From Guillardia theta CCMP2712 (Eukaryota; Protista; Cryptophyta): a stretch of 64,000 nucleotides of DNA. The DNA is taken from the NCBI RefSeq assembly GCF_000315625.1, contig NW_005434510.1, forward strand, positions 45,782 to 109,781, read 5' to 3'. Below, in pieces: positions 1-64,000 of the stretch. Position numbers and translations under genes: made by a program. The notes under the pieces were generated by a model, which was given only the letters and a program-made list of their open reading frames with translations, was not told the DNA's origin and made no database searches. The stretch's first letter is position 1. Every line of letters starts with the position of its first letter.

Positions 1-40
1 TCAGAACCCTACCCCTTCATCAGTATACGGGCATTGCGCC

Positions 41-1684
41 ATGCGGATAGCGGTGGAGGGGTGCGGGCATGGGGCGCTAGAGGAGATCTACGAGGCGATG
101 GCGGAGACAGAGAGGAGGAACGACTTCAAGTTCGACCTCCTCCTAGTCTGCGGGGACTTCCAGGCCGTCAGGAACCAGCAGGACCTGAACTGCATGGCGG
201 TACCACAGAAATACAGAACGATGAACAGGTGAAGTCACTCAACGCATGCAGTGGTGGCAGGAGTAGCTGACTCCCCTTCCTCCAGCTTCCACAAGTACTA
301 CTCGGGTCAGCTCATCGCTCCTATCCTCACCATCTTCATCGGCGGCAACCACGAGGCCTCGAACCACCTCTGGGAGCTCTACCATGGCGGCTGGGTCGCA
401 CCCAACATCTTCTTCCTCGGGTACTCTGGCGCCATCACGGTAGGAGGCGTCAGGATCGCAGGGCTGTCGGGGATCTACAAGAGCATGCACTACCGGCAGG
501 GGCACTGGGAACACCCGCCCTATGACCAGAGCAGCATGAGGAGTGCGTACCATGTTCGCGAGTATGAAGTTTGGAAGCTAGGGATGATGACAGGACACGT
601 TGACATCTTTCTTTCTCATGACTGGCCGAGGTTCCTTCTCCTTCCTCTTCCTGCGACATCACATGCTCAAGTTGCCCTGCAGAGGTATCACCAGGCATGG
701 CGACGAGAAGCGGCTCCTGAGGACGAAACGCTTCCTGGAGGAGGAAGTTCGGAACAATGTGCTGGGGAATCCGTACACTACTCCTCTCATTGACAAGCTG
801 AAGCCTGTAGACTTGAGAGAAGCTTCCTGCTGATGCCTGACGCTCCTCGCAGAGCTACTGGTTTGCTGCTCACTTGCACACCAAGTTTGCTGCGGTCTAT
901 GAAGTGAGTGTGTGGACAGCAGCCGATGATGATCTCAATGTTGCTTGACAGCACAAGGACACAGACAAGTGCACAAAGTTCTTGTCGCTGGATAAATGCC
1001 TGCCCAACAGAGACTTCCTGCAGGTGCTGCTACCCTCTTGCTCTGTCGCTTCGTCCTCTTCCTCCTCTCAACAAGTGTCTTCTCGCTCCTCCCCTCCCTT
1101 CGCAATGTTTCTTGCTTCCTCTACCATGAATCTTCCTCTGCAGCATGCCTGTCTTCTTCTTCTGCTCCTCTCGCAAAGTTCTGATCGCTCCTGTGTTTGC
1201 TAGGCCATTCACATCGAGACAGCAGAGTCAGCGGCCGGAGAGGACCTCTCCTCCTCCCTCCGCTATGACCCTGAGTGGCTCGCGATCATGCGGTGAGACT
1301 GAGAGGAGAGGAAAAGCAGAGGATTAGGATCGAGCGAGAGATGGAGAGGAGGGGAGGGGAGAGGAGAGGAGAGGAGGAAGGAGGAGAGGAGAGGAGGAGG
1401 GGAGGCAGCAGAGGACAAGGGGTGAGAAGGGGACAGGAGCAGGAGTGAAGGACAAAGCGGGCAGGGATGTGATGATTGCTGCAGAGCAGCAGAACCCTAC
1501 AGATCTCTTGGGCGGCAAGCTGTGATGCTGCCTGATCCAGAGACGTTCCGGGCTGAAGTTGACAAGCGTAAACTTCATCATGCGCGAAGACTGTATTACT
1601 GACTTGAAACTCTCCTCCGCCTCCGCCTCATCCTCTTCCTCTTCCTCTTCCTCTTCCTCTTCCTCTTCCTCTTCCTCTTCCTCT

Positions 1685-1718
<34 letters not shown>

Positions 1719-2142
1719 ATCCGCTCTTCCCCCACTCCCTCTCCCGCCGGCAGAACGCGAATGGATTGCACAGAAAATGAGCGAAGATCAAGATTTCAAT
1801 CGAATTCCAAACAACTTCGAGGTGAAATTATTTCTCCTCCTCTCCCTCCTTGCCGTCTGACCCCTCACCAGATCACTCTCCCTCCCTTCAATCCTCACCA
1901 ACGGGTCGGAGGCCAGCCGGAGTTCCATCCCAGCCCTCAGGTTCCTCCCTCCTCCCCCTCCCGGTGCTCTGACATGTTACGAACAGACGCAGGAGCTTGT
2001 CAAGAAACTTGACATCCTGATGCCCCACACGCAACTGAACCAGCCAAACAACGTCTGCGAGCCCGAGAACAACCCCGACGAGATCGGTCTCGACGACGAC
2101 GATGACGACGAACAACCGGCGGTAGGAGCTGATGTGACCTGA
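41..2142 (+). CDS. DBR1: RNA lariat debranching enzyme (multi-exon)
   Basis: Spliced exons give [64 protein letters not shown] and a C-terminal [10 protein letters not shown], all typical DBR1 metallophosphoesterase motifs. Stop TGA at 2140-2142. Confidence 0.95.
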
Positions 2143-2265
2143 TGGTAGGGAAGCTAACGATGCTGCAGGGGAACGTAGAGAAGAAGAGCGAGAAGAATGA
2201 AGAGGAAATAGACCTTGACGATTAAAGATGAGCAAGAGAGGAAACATTTCATGTCCGCGACTTTA

Positions 2266-3687
2266 CTAGTCATCCATCCCTTCCTCTAGCATCTCCACGA
2301 AGTTCTTGAACGAGTCTGCCCTCGCCCTCTCCTCTTGTTGGATTTTCAGTTTCGGATCAGAGACATCGTTTGACTCGTTCCCTTTCCCCGCCTTGTCTGC
2401 ATCGGTGACAGCAAAGACTCCTCCTCTTCTATCGCCTGCTCCTGCTGCTTCTGCTTCTCCTTCTGTTCGTCCTCCTTGTCCTGTGCTGGCATGTTTGTCT
2501 GCAGCTAGACTGTGGGACTCCTTCTTCTCTTGAAGGTTTTCAGCTGCAGCTCCCCTGCTGGCTTGCCTGGAGCCTTTCGGGTCCTCATTCATGGGCTGAC
2601 GGGCAAGGGCAGCAGGAGAAATCGAAATTCTCCCGATCATGGCCAGCTGCTTCTCCCTGCTCATCGTCGCATGTCTATCTGCCCACCTCTTGCTTGCAAC
2701 TGATCGCCAGAACGTCGAAGAAGACAACTTTTGTGTCATGTCCTGTGAGACAACCTCGTTCAATCGTGAAGGAAGTCGAACGCGGTGCTGTGTCTTTCTT
2801 GACACGATTGAACGTGTTGTATGTTGTCTCGTGACCTGCTGTCTTGCGATGTTTCCTTGGTTGCTTCCCCGGTGCGAGGAGCGAGAGCGAGCGGCTGCTT
2901 TGCTCTCTTGCACATAATCTTCGGCTGCGACTTGCCGTATGAATCGGATGTCGCTGTCAACCACTGAGACCTCATCTGCCCCATCTTCAGACGACCCTGA
3001 CTCAGTCTCTTCAGACGTCGAGGCTCGCGTCTCGCTTGTCTCGTCCGACTCCGCCAGCCCCTCCCGTGGGTCTGAGTGGGTCCTGGAGGACAGCATGGCC
3101 TCCTTTACCGCCTTCCTCTCCTCGATCAACACCTGTAGGTCCGATACCAGCTTGAGGTCCATCACCCGACTGTGTTCATCGCGACATTCAGCGAGTTCCT
3201 TTAGCACGTGTCTGACTCCATGAGCGAGAACATTGATGTCTGCGAGAGTCGACCTGAGAAATCTCCTTGTCTGGTCGAGGGAAGGAGACATCTCGACGTT
3301 TCCCCTCAGTTTCATTGCACTTCGCTCAAAGAAAGAATCTTCGGCGAGGCCGGAGGAACCCAGAAACAACAAACGCTCGCCAGATTCCGATGTATGTGAC
3401 ACTTGAGACGAAGACGAGGACGAGGACGAGGACGAGGAAGACGAGGACGAGGAGGATCTCCTAGAAATCGTAATCCTGTCCAGCGAGGAGAGGAGTGGAA
3501 AGTCCTGGCCAAACGACCTCTTATCTCCTCTCCTTCCCTTCGTCATGTCCACCTTCTCTGTCTCGTTCCTCTCATCATCTCCTCCTCTTCTTCTCATCCC
3601 CTTCTCTTCCTCTCCTCCTCTCCTCTCCCTCCCCTCCTCATTCCCACCATGCCTGTCCAGAGGACCATGTAACGTCGTTTCTAGCAC
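2266..3687 (-). CDS. hypothetical coiled-coil/low-complexity protein (5' end and intron structure uncertain)
   Basis: Long open frame with protein-like composition from about 3480 to 2266. The purine-rich 3490-3660 part is probably intronic. No family recognised. Confidence 0.5.
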   Translation of the reverse strand: MLETTLHGPLDRHGGNEEGRERRGGEEEKGMRRRGGDDERNETEKVDMTKGRRGDKRSFGQDFPLLSSLDRITISRRSSSSSSSSSSSSSSSSSQVSHTSESGERLLFLGSSGLAEDSFFERSAMKLRGNVEMSPSLDQTRRFLRSTLADINVLAHGVRHVLKELAECRDEHSRVMDLKLVSDLQVLIEERKAVKEAMLSSRTHSDPREGLAESDETSETRASTSEETESGSSEDGADEVSVVDSDIRFIRQVAAEDYVQESKAAARSRSSHRGSNQGNIARQQVTRQHTTRSIVSRKTQHRVRLPSRLNEVVSQDMTQKLSSSTFWRSVASKRWADRHATMSREKQLAMIGRISISPAALARQPMNEDPKGSRQASRGAAAENLQEKKESHSLAADKHASTGQGGRTEGEAEAAGAGDRRGGVFAVTDADKAGKGNESNDVSDPKLKIQQEERARADSFKNFVEMLEEGMDD

Positions 3688-4355
3688 TGCCCTAGATCTG
3701 ATGCTAATGCAGCAATTAAGAGTATGCAGCTGCCCCCGAAAACGATGGGGTTGTGACTAAAAGTTTGACATCGGAGGTATCACTACTATCAGTGAGCGGT
3801 CAGGCCGGGGCAGTCGCGCCGCAACTTAGCCGGGCCCCGGCTTAGAGAGACTTTGACAGGATTTACATCCATCATAGTAAGACCTCTACTAGTCCATAAA
3901 GACCTCTCACTCCCCACGGTGCTGCTCCTGGTCAATCACTGACTTCCAACTTAGCTCCTGCTGCTCAAGTCTGGCTCACTTCCGAGTTTCTGCCGCCGGA
4001 TCATGCTTCGAGGCTCAGTTCGAGTGAGAGTTGGGCTTCTCCCCCCTGTTGGATCCAGGGCTTGGCAAAGTCGGATCAGCCTTTTCCTCCGGTGCCTAGC
4101 CTAATAGCCCTCCCCCTTCTGATTCATTTTAGGCTCTTCAGTGGAGGCTCAGGCTTAGTAGCCGGACGATCATTACCCTCCGAGGCTTGGATTCTGTTGA
4201 TGAATTTCCGAAGTTGTATTGTTTGACTCCGTTTCTAACAAGATAGGAAATAAAAATAATGCTGATTTCTCCTCATTCACAAAGGAAAAACGAGGAGAAA
4301 AAGGAGGAAGAAGGGGAGAGGAAAAGAAGAAAGAGGAGGAGGAGGAGAGGAAAAA

Positions 4356-6530
<2,175 letters not shown>

Positions 6531-7721
6531 TTCTTGCTGCGGCCTCATTCTGACAAGAGAAAACTTGCCGGATTGAGATGACTTTGAAGAGTGGTTTGAT
6601 ACATCCTTTCCTGCTCGTCGCGATTCTAGCTGATTGTCAAACACGGATGACAGAAGAAGCAATGCAGACCTTGTATTCCTCTATCATTGCTCTGAGTGGA
6701 TGATTGTATGCCCATCTTGCTGTCTTCAAACATTCCCGTATCAAATGCTTGTATCGTCATAAAATTTCTTTCCATCTAACTTCAAATCATATGTAGGATC
6801 CTCCACTACCTAAGCACGAGAAGCAAACACTATGAAATAACATCTCACTGCCGATTTTTCCCGCTCCCCTTCCCTCCCTCATTCAAGCTCGCCAAAAGGC
6901 AACTTCTTGCATCCCCTCAAATTTCCTTCTCGACCATTGAACTTGATGTCAACCCTTTTTTCAGTTTCACTGAGTAGCTTGTTCCTGTCGCTCTATCATC
7001 TTTTCGACTTTACTCAGCACATGCCGCTATCAAAATCTTGTTCAAAACTTGGCTTTACATCAATAAGCCTCCTCTCCCCTTGACTTTCTCTATGGTGCAC
7101 TGTCTTGATATGATTACTTTTCAGTCTGTTTTCAAGATGTTTCATCCACTTTGCTCTTCTCTGCTTCCGTCCTCACCAAGATTCTTTCGTGATATTTTTG
7201 TCCCTTGCTTCATTGTTTCCCCCTTCCATACATCTTTCTTTCTGTCCCTTCCCGCTACATCCTCTCATCCCACAACCATCGTCGTATCTACTGTCGCTCG
7301 GCTGTGCATGGAACAAAGGAGAACGCGGGGGTCCCCTATCACCCCACCCCCTCTTTTCCATAGCGTCCCCCTTCATTTGTACCAGCTATCACCACCCCAC
7401 CTCCCCATTGCACAATCAGATTGACTACCCTCGAGTCATGTTCTCATGGGATTGTGAGGAGATGAGGGCACGGTCACGGAACACCGGGCCCGCCGGTACG
7501 CACGGTCAGGCCCGCCGTCGGTCACCGTGGCACTGTGACGCCGCCGCCGGGGTGCCACTGGGCCACGGTGCGGCCCGGCCTGGACTTCCGAAAGTTGTGC
7601 GGGTGCGCGGAAGGACAGAACTTCCAAAGACTCGGCGGACTTTGTAGGCAATCAAACAATCATTCACTCATCACTCGGACACAAAATTACCATGCTGCTG
7701 ACGGCAGTGAAAGAATACAAA

Positions 7722-8973
7722 CTACGAGGTTTCGATTTTAGCGGTTGCATAGTAGTCTGAGAATCCAACATCTGAGTCCGAATCGTTCCCCATGTTCAAA
7801 ACGCTTCCATGATCGGAAGGCGGCGACAGGCGAAGGAAGCCTCTTGCTGTTGCCTCATCAGGAGTATCACTCTCCAATCCTTCTTCATCCTGTTGCTGAT
7901 CGACAAAAAATAAGTTCTTCATCATTCATCTTTGATCTTTACCTCGTCTTGAGCTGAAACCAAATAGATGTCCAAAGGCCCATCCTTTGACTGCAAGTAG
8001 ATCTGATACTTCTGTCGATCTCGCTCAGGAAGATGCTCTGGATATGGGACGGCGATGGTCGTCCCGCTAGGCGCCTTGATCGCGATTACTGTCTGATCCT
8101 TGAAAGCAGGGATGTTGCGAATGTCCTCATCAGTCACGTACGCCCGAGATCGAAAGTTCGCATCATTCTGCATCAAGCAGGTGAGCAAATGACACAGGGT
8201 GCATCAAAAGAATGCAGCAAGAAGCAATCTAGCAAGAGCGCTGATACCTGCTGTATGACGAACTCTCGATTAAGAATATCCATGTACGAATCAAGCTCCT
8301 TCGAGCGGGCTTCCAGCATTCGCAGCTTTTCTTGCAGATCTTCAACTCCCTCATGATCAGTGCCATCCCCCTCACCACACCTGTGAGGAGCTCAACAACA
8401 CAAGAAAGCAAGTGTGAGCCAAGACAAGACAACGTACCCTTTCCATTGGATGTTGTTCTTAGACTTCTTCTCTATCAAACCGATCCCCTCCAAGACATTC
8501 GTGATGTCGTAGATTCTTCGTTTCTGCACAGAAGCAGCAAGTCAAATGGCAATGATTTAGCATGGCACATGGCACAGCACCTGGACGAGGAGCTTTCCAG
8601 CGGCAGTGTTGAGATCAATGATGCCGTCCGGGGCATCTTGCACCAACGACACAAACTTCTTAGTGAGTGTTCCAAGCGAACAATCATTTCTGCTTCCCCC
8701 TAGTGCAAGAGTTACTTGTATGACCAAACATTCATGAAGATCGAAAAGGGGCTAACCGGAAGGATCATTTCGTGAAGGAGTATTCCCTTTCTTCAGTGGG
8801 GAAAAGTAAAGAGTCAGATCATCCATTTGCTAGCGTGTGAAGGATCTGTAGTGACTTCTCACCTTCCTTTTCGAAGATGAAGGCGACTCATCCACCAATC
8901 CGTAGTCCCCGCATGCATCATCCGCACCCAAGTCCTCATCCTCGGTTTTGACTTGCCTTTTCATGGGCCCCAT
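7722..8973 (-). CDS. E2F: E2F transcription factor (multi-exon)
   Basis: DNA-binding domain [24 protein letters not shown]...[29 protein letters not shown]. Marked box [28 protein letters not shown]...GPLDIYLVS. Acidic C-terminus. Candidate ATG at 8973. Confidence 0.95.
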
Positions 8974-9769
8974 CGCAGCAGCGACTTGCTGCTAATAACT
9001 ATGCCGAAAACGAGAAAACAGCAGAAATAGGCGACACGCAAAGAACGGGGATTTCTTACACGAAAGTAAGAGAGGATATCAATGCAGAGATGCGATCATT
9101 ACCTTCAAGACAAGCCCTTGTATTCCCCTCTTTGCAAGTACACGACGAGAAGAGGATCTTGGACGATGTTTCTTGACCAGAGGGAGAAGAAGAGTCGATG
9201 TCTTGCTGGAGTGACGGGGAGAAGCAAGCAAGAAGAAGATCGAGGAATCAGAGCAGGAGCTAGAGAGAAGCGTCTGGCGGAAACGTCGCCTCAATGCTTC
9301 ACGCTGACTGCAGCGGGAGCATACTGGCGGGCATCCTCTACTCAACTTTTAAAAATCACCAAAGTTCTTATAAACCCAGTACCTCCATACATCAAAATTA
9401 TATTTATTTTCTACTGGATTATCGACATGAGGGCGAGTTTCGGTACAACGACAGCCACTCGAGTTTTAAAATATAATAATATAGAATAATAAAAAGAAAT
9501 ATCCTTCTTCGACTCATTTTTCAATACAAGCAGAGTTCCTTTGTACTGGTTGAAAACGAGCGTTTCGGAATATCTTCTCATAATATATATAATATTTAAA
9601 AATATTGATTACCATGGTAGTTTGCCGACGAAAAAAGATATATTCTTTTATAAATTACTTATTTTGTTTTGCGTACGGTTTAATAACGAAAAATCTTCAT
9701 TTTAAAGGCTCTGAGGCGAACTTCCAAAACTTGCTCCACCCCTACCAACGTACCCTGGCACCACCGGGA

Positions 9770-9861
9770 CCACCACCACCACCACCACCACCATCACCAT
9801 CACCACCACCACCACCACCACCACCACCACCACCACCACCCCACCACCCCCACCACCACCA
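9770..9861. repeat. (CCA)n trinucleotide microsatellite
   Basis: About 30 near-perfect CCA units. Confidence 0.9.
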
Positions 9862-10124
9862 CGAATCTGGATTGGGCCATTCTTGCTACCCCACCCCCAC
9901 TTCACAGACACCCCACCCACCCTTCGAGCTGCCGCTACTCATCAGGATCAGGCTTTGTGCGACGGTCCTCTGGCTCGGACGGGACTGGAGGCTAGTGGGT
10001 CCTAGGAGAGTCTTAACAACTTCAATAGCCCTTCAGCGGGGATCATCGATCCGATGATCCGATTATTGAAGGCGTGAAAATATATGATAGCCGCTTTCAC
10101 TTTCGGGAGTTAAAATAGCCTGAC

Positions 10125-10775
10125 CGTCGCCGTCGGACAGTGATGCGGCGGCGGCCACGGCGCAGCACCGGGCCGCGCGGCCGCTCCGGGCGCGCGGGCG
10201 CGCGGCTTCCGGCGATCCGGCCGGCCGGGCCGGCGGCTGGCCCCGGGATCATCATAGCACTGCGGCATACCGACGGTACTCACTACCCGGCGTCATTAGT
10301 CGGATAGTATCATCATCGGATCATCGGATTCCGAGTCAGCTTACTCCGAAGTGCAAGGCCCCGGAGTCCGAGTCGGACTACGGTCCGGAGCCCGGTCGGT
10401 CACGGGTCAGTGCCAGCCAGTGCGGCTCAGCGGCCGCCGAGTCCCGGCGGCCCTGCCGGGCCGCCGGGTACGGTATACTCGGGCCAGGCGCCGACCCGGT
10501 ACCGTACCGTACGGTCGGACTCAGCGGCCTACGCGCCGGCTGGTCACGGGTCACCGGGTGGCGGCCAACGCGGCGGCCGCGGAGGGCCCGGCTGTGACTC
10601 AGGCTTGCCCGGCACCGGACGGTGCCGCTGCAGTGCGGCAGGCCGGGCCGGCCCGGGCCGCCGGGCCGCAGTCACGCCGCACGCCGGGCCGGGGTGATTT
10701 TAACTAGTAATACGGTAGTACCGCCCCGCTCCGGGCCGAGCAGAACTTAACTTCGGAAGCTGTTCGGAAGGCTCA
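10125..10775. other. very GC/CpG-rich intergenic block (one of several in the window)
   Basis: Non-coding-looking block rich in CCGG, GGCC, GACTC/GAGTC and GTAC, ending in AACTTAACTTCGGAAG. Similar blocks at about 3790, 7465, 13260, 21590, 28510, 55985 and 57780. Confidence 0.7.
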
Positions 10776-10826
10776 AATGACTCGAAGGTGAGGCGAGCTC
10801 GTAGGTCCCACTTGTAAGGGCGCGTC

Positions 10827-11580
10827 ATGTTGCTTCGGGTCACAAGCGCTATGGCGCTGATCGGAGCGGCCTCTTCGTTCATGATCAGCCTTCCTGCTCC
10901 TTCACACACATCTTGTCTCACCACTGTATGCTCTGTTGTGTCTCCCAATCCTTCCCAGCCCTCGTTTTCCTCCTCCAGGAGATCCATCGTCGCTGGGATC
11001 TTGAGCGTAGGGGGTGCTTTTCTTGCTGGCCCTGTTCTTGCGGAGGATCGTCCAAAAATCCCAGAGGATCAGATGATAAAGCCTCCGTCAAACAGCTGCG
11101 CCCAGGGTAAACTCCTTGCTGCATCCCGCAATCATAGATTTACCATCGTCCCAGCCCGCTGATCGTTGACGTTTCCAGGGGTTGGTGGCAAATGCGAGGA
11201 GCTTGCAGAGGGAAACCCGCTCATCATGGAGCTTCAGAAGCGATCTGCAGCAAACAGGTAGAAATTTGGTGATACCGCCGTCATTTTTATCGTCAAGGCA
11301 GGTTGAAATACCAAAAAGAGGAACTTGAAAGCTACTGGTAACCTCGCGCCTGTCTCCTATTTGCACTTTTAGAATAACCACCTTAATCGAAGGAACCGCA
11401 ACTACAAGGACTTCTTCGACAACTCGTGCACTGCTCAGAATCGCAAGGTGGTGAAAGATCTGATAGTTCGTGTCGCTGAGTTCCTTCCCCTGGCAGTGCA
11501 ATTTTGTCCAGCGCGAAGATGGAACCTGGGCGGTGATCGACAAGGACAGTACAATTCCCTTGAAGAGCAGCAAACAATGA
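10827..11580 (+). CDS. plastid-targeted thylakoid-lumen protein, PsaN-like family
   Basis: Signal peptide ending AASS-F, Ser-rich transit region, twin-Arg SRRSIVAGILSVGGAFLAGPVLA-E. The spliced mature part LIMELQKRSAANREKYQKEELESYWNRNYKDFF resembles, from recall, the PsaN-like 'KSxxNKExNDKERLxxYYxRNYKDYF' motif. Confidence 0.7.
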
Positions 11581-11720
11581 AGTGTCACTAGTATGCGAAT
11601 CAGGCCATGAAGGCGATGCAGAAAATGATTTATTCGCGGGTGATGATCATCATATAAAGCGTTTCAACAAACATTCAAATATTTACGATCCGTCCTCAGG
11701 AATTCCAAACCTGCCGAACA

Positions 11721-12850
11721 TTATAGGTCAGATATCAGAGTCGCTGCATTTCTCCATCTCAACCTATCAATCTTGCCCTTCTTGATGTTCTTCGGATTGG
11801 GACGTCCACCTGAAAAAGCCAAATCAATCAACATGTCCTCAGCAGTACAACATGGAAATATCCCGTCACTCACATTCCTTCCAGCGTGTCTCACATCCAT
11901 GCAACGCAGCGTATCGAAGCCTGTCCGAGATGTCGTTGTTGGCTGCCTCCTTTGGAAGAAAAGAGCATCAATACACAAAAGAGTGGTCAAAGACATAAAA
12001 CATGCGCAAATCAGCAAAACTCGAGATCAGCAGTCAAAGTCACATAATAACTTGACAGTGACGCATATCAACCAAGGTGTGTGAGCCACAACAACATCTC
12101 GCCCGGAAATTCAGAAGCAACCATGAAAATCAAGCATGCACATGTGTTGAATTTTGCATGAACCTTCTCCCTTTCTCTTCAACAATTCTGCAGCATCTCC
12201 AACCTTGCCTCGAATCTATCTGCCTCAACACTCTGTCGAAATCCTTCTAACATTATCATGAACACGATCATCCATCAGTCAAAACAAAGGCCTACGAAAT
12301 ACAACACTTTCTCTTCCAGTTATTGCCCTTCTCCTCGTCGCCCTTCTCCTCAGGATGATTCTCATCGATACCAACATAGCATCAGCAGAAAGGTAATTCA
12401 TAACATATATGTATCATAAACATCAGCATAACTTTGAATCATCTTGCTCTTCAAGCGATCTATGTTGACGATCACAGCAATCTACGATATTTGATATGCG
12501 AGTGGTTGTAACGAAATGATTCCACATAGGAAATCCAATTGTGCTGCTTGTTGAACACCATTGTTCCCTACAGCAATCAGGATCCATATCATAGTTGGCG
12601 GCATAATTGAATCAGCATGATAATCGCCCGCAACACCGACCTCCATTTGATCATAGATATCAATGGTGAACACCTCTAAGACTTCACCATCTGTTCTATA
12701 CTACCCCCTCATTCTCTCTCCCTGTACCGTCTTTTCTCTATCTGTCTCCTCGTGCTTTGCTGCTTGTTCATGTTCTCCCTCTCCTCCCGTCCTCCTTCCT
12801 CTTCTTACTTGTCTGTAGGGGTTGCTCGCGCCTTTCAGCACATCAAACAT
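11721..12850 (-). CDS. possible small multi-exon hypothetical gene
   Basis: Several short open segments bounded by GT/AG sites (e.g. MFDVLKGASNPYRQ|gtaaga; KDFDRVLRQIDSRQGWRCCRIVEEKGR; GGRPNPKNIKKGKIDRLRW). No family recognised. Confidence 0.35.
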
Positions 12851-13426
12851 GGCGGCTCCTCCTGACCCCCGGACCCCTTCGTTTCTTCTCATGACCCTGC
12901 GTCCCTGGAGTGGGGTGGTGATAGTATTTCTATAAACATGTATTTGACTGAAATAATGTATATCAATTAGTACTATAATAAAAGATTAAACTTTTATGAT
13001 ACCAAAAAGAAGCATATGGGTGGGTGATTTATTGTTATCCATCGTGTTCTAATTTGGGGTCGTCGTTGAGGCACACTTGGAAATTCAACCACGGGCACAC
13101 CCCATCTATGGTACCCCCTACCCTTTTATATTGTGACCTACCCATTGATTCAACTCTCAACAACCTTTCAAAAGACGGGTGTATAAAGTACCCTAGAGGG
13201 GTCATTTAAGAAAAACCTGTACCCCCACCCTCCCTGAAATGGATCAACTTAGTCCTGGAATCCCGTCGGGCCGGCCGGGCCGCATTGGGCCTGAACTTCA
13301 TTTCGGGCTCAGAGGCCGTGTAGCACAGCTAGTACATGTGCATGGGCGCATAGCTAGCAATAGAGCATCGATGCTGTACCGCTGCCAATGGTGTGTGCGA
13401 CTCTTTGACATGAGTCGCCTGCTCCT

Positions 13427-13522
13427 CCTTCCCTTCCTACCATTACTAGTCCTCACCTCTTCCTTCCCTTGCTACCAATATTAGTCCTCACCTCTTCCTT
13501 CCCTTCCTACCACTACCAGTCC
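13427..13522. repeat. 35-bp tandem repeat, about 2.7 copies
   Basis: CCTTCCCTTCCTACCATTACTAGTCCTCACCTCTT-like units starting at 13427, 13462 and 13497. Confidence 0.8.
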
Positions 13523-13797
13523 CAATCCTCGTCCTCCTTGCTATCCTCCTCGAGCACCTTCCCGTCATCTACCTTAACCATCTACACCTATAACACCAAC
13601 TCATTGTAGTTATTAATTTCTCATCCTCCTTTCTCTTCTGCCTCCTTCACGTTTGCTCCACCCTCCTCACGGCCCCACAATACTCAGATTCTCGTCTCCC
13701 AACACCCGCTCCCTATATCTCATCGCCCGTGCGTTTCCTTTGTCTCAATTTCTACATCCTCCGTTTGATATATATCATAAGTGTGAACAAGCAGCCA

Positions 13798-15600
13798 ATG
13801 TTCACAGCAAGGCTCTTGTTTTCCTGCCTTGTTCTCCTTATCAGCAACACACGGGAACCGCATGCTTTCTCTCTTGGCACCCTCAGAGAACCAGGAGGGA
13901 GCTCCAAGGTCTACTTTGCTGCTCTACGAGGAGGGAGAGGGCAAGACGAGTCAGCATCGTCTCCCTCCTCCTCTGATTCCGCTGGTGAAGAAATGAACAC
14001 CGGTAAGCACATGGCCCGGACGACAAGGCGGCAAACCACCAAGAAGCAGGTGAACATCGTGAGCTGGGACGCTGTGCAGGACAGGGAGAAGAGGAGAGCC
14101 AAGGAGCCGCAGGCAGACGTTCGTGTCCTCCTGAAGAACCAGAGCGCGACGTTGGGCATCACCCCGTCTCAGCTGGAAGTGCTTCCTAAGAGTGCCTTGA
14201 TCAAGCACGCGAGGGAGAGAGGAATCGTTGTGTCGGGGGAGAGCTTGTCGAACAGCAACGTGCGGGCAGCGCTGCGGCCATACCTTCCCTCGGGCAAGGA
14301 GCTCAAGGAGCTGCTGAGAAAGGTCAAGGACAAGAAGAAGATAGTGGGAGACGACGCGAAGAAGACGAGGAAGTCCAAGTATCAGTCCTCCAAGTGGGAG
14401 AGGGTCAATGGAGAGCTGGTTGAGGTGAGCGTCTACGGGCCCGGGGGACCGACAGACTCGGACTTTGTGCAGCTAGCGAAGCAGCACGTGGACGAGAAAT
14501 TCAGCGAGGAGGAGCTGACCCGGAAGAAGAGAGCAGAGCTGGTCCACGAGTGGGCGGAAAGGTTCAGCGGGGAATACTTCAGGATGGTCTACTCCGGAGA
14601 GATTAGTCCGACAGGGCAGCCGAGGGATACGTGGGAGAACGGAACGGCTCCAGAGTGTCTGGATGTGTGGGGTGCGGCGGCGGATCCGACGGGGATTATG
14701 GTCGAGTTGAACGATGAGGAGGAGGCGAAGGATGAGGAGCAAGTCGAGTACAACGCAGTCAACAACCTTGTGAAGGCGACGGGGGAGAGGCCTGCTGTAC
14801 TCCCAGCAGAGAAGGAGGGTTACGAACGCTGGGCTGCCCTGGAGGACAAGGACTTCTCGGTGTACAACACCAAGGAGCTGAACGAGCGGCTGCTGCTGGC
14901 AGCGAAGGAGGCCGATGTCGTGGCGGTGAATGTGCTAGTGCAGGCAGGGGCAAGAGTTAATTGCCGGGGAAAGGAAGGAGGAGGAATGCCTCCCCTCGCC
15001 ATCGCCGTCGTTAGCGGCAACTTGCCCGTCGCGAGGCGCCTGCTGCAGCTCGGGGCCAACGTCTCCACCAGAGTCGAGCTGAGAAGTTCCCTCCTGCACC
15101 TGGCCTCGGGGATGGGGAAACCGGACATGGCAGAGCTGCTTGTCAGCTACGGGGCAGAGCTTGAGGCCATCAACTATGGGGGCTGGACGCCTGCCCACTG
15201 CGCAGCCCTCCTTGGTCACTTCCGCTACGTCAAGCAGCTTGCCCAGCTCGGTGCCAACTTGAGTGCGGTGTCTGTGTATTCTAGGGAAACGCCAGCGCAG
15301 CTGGCAAGGAAGGCAGGGCTGGAGCGAACAGCAGAGGCAATAGAGCTGCTGGAGAGGCTGCTGGAGGAAGGAGTCATTCCGAGGCAGAAGGTAACGAAGC
15401 TGCGCCCGAGCTCGCCGCAGCCCATGGAGTCGTCGGAGGACGAGGACGAGCAACTTTCCCTGGGTATCTCGGACGAGACGTACCTGCAGGCTATGCCTAA
15501 GAAGGAGCTCGTCAACCGGGAGGAGGGAGAGAGAGTGTTACAGGAACTTGAGGAGACGCTAGATCAGGCGCTCATGTCCCCTCAACTCGCATTGCAGTGA
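13798..15600 (+). CDS. ankyrin-repeat protein with N-terminal signal peptide (single exon)
   Basis: Hydrophobic N-terminus MFTARLLFSCLVLLISN. About 4-5 ankyrin repeats (GMPPLAIAVVSGNLPVARRLLQLGANV, SLLHLASGMGKPDMAELLVSYGAEL, GWTPAHCAALLGH). Confidence 0.85.
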   Translation: MFTARLLFSCLVLLISNTREPHAFSLGTLREPGGSSKVYFAALRGGRGQDESASSPSSSDSAGEEMNTGKHMARTTRRQTTKKQVNIVSWDAVQDREKRRAKEPQADVRVLLKNQSATLGITPSQLEVLPKSALIKHARERGIVVSGESLSNSNVRAALRPYLPSGKELKELLRKVKDKKKIVGDDAKKTRKSKYQSSKWERVNGELVEVSVYGPGGPTDSDFVQLAKQHVDEKFSEEELTRKKRAELVHEWAERFSGEYFRMVYSGEISPTGQPRDTWENGTAPECLDVWGAAADPTGIMVELNDEEEAKDEEQVEYNAVNNLVKATGERPAVLPAEKEGYERWAALEDKDFSVYNTKELNERLLLAAKEADVVAVNVLVQAGARVNCRGKEGGGMPPLAIAVVSGNLPVARRLLQLGANVSTRVELRSSLLHLASGMGKPDMAELLVSYGAELEAINYGGWTPAHCAALLGHFRYVKQLAQLGANLSAVSVYSRETPAQLARKAGLERTAEAIELLERLLEEGVIPRQKVTKLRPSSPQPMESSEDEDEQLSLGISDETYLQAMPKKELVNREEGERVLQELEETLDQALMSPQLALQ

Positions 15601-15694
15601 CCCGACGACTCCTCTCCTCTCCTCCTCCACCTGAAGGAAGAGAGGAGAGGTGAATGCTGCGTGCTGGTCACGAAGGACAAGGACGGCCAAGGGT

Positions 15695-15726
<32 letters not shown>

Positions 15727-15952
15727 TCGCTGCTCACGTTGTACGGCTACGCAGCTGAACCGAGTGACAAGCTTTCAGAATGGGTTGAGACTGTGAGGGT
15801 TGGGTGTCGGGTAGGCAAGGAGGAGGAGGAGGAGGGGGAGGAGGAGGAGGAGGAGGAGGAGGAGACTTGTTGCCCTAATACCATCGTCTTGGACTTCGTC
15901 TCACTTCGAGTGTATGTGCTTGGAGGACAGGAAATGACGACTTGAGCTTCCC

Positions 15953-18900
15953 TCATTCATTCTTCCCCTTCCTTATCATCCCTCTCACCTTGCTCAAGAA
16001 CGCTCCCTCTCTCGCCCGAACGACGAGGCCGCAAAGGATCAGCAAAACAACTCCGACAAGAATGTGCACGAGGAGGAGATGCGGGCGTATTGCTCCACGT
16101 CCTGCTCCATAGTTAGTCCAACATCCATATCATCATCATCTTCATCACAATCATCTCCATCGCCTCCATCACCTCCTCCTCCTCCTCCTCCACCTCCACC
16201 ACCACAATCATCTCTTTTTCCATCTCCGTCATCCACAACAATGGCAGCACCAAGCAGTAGCGATTCTGAGAGCAGGGCGATGGCCCCGCAGCAGACGAAC
16301 GTAAGAGAGGAGGAGAACCCTGGCAGGAGCATCCTCCCGGAAAATTTAATCTGCTCTACAGTCAGTGAATCAATTCCTTGCCTTCCTTTCCTCCCTTGCT
16401 CCTGCCTCCCCTCATTCCTCATCCTCCCCTCCTTCCTGCTCCTCCTCCCTCTGTCACCTTCCCTGACGAGGATTCGAAAAATGAATGAGCATGAGCGATG
16501 CTCAGGGCAATCCTCATCGTCTGTCTTATCGTCAGGGTAGAACCAGGGATGGAAGTAGAGGTGAGAGGGAGAGCAGCACAAGAAGGAGAGGAGGGGCGGG
16601 AGGAAGAGGAGGAGTACGTCGACGTGGAGAGAGCAGGAAGAGAAGAAACGGACAACTGAGGGGGAAAAGGAGGAAGGACGAGTGGAGGAGGGTGTAGGAG
16701 TGGGGAGCAGCAGGAGCGCGAGGCGCACGGGGGGGGGAGCTACCATGTTGACACAGTTGCCGATGATCAGAGCTTTCACTCCTGCGCTCCCTCAGACGCT
16801 GACCGGCAAGGCACATGCTCGACCTAGAGTCGGAGCAAGCAGAGAGGCGAGGAGGAGGTACCCTCCTGTGACGGGGACGAGACGGAGCCCCCGTGCTCGG
16901 ATCTAGGGGTAGCAAGTGATGCGGGAAAGAGCGTGAGGAGGTGGAAGGAGAGAGGGAAGGGCACGAGAACGGCAGGGAAAGTGTTGACAGTGGAGCAGGA
17001 GAAGCAAAACAACAGTGAGAAGGAGGAGGGTGGCTGGTGGAAGTGGCGAAAGTCATTGAGGGCGTAGACGAGGAGCAGGAGGAGCAGGAGGAGCAGGAGG
17101 AGCAGGAGGAGCAGGAGGAGCAGGAGGAGCAGGAGGCAGCAGGTGCAGGAGCAGCAGGTGCAGGAGGAGCGGGAGGAGCGAACCTGCGCGGGAGTTGCAC
17201 TTGCATGCGTGAAAGCCTCAGTAACGCCATTGAGCGCAAGCAACATGACGTAAAGGCTACGGGAGAGGAGGTGAGACCGGTCCCCTCCGCAGCTCCTACC
17301 CACCTGTACCACCCCAGGATGCCGGGCATGTCCGTACTGCTCCATTTGACTCCGTAGAGGATGTGGACCAGCCTGCTGGGCAGTGAGCTGGAGTCTTCCT
17401 GAGGAAGGGACGCCAGACGCAAAGGAGTAGCCCTGGCCGAAGGAAGCGACGAGCAGTCCAATGAAAACAACGAGCTGGGAGAGGACGGAGAAAACCTGAG
17501 GGGAAGGAGTCACAAGGGTTCTAACTGCCAATTGCTCCTCCCGCCATCCTCCTGCCTCTGTTCCTCCTCTCAGCCTTCCTCTTCCTCCTCCTCATCCTCT
17601 TCCTCTTCCTCCTCCTCTTCCTCTGTCCCTCCTCTCAGCCTTCCTCCCTCCTCCCTCCTCCTCCTCCTCCTCCTCCTCCTCCTCCTCCTCTTCCTCCCTT
17701 CTCCCTCCTGATCTCCTTGCGATTCCTCCCTCACATTCCTCGTGTTTCCCTCGTTCTCTCCATCCTCACCTCAAGCGCCTCATCGAAGTCCTTCGAGCTC
17801 AGCAGCTTGCTGAATGCGAGCTGGGCGAGAAAGTCAAGGGAGAACAGAAGCATGACGTGATCGAAGAGGGGAGGAAGACGAGGCAGAGGACGAGAACAGG
17901 AATATGGAGGTCAAAGGGAATGACTGGGAGGAAGAAGGGGGGGAGGAGAAGCAGCAGCAGGAGCAGCAGGAGGAGCAGGAGCAGGAGGAGCAGGAGCAGG
18001 AGGAGCAGGAGGGGATGAATGAGCAGCAGCAGCAGCAGCAGTAGCAGCAGCACCTGTGCCATCTCCTCAAGGGGGAGGAAGACAAGCCTCACAGCGAGCG
18101 ACCCCAAGTTCTTCCTCGTCCTGTCAGTGACTTCCTGCAGATCTCAGCTGCTCACCTGCACGATGCCGTACATGGCCCACGTCTGAGACTCGAAGAGCCC
18201 TAGCAGGATCTGAGGACAGAGTTCTCAGGAGGAGGACGAGGTTCTAGGAGGACGAGGGGGAAGAGGAAGGGGAAGGGGTCTCGACAAGTAAGGGATCGCT
18301 GTAGCAAGGGAGCGGAGCGCTAGGAGGAATGGGGGAGGGGGGATGCGCAGGGAGGAGGGAAGAGCTACCAACGTCTCCCCCTTCTCCATGAGGTACTTCT
18401 GGAGCGATTTCATGCACATGGTCGCCGCAAGGCCAGCAAGCTGCAAGTCCAACTGACTGAAGGAGCTGAAGAACAAGGATCCACTGACGACCCCGACGGT
18501 CTCCGACAGCCCGACCCCCTCCCGGCTCATTGCAAAGAAGGCGAAGAGGCAGCCGAAGATGCTGAGAGCATACGAGATCTGCCCGGCCGCGAACGCCCGC
18601 AGGGGACGAGCTGGGTCTGCCATGACCATGGCGGCGGTCAACACGACCTTGACCGTCAGAGCAAGCATCTCGGTGCGAGCACGCAGCTTGATGAGGAAGA
18701 GATTCTGCGCGAGGATGTAGAGAGGCTCGCTGAGCATCTCGAAAGCAGCGGCCAAGACGAACATGCTGGCGATGAGGTGGTAGCTTTCGTGCTCGCTCCT
18801 CTGACTCGCGTCCAGGACGTTGGACGCGAACAGGACGGCTGCTCCGACGAGGAGAGAGAGAGGAATCGCAAGCCATGCCACGGAGAGGATTTGAGCTCGC

Positions 18901-19472
18901 TCCTTGCTGTCCTTCCACGCTGAGGGAGAGGTCCTGCATGTAGAGTGATCACCTTCGAGGGGAGAGGAGGAGGAGGAGGAGGAAGAGGAAGAGGAGGAGG
19001 AAGAGGAGGGAGCATATGAGGACATGACAAGGGAGGAGAGGGAGGAGAGAGACAGAGTCAGGGGAGGAGCAGCGGAGAAGGAAGAGGAGGAAGACAAGGG
19101 AATCAGAATGAGCGGGAAGAAACCTCTGGCAAGCATCACGAAAACCTTCCCTGGACAGGGAGAGGACTGTATCATAAAGAAGCTGAAGCTTCACAGCTCC
19201 GATCCCATACGAGCTCCTGCACAGCACAACGGCCATCATGTGGCAGGCGAGACGATCAAGTGGGCCGCTTACTTGTCCACAGATCTCGCGATAACGATGT
19301 TCAGCCCGAAGGTGAGGAACCTTGAGGGGGTCAAGTGTCAGCGAGGGAAGGGCGGCAAGTCCATGCTGGAGGACCTGGAGAAGAGCTGGAGGGTGAAGAG
19401 GGAAAGAAGCCCGGAGGAAAGAGACCCAATGACTGCATCCAGCACATCACTTGGTTGGGACCCGCACTTCAT
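15953..19472 (-). CDS. RFT1: RFT1 (Man5GlcNAc2-PP-dolichol translocation protein), multi-exon
   Basis: Exons encode LQLFSR-FLTFGLN, LQLLYDTVLSLSREGFRDAC, FEMLSEPLYILAQN, QKYLMEKGE, NLGSLAVRLVFLPLEE, YVMLLALNGVTEAF, LIIGNCVNM and VHILVG, all RFT1-like motifs. Additional in-frame ATGs lie upstream, to 19586. Confidence 0.9.
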
Positions 19473-19554
19473 TCCTCCTACACACTTCATTCCTCTTACA
19501 CACTTCATTCCTCTTACAGACTTCATTCCTCTTACAGACTTCATTCCTCTTACA
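19465..19554. repeat. 18-bp tandem repeat x5 overlapping the RFT1 start region
   Basis: (C/G)ACTTCATTCCTCTTACA units at 19465, 19483, 19501, 19519 and 19537. Confidence 0.95.
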
Positions 19555-20139
19555 GACTTTTGCTGCACACGATCTTCAAATCTCACATCCTACGGTATCG
19601 AATCCTTAGAAGAGCTCTGATACATTTCAACTACTTCCGTTCTTTCTCGCTGCCACAAGCTTTCTTCGATCTTCCTCAGCCTGGCTAGTGCTGCACAAGG
19701 GGCAAGCTTCCGTGAATTTTGCACATGGCTTCAAAATGAGACCTTTTGTTGATTTTGATGTGTTTTGATCCTGACCTCGATGTATCTGGATCCCATCCTA
19801 GTGTGTGGTATTCATCGCAGCTTCTTGTTCGGATCTCTATCAGGCTCCTTCCTCTCTCCCCACTTCTTCTCTTCCTGGCAATTTTCTCTCTCCTCCTCTC
19901 CTCTCCTCTCCCCTCCCCTCCCCTCCCCTCCCCTCCCCTCCCCTCCTGTCTCACTTCAGGGCCGCCCTACCATTGTTTCGTCCTTGGCTTCCTCCGGACA
20001 TGGCATACCCGGTTGTCCATCCAATCCCATGATAGTAACTGCTGTCTCACTTTGTTGGATATGTAACTTTCTGAGGTGAGCTCGTATTTACTAGGCCAAA
20101 ACAAGGGATGCGTGGGGATGTGGGTAAACTGTGGCGGCC

Positions 20140-21488
20140 ATGATAAAGGAGGCGTCAGGGGGCGGAACTCGGAGAGGGATGGTGACGAAGGTGCTTGTGC
20201 TTGCTGTCATGCTGATGGAGGAGTTGAGAGGATGCGGAGCGACTGTGTCGACTGCATTCTGCCCTGTCAGGAGCCTGAGAGGATCCTTTGCTAGGCAAGT
20301 ACAGCTTACCTGCCATAGATGGCCCCGCAAAGAATTTTGGTTGATGCAGAAGGGGTTCGGGCAGGGGAAGGCTGGAGGCAAAGGAGTCGGGGGAGAAAGG
20401 AAGAAGAGGACCATAAAGGTTGTGGAACCCGGTGATGTTGAGAAGTCACAGGATCATAGGAGGCTGGTGGCAAATGCCGTCGCGAGGGTGGGTCCGGACA
20501 TGATTCAGTCGCTTGATAGCAAGGGATACTTCATGGCAGACGGATTCCTAGGGGAAGATGCTGGGATGGAGATGAGAAATGAGGCTCAAGAGCTGTACAA
20601 GTCAAAGAAGATGACAGTTGGACAATCTACCAGATGGAATGAGAAGCAGAACAGAACAGAGCAGTACGAGAAGTTCAACGTGTACACCATGCAGATAGAA
20701 GGCGGCAGCATGTACTTCGATGCTCCACGGTTGACCGAGTACATCGTTGAAGCTACCTCCAAGATCGCTGGTGCGATAAACAATCACCGTGGGAAATCAG
20801 TGCTGCTGGAAACACACCAGACCAACAAGCTAGCGGTGTGCGTGGGGAACGGATCGTCGTATGCGAAGCACTATGACAACCAGGTTACAACCGCATGCAA
20901 CCAAACGTCTTCTCCTCTCAGCAATCGACCATCTGATACCTGCATGCTTAGGGAGGTGCCGACAGGAGGAAGCTGACTGTCCTCTACTACATGAACCCAA
21001 GGTCTCGTTTTCTCCCTGTTGACCCGCACCTACCTCCTCAAGCCTCTACGGGCGATTGACATCTTCCTCCAGTTGGTCCGAGTCGCACGGTGGGTGTTTT
21101 CGTATCTTCGATCCCTACAACAAGGACTCGTTCACTGATGTCGCTCCCAAGTTCGACCGTGAGTCCTTGCCCCGACTCGAGCTGTTCTTTCAGCTGAGAC
21201 CCAGGAGACAGGCCTGCTGTGCTTCTGGTCAGACAAGCTGATCCACTCGGTCGAGCCTTCCTTTGCCGAGAGCGTGAGTATCGGAACTTGTCAGATTGCC
21301 AAAGAGGCTGATCAAGCTCCAGGAGGAGCAGTTCCGATACGCGCTGACGGTCTGGCTGTATGCCAACCAAGACACACAGATCGAGCATGACCCTGTGAGT
21401 CACTGTACAGGGACAGCCAAGTGAAGTCCGAGCTGATGACTCTTCACTCACGCAGGAAGCAGAGAAAGCGCATTTTCTTGAGGCCTGA
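20140..21488 (+). CDS. 2OG-Fe(II) dioxygenase (EGLN/prolyl-hydroxylase-like), probably plastid-targeted
   Basis: Spliced YAKHYDNQ-GGADRRKLTVLYYMNP-SW...GGCFRIF...VAPKFDR...FWSDKLIHSVEP...RYALTVW gives the HxD...H triad and the 2OG-binding Arg. N-terminal hydrophobic stretch followed by STA-F. Confidence 0.85.
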
Positions 21489-22155
21489 GCCATGGACACG
21501 GACGTGCTTTCTGACTTGAGCCTGGTCAGTCTGGCGCTTTCACAGTACGGTGCCAGTAGCACTCGGGGGGCTCCCGGGGGCTTCAGCAGTAGAGACTTCC
21601 AAGGCAAGCAGATCATTGTGGCGGCCGGGCATGCCTCGACGTATACACCGGGGACGACCGACCGGTGCCACTGGGCACTGGCGGCTGAGTCTGGGCCACG
21701 GAGTCCCACCGTCCGGCCAAGTTAAACTCTGTGTTGTTGTTCAACCGCCCGGTGAGTCGGGCCCCAGGGTGTACGGCGGTACCGAACGGTAGACCGGGTG
21801 GGAGCCTCCGGCCCGCCGTACTCGGAGCAGACTGACCGGGTCACAGAGTCACTGGTGGTATCCGGCAAATCAAACACAAGCAAAATTTTACTCATAATGA
21901 ATATAAACCATGCTTCCCTCAGAACTATGAATAAGGCACTACAAGAGGCATCACATTATATCTACCTCGTGTATTACCTGAGGTGTTGCGAGGCAGCTGG
22001 CCGGGAACAAACCTGCAGCAAAGTCGACACCTCACCCTCCATGAATCATGTGATGATACCACCCCCATTGATAACCTTCACTACCCCATATAATGAGACC
22101 AAAGCTACCACCCCCACCCCCATATCGTTTCTTACCTCCACTCGCAGCGGCGGGG

Positions 22156-25100
22156 ATGCTGATGCAATGTCAAGTGTGCCAGGTAAGGCCATGGGCAGGC
22201 GACAGGAGCAATGCTCCTCCTGTCCTCACAAGATCATGCAGATGAAGCTCGAGCATGGCTCTAGCAAAACTTCGAGATGCGTGAGATGGCATCCTCCCTT
22301 GTGCATAGGAGATCTGACTGAGTTGTTTTGTGGTCACTCTCACTGATTGGAAATTCGGCTCAAAAAGGCGGTGAATCCTCTCGAGCGAGCAGCTCACTGA
22401 CAACAAACGCTAGACTGACATGTTCTGCTGTCTTTGTTGATATCGCAATGGTTTGATGGGCTTGTGACATGGAATATCAGCGGGTAAGCTTTTTCTTGAG
22501 AGGGGAGAAGGCTATGTAGAAAAAGAACTGACAAAAAGCATCCCTCTTCCTCTCCCTCTTCCTCTCTCTCCCGTCCTCCATCCCTCCCTCCGCGATTTGA
22601 ACTACGTTTGTCACCGTACGGCACGAATGATGCGACGCGGGCTGATAGCGTGTACGTATCCTCTACTGCCAAGAAGGAATGTGTGCAACTGACGTAAGCT
22701 TTTGTCGATTATTGCTTCGTTTGCGCTTGAATCGTATCGATGTGTGCGTACTTCGACGGCATCTGGAATACGGGAGAATAGATTGTGAGTATTTTTGAAA
22801 GAGAGTTTGAGGGTGGAGGAGAGGAGGGAAGGTGGGGACTGATGGAAGTTTGTTCTATTCGTTCTTGTTCGCTCGTCTGCGTATGCCTGCACCTGGACTG
22901 AACAATTTTACGCGTGTGGGAGACAGTATGTAAGTACTTGAAAGTTACACGAGGAGAGGAACTGACAGGATCTTGAACATAGTACGTACGTACCTTCTAT
23001 TTCGAGGAAGGCGGAAGAATTTCAGGAGAAGGCTGACTGATTATGGTTTTTGGAATTTTCTGTGCATGAATGCAAAATCTGCTCTTGTGCTCTTGTGCGG
23101 GCTTGGACGGGATGATGATCATGTTGGGAACGACAGCGGGTGAGTGTTGCTTTCCTTCAGCAATGCAGAGTCAATGGTCAATGTTTTGGAAATGGGGTCT
23201 GACGGAGCTTTTTGTTCCTTTCTATGTGAATGTTGGCAAACAATATTGCTGGTGATGTGGACGGAACTACTGTCGGGACGCGGGACCGCAGCGGGTGAGC
23301 CGTGTTTAGGAGGGGCGTGGGAGAGGGAGGAGGCGGGGGAAGGTAGGAACTGACACTGCTTCCGTGCCTTTCCCTGTTTGGTGCCGCTCTTGAATATGCG
23401 TGTGTATTCGACGTCGGATTACGGGACTTTGAGTATAGGAGGTGAGTAGCTTCCATCTGGGAGAGCGGTGGAGTGTGAGAGAAAGCGGGGGAACTGATGA
23501 AAGCTTGCTTTTCTTTGGTGCACTTGAATGTTGCTTGGCGGTTGTACCTCGACGGGTTTTTGGCGGACACGCGGGGATTCAGCATGTAAGATTTTACTCT
23601 TGGAGGGTGACAGAGATAGTTGAGGGAAAGAGATGCGACATGGGTCTGACCAATCTGTTGCTTGGCTTTTCCCGACGCGTTCTCCACATTCGTGTTCTTG
23701 TGTTGACTACAATTGGACGGGAAAGATTGTACGTATCTTCTTTCTTGAGAGATGAGCGAAGGGAGGAGACTGACAGGATTTTATTCACGATGTTACAAAC
23801 TTGGGGGGACATGCTGGACATTAGCGGGTGAGGTTTGTCTTGTTCAAGAGGAGAGACTTGGGAGAAAAGCAGTATGAAGGGGACTGACGGAAATGTTTCA
23901 CTACGCCGTCGATGTACTTCGCGCGGGACGATGGACGGAATGGGGGATATATGAGGATAGCTTGTGCGTAACTTTGCTAGTGGAGGGAGGAGAAGGGAGA
24001 TTGAAGTAAGAACTGACGAAATTTTCCACATGGCTTGTTCTCCTCGTTGGCGTGTTTTGCGGTGCTTGGATGGGACGACGTCCTGGACGCGGGGAGACAG
24101 GTCGTATGTACCTTCCGTTTGAGGGTGATGAAACTGACTGAAGTTTCCTTTTTCTACGTGAATCAATGTGGTTTCACATTTGCTGCTGCGACGGGGACGG
24201 CGATCGGGTTGGGGAATGCGGGAGGGCAGATTATTGTGAGTATTCGCTTTGTCTGAAATCTAGTTAGATTTTATCTATCACGAACACCAGGGTTGCCCAA
24301 GCAGATGCTCTCAAGTACAACTATCCCTAAGCTATCGTGCAGACCATTAGCAGCAGAGACATCTCTCTTTTCTTTGTATGACCAAAGGCAGGCAGGGAGG
24401 GAGGGAGGGAGGCAGCGAGTCACACATAGGCAACGACAGAGAAAGAGAGAAGGAAAGTGAGATGAGATGTAAGGGCGAGAGATAGGAAAGATACTGACAT
24501 GAGGAGGCTGACGGAAGCTTGGTTTTCTTTGACATATACTTGTACTTGGTGTTCGTCGAACGCGGGAAACTGGTTGACAGTCGGTACGCATTTTCTCTTT
24601 TCTGAGGCACATGGAAAGCATAGGGGCTGACGGACGTTTGCTGCTATTTCCTGGTGTGCACTGCGTGCTGGGGGGATGGATTGGACTGTGGACATGGGGA
24701 AATGAATAGCCGGTAGGAATATTCTGTACTTACATTGGGGAGCTTGTCTTTCTTCACTGAGCCGCTCACTTGAACTTGTATATGATTTGACTGATGACGA
24801 TCGTGGTGGCGACGCTGGAGGACAGGGAGTGAGTAATTTCAGAGGGTGGTGCTTTGAGGGAGGAATGAGACTGACTGAATATTGTTCTTTTCATGTGAAA
24901 ACTTCCTAAAATGCAATGCTGCTTGTGGCTTGATGATTCGAATTTGAGAACAGAAGGTGAGCTTCTTTTTCTTCAGCGGGGAGGACGGAGAACACGTAAG
25001 GGAGGGTAGGGGACTGACAGAGCCTTCTTTTTCATTTCTGGACGCAAACTTTGCTCTTTGTGACGTAATCATGCCACAATCGGGTTGCGAGGGGACAGAT

Positions 25101-28100
25101 TGTACGTAATTTTGTTGATGCGAGACGCTGAGCGAATGGGAAGCTAACTCGAATTTTGTTTCGCACTCACCTTCATGGTAATTTGTCTCTTCAGTGCTGC
25201 GTAAGTTACTGCATTTTTCCACCTTAATTGCTCTGCTGACCCCCTGTTAGAATGTAGGTTCACATCACCTTGAATGCTCATTTGCCGGCGTAAATATGAA
25301 TTTGCATTTGTGACATACAGTGTGCCAAGTATCAGTCATGGACGGGCTACATCAAGGTAATTGAGCAGTCAGATCACCAAAAGTTTTGATGAGGCTCATG
25401 GTCGTTCTGCAGGACGGATGCATTCAATGCAAGCAAAGGCTCAAGCAGAGAGAGCAAGTGACCAAAGGCCACCAACAAAGCATACAAGAGTCTGACAAAT
25501 ACAGCAGGCGATGTTTAGTCCGATCCAGCAGCAGAAAGTGACCCAGCTGAAGGAGCAAGCAGATCCAACGGGGAGGAAGAGATCGTTTGAAGGTTTACAA
25601 GGGGGGAAAGCAAAACAACAACGTCTCGACCATGGGGATAGCTGGAGCACGCTACAATGCGCAGTAAAAGTAGCCGAACAGAATGCTACAATGGAGACAC
25701 ACACAATTTCGCTGCATTTCCTATCAGAAAAAATGTCCAGTCCAGAGCTTACTATGGGTGAAGAAGGATACAACCTTCTGTTGGATTTGTTGGAAATAAT
25801 TGAAGGCGAAGGACACAAGGCGTATAACCGTGTGAATAAGGCCTGGATGGAGGTGAGGGCATTGGGCAACGATCTTGCATGTATACAAGATGAACTGTTG
25901 GAAATAGCGTTGAACAAAGACGCAGCAGATGGCAGAGAACCAAGTGATAAGCACATCTCGATTGACTTTCATGTCAAAATATTCAGTCGGGACAAGGTTC
26001 GGAAAGATTTGCGCAATGCGAGTCAGATTCTGGTTTCTACCCTTGAAGGTGGCAATGCAACTCGATTGATGGAGTACCAGCGAGCATTGGATAGCTCTGC
26101 AAAAGCCTTGGCGACTTTCTTGGAGCGCTGGGAGGAGGACGCACAAAGGTTGCAGATGCATCAAGAAAAAGAAAACTCGAACCCCACACTTGTATGCTTC
26201 AACGCTACTGAAGATCCTACCGCTCAGTTCAGAGAAACGATATTGGCAGTGTCAAAATGGGTGAATGAGATTGGAGAGAAGTTGTCATCTACAGAAAAAA
26301 GGAGGAAGGAGGTTGCAAGAAGCTATGCTGCAAGTCTACGACAGCTTGCATTTATCCTGGAAGAGAGCAGTCTGGACCACAGCACAAGCGCCACCAACAC
26401 TATGTCGGCTGATCTTCAGGGGAACCACGTGGCACTTGAGGCGGCAATTGCAGATGAGAAGGAGATCTTGACCGACAGCTCTTTGGTGAAAAGGTTCCCA
26501 TTTGACACGTTGCTTTCTGCGTTGAGGAATGGCTTACGTTGGACAAAAACCACTTCGTTCATATCCGAGCAGCTGGTAGATGTGAGACGATTCCAAGCAG
26601 ATTTACAGACATTGAGAAACCTCGCAGACCCTGAGCGCCTGCTTGATGCTCGTAAAGAATTGAAGGACAAGCAGATTTATGACATGATGTGCAAAGAGAT
26701 AGATCTTAAATCTGAAATGGATAAGTCCAAGTTGAAGAAGCAACCAACACAAGAAATTGAAAAGGAGCTAGCTGAAGTCAGGGAGCAGATCAGATCTGCT
26801 GTCAAGGAACTTGAAGGGATTGACGGAAAGCTTTGGAGTCTTATCAGTCACTTTCCTGAACACGCTGGCAAAATGAAAGATATCCTGGAGGAGCAGGGGG
26901 TGGGGAGCGGAGACCTTCCGATATGCCACGAGAGGATCGACATGTTCCAAGTGATGGAACGAGTGGCACAGGTGGGATGCAGGGGGGCCCGACACAACGT
27001 CATACGAGTGAGTGATGGTCACGAAGAGTACATAATCAAGGAATACGGCCTCTCAGACAGCGAAAAGGAAAGAAAATGCTTCTTACGAGAAGCCAGAATC
27101 CTGCGTCGTCTGGAACACCCGTACATCGTGAAGCTGAGCAGTGCTTTCATCGAGGCAAAGCATGAGCATGGGACAGTCATGAAGGGATACCTGAAGATGC
27201 CCGTTGCCATCGGAGGAACGCTGTGGAGCTGGATGCAGCAAGTGAAGCCGAGCGACCAGCAGAAGCACCGAGTGCTGATGCAGATTCTTCAAGGGCTAGA
27301 GCACCTGCGTCAAAATAGGATCGTGCACTGCGATATCAAGCCAGCAAACATCTTGATGTCGTCACAGAACGAGCATGCCTTGCCGCAGATAGCAGACTTT
27401 GACGTTTCTAAGGAGCAAGAGGATCGTGCAAGGGAGTTGGCAGCTACTGTGACCGCTACCATAGCTGTAGGGACACTTGCCTACATGGCTCCGGAGCTGA
27501 TCAATATGCATTCAAGGCAGGGGAGAGTCTCGCACAAGTCAGACATGTACTCGTATGGGGTTTTGATGCTTGAGTTCCTGACTGAGTCTCCATCGCGAGG
27601 GATCCAAGGAGATGACACCCCGCGGCTGCTAGATCAACTGCAGCAATATGCAAAAGATCTCATTTCTCAGCTGATCATTCCCGATCCCAACAATCGACTG
27701 TCATCCATCCAAGCTCTGACTCATCCTTACTTCAGCCAAGCCATGCTTGTAGTGCAAGATCAGTTCAACAGGGAAATATGCACAGTATTCAACCCTCCTG
27801 CCTTCTGGCAGTGCGTCACGACGAGAGTGAAGATCAACGTCACTGCCGAATGGAAAGAAAGGATACAAGAGCTTATGACGTCGACGTGCAAACAGCAGTA
27901 CCTTGGGCAAAGAAGGCAAGGCAAAGGCTTGAACTACACAGGCTTCCAGGTAGAGCGAGTCTTCCGTGTAGAGAATCAGGACCTGTGGTCGGGGTATGCC
28001 CAGGAGCGCTCCCGCATCATGCAGCAAGGAACACGTCATCCAGAGACTCAAGTGAGCACGTGGCGAGACTGGATGGAAGACGAACTTCTGGTGGACAAGG

Positions 28101-28507
28101 CGAGCAACGAAGTGTTTCTGTTTCATGGCACCAGCTTCAACATGGCTGACGTCATCTTGACGTCTGGATTCGACGAGCGTGTGTGCAACCTGAATGGACT
28201 CTTCGGAGCTGGAATCTACCTGGCCGAGAACTCCAGCAAGAGCGACGAATACTGCGTGCCGGACAGCCAAGGCATCTGCCGCATGTTCCTCGTACGTTCT
28301 GCGCTTGGAACACCGTTTGTAGCTCAGAGATCCATGCAACGGGCTAGAAGGCCTCCTACGAACTCCACTGGGTTCTTATATGACTCTGTGATCGGGGTGA
28401 CCAAAGAAACACATCCAGCAGCCCTTTTGGAGTGGTACAGGGAGTTCATAGTGTACTACCGTCGACAGACCTACCCGGAGTTTCTGATAGAGTTCAAACG
28501 CGTGTAA
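22156..28507 (+). CDS. predicted single gene: Cys/His-rich (RING-like) N-terminus built partly from micro-exons + coiled coil + protein kinase + PARP catalytic domain
   Basis: Exon 22156-22182 (MLMQCQVCQ), exon 22242-22280 (MKLEHGSSKTSRC), 22 micro-exons 22368-25253, exon 25321-25356 (CAKYQSWTGYIK), exon 25413-25457 (DGCIQCKQRLKQREQ), terminal exon 25505-28507. All junctions are GT-AG and phase 0. The 5' model is inferred; the kinase-PARP exon is certain. Confidence 0.7.
22368..25253 (+). other. array of 22 predicted micro-exons (20 x 3 nt, 2 x 6 nt)
   Basis: AG|NNN|GT at 22368 GCG, 22481 CGG, 22649 CGT, 22782 ATT, 22927 TAT, 22983 TAC, 23137 CGG, 23292 CGG, 23439 GAG, 23583 CAT, 23726 ATT, 23825 CGG, 23961 CTT, 24101 GTC, 24230 ATTATT, 24581 TCG, 24710 CCG, 24826 GGA, 24954 AAG, 25099 ATT, 25195 TGCTGC, 25251 AAT. 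Donors are GTRAG/GTACG/GTATG-type, with an upstream CTGAC/CTGAT/CTAAC. Confidence 0.8.
25511..28507 (+). CDS. intronless 998-aa ORF: coiled coil, Ser/Thr-type kinase, tankyrase-like PARP catalytic domain
   Basis: Kinase: YIIKEY, FLREARILRRLEHPYIVKL, VHCDIKPANILM, IADFDVSK, GTLAYMAPE, KSDMYSYG. PARP: FLFHGTS, GFDERVCNLNGLFGAGIYLAENSSKSDEY, REFIVY...TYPEFLIEF (H-Y-E triad). Confidence 0.95.
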   Translation: MFSPIQQQKVTQLKEQADPTGRKRSFEGLQGGKAKQQRLDHGDSWSTLQCAVKVAEQNATMETHTISLHFLSEKMSSPELTMGEEGYNLLLDLLEIIEGEGHKAYNRVNKAWMEVRALGNDLACIQDELLEIALNKDAADGREPSDKHISIDFHVKIFSRDKVRKDLRNASQILVSTLEGGNATRLMEYQRALDSSAKALATFLERWEEDAQRLQMHQEKENSNPTLVCFNATEDPTAQFRETILAVSKWVNEIGEKLSSTEKRRKEVARSYAASLRQLAFILEESSLDHSTSATNTMSADLQGNHVALEAAIADEKEILTDSSLVKRFPFDTLLSALRNGLRWTKTTSFISEQLVDVRRFQADLQTLRNLADPERLLDARKELKDKQIYDMMCKEIDLKSEMDKSKLKKQPTQEIEKELAEVREQIRSAVKELEGIDGKLWSLISHFPEHAGKMKDILEEQGVGSGDLPICHERIDMFQVMERVAQVGCRGARHNVIRVSDGHEEYIIKEYGLSDSEKERKCFLREARILRRLEHPYIVKLSSAFIEAKHEHGTVMKGYLKMPVAIGGTLWSWMQQVKPSDQQKHRVLMQILQGLEHLRQNRIVHCDIKPANILMSSQNEHALPQIADFDVSKEQEDRARELAATVTATIAVGTLAYMAPELINMHSRQGRVSHKSDMYSYGVLMLEFLTESPSRGIQGDDTPRLLDQLQQYAKDLISQLIIPDPNNRLSSIQALTHPYFSQAMLVVQDQFNREICTVFNPPAFWQCVTTRVKINVTAEWKERIQELMTSTCKQQYLGQRRQGKGLNYTGFQVERVFRVENQDLWSGYAQERSRIMQQGTRHPETQVSTWRDWMEDELLVDKASNEVFLFHGTSFNMADVILTSGFDERVCNLNGLFGAGIYLAENSSKSDEYCVPDSQGICRMFLVRSALGTPFVAQRSMQRARRPPTNSTGFLYDSVIGVTKETHPAALLEWYREFIVYYRRQTYPEFLIEFKRV

Positions 28508-28509
28508 GG

Positions 28510-29720
28510 CAGGCGGCCGCCGGGTCGTGCAGGTGCAGCCTACATCTCAGTCAAGTTTTAGACATCCAATCTGAAACTCTTTCTCAGGTTTGGCGTTGTG
28601 ACCGCCGCCGCGGGGGCACGACCGTCCGACTAGCCTAGTGACCTTCAACTACCGTCACTAATAAATACCGTCGATGCTACCGTCGGGTATCTATGTCCGT
28701 ACTGGCAGTCGGTATCATTGTACCGTGCCACGGATGACTCAGCGGCAAGCCGCCACTCAGTGTGGCAGCGGGTCAGCTGGCCAGTGAATAAACGATGTCG
28801 TGCGGCTAGAACCGTAGGCTTCTACTAGAGTCGTCACGTTGAACAGTTCTGTTCGGAAGGTTGAAAGTTAGTTCCGGGCCGGACCGTACTGTCGGACGGT
28901 CACGGCGGCGCCGATGACGGCGAACTTGGTGACCCCGGGCCGCGCTGCACGCCCGGCGCCGGTGTTCGTTACTCACCACCTCAGTACAGTGAATAACCGT
29001 TTCTCAACTGCCAGTAGCACCACCCCTACCTGCCAACCCACCCTCTTGGTTACGAACTTTTCGTCATGCACCACCCCCTTTTGAAATCTCATGACCCCCT
29101 TGATACACCTCTCTCACCTCACCCCTCTATTTAGATGATATCTTGAACCACCCTCTCTTGTCTCAACATTTAGAGGATCTATACTTGGTGGGGTGATGTA
29201 CCCTACCCAGGATGGAGAAGGCTTTACCCTTTCCTTCCCTTTGTCCTTTCCATGGCCCCCAATGGGGGTGGGGGTTGAGCAAAGGGGGGTGGTTTCCTGA
29301 AATCCCTAGGGTAGGGTTCTGAGATGAAAAAGAGGGGTGATGGGGGTAGACGAGGGGTGGTTGGTTGGGGAGGTTTTTACGATTTACTGGTTTAGATTTG
29401 AGTGGGGTAGGGGTGGAGGGGTGGTCAGGTATCAGGCCCCTGCAAACAACGGGGTGGTCAAGATTCAGTCAGGGGTGAAATTCATTTGGAGGAAGGGGTA
29501 CACCTGATTGATGAGTAGGTAGGGGTAGTCCTGACACGGGTATGGATTTAAGAATTCTCAACAGGGTGGTCATTTAGTTAGAGAAACAGGGGTACCATGA
29601 TTGTAGTATTTCGGGCTTGGATGAATTTAGAGGGTGGGGTTGAAAAAAGGGGGGTAGATGATAGACCAGTGGGGTAGAGAAACTTGGATGTGGGGTAGGG
29701 GTAGTAATCAACGGGTGATT
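28510..29720. other. intergenic module: GC/CpG-rich block followed by a CpG-poor ACCCC/GGGGT-rich block
   Basis: 28510-28970 is rich in CCGG/GCCG and includes GTTCGGAAGGTTGAAAGTT. 29000-29720 is dense in ACCCC then GGGGT pentamers. Confidence 0.7.
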
Positions 29721-30425
29721 GATCGGACGCTATGGTGGAGCGGAAAGTGAAGGCGGCGGGCAGGAAGGAGGAGATGGAGAGTGACATGGAAGAAGAGGGA
29801 GGAGAATGAAGATGCGATGACATCTTTGATGGATGAGAGTGTGTCCCGAGATGGCACATGACCTGATTGAGCGGATAGCAGAGGAGCAACGCAGAGAACT
29901 GCAGTTACAGAATCGCAGTAACGAGGCCCGTGTTGCCGAAGTTCTGAGTGAAAGAGTAGGAATGAGACAGGCTAATAGAGCTCAGAGATAATATAGTTCC
30001 TGCTCTAGATTGTAAATCAATGATGGTTTGCGATTCATTTTTCGTTAACTCACGCAGTTCCATGTACAGGTCCGGAATGTACCAGCTCCAGGGTCTCGGT
30101 GTCGTTAAGTGTGAAGATTGAGCCTATTCGTCGCTTCATGCACCAGCACACATTCAACTTCTCGTGCTTGCCTGCCTGAATCCAAGTATTCCGGTCGATT
30201 GTGGGGAAATCATGCTCTATCGGCGTTCGTACATGATGGAAGGGAGAGAGGTTGGCGGGAACATGCCCACCAGCCAGCACTTTCAAGTTTTGAAGTCATA
30301 GTGTGATGTTATACCTCCTGGTTAGATCTTTGTGATGGACAACAGAAAAAGTTTCGTTGTGATGAGAATGCGGGTGAATGGTTGAGATAACTACTTCGAA
30401 GCCGAAGCAATCTGCTTTTTCGAGT

Positions 30426-33400
30426 ATGCACCGCTATCAGATAGCAAAGCGTCTTGGAGATGGGACATACGGAGAAGTTGTTCGAGCCATCAACAAACAG
30501 GTTGCTAATGATAGGGTTCGCTGCCACGTAATCTGCTTAACGTCTTGTGCGTCAGTCTGGCGAAGTCGTGGCTGTCAAGCGGATGAAGAAAAAGTATTAC
30601 AGTTGGGACGTACGTGAGAAGAAAGACCCACGTGCACGTCTAACATCATGTGCAGGAATGCATTGCTCTCCGTGAAGTTCAATCTCTGAGAAAACTTCGT
30701 CATCCCAACATTGTCAAGTTGAAAGAGATCATCAGAGAGAATGACCGCTTGGTTTGTGACCTGGTCCTTGACTCTTGTGTGTTGAAGCATCTCTCTGCAG
30801 CATATGGTGTTCGAGCACATGGATTGCAATCTCTACGAGTTGACGAAGAACAGACGGAAGGTGAAGTACATTCACAAAGAGACGTACATACAAACACACA
30901 TACAGACATAGCCCACAGCTCGGGTGTGATAGTTTTTGTTGTATTGTAACTTCGACACCGCAGCATTTGCCGGAATCAAACATCAAGAATCATATGTTCC
31001 AGATTCTGCAGGTTGGCATTCCTCTGCGTACTCAATCTTCCGCCTCCTGCTCGTGCCCCCACTCATGCCTTCTCGTCGCCTGACATGTAATTTAGGGGCT
31101 GGCTTTCATGCACAAGAATGGATATTTTCATCGAGATATGAAGGTGTTCAAAATTATTCCTCATCCTTTTCTTCTTGCCATCATTCCAAAGCTCTGTTCG
31201 TCTTCCTCCCATCATTCTCGTGTCTACTCGTTCTTGTACTCCTCTGACTCAAGTGTCCGCCCGCACCCGAACCTTTTAGAATTACGCTTGTTCATCACTC
31301 GTTCCCTCCCTCTCTCCATATACAAACAATGCCCTCCTACTTCGATTGTCTCTGATGTTTTATTCAGCCGGAGAACATTCTGGTCCTCAACGACGTCACC
31401 AAGATCGCGGACTTCGGTCTTGCCAAGGAGATCAACGCTCGTCTCCCGTACACGGAGTACATATCAACCAGATGGTAAAATCTTGCCAACTTGTTTCCTT
31501 AGATGCGAACTTGCAGTGTCACTGTCGTTGAGGTGTTGACTATGTGTCGGGCACATTTCTTGTTGAGAATCTTGTGTTTGTAAGAGAGGACTGGAATCTT
31601 CATCCTTGCTGCCTTTTTGATTTTCTCTTCAAGGTACCGAGCTCCCGAAGTTCTTCTCCGCTCAAGGAACTACAATGCTCCTGTCGATGTGTTCGCCGTC
31701 GGGTGCATCATGGCGGAGGTGAAGTGACATTGTGCAGTGTCCTCCTCTTCCCTCTCTTGCAGCTTGCAGCTTCCTCGTCGTCCACCTGACTCGTGTCCGT
31801 CGTTTGCAGTTGTACATGCTGAGGCCGCTCTTTCCGGGAAGTAGCGAGAGCGATATGATTAACAAGGTGAGGGTTGTCAAGATTTCAGTCAGCCTGTTTC
31901 AAGCTTGTTCCTCCCCTGCCTCCCTTCTCAACTCTAGACCCTCAGGTCTGCCAAGTGCTCGGCACCCCGACCATGGAGATCTGGCCGGAAGGATTCAAGG
32001 TTGGTGGCCTTGAGTGGTGTCGAAGGGAGGAAAGTGCTGGAGACAATACAAGGAGATGACGAACTTTGTCTGTCTCTGCCTTTCTCTCTATCTTTGTCTC
32101 TGTATGTTGTTTCTGTCTGTCTATTTTCTCCGTCCAAGTTCTTCTCCATCTCTCTTATTTTCTGCTCGTCAGCTCGCAACAGCTCGTCGCGTCAAGTTTC
32201 CTGAGTTCGCCAAGATACCGTTGCAGAACATCATGCCGCATGCCTCCAAGGTTCACCTGCTCCTGCTCTACCTGCTCCTCTCCAAGCGGCTCCCCTTGTT
32301 TGATCCTTGCTCCTCACAGGAAGGCATTGATATAATGGACGCGATGATGATGTGGAACCCCAAGACTCGAGTGACAGCTGCTGGATGCCTGGGTGACCAG
32401 ATTAGCCGTTCTCCTCCTCCTCCTCCTCCTCCTCCTCCTCCTCCTCCTCCTCCTCCTCCTCCTCCTCCTCCTCCTCCTCCTCCTCCTTCATCCCCCTTCC
32501 CCCCCTTGCTTACACCAGCTCCTTGCTCGCTCCACGGTCATCCATCGTCTCTTCTACTCCATCGCCTCTCCTTGTCATGCCTTGCCCTCCCCTTCCCCTT
32601 CATGTCTTTTTTTTTTAAATCGATTCTTCGTGTACCTTTCCATCACCTTGTCTGTCCTTTGTATTTCTGCGTTGGCTGGTCGATGACTGTCCTTGTACCA
32701 GAGCACAAATATTTCGATGAAGAGAAGGTGAAGCAGGAGGCAAAGATGAAGGACAAGGAGCTGAGCATGGAGAGAGCGAAGGAGAAGATGAAGGAACAGG
32801 AGAAGATCAAAGAAAATGACAAGAAAGACTCGGACAGACTGAGAGAACATGAGAAGAAGGAAAGCGACAAGTCGAAGGATCACGATAAGTCGAAGAAAGA
32901 CAGGGATAGGTACTTACAGGAGGATTCGAAGTCGAGAAATTCGTCGAGCCTGTCGGCTGTCAAGGGAGATCAAAGTCTGTTGAGCTTCTCGAAGAAGTAC
33001 AAGAACGTCGACACGACCGAGAGCAACACAAGCCTCTCACTCAACAGGAGCGAGAAAGCTTCGTTGAGGCACCACAACAGCAACAGGAAGGAGAGCATCG
33101 AGTCGACAAGCTCATCGATCAGAAATGAATCAGCGCTCAAGTCGGGAGAGCTGTCTTTGAATCATGTGAGCCCTTCCTTCTCACATCTTGTCCTTTCCCC
33201 TGCCTCACTGCTTCCTCCAGACAAAGAAATCTTTCGGCGATGAGACAACTAAGTTGTCCTCTCTGCCCTCTCTAACCAGGTTCTCCTCATCCCTCCACTC
33301 ATCTCCATCTTTCCTTCTTCTCCTCCTGCTTCTGTCTGTGCTCTTCCCATGCACTTGCTTCTTCCCTGAGCTCGTCTCGTCCCCCTCCTTCCTCCTCTTC

Positions 33401-34606
33401 CTCTTCGCCCTCCTCTGACATGTGGAATCATTTAGCAGCTCGAAAACAAATCGAGACGAAGCAAGCAATATAGCAGGAAGTTCGCAGATACCTGGGTGAT
33501 AACTGCCTGCCCTCGCCTCCCTCCTCCTTTCTTTTCTCCTCCTCTCCTTTCTCCTTCCTCTCTCTCTACCCGTGTTTCCTCTCTTTGTTCTCTCTCTACC
33601 CGTGTTTCCTCTCCTTCCTCTCTCTCTACCCGTGTTTCCTCTCTTTGTTCTCTCTCTACCCTGTTTCCTCTTCGTCTGATCGCTTCCTTTTACAGCATCA
33701 AGTCACTAGCAAAGGATAAATTTCCTGAGGGCAAAGTTCGACATCATCACCAGTCAGTCACCTCCCTCGTTTTCCTCTTCTCTTCCGCCACCACTACCTC
33801 CTCCTCCCTCCTTCCTCCTCCTCCCTCCTTTCCCTCCTCCTCCCTCCTTCCTCCTCCTCCCTCCTTTCCCTCCTCCCCCCTCCTTTCCCTCCTCCCCCCT
33901 CCAATCTTTCCTAACTCGCTTGCAGCCATCTGCCTGAAGTCTCGGAGTCAGCAGATTCAGACTTCAAGTTGCTTGGCATGGAGCGATGGAGGAACGACTC
34001 GAGCTACATGAGCACAGATAGGATAGGGAGGAAGAAGTTGGGAAGGGATAAGAAAAGGACCACGGAGTTGGAGGAGGAAGACGCAAAGAGCCTCTACCAG
34101 AGGAGCCGCGATGTACATCTCCTACCTCCATCCTACCTCCTCCCATCCCCCCTCTCCTCCCCTGCCGTTCCTCCTTGATCGAATATCAGATCTCCTTCAA
34201 CGCTACTCCTCTCCCCCCCTTTGATCCTCCTACACCTCATGATGACCTGCAGGATCTGCGAGAGATCAATCGCGCTCGTGCCCTTCGACAAGTTCCTCTG
34301 GTGATTCCTTCTGCCCTCCCCTCTCTTCCCCTCCCCTCTCCTCTCCTCTCCTCTCCTCTCCTCTCCTCTCCTCTCCTCTCCTCTCCTCTCCTCTCCTCTC
34401 CTCTCTCGTTGTCTGCTAATGCTTGTACTTGCAGCTTATGGGATCACAAGAAGGCAGCAGAGCTCTGCCTCTGGTGGACCAGGAGGGCAGCAAGTTCTCT
34501 AACGGCTTTCAAGGTGTTCGCTCCTCCTTCCCGCTGCTTCTCCTCCTCTGACTCCCTGTACAGGACGAGAAGCGATTGGTAGGAGGTGAGAACCCCGCTT
34601 GCTCTG

Positions 34607-34637
<31 letters not shown>

Positions 34638-35009
34638 CTCGTCCTCGTCCTCCTCGTCCTCATCCTCCTCCCTGTTGTTCTCTCCCGCTCTCCTAGCTTC
34701 TTCCCTTCCTACTTATCCTCATACCCGCTGGTCGCAGGTACTTCGGTGCCTACATGGACAGTCGCTCCTCCATGTTCCCTGCTGTCGGCATGATGGCGAA
34801 GAGGCAGCAGCCAGCAGCAGTCGCGCGGGCCCTCGGCATGCAGCAGGGCGGCATGCAGGTTGAGGAGGTTGAGGAAGAGGAAGGGGGAGGGAGAGAGGGA
34901 GGGAGGGAAGAGGAGGAGGAGGAAGAGCGCGGGTCGAGATTGTCTGACAGTCATGCAGGTCAGCTCGAGCATGAGAAGCGACGCGGTGAGTGGGTTGACT
35001 GACGCCTAG
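30426..35009 (+). CDS. MAK/ICK/MOK (RCK family) CMGC protein kinase with long low-complexity C-terminus, multi-exon
   Basis: [110 protein letters not shown]. 3' end approximate. Confidence 0.93.
33551..33669. repeat. 30-bp tandem repeat x4 in A-B-A-B order (intronic)
   Basis: CTCCTTCCTCTCTCTCTACCCGTGTTTCCT alternating with CTCTTTGTTCTCTCTCTACCCGTGTTTCCT. Confidence 0.85.
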
Positions 35010-35134
35010 CAAGCGAGTGATCCTTTGCTCAGAACTCCATGGATGTCCTGGGACGGCGAAGATTTTGAGAAGGAGGAAGAGGAGGAGGAGGAGGAGGAGG
35101 TGTAGACTAGATGTAAGTGAAAGTGAAGTTGAAG

Positions 35135-38100
35135 TTAATCTTTCTCATCTGCTTCTGCTTCTCCACCTTGCTGACGCGTCCTCGCTTCTCTCGTTGCTGC
35201 TCTCCTCCTTCCCCCACCATCATCTCGACCTGGCGGGCTCGTCGCCTTCACCTGCAGCTCGTCGTCCTCCTCCGTCGCCTCCTTCGCGCGCATGAACCTC
35301 CTCCTCCTCGCCTCCTGCATGCCCAGCTGCTTCCCCTGCTCCTTCCTCGGGGCTCGAGGGATCGCCGGCAGACTCTCAGCAACGGTGAGCTGCAGGTCCA
35401 GCTTCTGGAGGTCGCGCAGAGGAGGAGGAAGAGGAACGACCCACATGTCTCGTCCCACCAGCCTCATCCTGCCCAGCCGCAGCTGGACTGGGTGGTGGAA
35501 CTTGCTGAGCATCTTCTCCCTGACTGACCGGAAGCCGTTCCATGCAGCCTCCTCGATCTTGCAGAGGCTGATGAAGCCGAGGGCCGGGTCCAGGAAGGAC
35601 AGCATGGGCGCGTGGGCACCTGCGGAGAAGTCGAGAATGAGTTTCTTCCAGGGGATGGAGGCGAGGGGGGCTGCTCCTGTCTTGTCTTGCTTGAGCAGAA
35701 CGATCTCATCCTTGGTGTGACTGTACGCCAAGAAATCGAAGGGGGCCTGCATGCTCCTCCTCGGAGAGTTCAAGGGAGACAACAAGGGAGGAGGAGCAGG
35801 AGGAGCAGGAGGAGCAGGAGGAGCAGAAGCATCATCGCCGTCAGTACTTCTTTGCATTTCCTTCATCTGCTGCATCCTGAAATATTCTCTGAAAGCGTGT
35901 TGAGACAGAACCTTGGATCGCCGCATGAGAGCGGAATGACTCATCAGCTGCCGGTACGAGGCATCGACTCGCCTCCTGACCCTGTTCTCCTCCCCTTCCT
36001 GAGCTTCTTGATGGTGATGATGATGATGATGGCGGTGGTGGTGGTGGTGGTGGTGGTGGTGGTGATGATGTCTGCCTTTGATCGACATCTGATCCTCTGA
36101 AGCTTTGTTTGAGTGCTTGACCCTCGTTTCCCTCCTGTACGTGAACTTCTGGTAGTCCAACTCGAAGTCGACCGCTTCTCCTTCCCCCTCCAGCTCCTCC
36201 AGCTCCTCCTGCTCCTCCTGCTCCCCCTCCTGCTGCTCCTGCTCCTCCCCTCCGTCCCAACTCTGACTAGAACTCCCCTCCTCAGACTGTAGAGAGACTC
36301 CATCAGAGGACATGTCCCCGCTCTCGCTCTCGCTCTCGCTCTCCTCACCTTTCCCCTCCTCCTCCCCCTCCTCCTCTCGCAGGAAATGATCTCGAGACGC
36401 GTCTGAGCCGCTGCTGTCGGAACTCAGCAGCCGATGGGAGGAGGAGCCGGCAAGGGAGCCCTCCCGCAGGAGGGAGACCTTGCTCTTGGACTGCATCGAC
36501 TCCCACGAGGGCTGACTGAGAGACTTTTGGTTCCTCGGCCTCCTCTTCCCAGACGTCAACGAGAACGAGTCCTCTCCCCTCGGTGACGTCACTGACCCAG
36601 CGATCAAGGCGAACTCGTTCTGCTCCCAGTGAGTTCCGTCGGCCGGCAGCGACGGCCCGTCGAGGTCGACGAGCCGCCGGGAGATCTCCGAGTCGTCCAG
36701 AACGCTCAACTGACTTGACTCATGGGAGAACACCATGATAGGAGACAGCTCTCCCTCCCCCTCCTGCTCTCCCTCCCCCTCCTGCTCTCCCTCCCCCTCC
36801 TGCTCCTCCTGCTCCACCTCATCCCCCGCGGCATTAACGGAGGTCAAGGATCTCGTCCCTGCCTCGCTCCCGCTCCCGCTGCGAGCAAGGCTCTCCTGGA
36901 GGGATTGCTCTAGCTGGATGCCAGCTGGAAAAAAGGGCAGCTGAGAACCTCCTCCATCCTCGCCCAGCTGGAGTTGCCCAACGTCCAAGGGAGGAACAAC
37001 TCGATCTGTCGGTGTGGCGGCAGTACCAGAAACTTCAGCCTCGTCCTCGTCTCCTCCCTGACCCTCCAGCATGTCGAGCGCTTTTGATGTCTCCCCCTTC
37101 TCCCCCTCCTGCTCCCCCACATCCTTTCCCTCCTCCTTCTTGTCCTCCTGCTCCTGCTCCTCCTCTTCCTCCTCCTCAACCATCCCTGTGATCCAGAAAG
37201 TCGAAGTCTGATTCGACTCCGCTCCTCCCCCACCCTCCTTCCGCGGGGATCCCCTTCCCTCCACCCGCACCCCTGTTGCATCCTCTTCTTCCTCCTCCTC
37301 CGCCTCCTCCACCTCCCGAGGACTGGCTGGTGTACCCGGATCGATAGGAGGGGCAGGACAGCTCAACGTCGACTCCCTTGAAACGTCTTCCTGGACAGCA
37401 GCGGCAGCGGCAGCAGTTTCCTCCCCCTCCTCAGGAGCAGCCTGACCGTCTGAGGGAACCTCTGCTCCTGGTGACGGGACCTCATCCTCCGTCTCGGTCC
37501 TCTCTTGCAGCACACTCGACTCTGCTCCTCCCTCCTGCTCCTCCTCAGGCTCTTCGATACCTTCCCGCTCCCTGCTGTCGCTGGGGGGCAGAGGAGGCTG
37601 CAATTTACTCTCTTCCCTCTGCCTCTTCCACTCCTCGACCTGCAGCTCCTGGAGTCTTCTCAGCTCGGCGAGGGTCGCATCTCGCTCCTTGAGGTCTTCA
37701 GTCTGGAAGAAGGTCTGGATCAGGCCTAGCATCTGCTTCTGGACCCGCTCGTCAAGTTCGTTGTGGGAGTGCTGGACAAACTGCTGGAACTTGTGGACCT
37801 CGTCGTTCTGAGCCCGCGTCCTCTTCCCTATTACCTCGCTGCTGATCTTGTCCAAGATCATCTGCTTCCTCTGCTCCAGCTTGTCGGTAGCCTCCCCAGC
37901 CTCCTTGAGGAAGAGGATCAGCTTCGAGACGAACGCTCCCGTGTCCATGCGCTTGTGGAACTCCTCAAGGGTGAGGAAATAGTTGTAGAGCTCGAACGTG
38001 AAGGTTTCAAGCTGCCTCTGCGACTTGAGCTTGAGGAGGAAGGGTTCCAGGTAGAACTCCACGGGCTTGTACTTGTGCTTCTTGTCCATGGACTTCTTGT

Positions 38101-39779
38101 GGATCAGCCACTTGAGCAGGATCGTTCCCTTGGTGTTGGTCGCTTCCTCCTCTCCGATAAGACATCTTTTCTTCAGCTGCTCGATCTCAGACGTCACGTT
38201 TTCAATCATCGCCGCCTCCTTCTCCTTCCTGATCAAGAACTGGATGCTGGCCTTGAACTTGTTGAGCAGGAAGGAGGAGATCTCTTTGTTGTCGAACAGT
38301 CCTCGCAGGCTGCCAGCACCAGTCACTTCCTCTGCTCTAGCCATCAACATCTACCTCTTGTACGTCGACACCATCTCTTGCGTCGTGTCTGGCTGGCAGA
38401 CTTTCGGATCCTCTCGACAGCAGAACGCGTCCACGAGCTTCATGCCGTTCTCAAGCATCGCCATCTCCTTCTGCATCTGCTGTAGCTGCTCCTGCTCCAC
38501 CTCAGGGTCCGCCTGACGTACTTGCTGCATGTTCTCCTGATGGCGTTGCAGGAACATCTGGATGTACTCCTCCTCCTCCTTTTTCCTCTTCAGGTTCTGC
38601 AAGTGTCTCGATTTCACCACGAAGCTCCATCGCCTTATCAACCCGGAGAGCCAGTTGAGCTGGTAGAGGAACTCGCACTGGTACCTCGTCCAGAACTGAA
38701 GCCCGTCGCCTACCTCCTCTGAGATCGACCTGCTCGCTATCATCGCGATCGCCTTGCATGCCTCGCTCTTCGGCAGCCCCAGGTTCCACAAGATTCTCGT
38801 GGCTGCTGCCATCGCCGGCACGTCGAGGGCAGAGGGTGACGGGACCTCAGCGGCTCCCTCGTCCACCTCCTCACACTCCACCCCGACGATGAGCGTCGCT
38901 CCGATGTACTTGCCTCCCGGGCCCTTGAGACTCTTCGCCACCTGCTGCTGTGAGCTTGTGATGATGTCGGTCAGCTTCAAGTCAGCCCACGCGAGGATCG
39001 TCTCCTTCTCCTTGTCCTCCTGCCCTCTCTCCACCAGCTGCTCCAGCACGTCAGACCATCACCACAGCCCAGCACGTTTCCCAGCTCATCTCTCACCAGC
39101 ACTCGCAGGTAGGAGGAAGGACGCTTGATCATGAGCGACAGGTCCTCGTCCAGCCAGGCGCTGCCGGTCAAACTTCGGTTGGTCAACCTGATCTTGTAGT
39201 TCTCAACCACGATGTGACACTCGGGGTCGTTGTGCGGAGACAGCTCGGAGAAGGTCATGTCCTTGAGCTCTACGTTCAAGATGCGGACCACGGCAGGAAG
39301 TTTCAGGGGCAAGTTCAGCTCTCTGATCCTCCTCCTCATCGCCATCTCCTCTCGCAGACCTCTCACCATCCCCGTGGTGATGACAATGTCCTTGCTAACC
39401 AGGGACTCGAACCAGCTGCTCGCAGCTAGCGCGATCACCCGACGGAACTCCGCGCGAGGGTTCACCTTTAGCTTCATCGAAGAGGCGTTGCGAGTCTGCA
39501 TCAAATTTGTCAGCGCCAGCCTCTTCCTCTCAAGTCACGTCCGTACGAGTTGAAACTCGTTCTTGTCCTCCGCCGGTCTGCAGGAGCTGAGGATCTGCAA
39601 GAGCGTCAGGAAGCGAGCTCAAGGCTCCTCTCATGCATGTACCGCAGTCACGACTGCGCTGATCTCCGCCAGGCACTTCATCTTAGTCTGCTGGTCCAGC
39701 TCCACGTTCCCCTCCAGCAGATCAATCTGCAAATCCCGTCACCACCTCGAGGTACCGACTGCTGCCTCTGACTTACCAT
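35135..39779 (-). CDS. large hypothetical coiled-coil/acidic protein with poly-His tract, multi-exon (5' end approximate)
   Basis: ORFs 38977-39504, 38351-39049 and 35135-38350 join through short GT-AG introns, e.g. a 45-nt intron gtagat...ggcag at about 38354-38310. No family recognised. Confidence 0.7.
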
Positions 39780-39804
39780 CGCCTCCCCTCACTCAAGGAG
39801 ACTT

Positions 39805-39875
39805 CAACACCAGGAGCTAAGGGTAGACCAACACCAGGAGCTAAGGGTAGACCAACACCAGGAGCTAAGGGTAGA
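39805..39875. repeat. 24-bp tandem repeat x3
   Basis: CAACACCAGGAGCTAAGGGTAGAC units at 39805, 39829 and 39853. Confidence 0.9.
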
Positions 39876-40060
39876 GCACGTATCTCTCCCCGTTACTCTC
39901 ACTCCCTCCTGCCCCCTTCACTCATAGCACCAGCTCAGGGTGTTTGTTCAGAGCTCATAACATCTCATCGTCGTCATCGGTCGTAGTCTTGTCAGCAGGG
40001 AGGCTCCTGGCCTCTTCTGTCTCTCATTCATCCACCCACACACGCTTCCCTTTCATGTGT

Positions 40061-40128
40061 GCTGTGCTGTGCTGTGCTGTGCTGTGCTGTGCTGTGCTGT
40101 GCTGTGCTGTGCTGTGCTGTGCTGTGCT
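40061..40128. repeat. (GCTGT)n pentanucleotide microsatellite
   Basis: About 13 perfect units between divergent genes. Confidence 0.95.
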
Positions 40129-40251
40129 CCTCTCTTCTCTTCTCACCCAACAGCATCTACTACTGGTCGTACTGTCGTTGGGGTCTGTCAGGTCTGTCGG
40201 GTCGGGCAAATTGGGGGTACGAGCGGGGACGAGGTTGGTGGGTTAGGAAAC

Positions 40252-41120
40252 ATGCGAAGGCGGCGGGGGAGTATGGCAGTAGCGCTTGTGCTGGCGGCGT
40301 CATGCTGGGTGAGTGGAGGACAAGAGTGTGGGACCCTCGACCAAGTGCAGTCATGCAGAGAAGACTGTGGAAGCTGTGCGGCAAGTGCGTGCTGTGCGCT
40401 TGAATGGGACCTCCCTTCAACCTCGGGCATGGACTTCGCGCAAAAAATTCTGGGCATGGCAGCAAGCGGGGGCCCTGATACGCTCTATCAGTTGCAAGGA
40501 CACGTTGCAAACTACGGCAACTGGAGTTTTGACATCTATGATGAATCGCCGAGGAAGATACAGGTGGGTGAAGTAGAAAATTTCAAGGGAAAAGCAGCAT
40601 TGTACCGAACAGTTCGCGCAAATTTCGTGAGATGTCGTTAGAGTTCGATCGTGCAAGGGTAGTGTATATGAGCAGTCAGATATCAGACAGTGAGAAGAAG
40701 AGCTGTTGGTGTGAAGGAACGAGGAGGACATGCATGCGTAGTAAAGTCCGAGTCAAAGGAAGTGAAGCAAGTATGTAGCTGAAGGTTTTTACTTGCAAGC
40801 CTTCTCTTTCTGTCGCTCTTCTGACTTGAGACCGGCAGATGTTTCACGTTCCTCCTGAATGGGCGGCGAGCAACTTCGGCCTTGGGGTCCGTCGAGTGGA
40901 CGAGATCTCACTAAGTATCTTCGATGCCTCCTCCTCCTCCTCCCGCGTCGTCGCCTTCAGTCGCTCCAGCCCAGCGTCAGTGGCGTTCCAGTGCGATGGA
41001 GGAAGCAACTACCAGGGGCTAGTGACGCTCATCCTCAACAGCGGCGTCTCTTCCTTCCGGCAGCGAACTCTGTACGGATGCTTTGAGCAGGCTCTGGGAA
41101 CGATCCCGTCGAAGCCATGA
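40252..41120 (+). CDS. secreted Cys-rich hypothetical protein (2 exons)
   Basis: Signal peptide MAVALVLAASCWVSGG, Cys-rich N-terminus, intron about 40628-40838, second exon VDEISLSIFD...VVAFSRS...CDGGSNY with a weak DUF1499-like appearance. Confidence 0.65.
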
Positions 41121-41667
41121 GGAGGAGGAGTAAGCTCGATGCGAGTAGCGCCGCCTGCTCTTGTAACATAGTTGTTGATGTCAAATCGCGCATCCTCTCT
41201 CTCTCTCTTCATGACCCGCCCTCCCTCCCTCCTCTCCACTCTCCTTCATGCTTCCTCCCGTCGTCCGCTGCTACTCGGGATAAGGACGCACACCACCTAC
41301 CATCGCGATGCTCTCCCTCCTCCTCCTCCTTCTCCTCCTCCTCCTCCTCCTCCTCCCGCACTTCTCCTCCTCTTCACGCCCCCTTCATCCTCCCCTCCCT
41401 CCTCCCGCCCCCTCCGCTGTCGTTCTCCTGCTCCTCCCTCCGACGGCCCCATTCCCGGGACTCTATTTGTACGGGCGCAATGGCCGGAGACTGCACGAGT
41501 GGGACGGGAGGGGCAGGGAAGCAGAGGAGGGAGGGAGGGAGGGAGGAGGAGGAATGGTGAAGAGATGGAGGAGGGTGGGAGGGAGGGAGGAGGAGGAATG
41601 GTGAAGAGATGGAGGAAGGCAATGGGCGATCTATTATGCGTCATAGAGCGTGAGGAAAGCAGAGGAG

Positions 41668-44600
41668 ATGCAGAGTTCTCTTGCAGCGTCCATCCTCCTC
41701 CTCCTCCTCCTCCTCGCCTCCAGTTTGCATGAGACCGGAGAAGCTGAACTCACGCGTGAGAGTCCCCACTCGGCACTCCCGGCATGCACAGCGGCAGGGA
41801 GGTGCTGGTTGGCATGCAGGGCAAGGGGAGGAAGAGGGCAGGAGTTCAGCGACGACGTCTCCGAGGAGGAGAGGAGGTCAGGATGGGCTCGGCACAGAAG
41901 CAGAGCTCCTGACTTGGATGCAGGTATGGAGAAGCAAGGAAGAGGTCGTATGAAGGACACCCTCACGAGACGACCCCGCACAAGTTCAAGAGGAATAGGA
42001 GGGAGATTCCTTCTCCTGCTGATCCTGCCTTGGATGTCGACGACTGGGGAGCCAACGTTAAGAGTGCATGGGGGAAGGAGGAGGAGGAGGAGGAGGAGGA
42101 GGGGAAGGAGTGGAGGCAAAGGGAGCGTGTGGAGGAGGTGGCATACAACTGGAGGCTCCAAGGCAACGAGGAAGGAGCTGGCGATGTGAGAGAGGCGGAG
42201 GAGAACATCACAGCAGCGAGCAACGTGACAAGGCAGTGGTCCAGCAAGGCCAGGATCAAGGACCCGGAGGTCATGGCAGCGGTGAAGACGGGAGTGAGGA
42301 CAGGGGAGCTGAAGACGCTGAAGAAGGGGTTCGGATTCATTCGCATGCATCCTGTTGGGGAGGAGCCCAAGGTAGACATCTTCTTCGAGGTCACCGATCA
42401 GAACCTCCACGACCTCAGGGGCCTGCTGGTGGGTCAGAAGGTTCAGTTCATCTTGGACTTCGGACCTCACAACCTGCTGCGAGCTTACAGCGTTCAGAAG
42501 TTTGTGAATCAGAGTGAAGTCGATCCCATCGCCAACCTGCTGATCGCCCACGACCTCCCGACGTCGTTTGCGGGGAGATTGCCGCGGCATCTCATGGGTA
42601 ATGGTGGTGGTGGTGGACTTTGTGGAGGTTTCGATGCTTGAGATGATGGAGATGATGAAGAAGACTATTGAGGATGGGGAGGAGGACGAGGACGAGGACG
42701 AGAACGAGGACGAGGAGGGGAGAGGGGGGGGGTTGGGTAGCGGAGGAGGAGGAGAGAGGAAGACGTGACGTCTGCTTTGGAACTTTCTGACTGAAGGTGA
42801 TGGTGCAGGTCCTTTCGCATGGGACGAGGTCTCAATCATGAACTACGCGTCCAAGATGCGGAAGAGGAGGGAGTACGAAAAGAAACATCCCCGTCCCAAG
42901 ATCGACAAGGAAGGATTTCCTATTCTCGAGCCAGGGATGCAGCGGAAGGGAGGGGCAGGGCCGGTGGGAGGGATGGAGAAGGGTGCAGATGGAGAGCTGG
43001 AGGAGGAGGAGGAGGAGGAGAAAGAGGTTGAGAAACAACCGCGGAAGAAGAAAGCGAGGAGAAGGAGGAAGAAGAAGCCGAGGAAGAAGAAGAAGACAGC
43101 GCGAGAGATCGAGGACGAGATGGGGGAGGAGAGCAATACGTGGATAGAGTTTCTGCCAGAGATAGAGTATAGAGGAGGCGAACGATGGGAAAGGAGGACA
43201 GATGATAAGGGCAGAGCATTCTACATCGACTGGAAGAGTCTCAAGTCGCAGCGGGAGCCTCCAAGGGGAAGGGAGGGGAAGGGAGAGATGCTGGAGAAGG
43301 CAGCGTGGGAGCAGGATGGGGAAGAGGACGAGGAGATTAGGCTTCTTGCAGGGACGAGAGGATGGGAGGTCGGGGATATAGATTTGCAGCAACAGGAGCG
43401 GCAGGAGGAGATGAAGGAGGAGGAGGAGGAGGGAGAGGTGGAGGAGATGGAGCCGATTTCCATCAGCTCGGCGGACTGCTGGGACAAGGATGTGGGGGAG
43501 ATGGACGAGAAGGACCGGGAAAATCAGCTGAAGAGTCTGCTGGCCATGACGATGGATGTGGACGCTTTGCGTATCCTCGTTGACGGGAAGTTTGACCGCA
43601 AGATGTCAAAGTTGCTGCATAGCAGCGAAGGGGTGAAGGAGTTTGTTAGGAGGATGCAGGAGGACTGGAAGAAGTTCGACCACCTGGATGGGAGCAAGAT
43701 GATGAGCAGGCTGTTAGCGATGAGGGCGGAGGAGAGGAGAGGCTGGATAGAACAGTTTGGCGAGCAACTGCTGGGGTTGACTGAGCAGGACGCAAGAGGG
43801 AGCGGGGGGAGTGACGGAGGGCAAGAGGGCGAGGGGAAAGGAACCCCGTTGCTGCAGCTGCTGACGGGAAGGTCAGCAGGGGAGGAAAGAAAAGTCTCCA
43901 AGTTCTTCCAGATCGGAGCTCGATACATCAAGCTCCCTCCTGCGCTGCGGGGGACTGAGTTCGAGAAGTTGTGGAAGGCGTGTCTAGAGCACTACAACGA
44001 GGTCAACGCAATCTGTGCTTCCATCAACGACGGCAGCCTCTCCAACTTCCGTGGCGAGGACGCTGCGGCCAGCAGCTCGGGGTACTCAGTGGGCAGCAAG
44101 AGGGTCCTCAGTGACGGAAAGTGCACCAGCGACGTTCTCACACAACCCCTCCTGCAACTCGAAGAGAAGTTGCGAGAGGCCGGGCGAGGGGAGAAGGAGG
44201 AGGAGGAGGAGGAGGAGGAGGAGGAGGAGGCCAGGCTGAAGCAGCGGATGGCAGTGCTGGACATAGTTTGCCCTCAGCTGAACCTCTGGGAGGAGTGCAT
44301 GAAGCAAGGAGACGACATGATCGCAGACAGTGAGAGCATGAAGAGATTCGTGGCGGGGACTTTCTCCGGCTCCTCCTCTCCTCTCATCAACGCCCTGGGC
44401 GTCATCATCAGAGAGAAGGAGGACAAGGACAAAGAGCCGAAGCAGCAGCAGCAGCAGCAGGGGAAGGAGGAAGGAGAGGCGGGACAGCAGATGGCAGCGG
44501 CTCTAGAGCTCCTTCAGGCTTGCGATGAGAGGACCAGGGCTCGGTTCGAGGTCGCGCAGCTCCAGCTCGCCTACAGCAACGTCTCCAGCTACGACCCTTG

Positions 44601-45693
44601 CAAGCTCCTCTTCTGCCTCCTGAGGGCTGAGGTGATCCTTCCCTTCCAACAGCTCGACCTCGCCGAGCTCAACTGGCAGCCCAGCTCTATCTCTGCTGTC
44701 CTCCAGCAGAGGATCCAGAGCTCGCTGCTGGGGGCTGGCGTCAGGGTTGTCAGAGTGCACGGGGAGGAGGGGGAGGAGGGGGCAGAGCTGCTTCTTCACC
44801 GCAGGATGTGGAACGCGTCTCAGCATGGCGACTTGCCAACTCTCCAGCAGGCCCTGGAGAAGGGAGCACATCCCAACTACGTGCGGTCCGACATGCTGGG
44901 CTTCTCAGCCCTCCATGCTGCCTGCTCGCAGGGGCACGTCGAGGCTGTCCAACTGCTGCTGGGGAAGGGAGCGGATCCGAACATGACGGACTTCGAGATG
45001 AACAGTCCTCTCTTCCTCTCCTCCTTCTCCGGCAGCTCCTCCTGCATGCAAGCCCTCCTCCTCGCCGGCGCCTCCCCCGACGTGCCCAACAAGCTCGGCT
45101 ACTCCCCGCTGCACGTGGCAGCTCAGACTGGCTTCCAGGAGGGGGTCGAGCTCCTGCTGCGCGCTGGGGGCGACCCCTTCCTCCGGAGCTACGACGGCAC
45201 CACCGCCCTCGAGCTTGCTGAGCAATCGAACCACTCGGAGATAGTCAAGCTCCTCCGTCGGGCGTGCGGACGAGGGGGGGAGGAGGAGGCGCCGGTCGTC
45301 TTCCACATCCTCCTCAAGCACTCCCGCTCTCGTCGTCTCTCCTCCCCTCGAGACCCCGCGGGCATCGCCATCCGACAGCGAACTGAAGAAGAGGCGAGGA
45401 GGCAGCTGCTGCGAGTGCGAGAGACGTTGATCTCTATCGCACAAAACAAGTCAGGAGGAGGAGGAGCTGCTGCAGCAGGAGTAGGAGCAGATGTGATGGA
45501 GGCGACTTTCAGAGAGTTGGCCGCGAATATGTCGGACTGTCGGAGCTCCGAGCATGGCGGACTTCTTGGGGAGCTGAGAGGGGAGAGGATAGAAGGGAGC
45601 TTTCGACGAGCAGCCCAGGACCTCAGCAAAGGAGAACTTTCCCAGCTCGTGTCCACCTCGTCTGGTGTACATCTCATCCTCAGGAAGCGATGA
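41668..45693 (+). CDS. signal peptide + cold-shock domain + WW + ankyrin repeats + parvulin (Pin1-like) PPIase fusion protein
   Basis: SP MQSSLAASILLLLLLLASSL. CSD TGELKTLKKGFGFI...DIFF...LLVGQKVQF. WW RWERRTDDKGRAFYIDWKSLKSQREPP. ANK GFSALHAACSQGHVEAVQLLLGKGADPN, GYSPLHVAAQTG. Parvulin HILLKHSRSRR...FRELAANMSDCRSSEHGGLLG...VSTSSGVHLILR. Two introns (about 41877-41923 and 42598-42808) join the ORFs in frame. Confidence 0.85.
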
Positions 45694-45897
45694 TGTGTAT
45701 GTCTGCAACTAATGAAATGTGTGTTGAAAAGGCCAAGTCTGTTATCAGTGTCGGGATGGTTGACAACACAATCCTGCACATCCTCGTTGAATCCTCAGAC
45801 AACCCCTTCGGACCTGTGTTGTTCTTCATTTCATTAGCTTTACAAACTGCACTTTCCATTCATCTTGCACCAAACGACCTTCATCATGGAATATCCC

Positions 45898-48800
45898 TCA
45901 TGTCAACATGCATGCTCTTATTTCTGCCTCGTACTCGTCTATCGCTGCGAGGTGATCCATCGGCAACAAAGTTCCTGCAGGCTCATAAAAGCTTGTAGAG
46001 GAGGAGGAGGAGGAGGACGGAGGAGGAGGGAGGAGGAAGGAGGAAGGAGGGAGGAGGGAGGAGGGAGCAGGGAGTACCTTGCGAGAGTTGGCTCGCAGCT
46101 ACGTTTGGCTTTTGAGGTCTAGAAGGGGATCAGCAGCATCGACAAGCAGGAGGACAAGTGAAGTTACGTCAGAGCCGTCGAGGGCTGCCAGCCTTGAGTC
46201 TTCACCTTCTTCACCAGAACATCCGCTTGTTGCTGCTCCATCGTCACCCGCCGTCACCGCTCCTCCCCTCCGTCCCTCTTACCCTCCTCCTCCCCTCTGC
46301 TTCTTCTACACTCCCCTCCTGCCTCTTCTGCAACTCTGCTCTCTACGTCTGCCTGCTTCTCTCCCTGCTTACCCCTCCTCCCTCCACCATTCCCTCCCTC
46401 TCTCCTGTTACCAGATCCATCAAGAAGCGGTCGGCAACCTGGTTCGCCATGCGCTGACAAGAGACCATCTGTTCGAACCTGTCCTTGGACGCCGCACTGA
46501 GGTTGACAGGCTGACGCAGCGTATGCGAGTCTTCATCTTCATTCGTCTGCATGAGCTCGTAGGAAGCGACGAATGTGTCCTCTATCGACTTTGAGAGCTG
46601 CATAACCAGCTTTAGAACTCATCCCCTCTCCCATTATCCTGCTCCTGCTCCTGCTCCTTGGATGGTTCACACGTATGCCTTTCTTCCCTGATTTGCCGAT
46701 CTTCCTCCTCCTCACTTATCTCCTCCTCATCTATACCTCCTCCTCTTCCTCCTCTTCTTCTACTTCTCACTGCTCACCTCCCCCTCTTCCCTCCTCTCCT
46801 CTCCTCTCCTCTCCTCTCCTCTCCTCTCCTCTCCCCTCCCCTCCCCTCCCCTCCTCTCCTCTCCCTCTCCCCTCTTCTCCTCTCCTCTCCTCTCCTCTCC
46901 TCTCCTCTACTCTTCCTCCCTCCTTACCTGATAGATTCGATTCTCCATCGCGCGAAACCCCTAGCCTACCCCACCCTCAGTGAAACAAATTTCCACCACC
47001 ACCCACCCTATTTTCAACATACCATGACCTCCCTGAGTACCCCACTTCAATGCCTACTACCCCTTCACCAATCCTTGCCCTGACGAAATGGCCCAACAAG
47101 GCTCAGTAGAGGAGGAGGAGGAGGAGGAGGATGGAGACTAGGGGAAGGAGGAGGAGGAGGAGGCACGAACTTCAACGTGGCTGTGGAGACATTCTTTCAT
47201 TCATGCGCTCGAGCTATGGAAAGAGGTCCTCCGCATGCAGAAGAAACTCGTTCACGATGGAGCAGCAGACAGGAGCCTCCATGGTCACCTTGCAGGCAAG
47301 TCACCGACTCCATCCTCCTCCTCCCCTCTCTCCCTCACCGTCAGCACGTCATCGGACGATCGGAGCATGCACGGGCCGAGCGATACCGCCAACCACCACC
47401 TACAATGCTGGAATGAGACTGAGGGGAGCGTTCAGTCGGAGCACTACCTGACCCTCTGCTGTGCCCTCGCCTTCACTTGCTCCGCTGCCTCTCCGGCTTC
47501 ACTCTGCTCCTGCCCCATGTCAGCTCCGTCGCCCTGCCCTCGTTCCTCCACCTTGACGGGAAGGAAGGCGATTTTGCTGAGGTACCGCAAGAGCCTCCTA
47601 GCGGTCACGTAGTGCGATTTGGGCATGCTACAAGGGAGAAAGTCAGCCAGGAGAAGCACAGGAGAGGAGATATAACGTCTCAACAATGACGTAGAAAGTC
47701 TGGATGGGGAAAACACGTTCTCCCTCCTCCTCCTCCTTGCTCCCTTGTGCGCAGAACTTGCGATACTCCTCCAAGATGGCAGCGCTGACGTTGTAGGGGA
47801 AGAGAGGCTGGGGGAGGAGGAAGAGGTACTCCTTCAGGAGGGCGAAGTGAACCAAGATGTTGTCCGAGGGGATCTTGGCAGCGGGAGCATCGTCCAGCAG
47901 CTGCTTGCTGACTTCGATCTGTTCTCTGATGTCCTGGTAGCCATTGCTCGGGGCGATGAGCATGTCCAGATCCGAAGCCTTCTTCTTGGCGCCCATCCCG
48001 TCCGCAAGGTGGAGGACGAGAGGAGGATGCGAGTGCTGGTGCCCTGGGAGACCGCTGCCGTGCCTTTCCCCCGGAAGGTCGAGGGAGGAGGCCAGCTCTG
48101 CTAGGATGTTCTCGAGGACGATGGGGGATCGCTCCTCCCTGCGGTGAGAGGATGTAAGGAGGGAAGGCGTGCGAGGAAGGAGGGGGCGCGTTACCTCAGT
48201 CCTCCACATGACGCTATCACTTCCATCTCCCTCCTGACCACAACCTGGGGCCGTTAGTTCACCACGGGGTCTAGAGTGGCGCACATTGACATGTAACAGT
48301 TGAAGGTAAGATGTAAAGGTAACAGTGAAATGTAGTAAACAACAGAGCGTGTGACGTGATGCGATGTGATGTACAAGGACAAGTGACAAGTGGAGGGGAG
48401 CGGAAGGGAGGAGGGGGAAGAGGAAGGGAGGCAGTGGGTTCCTTACCTGGAGGGCAACTCCGAAGGAGGCGATAGGGTGTTGTAGCATCTTGTAGAAATG
48501 AACTGACGACTGCTTGGCCGCCTGACCTGCCGTAGGGGCGAGTGACGGGGCTGGTGATACAGCAGGTTATGAGTCCTCTCCTACCAAAGTCTCCGATCTC
48601 CTTGAGCAGCCTCGTTCTCACCGTCTGCCGCCAGACTGCGTTCCTCTCCCCCGCCTNNNNNNNNNNNNNNNNNNNNNNNNNNNNNNNNNNNNNNNNNNNN
48701 NNNNNNNNNNNNNNNNNNNNNNNNNNNNNNNNNNNNNNNNNNNNNNNNNNNNNNNNNNNNNNNNNNNNNNNNNNNNNNNNNNNNNNNNNNNNNNNNNNNN

Positions 48801-49805
48801 NNNNNNNNNNNNNNNNNNNNNNNNNNNNNNNNNNNNNNNNNNNNNNNNNNNNNNNNNNNNNNNNNNNNNNNNNNNNNNNNNNNNNNNNNNNNNNNNNNNN
48901 NNNNNNNNNNNNNNNNNNNNNNNNNNNNNNNNNNNNNNNNNNNNNNNNNNNNNNNNNNNNNNNNNNNNNNNNNNNNNNNNNNNNNNNNNNNNNNNNNNNN
49001 NNNNNNNNNNNNNNNNNNNNNNNNNNNNNNNNNNNNNNNNNNNNNNNNNNNNNNNNNNNNNNNNNNNNNNNNNNNNNNNNNNNNNNNNNNNNNNNNNNNN
49101 NNNNNNNNNNNNNNNNNNNNNNNNNNNNNNNNNNNNNCTCGTACTTCCCTCCCTCCCTCCCCTCCCCTCCCCTCCCCTCCCCTCCCCTCCCCTCCCCTCC
49201 CCTCCCCTCCCCTCCCCTCCTCTCCTCTCCTCTCCCCTCCTCCCCTCTTTTCATCTTCCTCCAAAGGCATTACTTCTTCGCAAGCTCCGTCCGTGTGTAT
49301 GATCCCGCCTCCAGCGGCAGGCAGAGGTACTGACCCCACCCTGCATGTCCGTCAAGGCGAGCAGAAGCATCTCCCTCCTGACTCTCCTCCACTCGTCTTC
49401 AGCTGCCATCCTACGATGCTCACCGGCACCTCAAGTTTCTCTGCCATGGCGCGCCTGACCGGCGTCAATAAGACACAATCATGTGCGAAGATACCTTTCC
49501 GCCGCCATGTTGGACCAGAAGTTGCCTATGGCTGCTCCTATCTGTCTCCCCTGGTTGAGAGCTCCTGCGATGGCGGCGTTTGCTCTCCCCTGCTCCTTCG
49601 CCTCCCCTCCGTCGCCCTGTTGTGCCGCTGCTTCCTCGGCCAGCAGCTGCTCTAGGAGTGCGTCGTCCGGCTCCTCCTCCTTCTTCTCTTCTCCTCCTCC
49701 CGCCTGCTCTTCTGTCTTGTCCTGATCTCTCGACCCTCCATGCTTCTCCTCCCCCTCCTCCTTCTCCTCCTCCCTGCCTCCCCCGTTCTCCCCTTGTTCC
49801 GCCAT
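45898..49805 (-). CDS. RhoGAP-like domain protein, multi-exon, interrupted by assembly gap (ends approximate)
   Basis: HFALLKEYLFLLPQPLFPY and MPKSHYVTARRLLRYLSKIA resemble RhoGAP helices (LLKxYLRELPEPL; LPxxNxxTLxxLLxHLxxVA). Confidence 0.6.
48657..49137. other. assembly gap (N run)
   Basis: 481 N. Confidence 1.
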
Positions 49806-49979
49806 GTTCGCCGTCCTACTTTTAAAGGACCACCCCCCCGTACTCCTACAGTTTGTGCTGCGAGGTTAGTGTGGGTGCTTTCTTCGAGTCGGGGAGATGG
49901 CGGGAAACATGGCCGAAAACTTACGAGAGGAGGAGGAGGAGGAGGAGGAGGAGGAGGAGGAGGAGGAGGAGGAGGAGGG

Positions 49980-52900
49980 ATGGCCGAAGATTCTAGTCCT
50001 CCCACCTTCGACGCAGGGGAAGACCATGATCGGGGTGATGGAGGAGTGAACTGAGAAGGAGGGTGGGCGACGAGTGCATTTTCCGTCTCTTGCGAAGTGA
50101 CGATGGAGGAGAAGACGAGAAAGGAGCTTGAGCGACAGGAGCGCATTGCAGCTAGGAAGAGGCGGTTGCAAGAGAGGGAGGAGCGGGGCGGAGACTTCTT
50201 CACAGACAAGGCTCATGCAGACACGGCAGAACAGGCTGGGACAGCTTCTGGAACCAGTGAGGGGAGGGAGAACCCCTTCGAGGAGCGGAAAGAGCGGGAG
50301 AAACAGGGGGTGATGGAGGTTGTGGAGGGGATCAGCGGGTCTGAACCCTCGTCCTCCATTGTCCCTGGGCTGCTCGACCCTGCCAAGAGGACATTGAAGG
50401 CGTCAGCTTCTCCTGCTCCTCTACATGCTGCTGCCCTCGACCTCGATTATCTCACCGTCGAACGCAACCAGCGCAGGAGCGAGGTAGCAGCAACGAGCTT
50501 CAAGGTAGCGGAGCCCAGAGCCCAGGGACGGCAGCGAGCTGCTGGGGTCAAGACCGGGCAGAAGCCTCCTAGGGTCGAGCTTGCTGAGGACGAGATCAGA
50601 GCTCTCGAGCAGCTCTCAGAGAATGTGTTCGATGCTGTTCCTGAGGGGGCGGTGAGGAGAGAGGAGGATGGGGACGGAGGAGCCGGGCGGGACTTCGTTC
50701 AAGTCCGTAAGAAGATGGATGCCCGGAGTGTCGAGCGTCTCATCAGGCAGAATGAGGAGCTCCGCAAGATCACCATGGCGCAGAGGAAGGAGCTGGATCA
50801 GTACCAGAGCTTGCAGAAGCTGCAGGAGGGGAGGCGAGAAGAAGATCAAGAGGAGCAGGAGCAGGAGGAGCAGGAGGAGCACAAGGATCGATCGGTTCGT
50901 CGTCGTCCTCCTGCGCACCTGCAGCAATCTTGGCAAGGGTCTCGCACCCGCGGGGAGAGGGAGCAGGTTCCAGCAGCTAAGGCGGGCAGGAGCGAGGAGG
51001 TGGAGTTCGACTCCTACTTCGAGAGCGAGGCCAACAGGTGGAATCCGAGGGCTGCTGGAGTCAAGGTGGGGAAGCAGCAACCCGACTCTAGAGTTGTGGG
51101 CCAGCAGCGTGCTCGGGTCATCGTGACCGCAAAGATGACGGAGGAGGAGGAGGAGGCGAAGAGGCGCCAACGCCTGGTGAGAAGGAGGAGAAGGAAGAGG
51201 AAGAGGAAGAGGAGGAGGAGGAGGAGGAGGAGGAGGAGGAGGAGGAGGAAGAGGAGGAAGGGATCATGCTCGTCGCTGATTTTGTCTTTCCATGAATTTA
51301 CAGCAAGTTGAGCTGGAAGAGCTGGGAATCGATCCGAATACGCGAGACGTGCAGCGAGCGGCAGCGGACAAGATAAGTAAGTGAAAGGAGGATGGGATGA
51401 GATGAGGAAGTGAAGCAAAGGATGATGAGAGCGATAAGAGAGGATGTGCAGTTGTCATAGAAGGTTGATGGTTGTGTTATGGTGTACACTGACAATGTTT
51501 TGTTCCAGGTCGTCTTGAGCAAGAGCTTGAAGCTCTGCAACAAGCCCTGGAGGAAGAAGAAAACGAGGAGGAGGAGGAGGAGGAGGAGGAGGAGGAGGAG
51601 GAGGAGGAGGAGGAGGAAAGGGGGAGGAGGAGGAGGGAGAAGCAAGCTCCGACGAGGAGACGGTGATCAAGAGCTTGCAAGATGAGCTCCGAAGATTGAA
51701 GTTGAAGATGATAGAAGACGATGAAAGGGCGGAAGGAAATTGCGGCAGCAGGACAGCAACAGCTACAGGAGGAGGAGGAGGATCTGGTGGAGAGGGTGGG
51801 AGGGACAAGGGACAAGAGCTCTCTGACGATCATCGTCACACTCATCCTGGTCGTCCGTCGCGGGAAATTTCTCCTCAACTCTCACCAGGCAGCCAAGAAG
51901 ATGCGCTGAAGGAGGCAGATCGTCTGCTAGAGAGTTACGCCCCTCCTCGAGCTGGAGGAGGAGGAGGAGCAGCAGCAGCAGCAGGTAGAGGACCAGGATC
52001 AGGATCAGGAGTAGGACGTGCAACAGCAGCCGCAAGAGGAGGAGGATCAGGATCAGGAGGAGGAGGAGGAGGAGGAGGAGGAGGAGGAGGAGGAGGAGCT
52101 GCTGCTGGTGGTGGAGAAGGAGGTCAGCAAGACTATCTGATCATCGACGGGTCCGAGGACGAAGAGACTCCTCGTCTGGGCGTACAATGGGAGAGAAAGC
52201 CTACCGCTCCGACGTCGAACAAGTTTCAACGGAAAGAGATGAAGGAGGAGGAGGAGGAGGAGGAGGAGGAAACCCCTCGGATGACACGAGCAGTGACGAT
52301 CGACAAGATGCAGCAGCAGGAGAAGCAGGAGAAGCAGGAGAAGCAGGAGAAGCAGGAGAAGCAGGAGAAGCAGGAGCAGGAGCAGGAGGTCGAGGCTACC
52401 CCCCGCATGCATTTCTCGTCTCACGTTGCTCAGCAAAAGCTGGCGGCCCGATGTCAGGACGCGCCGATCACGATGATGAAGGAATTTCTAAGTTCCTTGG
52501 GAGGAGCAGGAGGAGGCGGAGATGAAGAAGAGAAGATGATCAGCAAGGAGGAGGAGAGTTTGTATCATAGTCCACGCGGGGATACCGACAACTATCACAA
52601 CACGCACCGCAGCAGGAGCAGGGGGGAGAGCGACGACAGACCGAACAGCGAATTCAACAGCCAACTGAGAACGAATGCAAATGGAGGAAGAGGATACAAT
52701 GATAGTGTAGATGAAGAGTTTGAAGAATTCGAAGGAGGAGGAGGAGGAGGAGGAGAGGACAGGTTTGCCAAGGCAGCCTCACAAGAGAAGTGTAGGGAGC
52801 CGACCGCAGCCCGTCGAGACCTGGTGCCTTCGACCGCAGACGACAGGACGGAGATCGAGACCAACGTGTTCGACTGGGAGGACGAAGAAGTTGATGACGA

Positions 52901-54873
52901 GGATGCACAAGAGAAGGTTTGGTCGGAGAACATCGCGATGATCGCGGATGTTGTGGAGGACGTGGAGGGAACGAAAGTCGAAGTCGTCGAGCCGCGGGCA
53001 AGAGCCGAGACGAGCATGGGGAGGACAGCAGAACCGGACATAGATGTAGATCGATCTGCTAGTCAACATGTGGAGGAGAGGGGTAGAAGAAGTCACGTTG
53101 TTGCACGGGACGTCAGAGAGGTCATGGTGAATGCTCTCAACGAGGTTGATTCCGACGACGAGGATGCGAACAAGCGTGTTGAACAGAGGAAGCGACCGGA
53201 GAGCGGAGGAAGGAGCAAGGTAGAATGTGACAGGGAGCAGGACGAGCGAGCGGCAAGCTCCTTCGACGCATCTGACGTGCAGTCAGACAAGAAGGACTCT
53301 GCTACCTCCCTGCCCACTCGCTTTCCATCTCACCGCAGTGACCTCGCGCAGCCTCTTCCTCCCACTCTCCAACAGGGGACGGCAAGCTTGTACAAGCAGC
53401 ACAGTGCTCACTCGGCAGGAGAGGAGGGAGAGAAGACAGGGAGGGATGTCGAGCGAGACTCTGACGATAAGGATGATCTCTGGAAGAAGAAGCCGAGCAG
53501 TCATGAGGAAAAGAGGGCAAGAAGTGGAAGACAAGAAGGAAGGAGGAGGAGGAGGAGGAGGAGGAGAAGGAGGAGGAGGCGGAGGAGGAGGAGGAGGAGG
53601 AGGATGCTCAGCGTGTACGCAACCTTGGCGCCATTCTGTCTCATCAGATTTCTTTCCTTGGCCTGGTTGACGTCAATTCATGGAAGAAGAGCGACAAGAG
53701 GAAGGGGGGAAAGAAGAAATCAAGGCGACTTGCGGAGAGAGGAGGAGGAGGAAGAGAGAAGGGAACTTCGTCTGATGATGACGACGATGACGATGACGAT
53801 GATGATGATGATGATGATGACGACGACGACGACGACGATGATGATGATGATGATGATGATGATAGGGAGAATGAGGCGCATACAAAGCGCAACCACAGTC
53901 TCGGAAGTGGAGCAAGAGGAAGTAGCAAGAAGAGTGTAGGGGTTGAGTGGCGGAGTTCAGGGCGAAGGAGGGAGGAGAAGGAGCAAGAGGAGGAGGGGTT
54001 TTCTTCTGGATCCGAGAGTGGGTATCCCGAGGGGTTCGGCCAGACTCTAATGCCAGTAGAGGAGATTAGGAGGACACGAAGGGAGGACGAGGGGACTGGC
54101 ACGAAGACGGAAATTCTCCTTGGCCCTGGAGGGAGGAGAGAGGAGGGAAAGACAGACTTCAAGGACCTTTCGCAACGCCGTGTGCTCCCGGACGGAAGGC
54201 TGAGGGAGGAGGAGCGGGAGGGGGAGGAGCGGGAGGGGAGGTGGGCTGGATCGCAAGAGGAGATGCCGCGCAAGCAGGGGGTCAACCTCAGGGAAGAAGC
54301 CGCAAAGATGCTGCAGCAAGCCAGCATGCTGCGAGAGGCGGCCAAGGTGGCAGCAGAGGAGGGGAGGAGGCGCGAGCAGGCGGAGATGGCGGCGAGGCAG
54401 GCGAAGAAAGAGCTGGAGGAGCTGAAGGACAGGATGAAGGTGAGGGAGGGGGGATGCAGCTACATAGCCCTGATGATGAAGTGGCAGAGGAAGGAGGAGG
54501 TCAGCAGAAGAACTCACGTCCCCCTCCGTCTCGGCCCGGAGGCCAGTGGAGAGGACGAGCTGCAGGCATGGCAGCAGCTGCACAGGTCGATGAGAGCAGG
54601 AGGGCAGGAGGAGCACAAGGCCTGTCACGGGGGGAGGAGGAGGTCGTCGGTGCAGGAGGAGGAAGAGAGGAGGACAGAAAATCTTCTCCCTCCTCCTTCT
54701 CTGCCCTCAGTGCCGAGGAGCCGTCCATGCTCCAAGTCCTCCAACCTCGCCATGACGGCAGGGAGCGGCATGGCGGCGATCAGAAGCAGCGCAAGGGAGC
54801 AACTCAAAGAGCTTCGACCTCCCTCGCAGCCGAGGAGCTGCTCACGATGACAGGAGCTCGAGAGCAAACTTGA
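49980..54873 (+). CDS. large low-complexity coiled-coil hypothetical protein, multi-exon
   Basis: ORFs 50097-51311, 51663-53939 and 54050-54873 are charged/coiled-coil-like and separated by (GGA)n-filled GT-AG introns. No family recognised. Confidence 0.6.
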
Positions 54874-55205
54874 AGTTTATGAAAGAGCTTCACGTCTCCT
54901 CCTCCTCTGGCTCTCCGATTCTCTCTTCTCCCCTCCTCAGCCATAGCTCCTTTCGCGCCCAACTTCGTCATATCCTCAATTGGCAACACTCACTGTCCTC
55001 CACTCGTTGAGCCACTCTAGCGAGCCTTCAAATCTTGAGAGCAAACCATGACATCATCGTCATCGTCATCATCGTCGTCATCATCATCATCGTCATCGTC
55101 ATCATCATACAACAAGATAAACACAACAGTCGAACTAGACACAACACACAATACACCCCTTCCTCTTTAACCTCAACCACCATCCTCCCCCGCAACTCTC
55201 CGCCT

Positions 55206-55941
55206 TCACTTAGTCGGGTCGTACTCCTCCACTTCTCGCAAGCCCGTTTGCTTCGAGCTCGCTGAGCCCATCGCCTTGTCTCGCTCCTCCACGATCTTCG
55301 CGTTCGCCCTCGTCGTCTGCTGCTCATACTGCGAGCTCAGAATCTCCTCCTCTGTCGGCGGGTCCTTCCGATGGTGCTTCAGCCACATGCGCCACTCTGA
55401 CGGGATTTCGTTCATGCTGAAGTCAACCTGGTCGCAACATCACGAGTCAGCGCTTGCGACGGCTAGCGGTAGCAGCCCACCATGTCCTTAGATACAAACT
55501 CAATCTCCCTCTTGGGGTCAGGGACGCCGCCAGGGTTGGCGATCTCCCAGAACTTGTTGCCATGTTCGTCTGCCCCTATGAATTTCTTGCCCTGTATCCT
55601 GTTCGATAGAGCCTGCAGGTAGGAAACGATGCTCCTGGTTCCTATAGAGAGTATCAGCAATCCATCCAACCCATCTCAATCCTCTCTACCCAGCTCTCTG
55701 CATCGGTGCTTTCCCTGGAGGCACGTCAAGGAAAGGCTACTGCAGAAAGAGTCAGAGTCCAGTCAAGGGTGAGAACTATATAGCCCTCCTCCTCCTCCTN
55801 NNNNNNNNNNNNNNNNNNNNNNNNNNNNNNNNNNNNNNNNNNNNNNNNNNNNNNNNNNNNNNNNNNNNNNNNNNNNNNNNNNNNNNNNNNNNNNNNNNNC
55901 TTCCTCTAACTTCTTTGCGCCGCTCACCTGCATCGCTGCAT
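55206..55941 (-). CDS. NDUFA12 family protein (complex I subunit/assembly factor, NDUFAF2-like)
   Basis: KFIGADEHGNKFWE...KREIEF...IPSEWRMWLKHHRKDPPTEEEIL matches the NDUFA12/NDUFAF2 pattern GxDxxGNxYY...IPxEWxxWLxxxRxxPPT. 5' end spans a gap. Confidence 0.85.
55800..55899. other. assembly gap (N run)
   Basis: 100 N. Confidence 1.
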
Positions 55942-56094
55942 AACTAACTAATCGCAGTGATCGTTACAAAGGATAACGGACGATTCACTCTGGATCACCG
56001 GGACCTCTCAGGGCCGGCCGGCCCGGAGTCTCAACTTCAGAGTCAGCCGGATCCTCTCCGACACGGACTAGTAAGTGCCTTGTGATCGGACTTC

Positions 56095-56389
56095 TGGCCT
56101 CCCAATGCTCGTCTCGGCTCTTGCCCGCGGCTCGACGACTTCGACTTTCGTTCCCTCCACGTCCTCCACAACATCCGCGTTGGACTCGATCTCCGTCCTG
56201 TCGTCTGCGGTCGAAGGCGCCAGGTCTCAACGGGCCGCTCGGCTGCGGTTGGCTCCCTACACTTCTCTTGTGAGGCTGCCTTGGTAAACCTGTCCTCTCC
56301 TCCTCCTCCTCCTCCTCCTCCTCCTCCTCCTCCTCCTCCTCCTCCTCCTTCGAATTCTTCAAGCCTGCCTCTTCATCTACACTATCATT
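56095..56389 (-). pseudogene. inverted, degraded partial copy of exon sequence 52698-53024
   Basis: The reverse complement matches AATGATAGTGTAGATGAAGAG...CAAGGCAGCCTCACAAGAGAAGTGTAGGGAGCC...GAGCCGAGACGAGCAT, with an internal deletion, small insertions and a longer GGA run. Confidence 0.9.
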
Positions 56390-57443
56390 CCTCGCTCTTT
56401 GACCGGCCCGCGGCCGCAGTGCCCTGACGGCATGTACAGCTACCGAGCAGCAAGCAAGAAGCAGCCATACCGACATCTGTCGCCGTCAGCAGTGATGTCA
56501 TGAAACTTGAGTCGATACCGTCTACCCCTGCTCATCGGGACGGTCCGGAAATGATGCGGCCGGAACCGCTCGGAGAGCAAGTGCCCGGACTTACAGGACC
56601 GCCCACAACCTGGTCTGACTCGTGAAACCGTCCGAGGCTCTTGCCGCAGCTGCCAGAGTCCGACGGATTCAGTGATACCGTGGCATCGCTGAATTCTTTC
56701 GAGGATTCATACCTGGCAGTGCTTAGTTGATGTTCAAGCGAGTTTCAGGTTTATTATACACAAAAGTTCTATTGTTTCAAATTTTGACACACTTACAAAA
56801 CAGACAGATGATAAAATTACACAAGGCCATACATTGCCTTACAATGATGAGCACAAACGGCAGCAGCATCTCAGCCAACAACGAAGCGGCCGGTCTTGAT
56901 CTTGCTCGTGCTTGACTCTGTGACATGCTTGCGCCACATCGTCTCGCAACAAACAAAAAACTGAAAAACAGCCCAAAATGAGTGAATGAATGATTCAAGT
57001 TTCAGCTGCGGTGTTGTTAAATGCAAACCCTCCACAGAGTCAGCTCATCGACAGATGGTTGAAAGTTTCCATAGCTGTTGATGGACTTCTCGAAAACTTC
57101 TTTTCTGTAGAGATAGTCCTGATGCAATGTGTTGTTTGGTTTCAAGGCACCCAATGAGTTGATTGAGGGTTGACAGATCTCACTGTCGAGTTGAAAAGTT
57201 GTGAAAACACATGTCCTCAAGACATCTTTGCTGTCCATACTGATTTGTTTCTTGCTACGCCTTTGAGCTTCTGTGTTCGAGGATGTCCCATCTGAGCACA
57301 CAGTCGGATCTAACATCAATGCGCGACAAGTTGAGCAGCAGTTCAGTTTCAAGCAGTAGGTGGTCTCGCAACCAAAACTCCCCATAGCTTTCAGTAGGAG
57401 CAGAGACTCGATTTTGCTCTTGCTAGGCAATGCTCGGGGAGTT

Positions 57444-57554
57444 TTGAAGATGCTCGAAGAGACTTGAAGATGCTCGAAGAGACTTGAAGATGCTCGAAGA
57501 GACTTGAAGATGCTCGAAGAGACTTGAAGATGCTCGAAGAGACTTGAAGATGCT
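57444..57554. repeat. 20-bp tandem repeat x5.5
   Basis: TTGAAGATGCTCGAAGAGAC perfect units. Confidence 0.95.
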
Positions 57555-57779
57555 TCAAGACACCACAGGATGGCTCAGGGTTGCCTGGTGTGATGAGCGT
57601 GCTAGTTCTGCGAGCACCTTTATACCACTGCCTGCTGTTCCAGATAGGCACAGTCGCAACCTGCGGCGAAAAGACTTCTTTTCGCTTCCAAGGAGTCCCA
57701 CCAGTGATTTCACCGGTCAGCACACTCCAGGACAGGGCGCAAGTCGCGACCCCCCCAGCTGAGGGGGCACTGCAAGAGT

Positions 57780-58975
57780 CCACCCCACCCCTGCCCCTGA
57801 CTACTGCACCACCCGGTGATCCGGGGTGACCCCCGCACATCGGAGTTCAGGGGCAAACGCTCGGCAGACCATCGGGCCCAGTCAGCGGCAGCCCACGCTG
57901 AGGCCGCTTCATTGGACCCGCCGGGGTGACCCCCGCCTGCCGCTTGTAGGACCAGGGGCACTCTCCGGGGGCACTGCCCGGCGCCCGCGTGACTCCGATG
58001 ACTCGAGGCCGTACTCCTCCAGAGTCCGAGCCGCTGCCCGGCCGCGCCGATCGGACTGTGTGCGCGGAGTCACGGCACTACGGCATTGTGCCACCCCCGT
58101 GACGGGCCCAGTGACCGTGTGACCCCGGCCGGGCGCTAGCCTTCACCGTCCAGTCTTCCAACCGTCAGTAGTGAGTCACGAGTCACGCGGAGCCGAGACG
58201 CAGGCTGCCTCGGAGCCCCCGGGCCCCCGGCCCGGGCGTCAACCGTTGAACCGTGAGTTCAGTTTACAGCGTTGGGCCTGGCTATGGAGTCTCCTTATAC
58301 CTACCCTACCCTGTCACATCCACTTATGTTTCTCCACCCCCTCTTTCTCCTGAGTGGAATTCTCTTTTCACCTCACTACCCCTCCATATAGCATATTCTT
58401 CTCTATCTCAAGTACCCCTGTGGACCCACACTACCCCACCCTACACAGAAATCAGGACCCTATTCTGCTCGGACCCCTTGCTCGGTTTTCACGGGTGGTA
58501 TTACCTGGTCCATTTGAGGTGGGGGTACTCAACCCAAAAAAGAAAGGAAATGGGGTGGTGGATCCTACCCCACTCTCGTGCCCACCCCGTCCTTTCAAGT
58601 ACCCTACCCCTAGTCATATAAGATGAGTACCCACCATCAACATCAAACAAGAGTGTATTGGCATGGACCCTAGCTAGCTAGTAAAATTTCAGGGGATACA
58701 TGAGTACCCCACCCACTGTTTTTACCCCTACCCACCCACACTCACCACCCCCTTGCCTTCATGACATTTCACCTTTCCTTTGCCCCACACATAAAGTTCT
58801 AGGGGTGCAGGTGGTACGACCCACCTCCCTCAAAACCTCAATTTCTCAAAGTACCCCTACTTTCTCCCAGTATTTACCTTGTCACCACCCAGCCTCTGAG
58901 GCCCCAAATGAATGTCACCCTAAGAAAAAGTACCCCCACCCCCCTTGTCTTTCCCCCCGGTCGCCCCCTTTCTGA
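57780..58975. other. intergenic module: GC/CpG-rich block followed by CpG-poor ACCCC-rich block
   Basis: 57780-58265 is rich in CCGG/GACTC/GAGTC. 58270-58975 is dense in ACCC/ACCCC with few CG. Confidence 0.7.
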
Positions 58976-59512
58976 CAGCACCGAATCATTCATGGCGCTA
59001 GACTAGAATTCAACATGCTGCCGCTCTCTAATCTCTCAGACAGGAGAAGATCTGATGCAGATGGAGAAGAGCGAGAAGAAAAGGAAGCATTGTAGATGCT
59101 AGACGTTCTTCAGCTGTGTTGTAGAAGTAGATGTTCACTTCCTGCAGTATCAAGTTCACTGCATTTTTTAGCGCGTATGCTTGTTTCAATTTTGGTCCTT
59201 GTCATGGTTCCCCATTCTCCCGTATGCTTGTTTTCAAGTCTCTCATTGATCTCAATCTCTTGTTGTATCTCGGCATCACTGTTTGCTTTCGCTACATTGC
59301 ACATCCAATGCTTGTCCGCTGATCTTGGGTTTCCAGGGAGTACGTGTTGCGGGATCTTGCAAAATGAGAAGTTCTGGGTCGTCGCCTCGTGCAGACCAGC
59401 GATGAGAAGTTGTTTCTGATAGAACAGAACAGCTTTCCTCACATCCCCCAAGGCTACGAGAACCCCTCCCCTGCTAAGCCTTACTAGACTCACCACATTA
59501 GGACTACTCACC

Positions 59513-62500
59513 ATGAAGACATCCTGCCTTGCCCTGTTGGTCGCCTCCTTCTCTGTCGTTGACGCCTTCGTCAACCATCACTTCCATGGAAGCATGCTGG
59601 GAAGACCAGCAGCCCATCTCCGGGGGGTGCGGCATTTGCATATGGAGAATAAGCCAAGCAACATACAGGAGCCGCCAGCTCCGATCCCTAACACCCCGAA
59701 CGCCATGGAGCCAGCGAAGCCGCAGACGCTGCAGGAGACGCTCAAGAGCGCAACAGTCGATTCTAAGATGTTCCCGTACTTCGGGTTGTGGTACTTCGGG
59801 AACTGCTACTGTGAGTATGTCTCCTTCATTCGAACGCTTCCACCCTCCCCTCCTGCTCCTATTGTCGTTCCTTCTCCGCTCCCCCGCTCTTCTCCGCTCT
59901 TCTCCGCTCTTCTCCGCTCCCCCGCTCTTCTCTGCTCTCTCCAGATCTCCTCAGTCTCTCCTCGTCTTTCCTTTCTTTCTCTACCTGCGATCTGCTCACC
60001 GCCTGCTTCTTCAGTCATCATCACGAGCAAACTCGCGCTCAACGCGGCCTACGGAGCGGCTGGTTTCCCAGTAGCGATCGCTACCTTGCAGCTCGGGTTC
60101 GGATGCTTGTACGCCTTTTTCCTCTGGGCCACGTCGGGGAGCAAGACAGTGCCCAACATCACAGGAGAGGACGTGTTCAAGATGCTCCCTGTGAGTGAGG
60201 AGGAGTGGTCAGAGGGGAGGGGGGGAGGGAGGGAGGAGGAGGAGGAGGAGGAGGAGGAGGAGGGGGGGAGGGGGAGGAGGAGGGGGAGGGGGAGGGGGAG
60301 GAGCAAGAGGAGGAGGAGCAAGAGGAGGAGGAGCAAGAGGAGGAGGAGGAGGAGGAGGAGGAGGAGCAAGACGAAGGGAGGAGGAGGAGGAGAAGGAGCA
60401 AGAGGAAGGGAGGAGGAGGAAGGGAGGAGAAGGTCAGGGTTGAGGTAGTGAAGGAGGCAGAGGTTGTGATGGACAAGGATAGGGCATCGGAGAGGAACGA
60501 GGAAGGGGCGGGGCGGGGAGGATGTGGAGAGGATCGAGGAAGTCTGATGCCGCTGGTCCTGACGTTGAACTTTCAGGTTGCTTTCTACGCAGCTCTTGCC
60601 CACTCGCTCTTCGTGTACTCCATCGGAGCAGGAGCCGTTTCCCTCAGCTTGCTTGTCCGGGCCGCAGAGCCTGTGTTTGCGGACTTTCTGGCAGCAGCGA
60701 CGGACAAGAAGAAGGTGAGAAGAGGAGAGAAGAGGGAGAAGCAGCAGCAAGCAGAAGACGAAGGAAGGGGACAGGGAGGAGGAAGGGTAGAGATGAAAGC
60801 AACAAAGGAGGGAGAGGAGGGAGATGGACAACCGAGTGAGGAGGGAGGGGAGGAGAATGAAGGGCAGGAAAGAGAGGAGGAGAATGAAGGGGAGGAGGGA
60901 GAGGAGAGAAATGTGGGAGAGGGGGGTTCTGATTGTGCACCAGATGTCCAATGCTAAGATTTTGAGCCTCCTCCCAATCATCGGAGGGATCTACTTTGCC
61001 TGCAACCAGCAGTCTGACTTCGCCTGGACGGCTGTCATAGCTGCATGCATGTCCAACTTCTTCTCCGTGTACAAGGTGACTCCTCCTCCTCCTGCTCCCG
61101 TTGCTCCTGCTCTTGCTCTTGCTCTTGCTCTTGCTCCTGCTCTTGCTCCTCTCACCGGTTGCGCTCTTTCTCCTCTTTGGGCACCTTATGCTCGTTGTCC
61201 TTGTCCTCTCCCTCGTTCCCCTGTTGACCTCTCACCCTCCATCAGGACTACAACCAGAACAAGCTTGTGGCCGAGGCAGACACTACGGAGCACCGCAAGT
61301 CTGTCGGCAACCAGTTCGAGCTCACCATGCTCCTCTCGTTCTTCCTCTCTATCCCGATGATGATATCAGCGGAGGGCGTCTACTGGGACGCGTTCGGCGT
61401 CCTGCTCAACAGCGATCCTATCATCCTGCTCAACATCATCGCCTCTGGTCTCTGGCTCTATGGCTCCAACCTGGTCGCCAACCGCTACATCAAGGACCCG
61501 CCGCCTGTTGTCAACTCGCTCCTCCATGCCGGCCGGTACGCCTTCGTCATGGTCGGAGGGGCCCTGGCGCTCGCCGAGTCCATCGGCCCAGCGCAGCTGG
61601 TGACGTACGCAGTCGGCCTCGGAGGAGTCTTCCTCTACTCTCTCATGGATACTCTCTTTCCTCCAGGGCCAGACAGGGAGGAGGAGCTGAAGGAGTGGAG
61701 GAAGGACAAGAAGGAGAGCAGGATACGTTCAGGTCTCTCTGCTCTCTTCCACTTCCGCCGCTCGTCCAAGGCCCAGCAGCGCTCCCCTCGCTCCTCCTCC
61801 GTCAGAGTTGTTCGCTCGTGGAACCGTCCCCTCAGCATGCTCAGGTTCCCCAAGGCAGGAGGAGGAGAGGAGGTGAAGGGAGCAGCTCCTGTCCGAGCTG
61901 AAGGTGCTGTCGCCCCAAAAAGCGACGCAGAGAAGGAGGGGCAGGTGAAGCCTCTGAAGCCGTTCGGGCCCGAGCACGACTACCTGCGTCTCGTCGTCGT
62001 TGACCGGTCGGAGAGGAAGGGGAGAGCGACGGGGAGAGAGGAGAAGAGGAAGGGGCTCGAGGCGTTCCGACGGTACCACGAGCAAAGGAGGAGGAGGACT
62101 CAGGAGACTAACAGGAGGGATCCGAGCATCATGCTGCTCGCCGTGTGGAGGGCGTCCAAGAGTCTGCTGCGGCTGGGAGGCAAGAAGGAGGGGAGCGGCT
62201 CCAAGAGGAAGAGGTTTATGGAGCTGCTGTCCTCGACTTCGAGCATGTGGCGCCTGCCGCACGCATACAGGGAGAGGAGGAGCGAGCAGAGCACGTACAA
62301 GGGCAGGAGGTTCAGAGACTTGGCCAGCAAATTGGTCAGAGCAGACAGTGACAAGGAGGCGAAGCCGGAGGCAGCTGCTCTCTCACACTCCTCCCTCCCC
62401 CGTTCAGCTCGCTCCTCCCGCTCTCTCTGCCGAATGCTCAGCAGGAGCAGGTCTCTCCGTCCCTCCATAATGCGCATCAAGCAGCTGCTGTCCCGCTCGG

Positions 62501-63237
62501 CCCCCAGGTCCTCCCCTGCTGCTGCTCCCGAGACCCTCGAGGTTCCGGTGAGGAGAACGAGGAGGTACCGTGACACGATGGCACCTGCTCTGCTGGGCAG
62601 GTCGCTGACTGCGAGGATGGCGATGAAGGCGAGCAGGAGGAGGGAGACGGGGATGGCGCGGGAGGAAGACAGAGCGGGCACTACCCCCTCCCTCGGCAGG
62701 CGCAGGAGCACGCAGAGGCGGTACAGGGACATCGTGAAGATGGAGGGGACGGCAAGCGCCGCGTCGACGACCATGAAGATGGCGATGAAGGCGAGGATGA
62801 GGAGAGGGTCTGGCATGGAGACGAGTGCAGCACAGGAGGAAGCGATCGCGCCGATCTTCACCAGCACCGTCCCCTCCTTCCCTCCTCCCCTCAGCGGCAG
62901 CGACGGCGAGCAGAGGAGGATGAGGAGGCAGAGGGACCTGGTGGGGCAGCGAGGGACGGGGACAGCGGGAGGGAGGAGGATGGCAGGCTACAAGACTCTG
63001 CGGGAGAAGGCGATGGAGAGGAGAGTGCAGGAGGCTGCTCCTGCTCCTTCGTTCTCCTCCGAGGACTACCTCTCCTTCCTGAACGCGTACGCTGAGGCGC
63101 CCAAGAACACAGCTGCTCCCAGGGCCCCGAGGAGGAAGGTCGTTGGAGGAGGAGGAGGAGGAGCGATACCGCAGATGCGGCGGCACGTGCCCAGGAGGGA
63201 TCTAGTGACTAGGAATGCGAGGAGGAGAGTGTTGTGA
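59513..63237 (+). CDS. plastid phosphate translocator (TPT/pPT family)-like protein with long basic C-terminal extension
   Basis: Bipartite presequence MKTSCLALLVASFSVVDA-FV. Spliced YFGLWYFGNCYFIITSKLALN, FPVAIATLQLGFG, GAGAVSLSLLVRAAEPVF, LSLLPIIGG, ACMSN, GLGGVFLYSL. Confidence 0.85.
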
Positions 63238-63730
63238 GTTTGTTGTTGTTGTATAGCATGAGGGAGAGGAGGAGAGAGATAGAGAGACAGAGGAGGGAGT
63301 GGCAGGGAGGGAGGCTGAACCCGCGGAGAGGAGAGGAGGAGGAGCAGGCAGAGGAGGTTTATTCTCCTTGTGCTGCTCCTTCATTCACGTCTTGCTCCCT
63401 CTCCTTCATCCTCCTTCTAGTGGTGAAATATTTTGTGTACAAAACGATCTCTTTGTAAAACTTCTCTGAAAGTGACTCTGAATGGACACGTTCCTCCTCC
63501 TACTTCTTTCGCTCCTCCTCCTCTCCTCCTCGTTCCTTTCTCACCTTCTTTCAAGGAGGACAGGAGAGGACAAGGGTGTGGAGGAGGTTGCAGTGGGAGG
63601 AAAAGAGGAGGAGAGAGAAAGTGAAAGAAACTGTTTCATCCAACACAAAAATTTCATCATGTGGTATGATGTTAACTGCCGATGCTGTTGCTCCTCCTCC
63701 TCCTCCTCCTCCTCCTCCTCCTCCTCCCAC

Positions 63731-63881
63731 TCAGCTTCGATCTCCGTCTTTCCGCTCTGACTCCTCCTCTCGCTCCCTCACCCTCCCGATCCTCGAGGCG
63801 TCGTAAGGCTTCGGGAAGGGCAGGCCCATGTAGAAGGCAAGCTCCTGTATCCTCCTTCCTCCGTACAGCGCTCCTGGTTCC
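63731..63881 (-). CDS. probable terminal exon of a gene continuing beyond the window
   Basis: cag|GTGGAACCAGGA... reads VEPGALYGGRRIQELAFYMGLPFPKPYDASRIGR...* and follows a purine-rich intron. Confidence 0.4.
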
Positions 63882-64000
63882 ACCTGCTACTGGTTCAGAA
63901 CCTCTGCTCACTTCTCCTCCTCCCCTCTTCTCTTCTTCCTTCGCCCCTCCCCTCCCCTCCCCTTCCCTCTCTCCTCCTCTCCTCCTCCTCTCCACCTCCT

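Follow-up and report, generated by a model that had tools for sequence, protein, structure and literature searches.

Among described genes built from very short exons, the micro-exon genes (MEGs) of schistosomes have exons of 3-81 bp, mostly longer than one codon, with introns of up to 5 kb, secreted products and documented variation by alternative splicing (PMC10526429). The locus reported here lies in a window of 64,000 nucleotides of the Guillardia theta CCMP2712 genome, whose numbering is used throughout. As in MEGs, very short symmetric exons stand in tandem and form a run of coding sequence, the frame survives their gain, loss or skipping, and the genes belong to a multigene family. In contrast to MEGs, nearly all exons of the array are one codon long, the introns are short look-alike tandem units (50-165 nt, with one of 345), and the chain is an insert of 23 residues in a cytosolic-looking signalling protein of 1071, with one isoform seen in contigs. 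We know of no sequence relationship between MEGs and the array genes.

Vertebrate neural micro-exons (3-27 nt, SRRM4-dependent) are likewise too short for exon definition, but they are isolated, regulated cassettes in long-intron genomes with a dedicated factor, whereas the array lines up 21 apparently constitutive exons in a genome of short introns and intron definition, with an AG-free, unstructured region of 75-117 nt. Recursive splicing, found in Drosophila and vertebrates, removes a long stretch piecewise at zero-length AG/GT ratchet points, in pieces of tens of kilobases. One pair of sites in the array, at 24100/24101, similarly abuts and leaves nothing, and an intermediate with one half removed was seen; however, the pieces are of about 140 nt, removal is not ordered 5' to 3', and the 21 other junctions retain 3 or 6 nt as coding sequence, so that strict recursive splicing does not describe the array as a whole. 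Introner elements and intron gain by tandem duplication also create introns from duplicated splice-signal sequence, and units within an array are related to one another; array growth, in contrast, appears local, each new intron bringing one codon. An introner or transposon-derived intron family was rejected as an identity for these units: dispersed copies are lacking, the three units searched having no match in the 87-Mb assembly other than themselves. Real 3-nt exons with canonical sites, sometimes beside other micro-exons, occur in human RPS24 (3, 18 and 22 bp) and in plant clusters (PMC12207440, PMC8831610). In those cases, however, two or three stand in a row rather than 21-68, and the introns do not repeat one another in tandem. 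The layout seen here, a chain of single-codon exons in a signalling protein, was not described in the literature searched, and it is an extreme one, with the 23 amino acids of a kinase-PARP protein spread over 21 tiny exons among look-alike introns.

Splicing of the micro-exon chain

Within 22281-25320 on the plus strand, an AG followed after three nucleotides by a donor-like hexamer (k=3) occurs 20 times, against a mean of 1.08 and a maximum of 5 in 500 dinucleotide shuffles. Other spacings from k=0 to 15 occur 0-5 times each, and k=3 occurs once on the minus strand. Two further sites are of the form AG-N6-GT. All 22 sites are preceded by NAG and followed by GT, at intervals of 50-165 nt with the one exception of 345 nt. 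The initial annotation had thus placed its 20 AG-NNN-GT and two AG-N6-GT sites correctly, the enrichment it asked about is present, and its codon reading, A R R I Y Y R R E H I R L V II S P G K I CC N, was reproduced.

RNA sequence came from Logan contigs (short de Bruijn pieces) of runs X1 (organism A), X2 and X4 (organism B), which represent three studies; the raw-read RNA run X16 gave six reads only. The gene has 26 exons, every one in phase 0, and a product of 1071 aa:

22156-22182, +, exon 1: start codon, MLMQCQVCQ, first CxxC knuckle; joint 22179>22239 (cut +3, i.e. 22182/22242), GT..AG, X1
22183-22241, +, conventional 59-nt intron; cDNA joint
22242-22280, +, exon 2, MKLEHGSSKTSRC; X1, X2 and X4 loose ends start directly behind it
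22281-25320, +, micro-exon array, 22 introns and 21 used micro-exons; pattern counts and cDNA contigs
22368-22370, +, micro-exon 1, GCG (A); X1/X2 loose end after 22281, X4 loose end before 22983
22481-22483, +, micro-exon 2, CGG (R); X1/X2 loose end after 22281, X4 loose end before 22983
22649-22651, +, micro-exon 3, CGT (R); loose ends, joint 22651>22983
22782-22784, +, micro-exon 4, ATT (I); X1 ATTTAT between 22651 and 22983
22927-22929, +, micro-exon 5, TAT (Y); X1 ATTTAT, X2 TAT between 22784 and 22983
22983-22985, +, micro-exon 6, TAC (Y); joint target 22983, loose ends
23137-23139, +, micro-exon 7, CGG (R); joint 23139>23726, X1 and X2
23292-23294, +, micro-exon 8, CGG (R); letters CGGGAGCAT between 23139 and 23726
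23439-23441, +, micro-exon 9, GAG (E); same letters, between 23139 and 23726
23583-23585, +, micro-exon 10, CAT (H); same letters, between 23139 and 23726
23726-23728, +, micro-exon 11, ATT (I); joint target 23726, X2 loose end CGGGAGCATATT
23825-23827, +, micro-exon 12, CGG (R); X1 CG between 23728 and 23960, joint 23826>23960
23961-23963, +, micro-exon 13, CTT (L); joint 23826>23960 (cut +1)
24101-24103, +, predicted GTC site, not included; absent from every transcript form seen
24230-24235, +, micro-exon 14, ATTATT (II); X1 loose end behind 24100
24581-24583, +, micro-exon 15, TCG (S); X1 loose end behind 24100
24710-24712, +, micro-exon 16, CCG (P); X1 loose end behind 24100, joint 24713>24954
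24826-24828, +, micro-exon 17, GGA (G); GA between 24713 and 24954, loose ends
24954-24956, +, micro-exon 18, AAG (K); loose end behind 24828
25099-25101, +, micro-exon 19, ATT (I); joint 25101>25251
25195-25200, +, micro-exon 20, TGCTGC (CC); TGCTGC between 25101 and 25251 in X1/X2, joint 25200>25251 in X1/X2/X4
25251-25253, +, micro-exon 21, AAT (N); loose ends ...TGCTGCAAT before 25321
25321-25356, +, exon CAKYQSWTGYIK, the conserved C-[AS]-[KR]..W..Y exon of the family; cDNA joints
25413-25457, +, exon DGCIQCKQRLKQREQ, last CxxC knuckle; joints 25354>25411 and 25457>25508 in X1, X2 and X4
25508-28507, +, last exon, 999 codons and stop, protein kinase and PARP catalytic domains; Pfam, cDNA joint

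In the contigs of all three runs the codons stand in genomic order between 22242-22280 and 25321-25356, and the chain used comprises 21 micro-exons, 19 of 3 nt and 2 of 6 nt, for a total of 69 nt (ARRIYYRREHIRLIISPGKICCN). The loose end after 22281 reads (G)CGCGGCGTATTTATTACCGGCGGGAGCATA; X4 has ACTTCGAGATGC-GCG-CGG-CGT-ATT-TAT before 22983, and X1 has ATTATT-TCG-CCG-GGA-AAG-ATT-TGCTGC-AAT followed by TGTGCCAAGTA. X1 and X2 give the same letters wherever both span the chain; X4 shows letters for six micro-exons only, all agreeing, and matches in insert length for the remainder. Canonical AG and GT flanks and letters in mature RNA thus go together at 21 of the 22 sites that the initial annotation had read as exons, the GTC at 24101-24103 being left out of all contigs. 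Its expectation that standard gene predictors would miss exons of this size was upheld.

Hybrid contigs carry retained array introns and spliced micro-exons together. Record 2 of X1 consists of 22503-22651, ATTTAT and 22983-23139, while record 17 of X4 retains the introns of 22986-23291 and has the others spliced. Array introns are removed independently, in no fixed order, and these partly spliced intermediates tie the chain to this locus. Since the assignment of the runs to RNA was a guess and Logan contigs come as short pieces, we considered that the chain might stem from an assembly artefact, DNA contamination or an intronless processed copy, the 3 kb being a long intron or untranscribed repeat. 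This is exceedingly improbable. The same contigs hold the ordinary GT..AG joints of neighbouring introns, which identifies them as cDNA; the hybrids fuse the locus's own intron sequence to spliced micro-exons; the three studies agree on every letter shown (for X4, six micro-exons and otherwise length); and the array DNA, judged from the three units tested, is single-copy in the assembly.

At the GTC site, the acceptor AG (24099-24100) directly abuts the donor GT that is used (24101; cag/GTCGTA), and nothing is retained. The X1 loose end behind 24100 begins ATTATTTCG, and in X2 the joint 24097>24227 (cut +3), GT..AG, removes 24101-24229. The chain falls 3 nt short of the prediction in X1, at 68 letters, and in X4, at 44; for the fully spliced form, exclusion of GTC follows from these two length counts together with the letters of intron-retaining contigs. 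The omission is constant in the contigs and is explained by a donor that has probably slid by 3 nt in this unit, which would bring acceptor and donor together and leave no codon.

The initial annotation had proposed that any subset of micro-exons could be skipped, giving up to 2^22 isoforms. Read this way, the micro-exons would be cassettes whose regulated skipping rewrites a loop residue by residue, within a cell or across conditions. All are multiples of 3, so that any subset preserves the frame, one predicted codon is truly omitted, and contigs, which drop rare variants, would hide minor forms. A single order and content, however, appears in three studies wherever letters or lengths are given, with no mix-and-match splicing seen in those contigs; the GTC omission is constant and explained by the shifted donor; and the only heterogeneity seen is intron retention. 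Regulated skipping on this scale is accordingly improbable.

The encoded protein

In-frame stops lie upstream of exon 1 (22156), and by eye no signal peptide is obvious at the N-terminus, MLMQCQVCQ.... The protein consists of a cysteine-rich N-terminal module, a long linker and then the protein kinase and PARP catalytic domains. The last exon starts at 25508, the second AG of cagcag serving as acceptor, rather than at 25505 as first annotated. Both of its domains exceed their curated Pfam cut-offs, Pkinase at residues 497-741 (8.4e-41, 140.5 bits, cut-off 31.7) and PARP at 796-996 (1.4e-19, 70.9 bits, cut-off 26.7), making it a kinase-PARP fusion.

The chain falls between the third Cys of the module and the conserved CC-N-C motif; its translation is suggested by frame, freedom from stops and conserved flanks. 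The terminal Cys of exon 2 precedes the array in all paralogs; among paralogs, micro-exon 20 is conserved as TGYTGY and micro-exon 21 as AAT or CAA. With the chain as seen in RNA, the cysteine spacing is C-x2-C-x13-C-x20-CC-x-C-x13-C-x2-C; without it, the module reads C-CC-x-C. A RING finger (C3HC4 or C4C4) was considered and rejected, the spacing C-x2-C-x9-39-C-x1-3-[HC]-x2-3-C-x2-C-x4-48-C-x2-C being absent whether the chain is in or out. Pfam gave no zinc-finger family for the exon of paralogs L025 and L027 that carries this module's second half.

Intron units and their recognition

Each unit runs from donor through a purine-rich stretch, an ACTGAC box, a T-rich run and an AG-free spacer to a GGA-YAG acceptor. 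Units are only about 45-50% alike, and sixteen aligned ones average 44% identity, with invariant columns at exactly GT, G5, CTGA, AG and GT; despite this low identity, donor, CTGA(C/T) branch-like box, acceptor and AG-free spacer are all retained. The box, a motif match, is a putative branch site; it is missing from some units, among them those whose introns end at 25194 and 25320. The spacers, 1,076 nt in total, contain no AG against 45 expected, and 63 GA. From box to acceptor, 75-117 nt, the array introns thus form an AG exclusion zone of unusual length, in which folding is no stronger than in shuffled sequence (mean z +0.43). Six RNA-confirmed ordinary introns in the window measure 49-61 nt; in four of them a YTRAY branch-like motif precedes the 3' end by 11-23 nt, and the other two lack one. 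The published mode of intron length for this genome is 47 nt (PMC6260743). One paralog, on C105, with the same kind of chain has shorter introns, of median 85 nt and about 41 nt from box to acceptor.

The explanation that best fits the locus as a whole, and which we hold to be very probably right, is that it is the 5' part of a 26-exon gene whose codon-per-exon array is spliced by intron definition and grew by tandem duplication. Each array intron would be recognized alone. The first ~45-60 nt of a unit, from donor (GTRAGT or GTACGT) to ACTGAC and T-rich run, would resemble a complete normal short intron of this genome, its acceptor displaced 75-117 nt downstream behind the AG-free spacer, and the first YAG that can be used beyond the distant branch point would serve as 3' splice site. 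The long unstructured spacer may act sterically, keeping the branch-site complex clear of the U1 site of the next intron, 3 nt past the acceptor, although the shorter introns of the C105 paralog speak against this. Arrays would have grown by local duplication of units of one intron plus one codon inside a loop of a cysteine-rich module common to a large paralogous family, each gain or loss altering the loop by whole codons with no frameshift.

A genome-wide family of arrays

The array had been taken for a one-off, but it is one member of a genome-wide family. A triple-pattern scan of the genome returned 353 matches against 2 in the control, and arrays of 9-68 micro-exons were found at 16 of the 17 other loci parsed. 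Fourteen of the 15 arrays with a downstream end seen or matched (that of the window included) sit at the same point of a paralogous cysteine-rich N-terminal module; nine of these end in CC plus N/Q micro-exons, and five precede a CCxC...CxHC exon. The module is fused to kinase-PARP or Roc-COR. In seven arrays, with 200 micro-exons and 211 codons between them, no codon is a stop (P about 1.7e-4, given positional base composition), the third codon base is G or T in 80%, and the base at acceptor position -3 is C or T for 182 of the 200. Units of one array resemble each other more than they do units of other arrays, and duplicated blocks can be made out, as VCPR repeats at L035 and D-Y-G repeats at L024.

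It is conceivable, though rather unlikely, that the arrays are an evolved device for varying, at codon resolution, a loop in the cysteine-rich module of a kinase-PARP and Roc-COR signalling family. Look-alike introns would then be large, safe targets for recombination, unequal crossing-over adding, removing or shuffling single codons in frame, which is exon shuffling at the grain of one residue; the layout could also allow regulated skipping. Such a device would need a spliceosome with habits peculiar to the lineage, namely a far-upstream branch site, scanning from it for the first AG downstream, and acceptance of a donor that follows an acceptor by only 3 nt.

A neutral origin has a better chance, if somewhat under an even one: an intronic minisatellite with full splice signals would leave a 3-nt scar per unit in a tolerant loop, selection only keeping units spliceable and stop-free, and the residues would have no specific role. 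Chain length (9 to 68 or more) and composition vary wildly among paralogs while the flanking Cys motifs are conserved, units most resemble neighbours in the same array, with the block duplications at L035 and L024, and the preference for G or T at the third base fits donor position -1 rather than the needs of a protein. However, all units of the window's array still splice in spite of its age (about 50% unit identity), and the insertion point is the same in the great majority of paralogs checked, which suggests that the insert has long been tolerated or wanted; some chains, moreover, are of coherent character, Trp/Leu-rich or Arg-rich. A neutral origin concerns purpose only, and its mechanism is the same as that of the codon-per-exon array spliced by intron definition.

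Splice-site spacing and the spliced product

On the + strand of 22281-25320, between exons 22242-22280 and 25321-25356 of the kinase-PARP gene, there are twenty places where exactly 3 nt separate an acceptor-like AG from a donor-like GT hexamer, and two where 6 nt do. All 22 sites listed as micro-exons in the initial annotation are present, with the codons read there. The predicted enrichment of the 3-nt spacing was also borne out: 20 occurrences, vs. a mean of 1.08 and a maximum of 5 in 500 dinucleotide-preserving shuffles of the region. Each other spacing from 0 to 15 occurs 0 to 5 times on the + strand, and the 3-nt spacing occurs once on the - strand.

Assembled contigs from runs of three studies (X1, organism label A; X2 and X4, label B) were placed on 21000-25900, together with X16, a raw-read RNA run that contributed only 6 reads. 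Positions 24380-24423 were skipped in placement as a repeat. The run type of the contig sets was guessed; they are taken as cDNA because they carry clean GT..AG joints at the following ordinary introns.

Ordinary introns with GT..AG joints in RNA contigs
21159-21211, + strand, ordinary intron
21274-21322, + strand, ordinary intron
21395-21455, + strand, ordinary intron
22183-22241, + strand, ordinary intron
25357-25412, + strand, ordinary intron
25458-25507, + strand, ordinary intron

The micro-exons are spliced in, and in order. Past 22281, contigs of X1 and X2 read (G)CGCGGCGTATTTATTACCGGCGGGAGCATA, that is, GCG CGG CGT ATT TAT TAC CGG CGG GAG CAT A, and X4 carries ACTTCGAGATGC GCG CGG CGT ATT TAT before 22983. 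Further along, X1 gives ATTATT TCG CCG GGA AAG ATT TGCTGC AAT, and also AAG ATT TGCTGC AAT TGTGCCAAGTA, leading into the exon at 25321. The letters ATT-TAT, CGG-GAG-CAT, CG(G), (G)GA and TGCTGC stand inside joints at the expected places. The inserted codons thus follow the predicted genomic order in RNA contigs of all three studies, with the exception of GTC.

Several contigs are hybrids in which retained array introns and spliced micro-exons occur together. Record 2 of X1 consists of 22503-22651, ATTTAT and 22983-23139; record 13 of X2 is collinear over 23726-24100; record 17 of X4 retains 22986-23291 and is spliced elsewhere. Because the array DNA is single-copy in the assembly, such contigs can come only from this locus, and they show that introns are removed independently, in no fixed order. 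Depth in X1 is 0-18 over array-intron bins vs. 86-136 over the flanking exons, from which the spliced form dominates, while retention is nonetheless common.

One junction leaves no codon. The GTC micro-exon predicted at 24101-24103 is absent from the RNA seen: the letters after 24100 in X1 are ATTATTTCG..., not GTC, and a joint in X2 with GT..AG ends skips 24101-24229. The full X1 chain past 22281 has 68 letters vs. 71 expected, and X4 record 17 has 44 vs. 47 between 23295 and 25321. The donor used is therefore the GT of "GTC" itself, abutting the acceptor AG, and the site (cag/GTCGTA) is a zero-length junction, as in recursive splicing. A splicing intermediate at this site, between 24100 and 24101, has had only the downstream half removed. 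The real chain comprises 21 micro-exons and 69 nt, ARRIYYRREHIRLIISPGKICCN, where the CTT-ATTATT junction in the fully spliced form rests on the two length counts.

The initial annotation had gone further, proposing a diversifier in which subsets of micro-exons are skipped. Every subset does stay in frame, and that part of the proposal stands; moreover, rare forms would be invisible in contigs. The contigs of three studies nevertheless give a single isoform, whose sole omission, GTC, is constant, leaving subset skipping unsupported so far, and substantial regulated skipping appears to us quite improbable.

Exon-by-exon translation finds all 26 exons to be multiples of three, giving 1071 codons; the reading frame opens with the ATG at 22156, upstream of which are in-frame stops, and closes with the stop at 28507. 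The last exon had been annotated from 25505; the exon is present, but contigs of all three runs start it at 25508, after the second AG of a tandem cagcag (NAGNAG, 25500-25508), the first AG of which would add one codon. It encodes protein kinase (8.4e-41) and PARP catalytic (1.4e-19) domains. A homologue search with this exon found no close relative in the protein collection (best, 27% identity) and no transcript-derived protein covering the chain. At the N-terminus, cysteines are spaced C-x2-C-x13-C-[chain]-CC-x-C-x13-C-x2-C, which departs from RING spacing with or without the chain.

The gene upstream (21000-21912, + strand) is highly expressed, with an X1 depth of 112, and has three introns of 49-61 nt. 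Its transcript ends at about 21909-21912, leaving roughly 250 nt to the ATG of the micro-exon gene. Within this 3' end, two adjacent letters of an X4 contig (21862-21863; C>G, C>A) disagree with the window; they stand 47-48 nt from where the contig ends, and the mismatch may reflect an assembly-end error or a strain difference.

Anatomy of the array units

Tandem Repeats Finder returned no period near 140 bp in the array, because the units, each one intron plus one micro-exon, are less than 70% alike; their repeat nature had to come from alignment. Across 16 aligned units, mean column identity is only 44%, and the invariant columns are exactly the splice signals: donor GT and G5, the CTGA of a branch-like ACTGAC box, acceptor AG, and the next GT. 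The splice signals are kept in every unit, although the units have diverged by about 50%. Pairwise identity is 0.48-0.50 within the array, whereas shuffled partners score 0.38 and units from other arrays 0.32-0.48; despite the low identity, the units are related to each other.

Order of elements in an array unit
1, donor, GTRAGT or GTACGT
2, purine-rich stretch
3, ACTGAC box, 30-60 nt past the donor
4, T-rich run
5, spacer
6, acceptor, purine-rich GGA-YAG, 75-117 nt past the box

With the 12 nt after the box and the last 10 nt ahead of the acceptor set aside, the spacers contain no AG in 1,076 nt, vs. 45 expected from base composition, and 63 GA. The six RNA-confirmed ordinary introns of the window are 49-61 nt long, and four of them have a YTRAY branch-like motif 11-23 nt from the 3' end (two have none). 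In size, the 5' half of an array intron therefore matches a complete normal intron, and the acceptor is postponed. Only one array intron is long (24236-24580, 345 nt); otherwise a normal unit, it carries about 200 additional bases in the 5' part, among them a purine repeat, (AGGG)n/(AGGCAGGCAGGG), at 24386-24415.

Two other models of the unit were rejected. In one, the acceptor would be an AG a few nt past the ACTGAC box, with exons of about 85 nt; that AG is missing from some units, and the distal YAG is the one used in the RNA. In the other, the spacer would fold to bring the box near the acceptor; over 16 spacers, folding shows no excess over shuffles (mean z +0.43).

We propose that each array intron would be defined on its own, with U1 at the donor and U2 at the ACTGAC box, a normal distance apart, and that after the first splicing step the first usable YAG downstream would be taken. 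Such a choice would explain the strict AG-free zone. GAG, the poorest acceptor type, stands just before the CAG or TAG acceptor in many units. The long unpaired spacer may keep the branch-site complex clear of the next donor, which follows the acceptor by only 3 nt; the same reasoning has been applied to vertebrate neural micro-exons, in which the stretch from branchpoint to 3' splice site is lengthened and accessible (PMC12871342).

A genome-wide family of arrays

The search for further clusters called for in the initial annotation covered 87,145,349 bases in 669 contigs, the published G. theta assembly being 87.1 Mb in 669 scaffolds, with GC 52.9% and an intron mode of 47 nt (PMC6260743). 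The pattern was three 11-letter acceptor-codon-donor units, YAG-NNN-GTRAG, at gaps of 60-160 nt, with no CTGAY box included. It gave 353 matches genome-wide vs. 2 for a reversed control. Arrays were parsed at 16 of 17 further loci; their micro-exons number from 9 to at least 68 per array, and almost all are 3 nt long, with some of 6 or 9 nt. Seven arrays together have 200 micro-exons and 211 codons with no stop (P ~1.7e-4 given positional base composition). AG-free zones in these arrays are equally marked (e.g., 1 AG vs. 67 expected, and 0 vs. 19).

Among 15 arrays with a downstream end seen or matched, this one included, 14 occupy the same position within the same module. Nine, again including this one, end with TGYTGY (CC) and AAT/CAA (N/Q) micro-exons, and the next exon carries C-[AS]-[KR]..W..Y in all seven of the CC-N/Q arrays where it was read or matched. 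In five others the next exon starts CC[IVL]CY.D..SE...C.HCK.RR; at locus L038 neither downstream motif was found. The exon preceding the array has ..[ST]-[KR]-C at its end here and at loci L023 and L025, and ..N-V-C at L022.

Output domains differ: kinase-PARP here, and Roc-COR GTPase in two paralogs. In those two, L025 (G000:C72, 3578-5500) and L027 (G000:C19, 3192-5000), the arrays continue into Roc GTPase and COR-A, as in ROCO-type signalling proteins, so genes with different output domains have the N-terminal Cys module and its array in common. Units of L025 are 71-74% identical (maximum, 91%); judged by such identities, some arrays, L025 for example, are young and the window array is old. 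The largest array seen, L022 (G000:C105:47000-56999), runs from 2868 to beyond 9862 with at least 68 micro-exons of 3, 6 and a few of 9 nt, a lower bound since it extends past the fetched DNA; its introns are about 85 nt, and its chain is hydrophobic and rich in Trp, Leu, Val and Ala. Chains with multi-codon repeats, ..RVCPRS..YVCPRG.. (VCPR) at L035 (G000:C70:332500-341000, - strand) and D-Y-G / Y-Y-D-Y at L024 (G000:C75:34000-41000), indicate that blocks of several intron-plus-codon units were duplicated together.

Unequal recombination between the look-alike introns would lengthen or shorten an array by one codon per unit, the frame never being broken. The chain may have a specific role or be a tolerated scar in a loop; the second, purely neutral reading we consider possible while leaning somewhat against it. 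An introner hypothesis was rejected, the array DNA having a single genomic copy.

Known micro-exons and detection of arrays

The window array is a real gene structure, one member of a family, and an extreme new variant of micro-exon architecture. Solitary 3-nt exons occur in animals, plants and dinoflagellates (PMC8831610, PMC12584245), and three micro-exons follow one another in human RPS24 (PMC12207440). In the micro-exon genes of schistosomes, symmetric exons of 3-81 bp stand in tandem between introns that can reach 5 kb, and the encoded proteins are secreted and alternatively spliced (PMC10526429). The literature searched, with subscription journals outside its reach, yielded no array of single-codon exons and no micro-exon report for Guillardia or cryptophytes. 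Correct splicing of 21 consecutive one-codon exons, or 68 or more in a sister gene, goes well past documented minimal exon size and density. The arrays offer a test bed for intron definition when U1 or U2AF has a footprint larger than the intervening exon, for 3' splice site choice far from the branch point, and for tandem duplications that make introns and coding sequence together.

Exons of this kind are, as had been anticipated, beyond what gene predictors and read aligners can represent, and the N-termini of a whole signalling family in this reference alga are therefore probably mis-annotated. Other protist genomes may conceal similar arrays. Chance AG-NNN-GT matches came from short-unit satellites, with units of 20, 40, 27 and 30 bp and (AGTG)n, which need filtering out of any genome-wide census of micro-exon arrays.

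Satellites with chance matches
G000:C54:28728-29338
C94:85193-86283
C94:182763-183556
C42:9499-10163
C12:382140-382435
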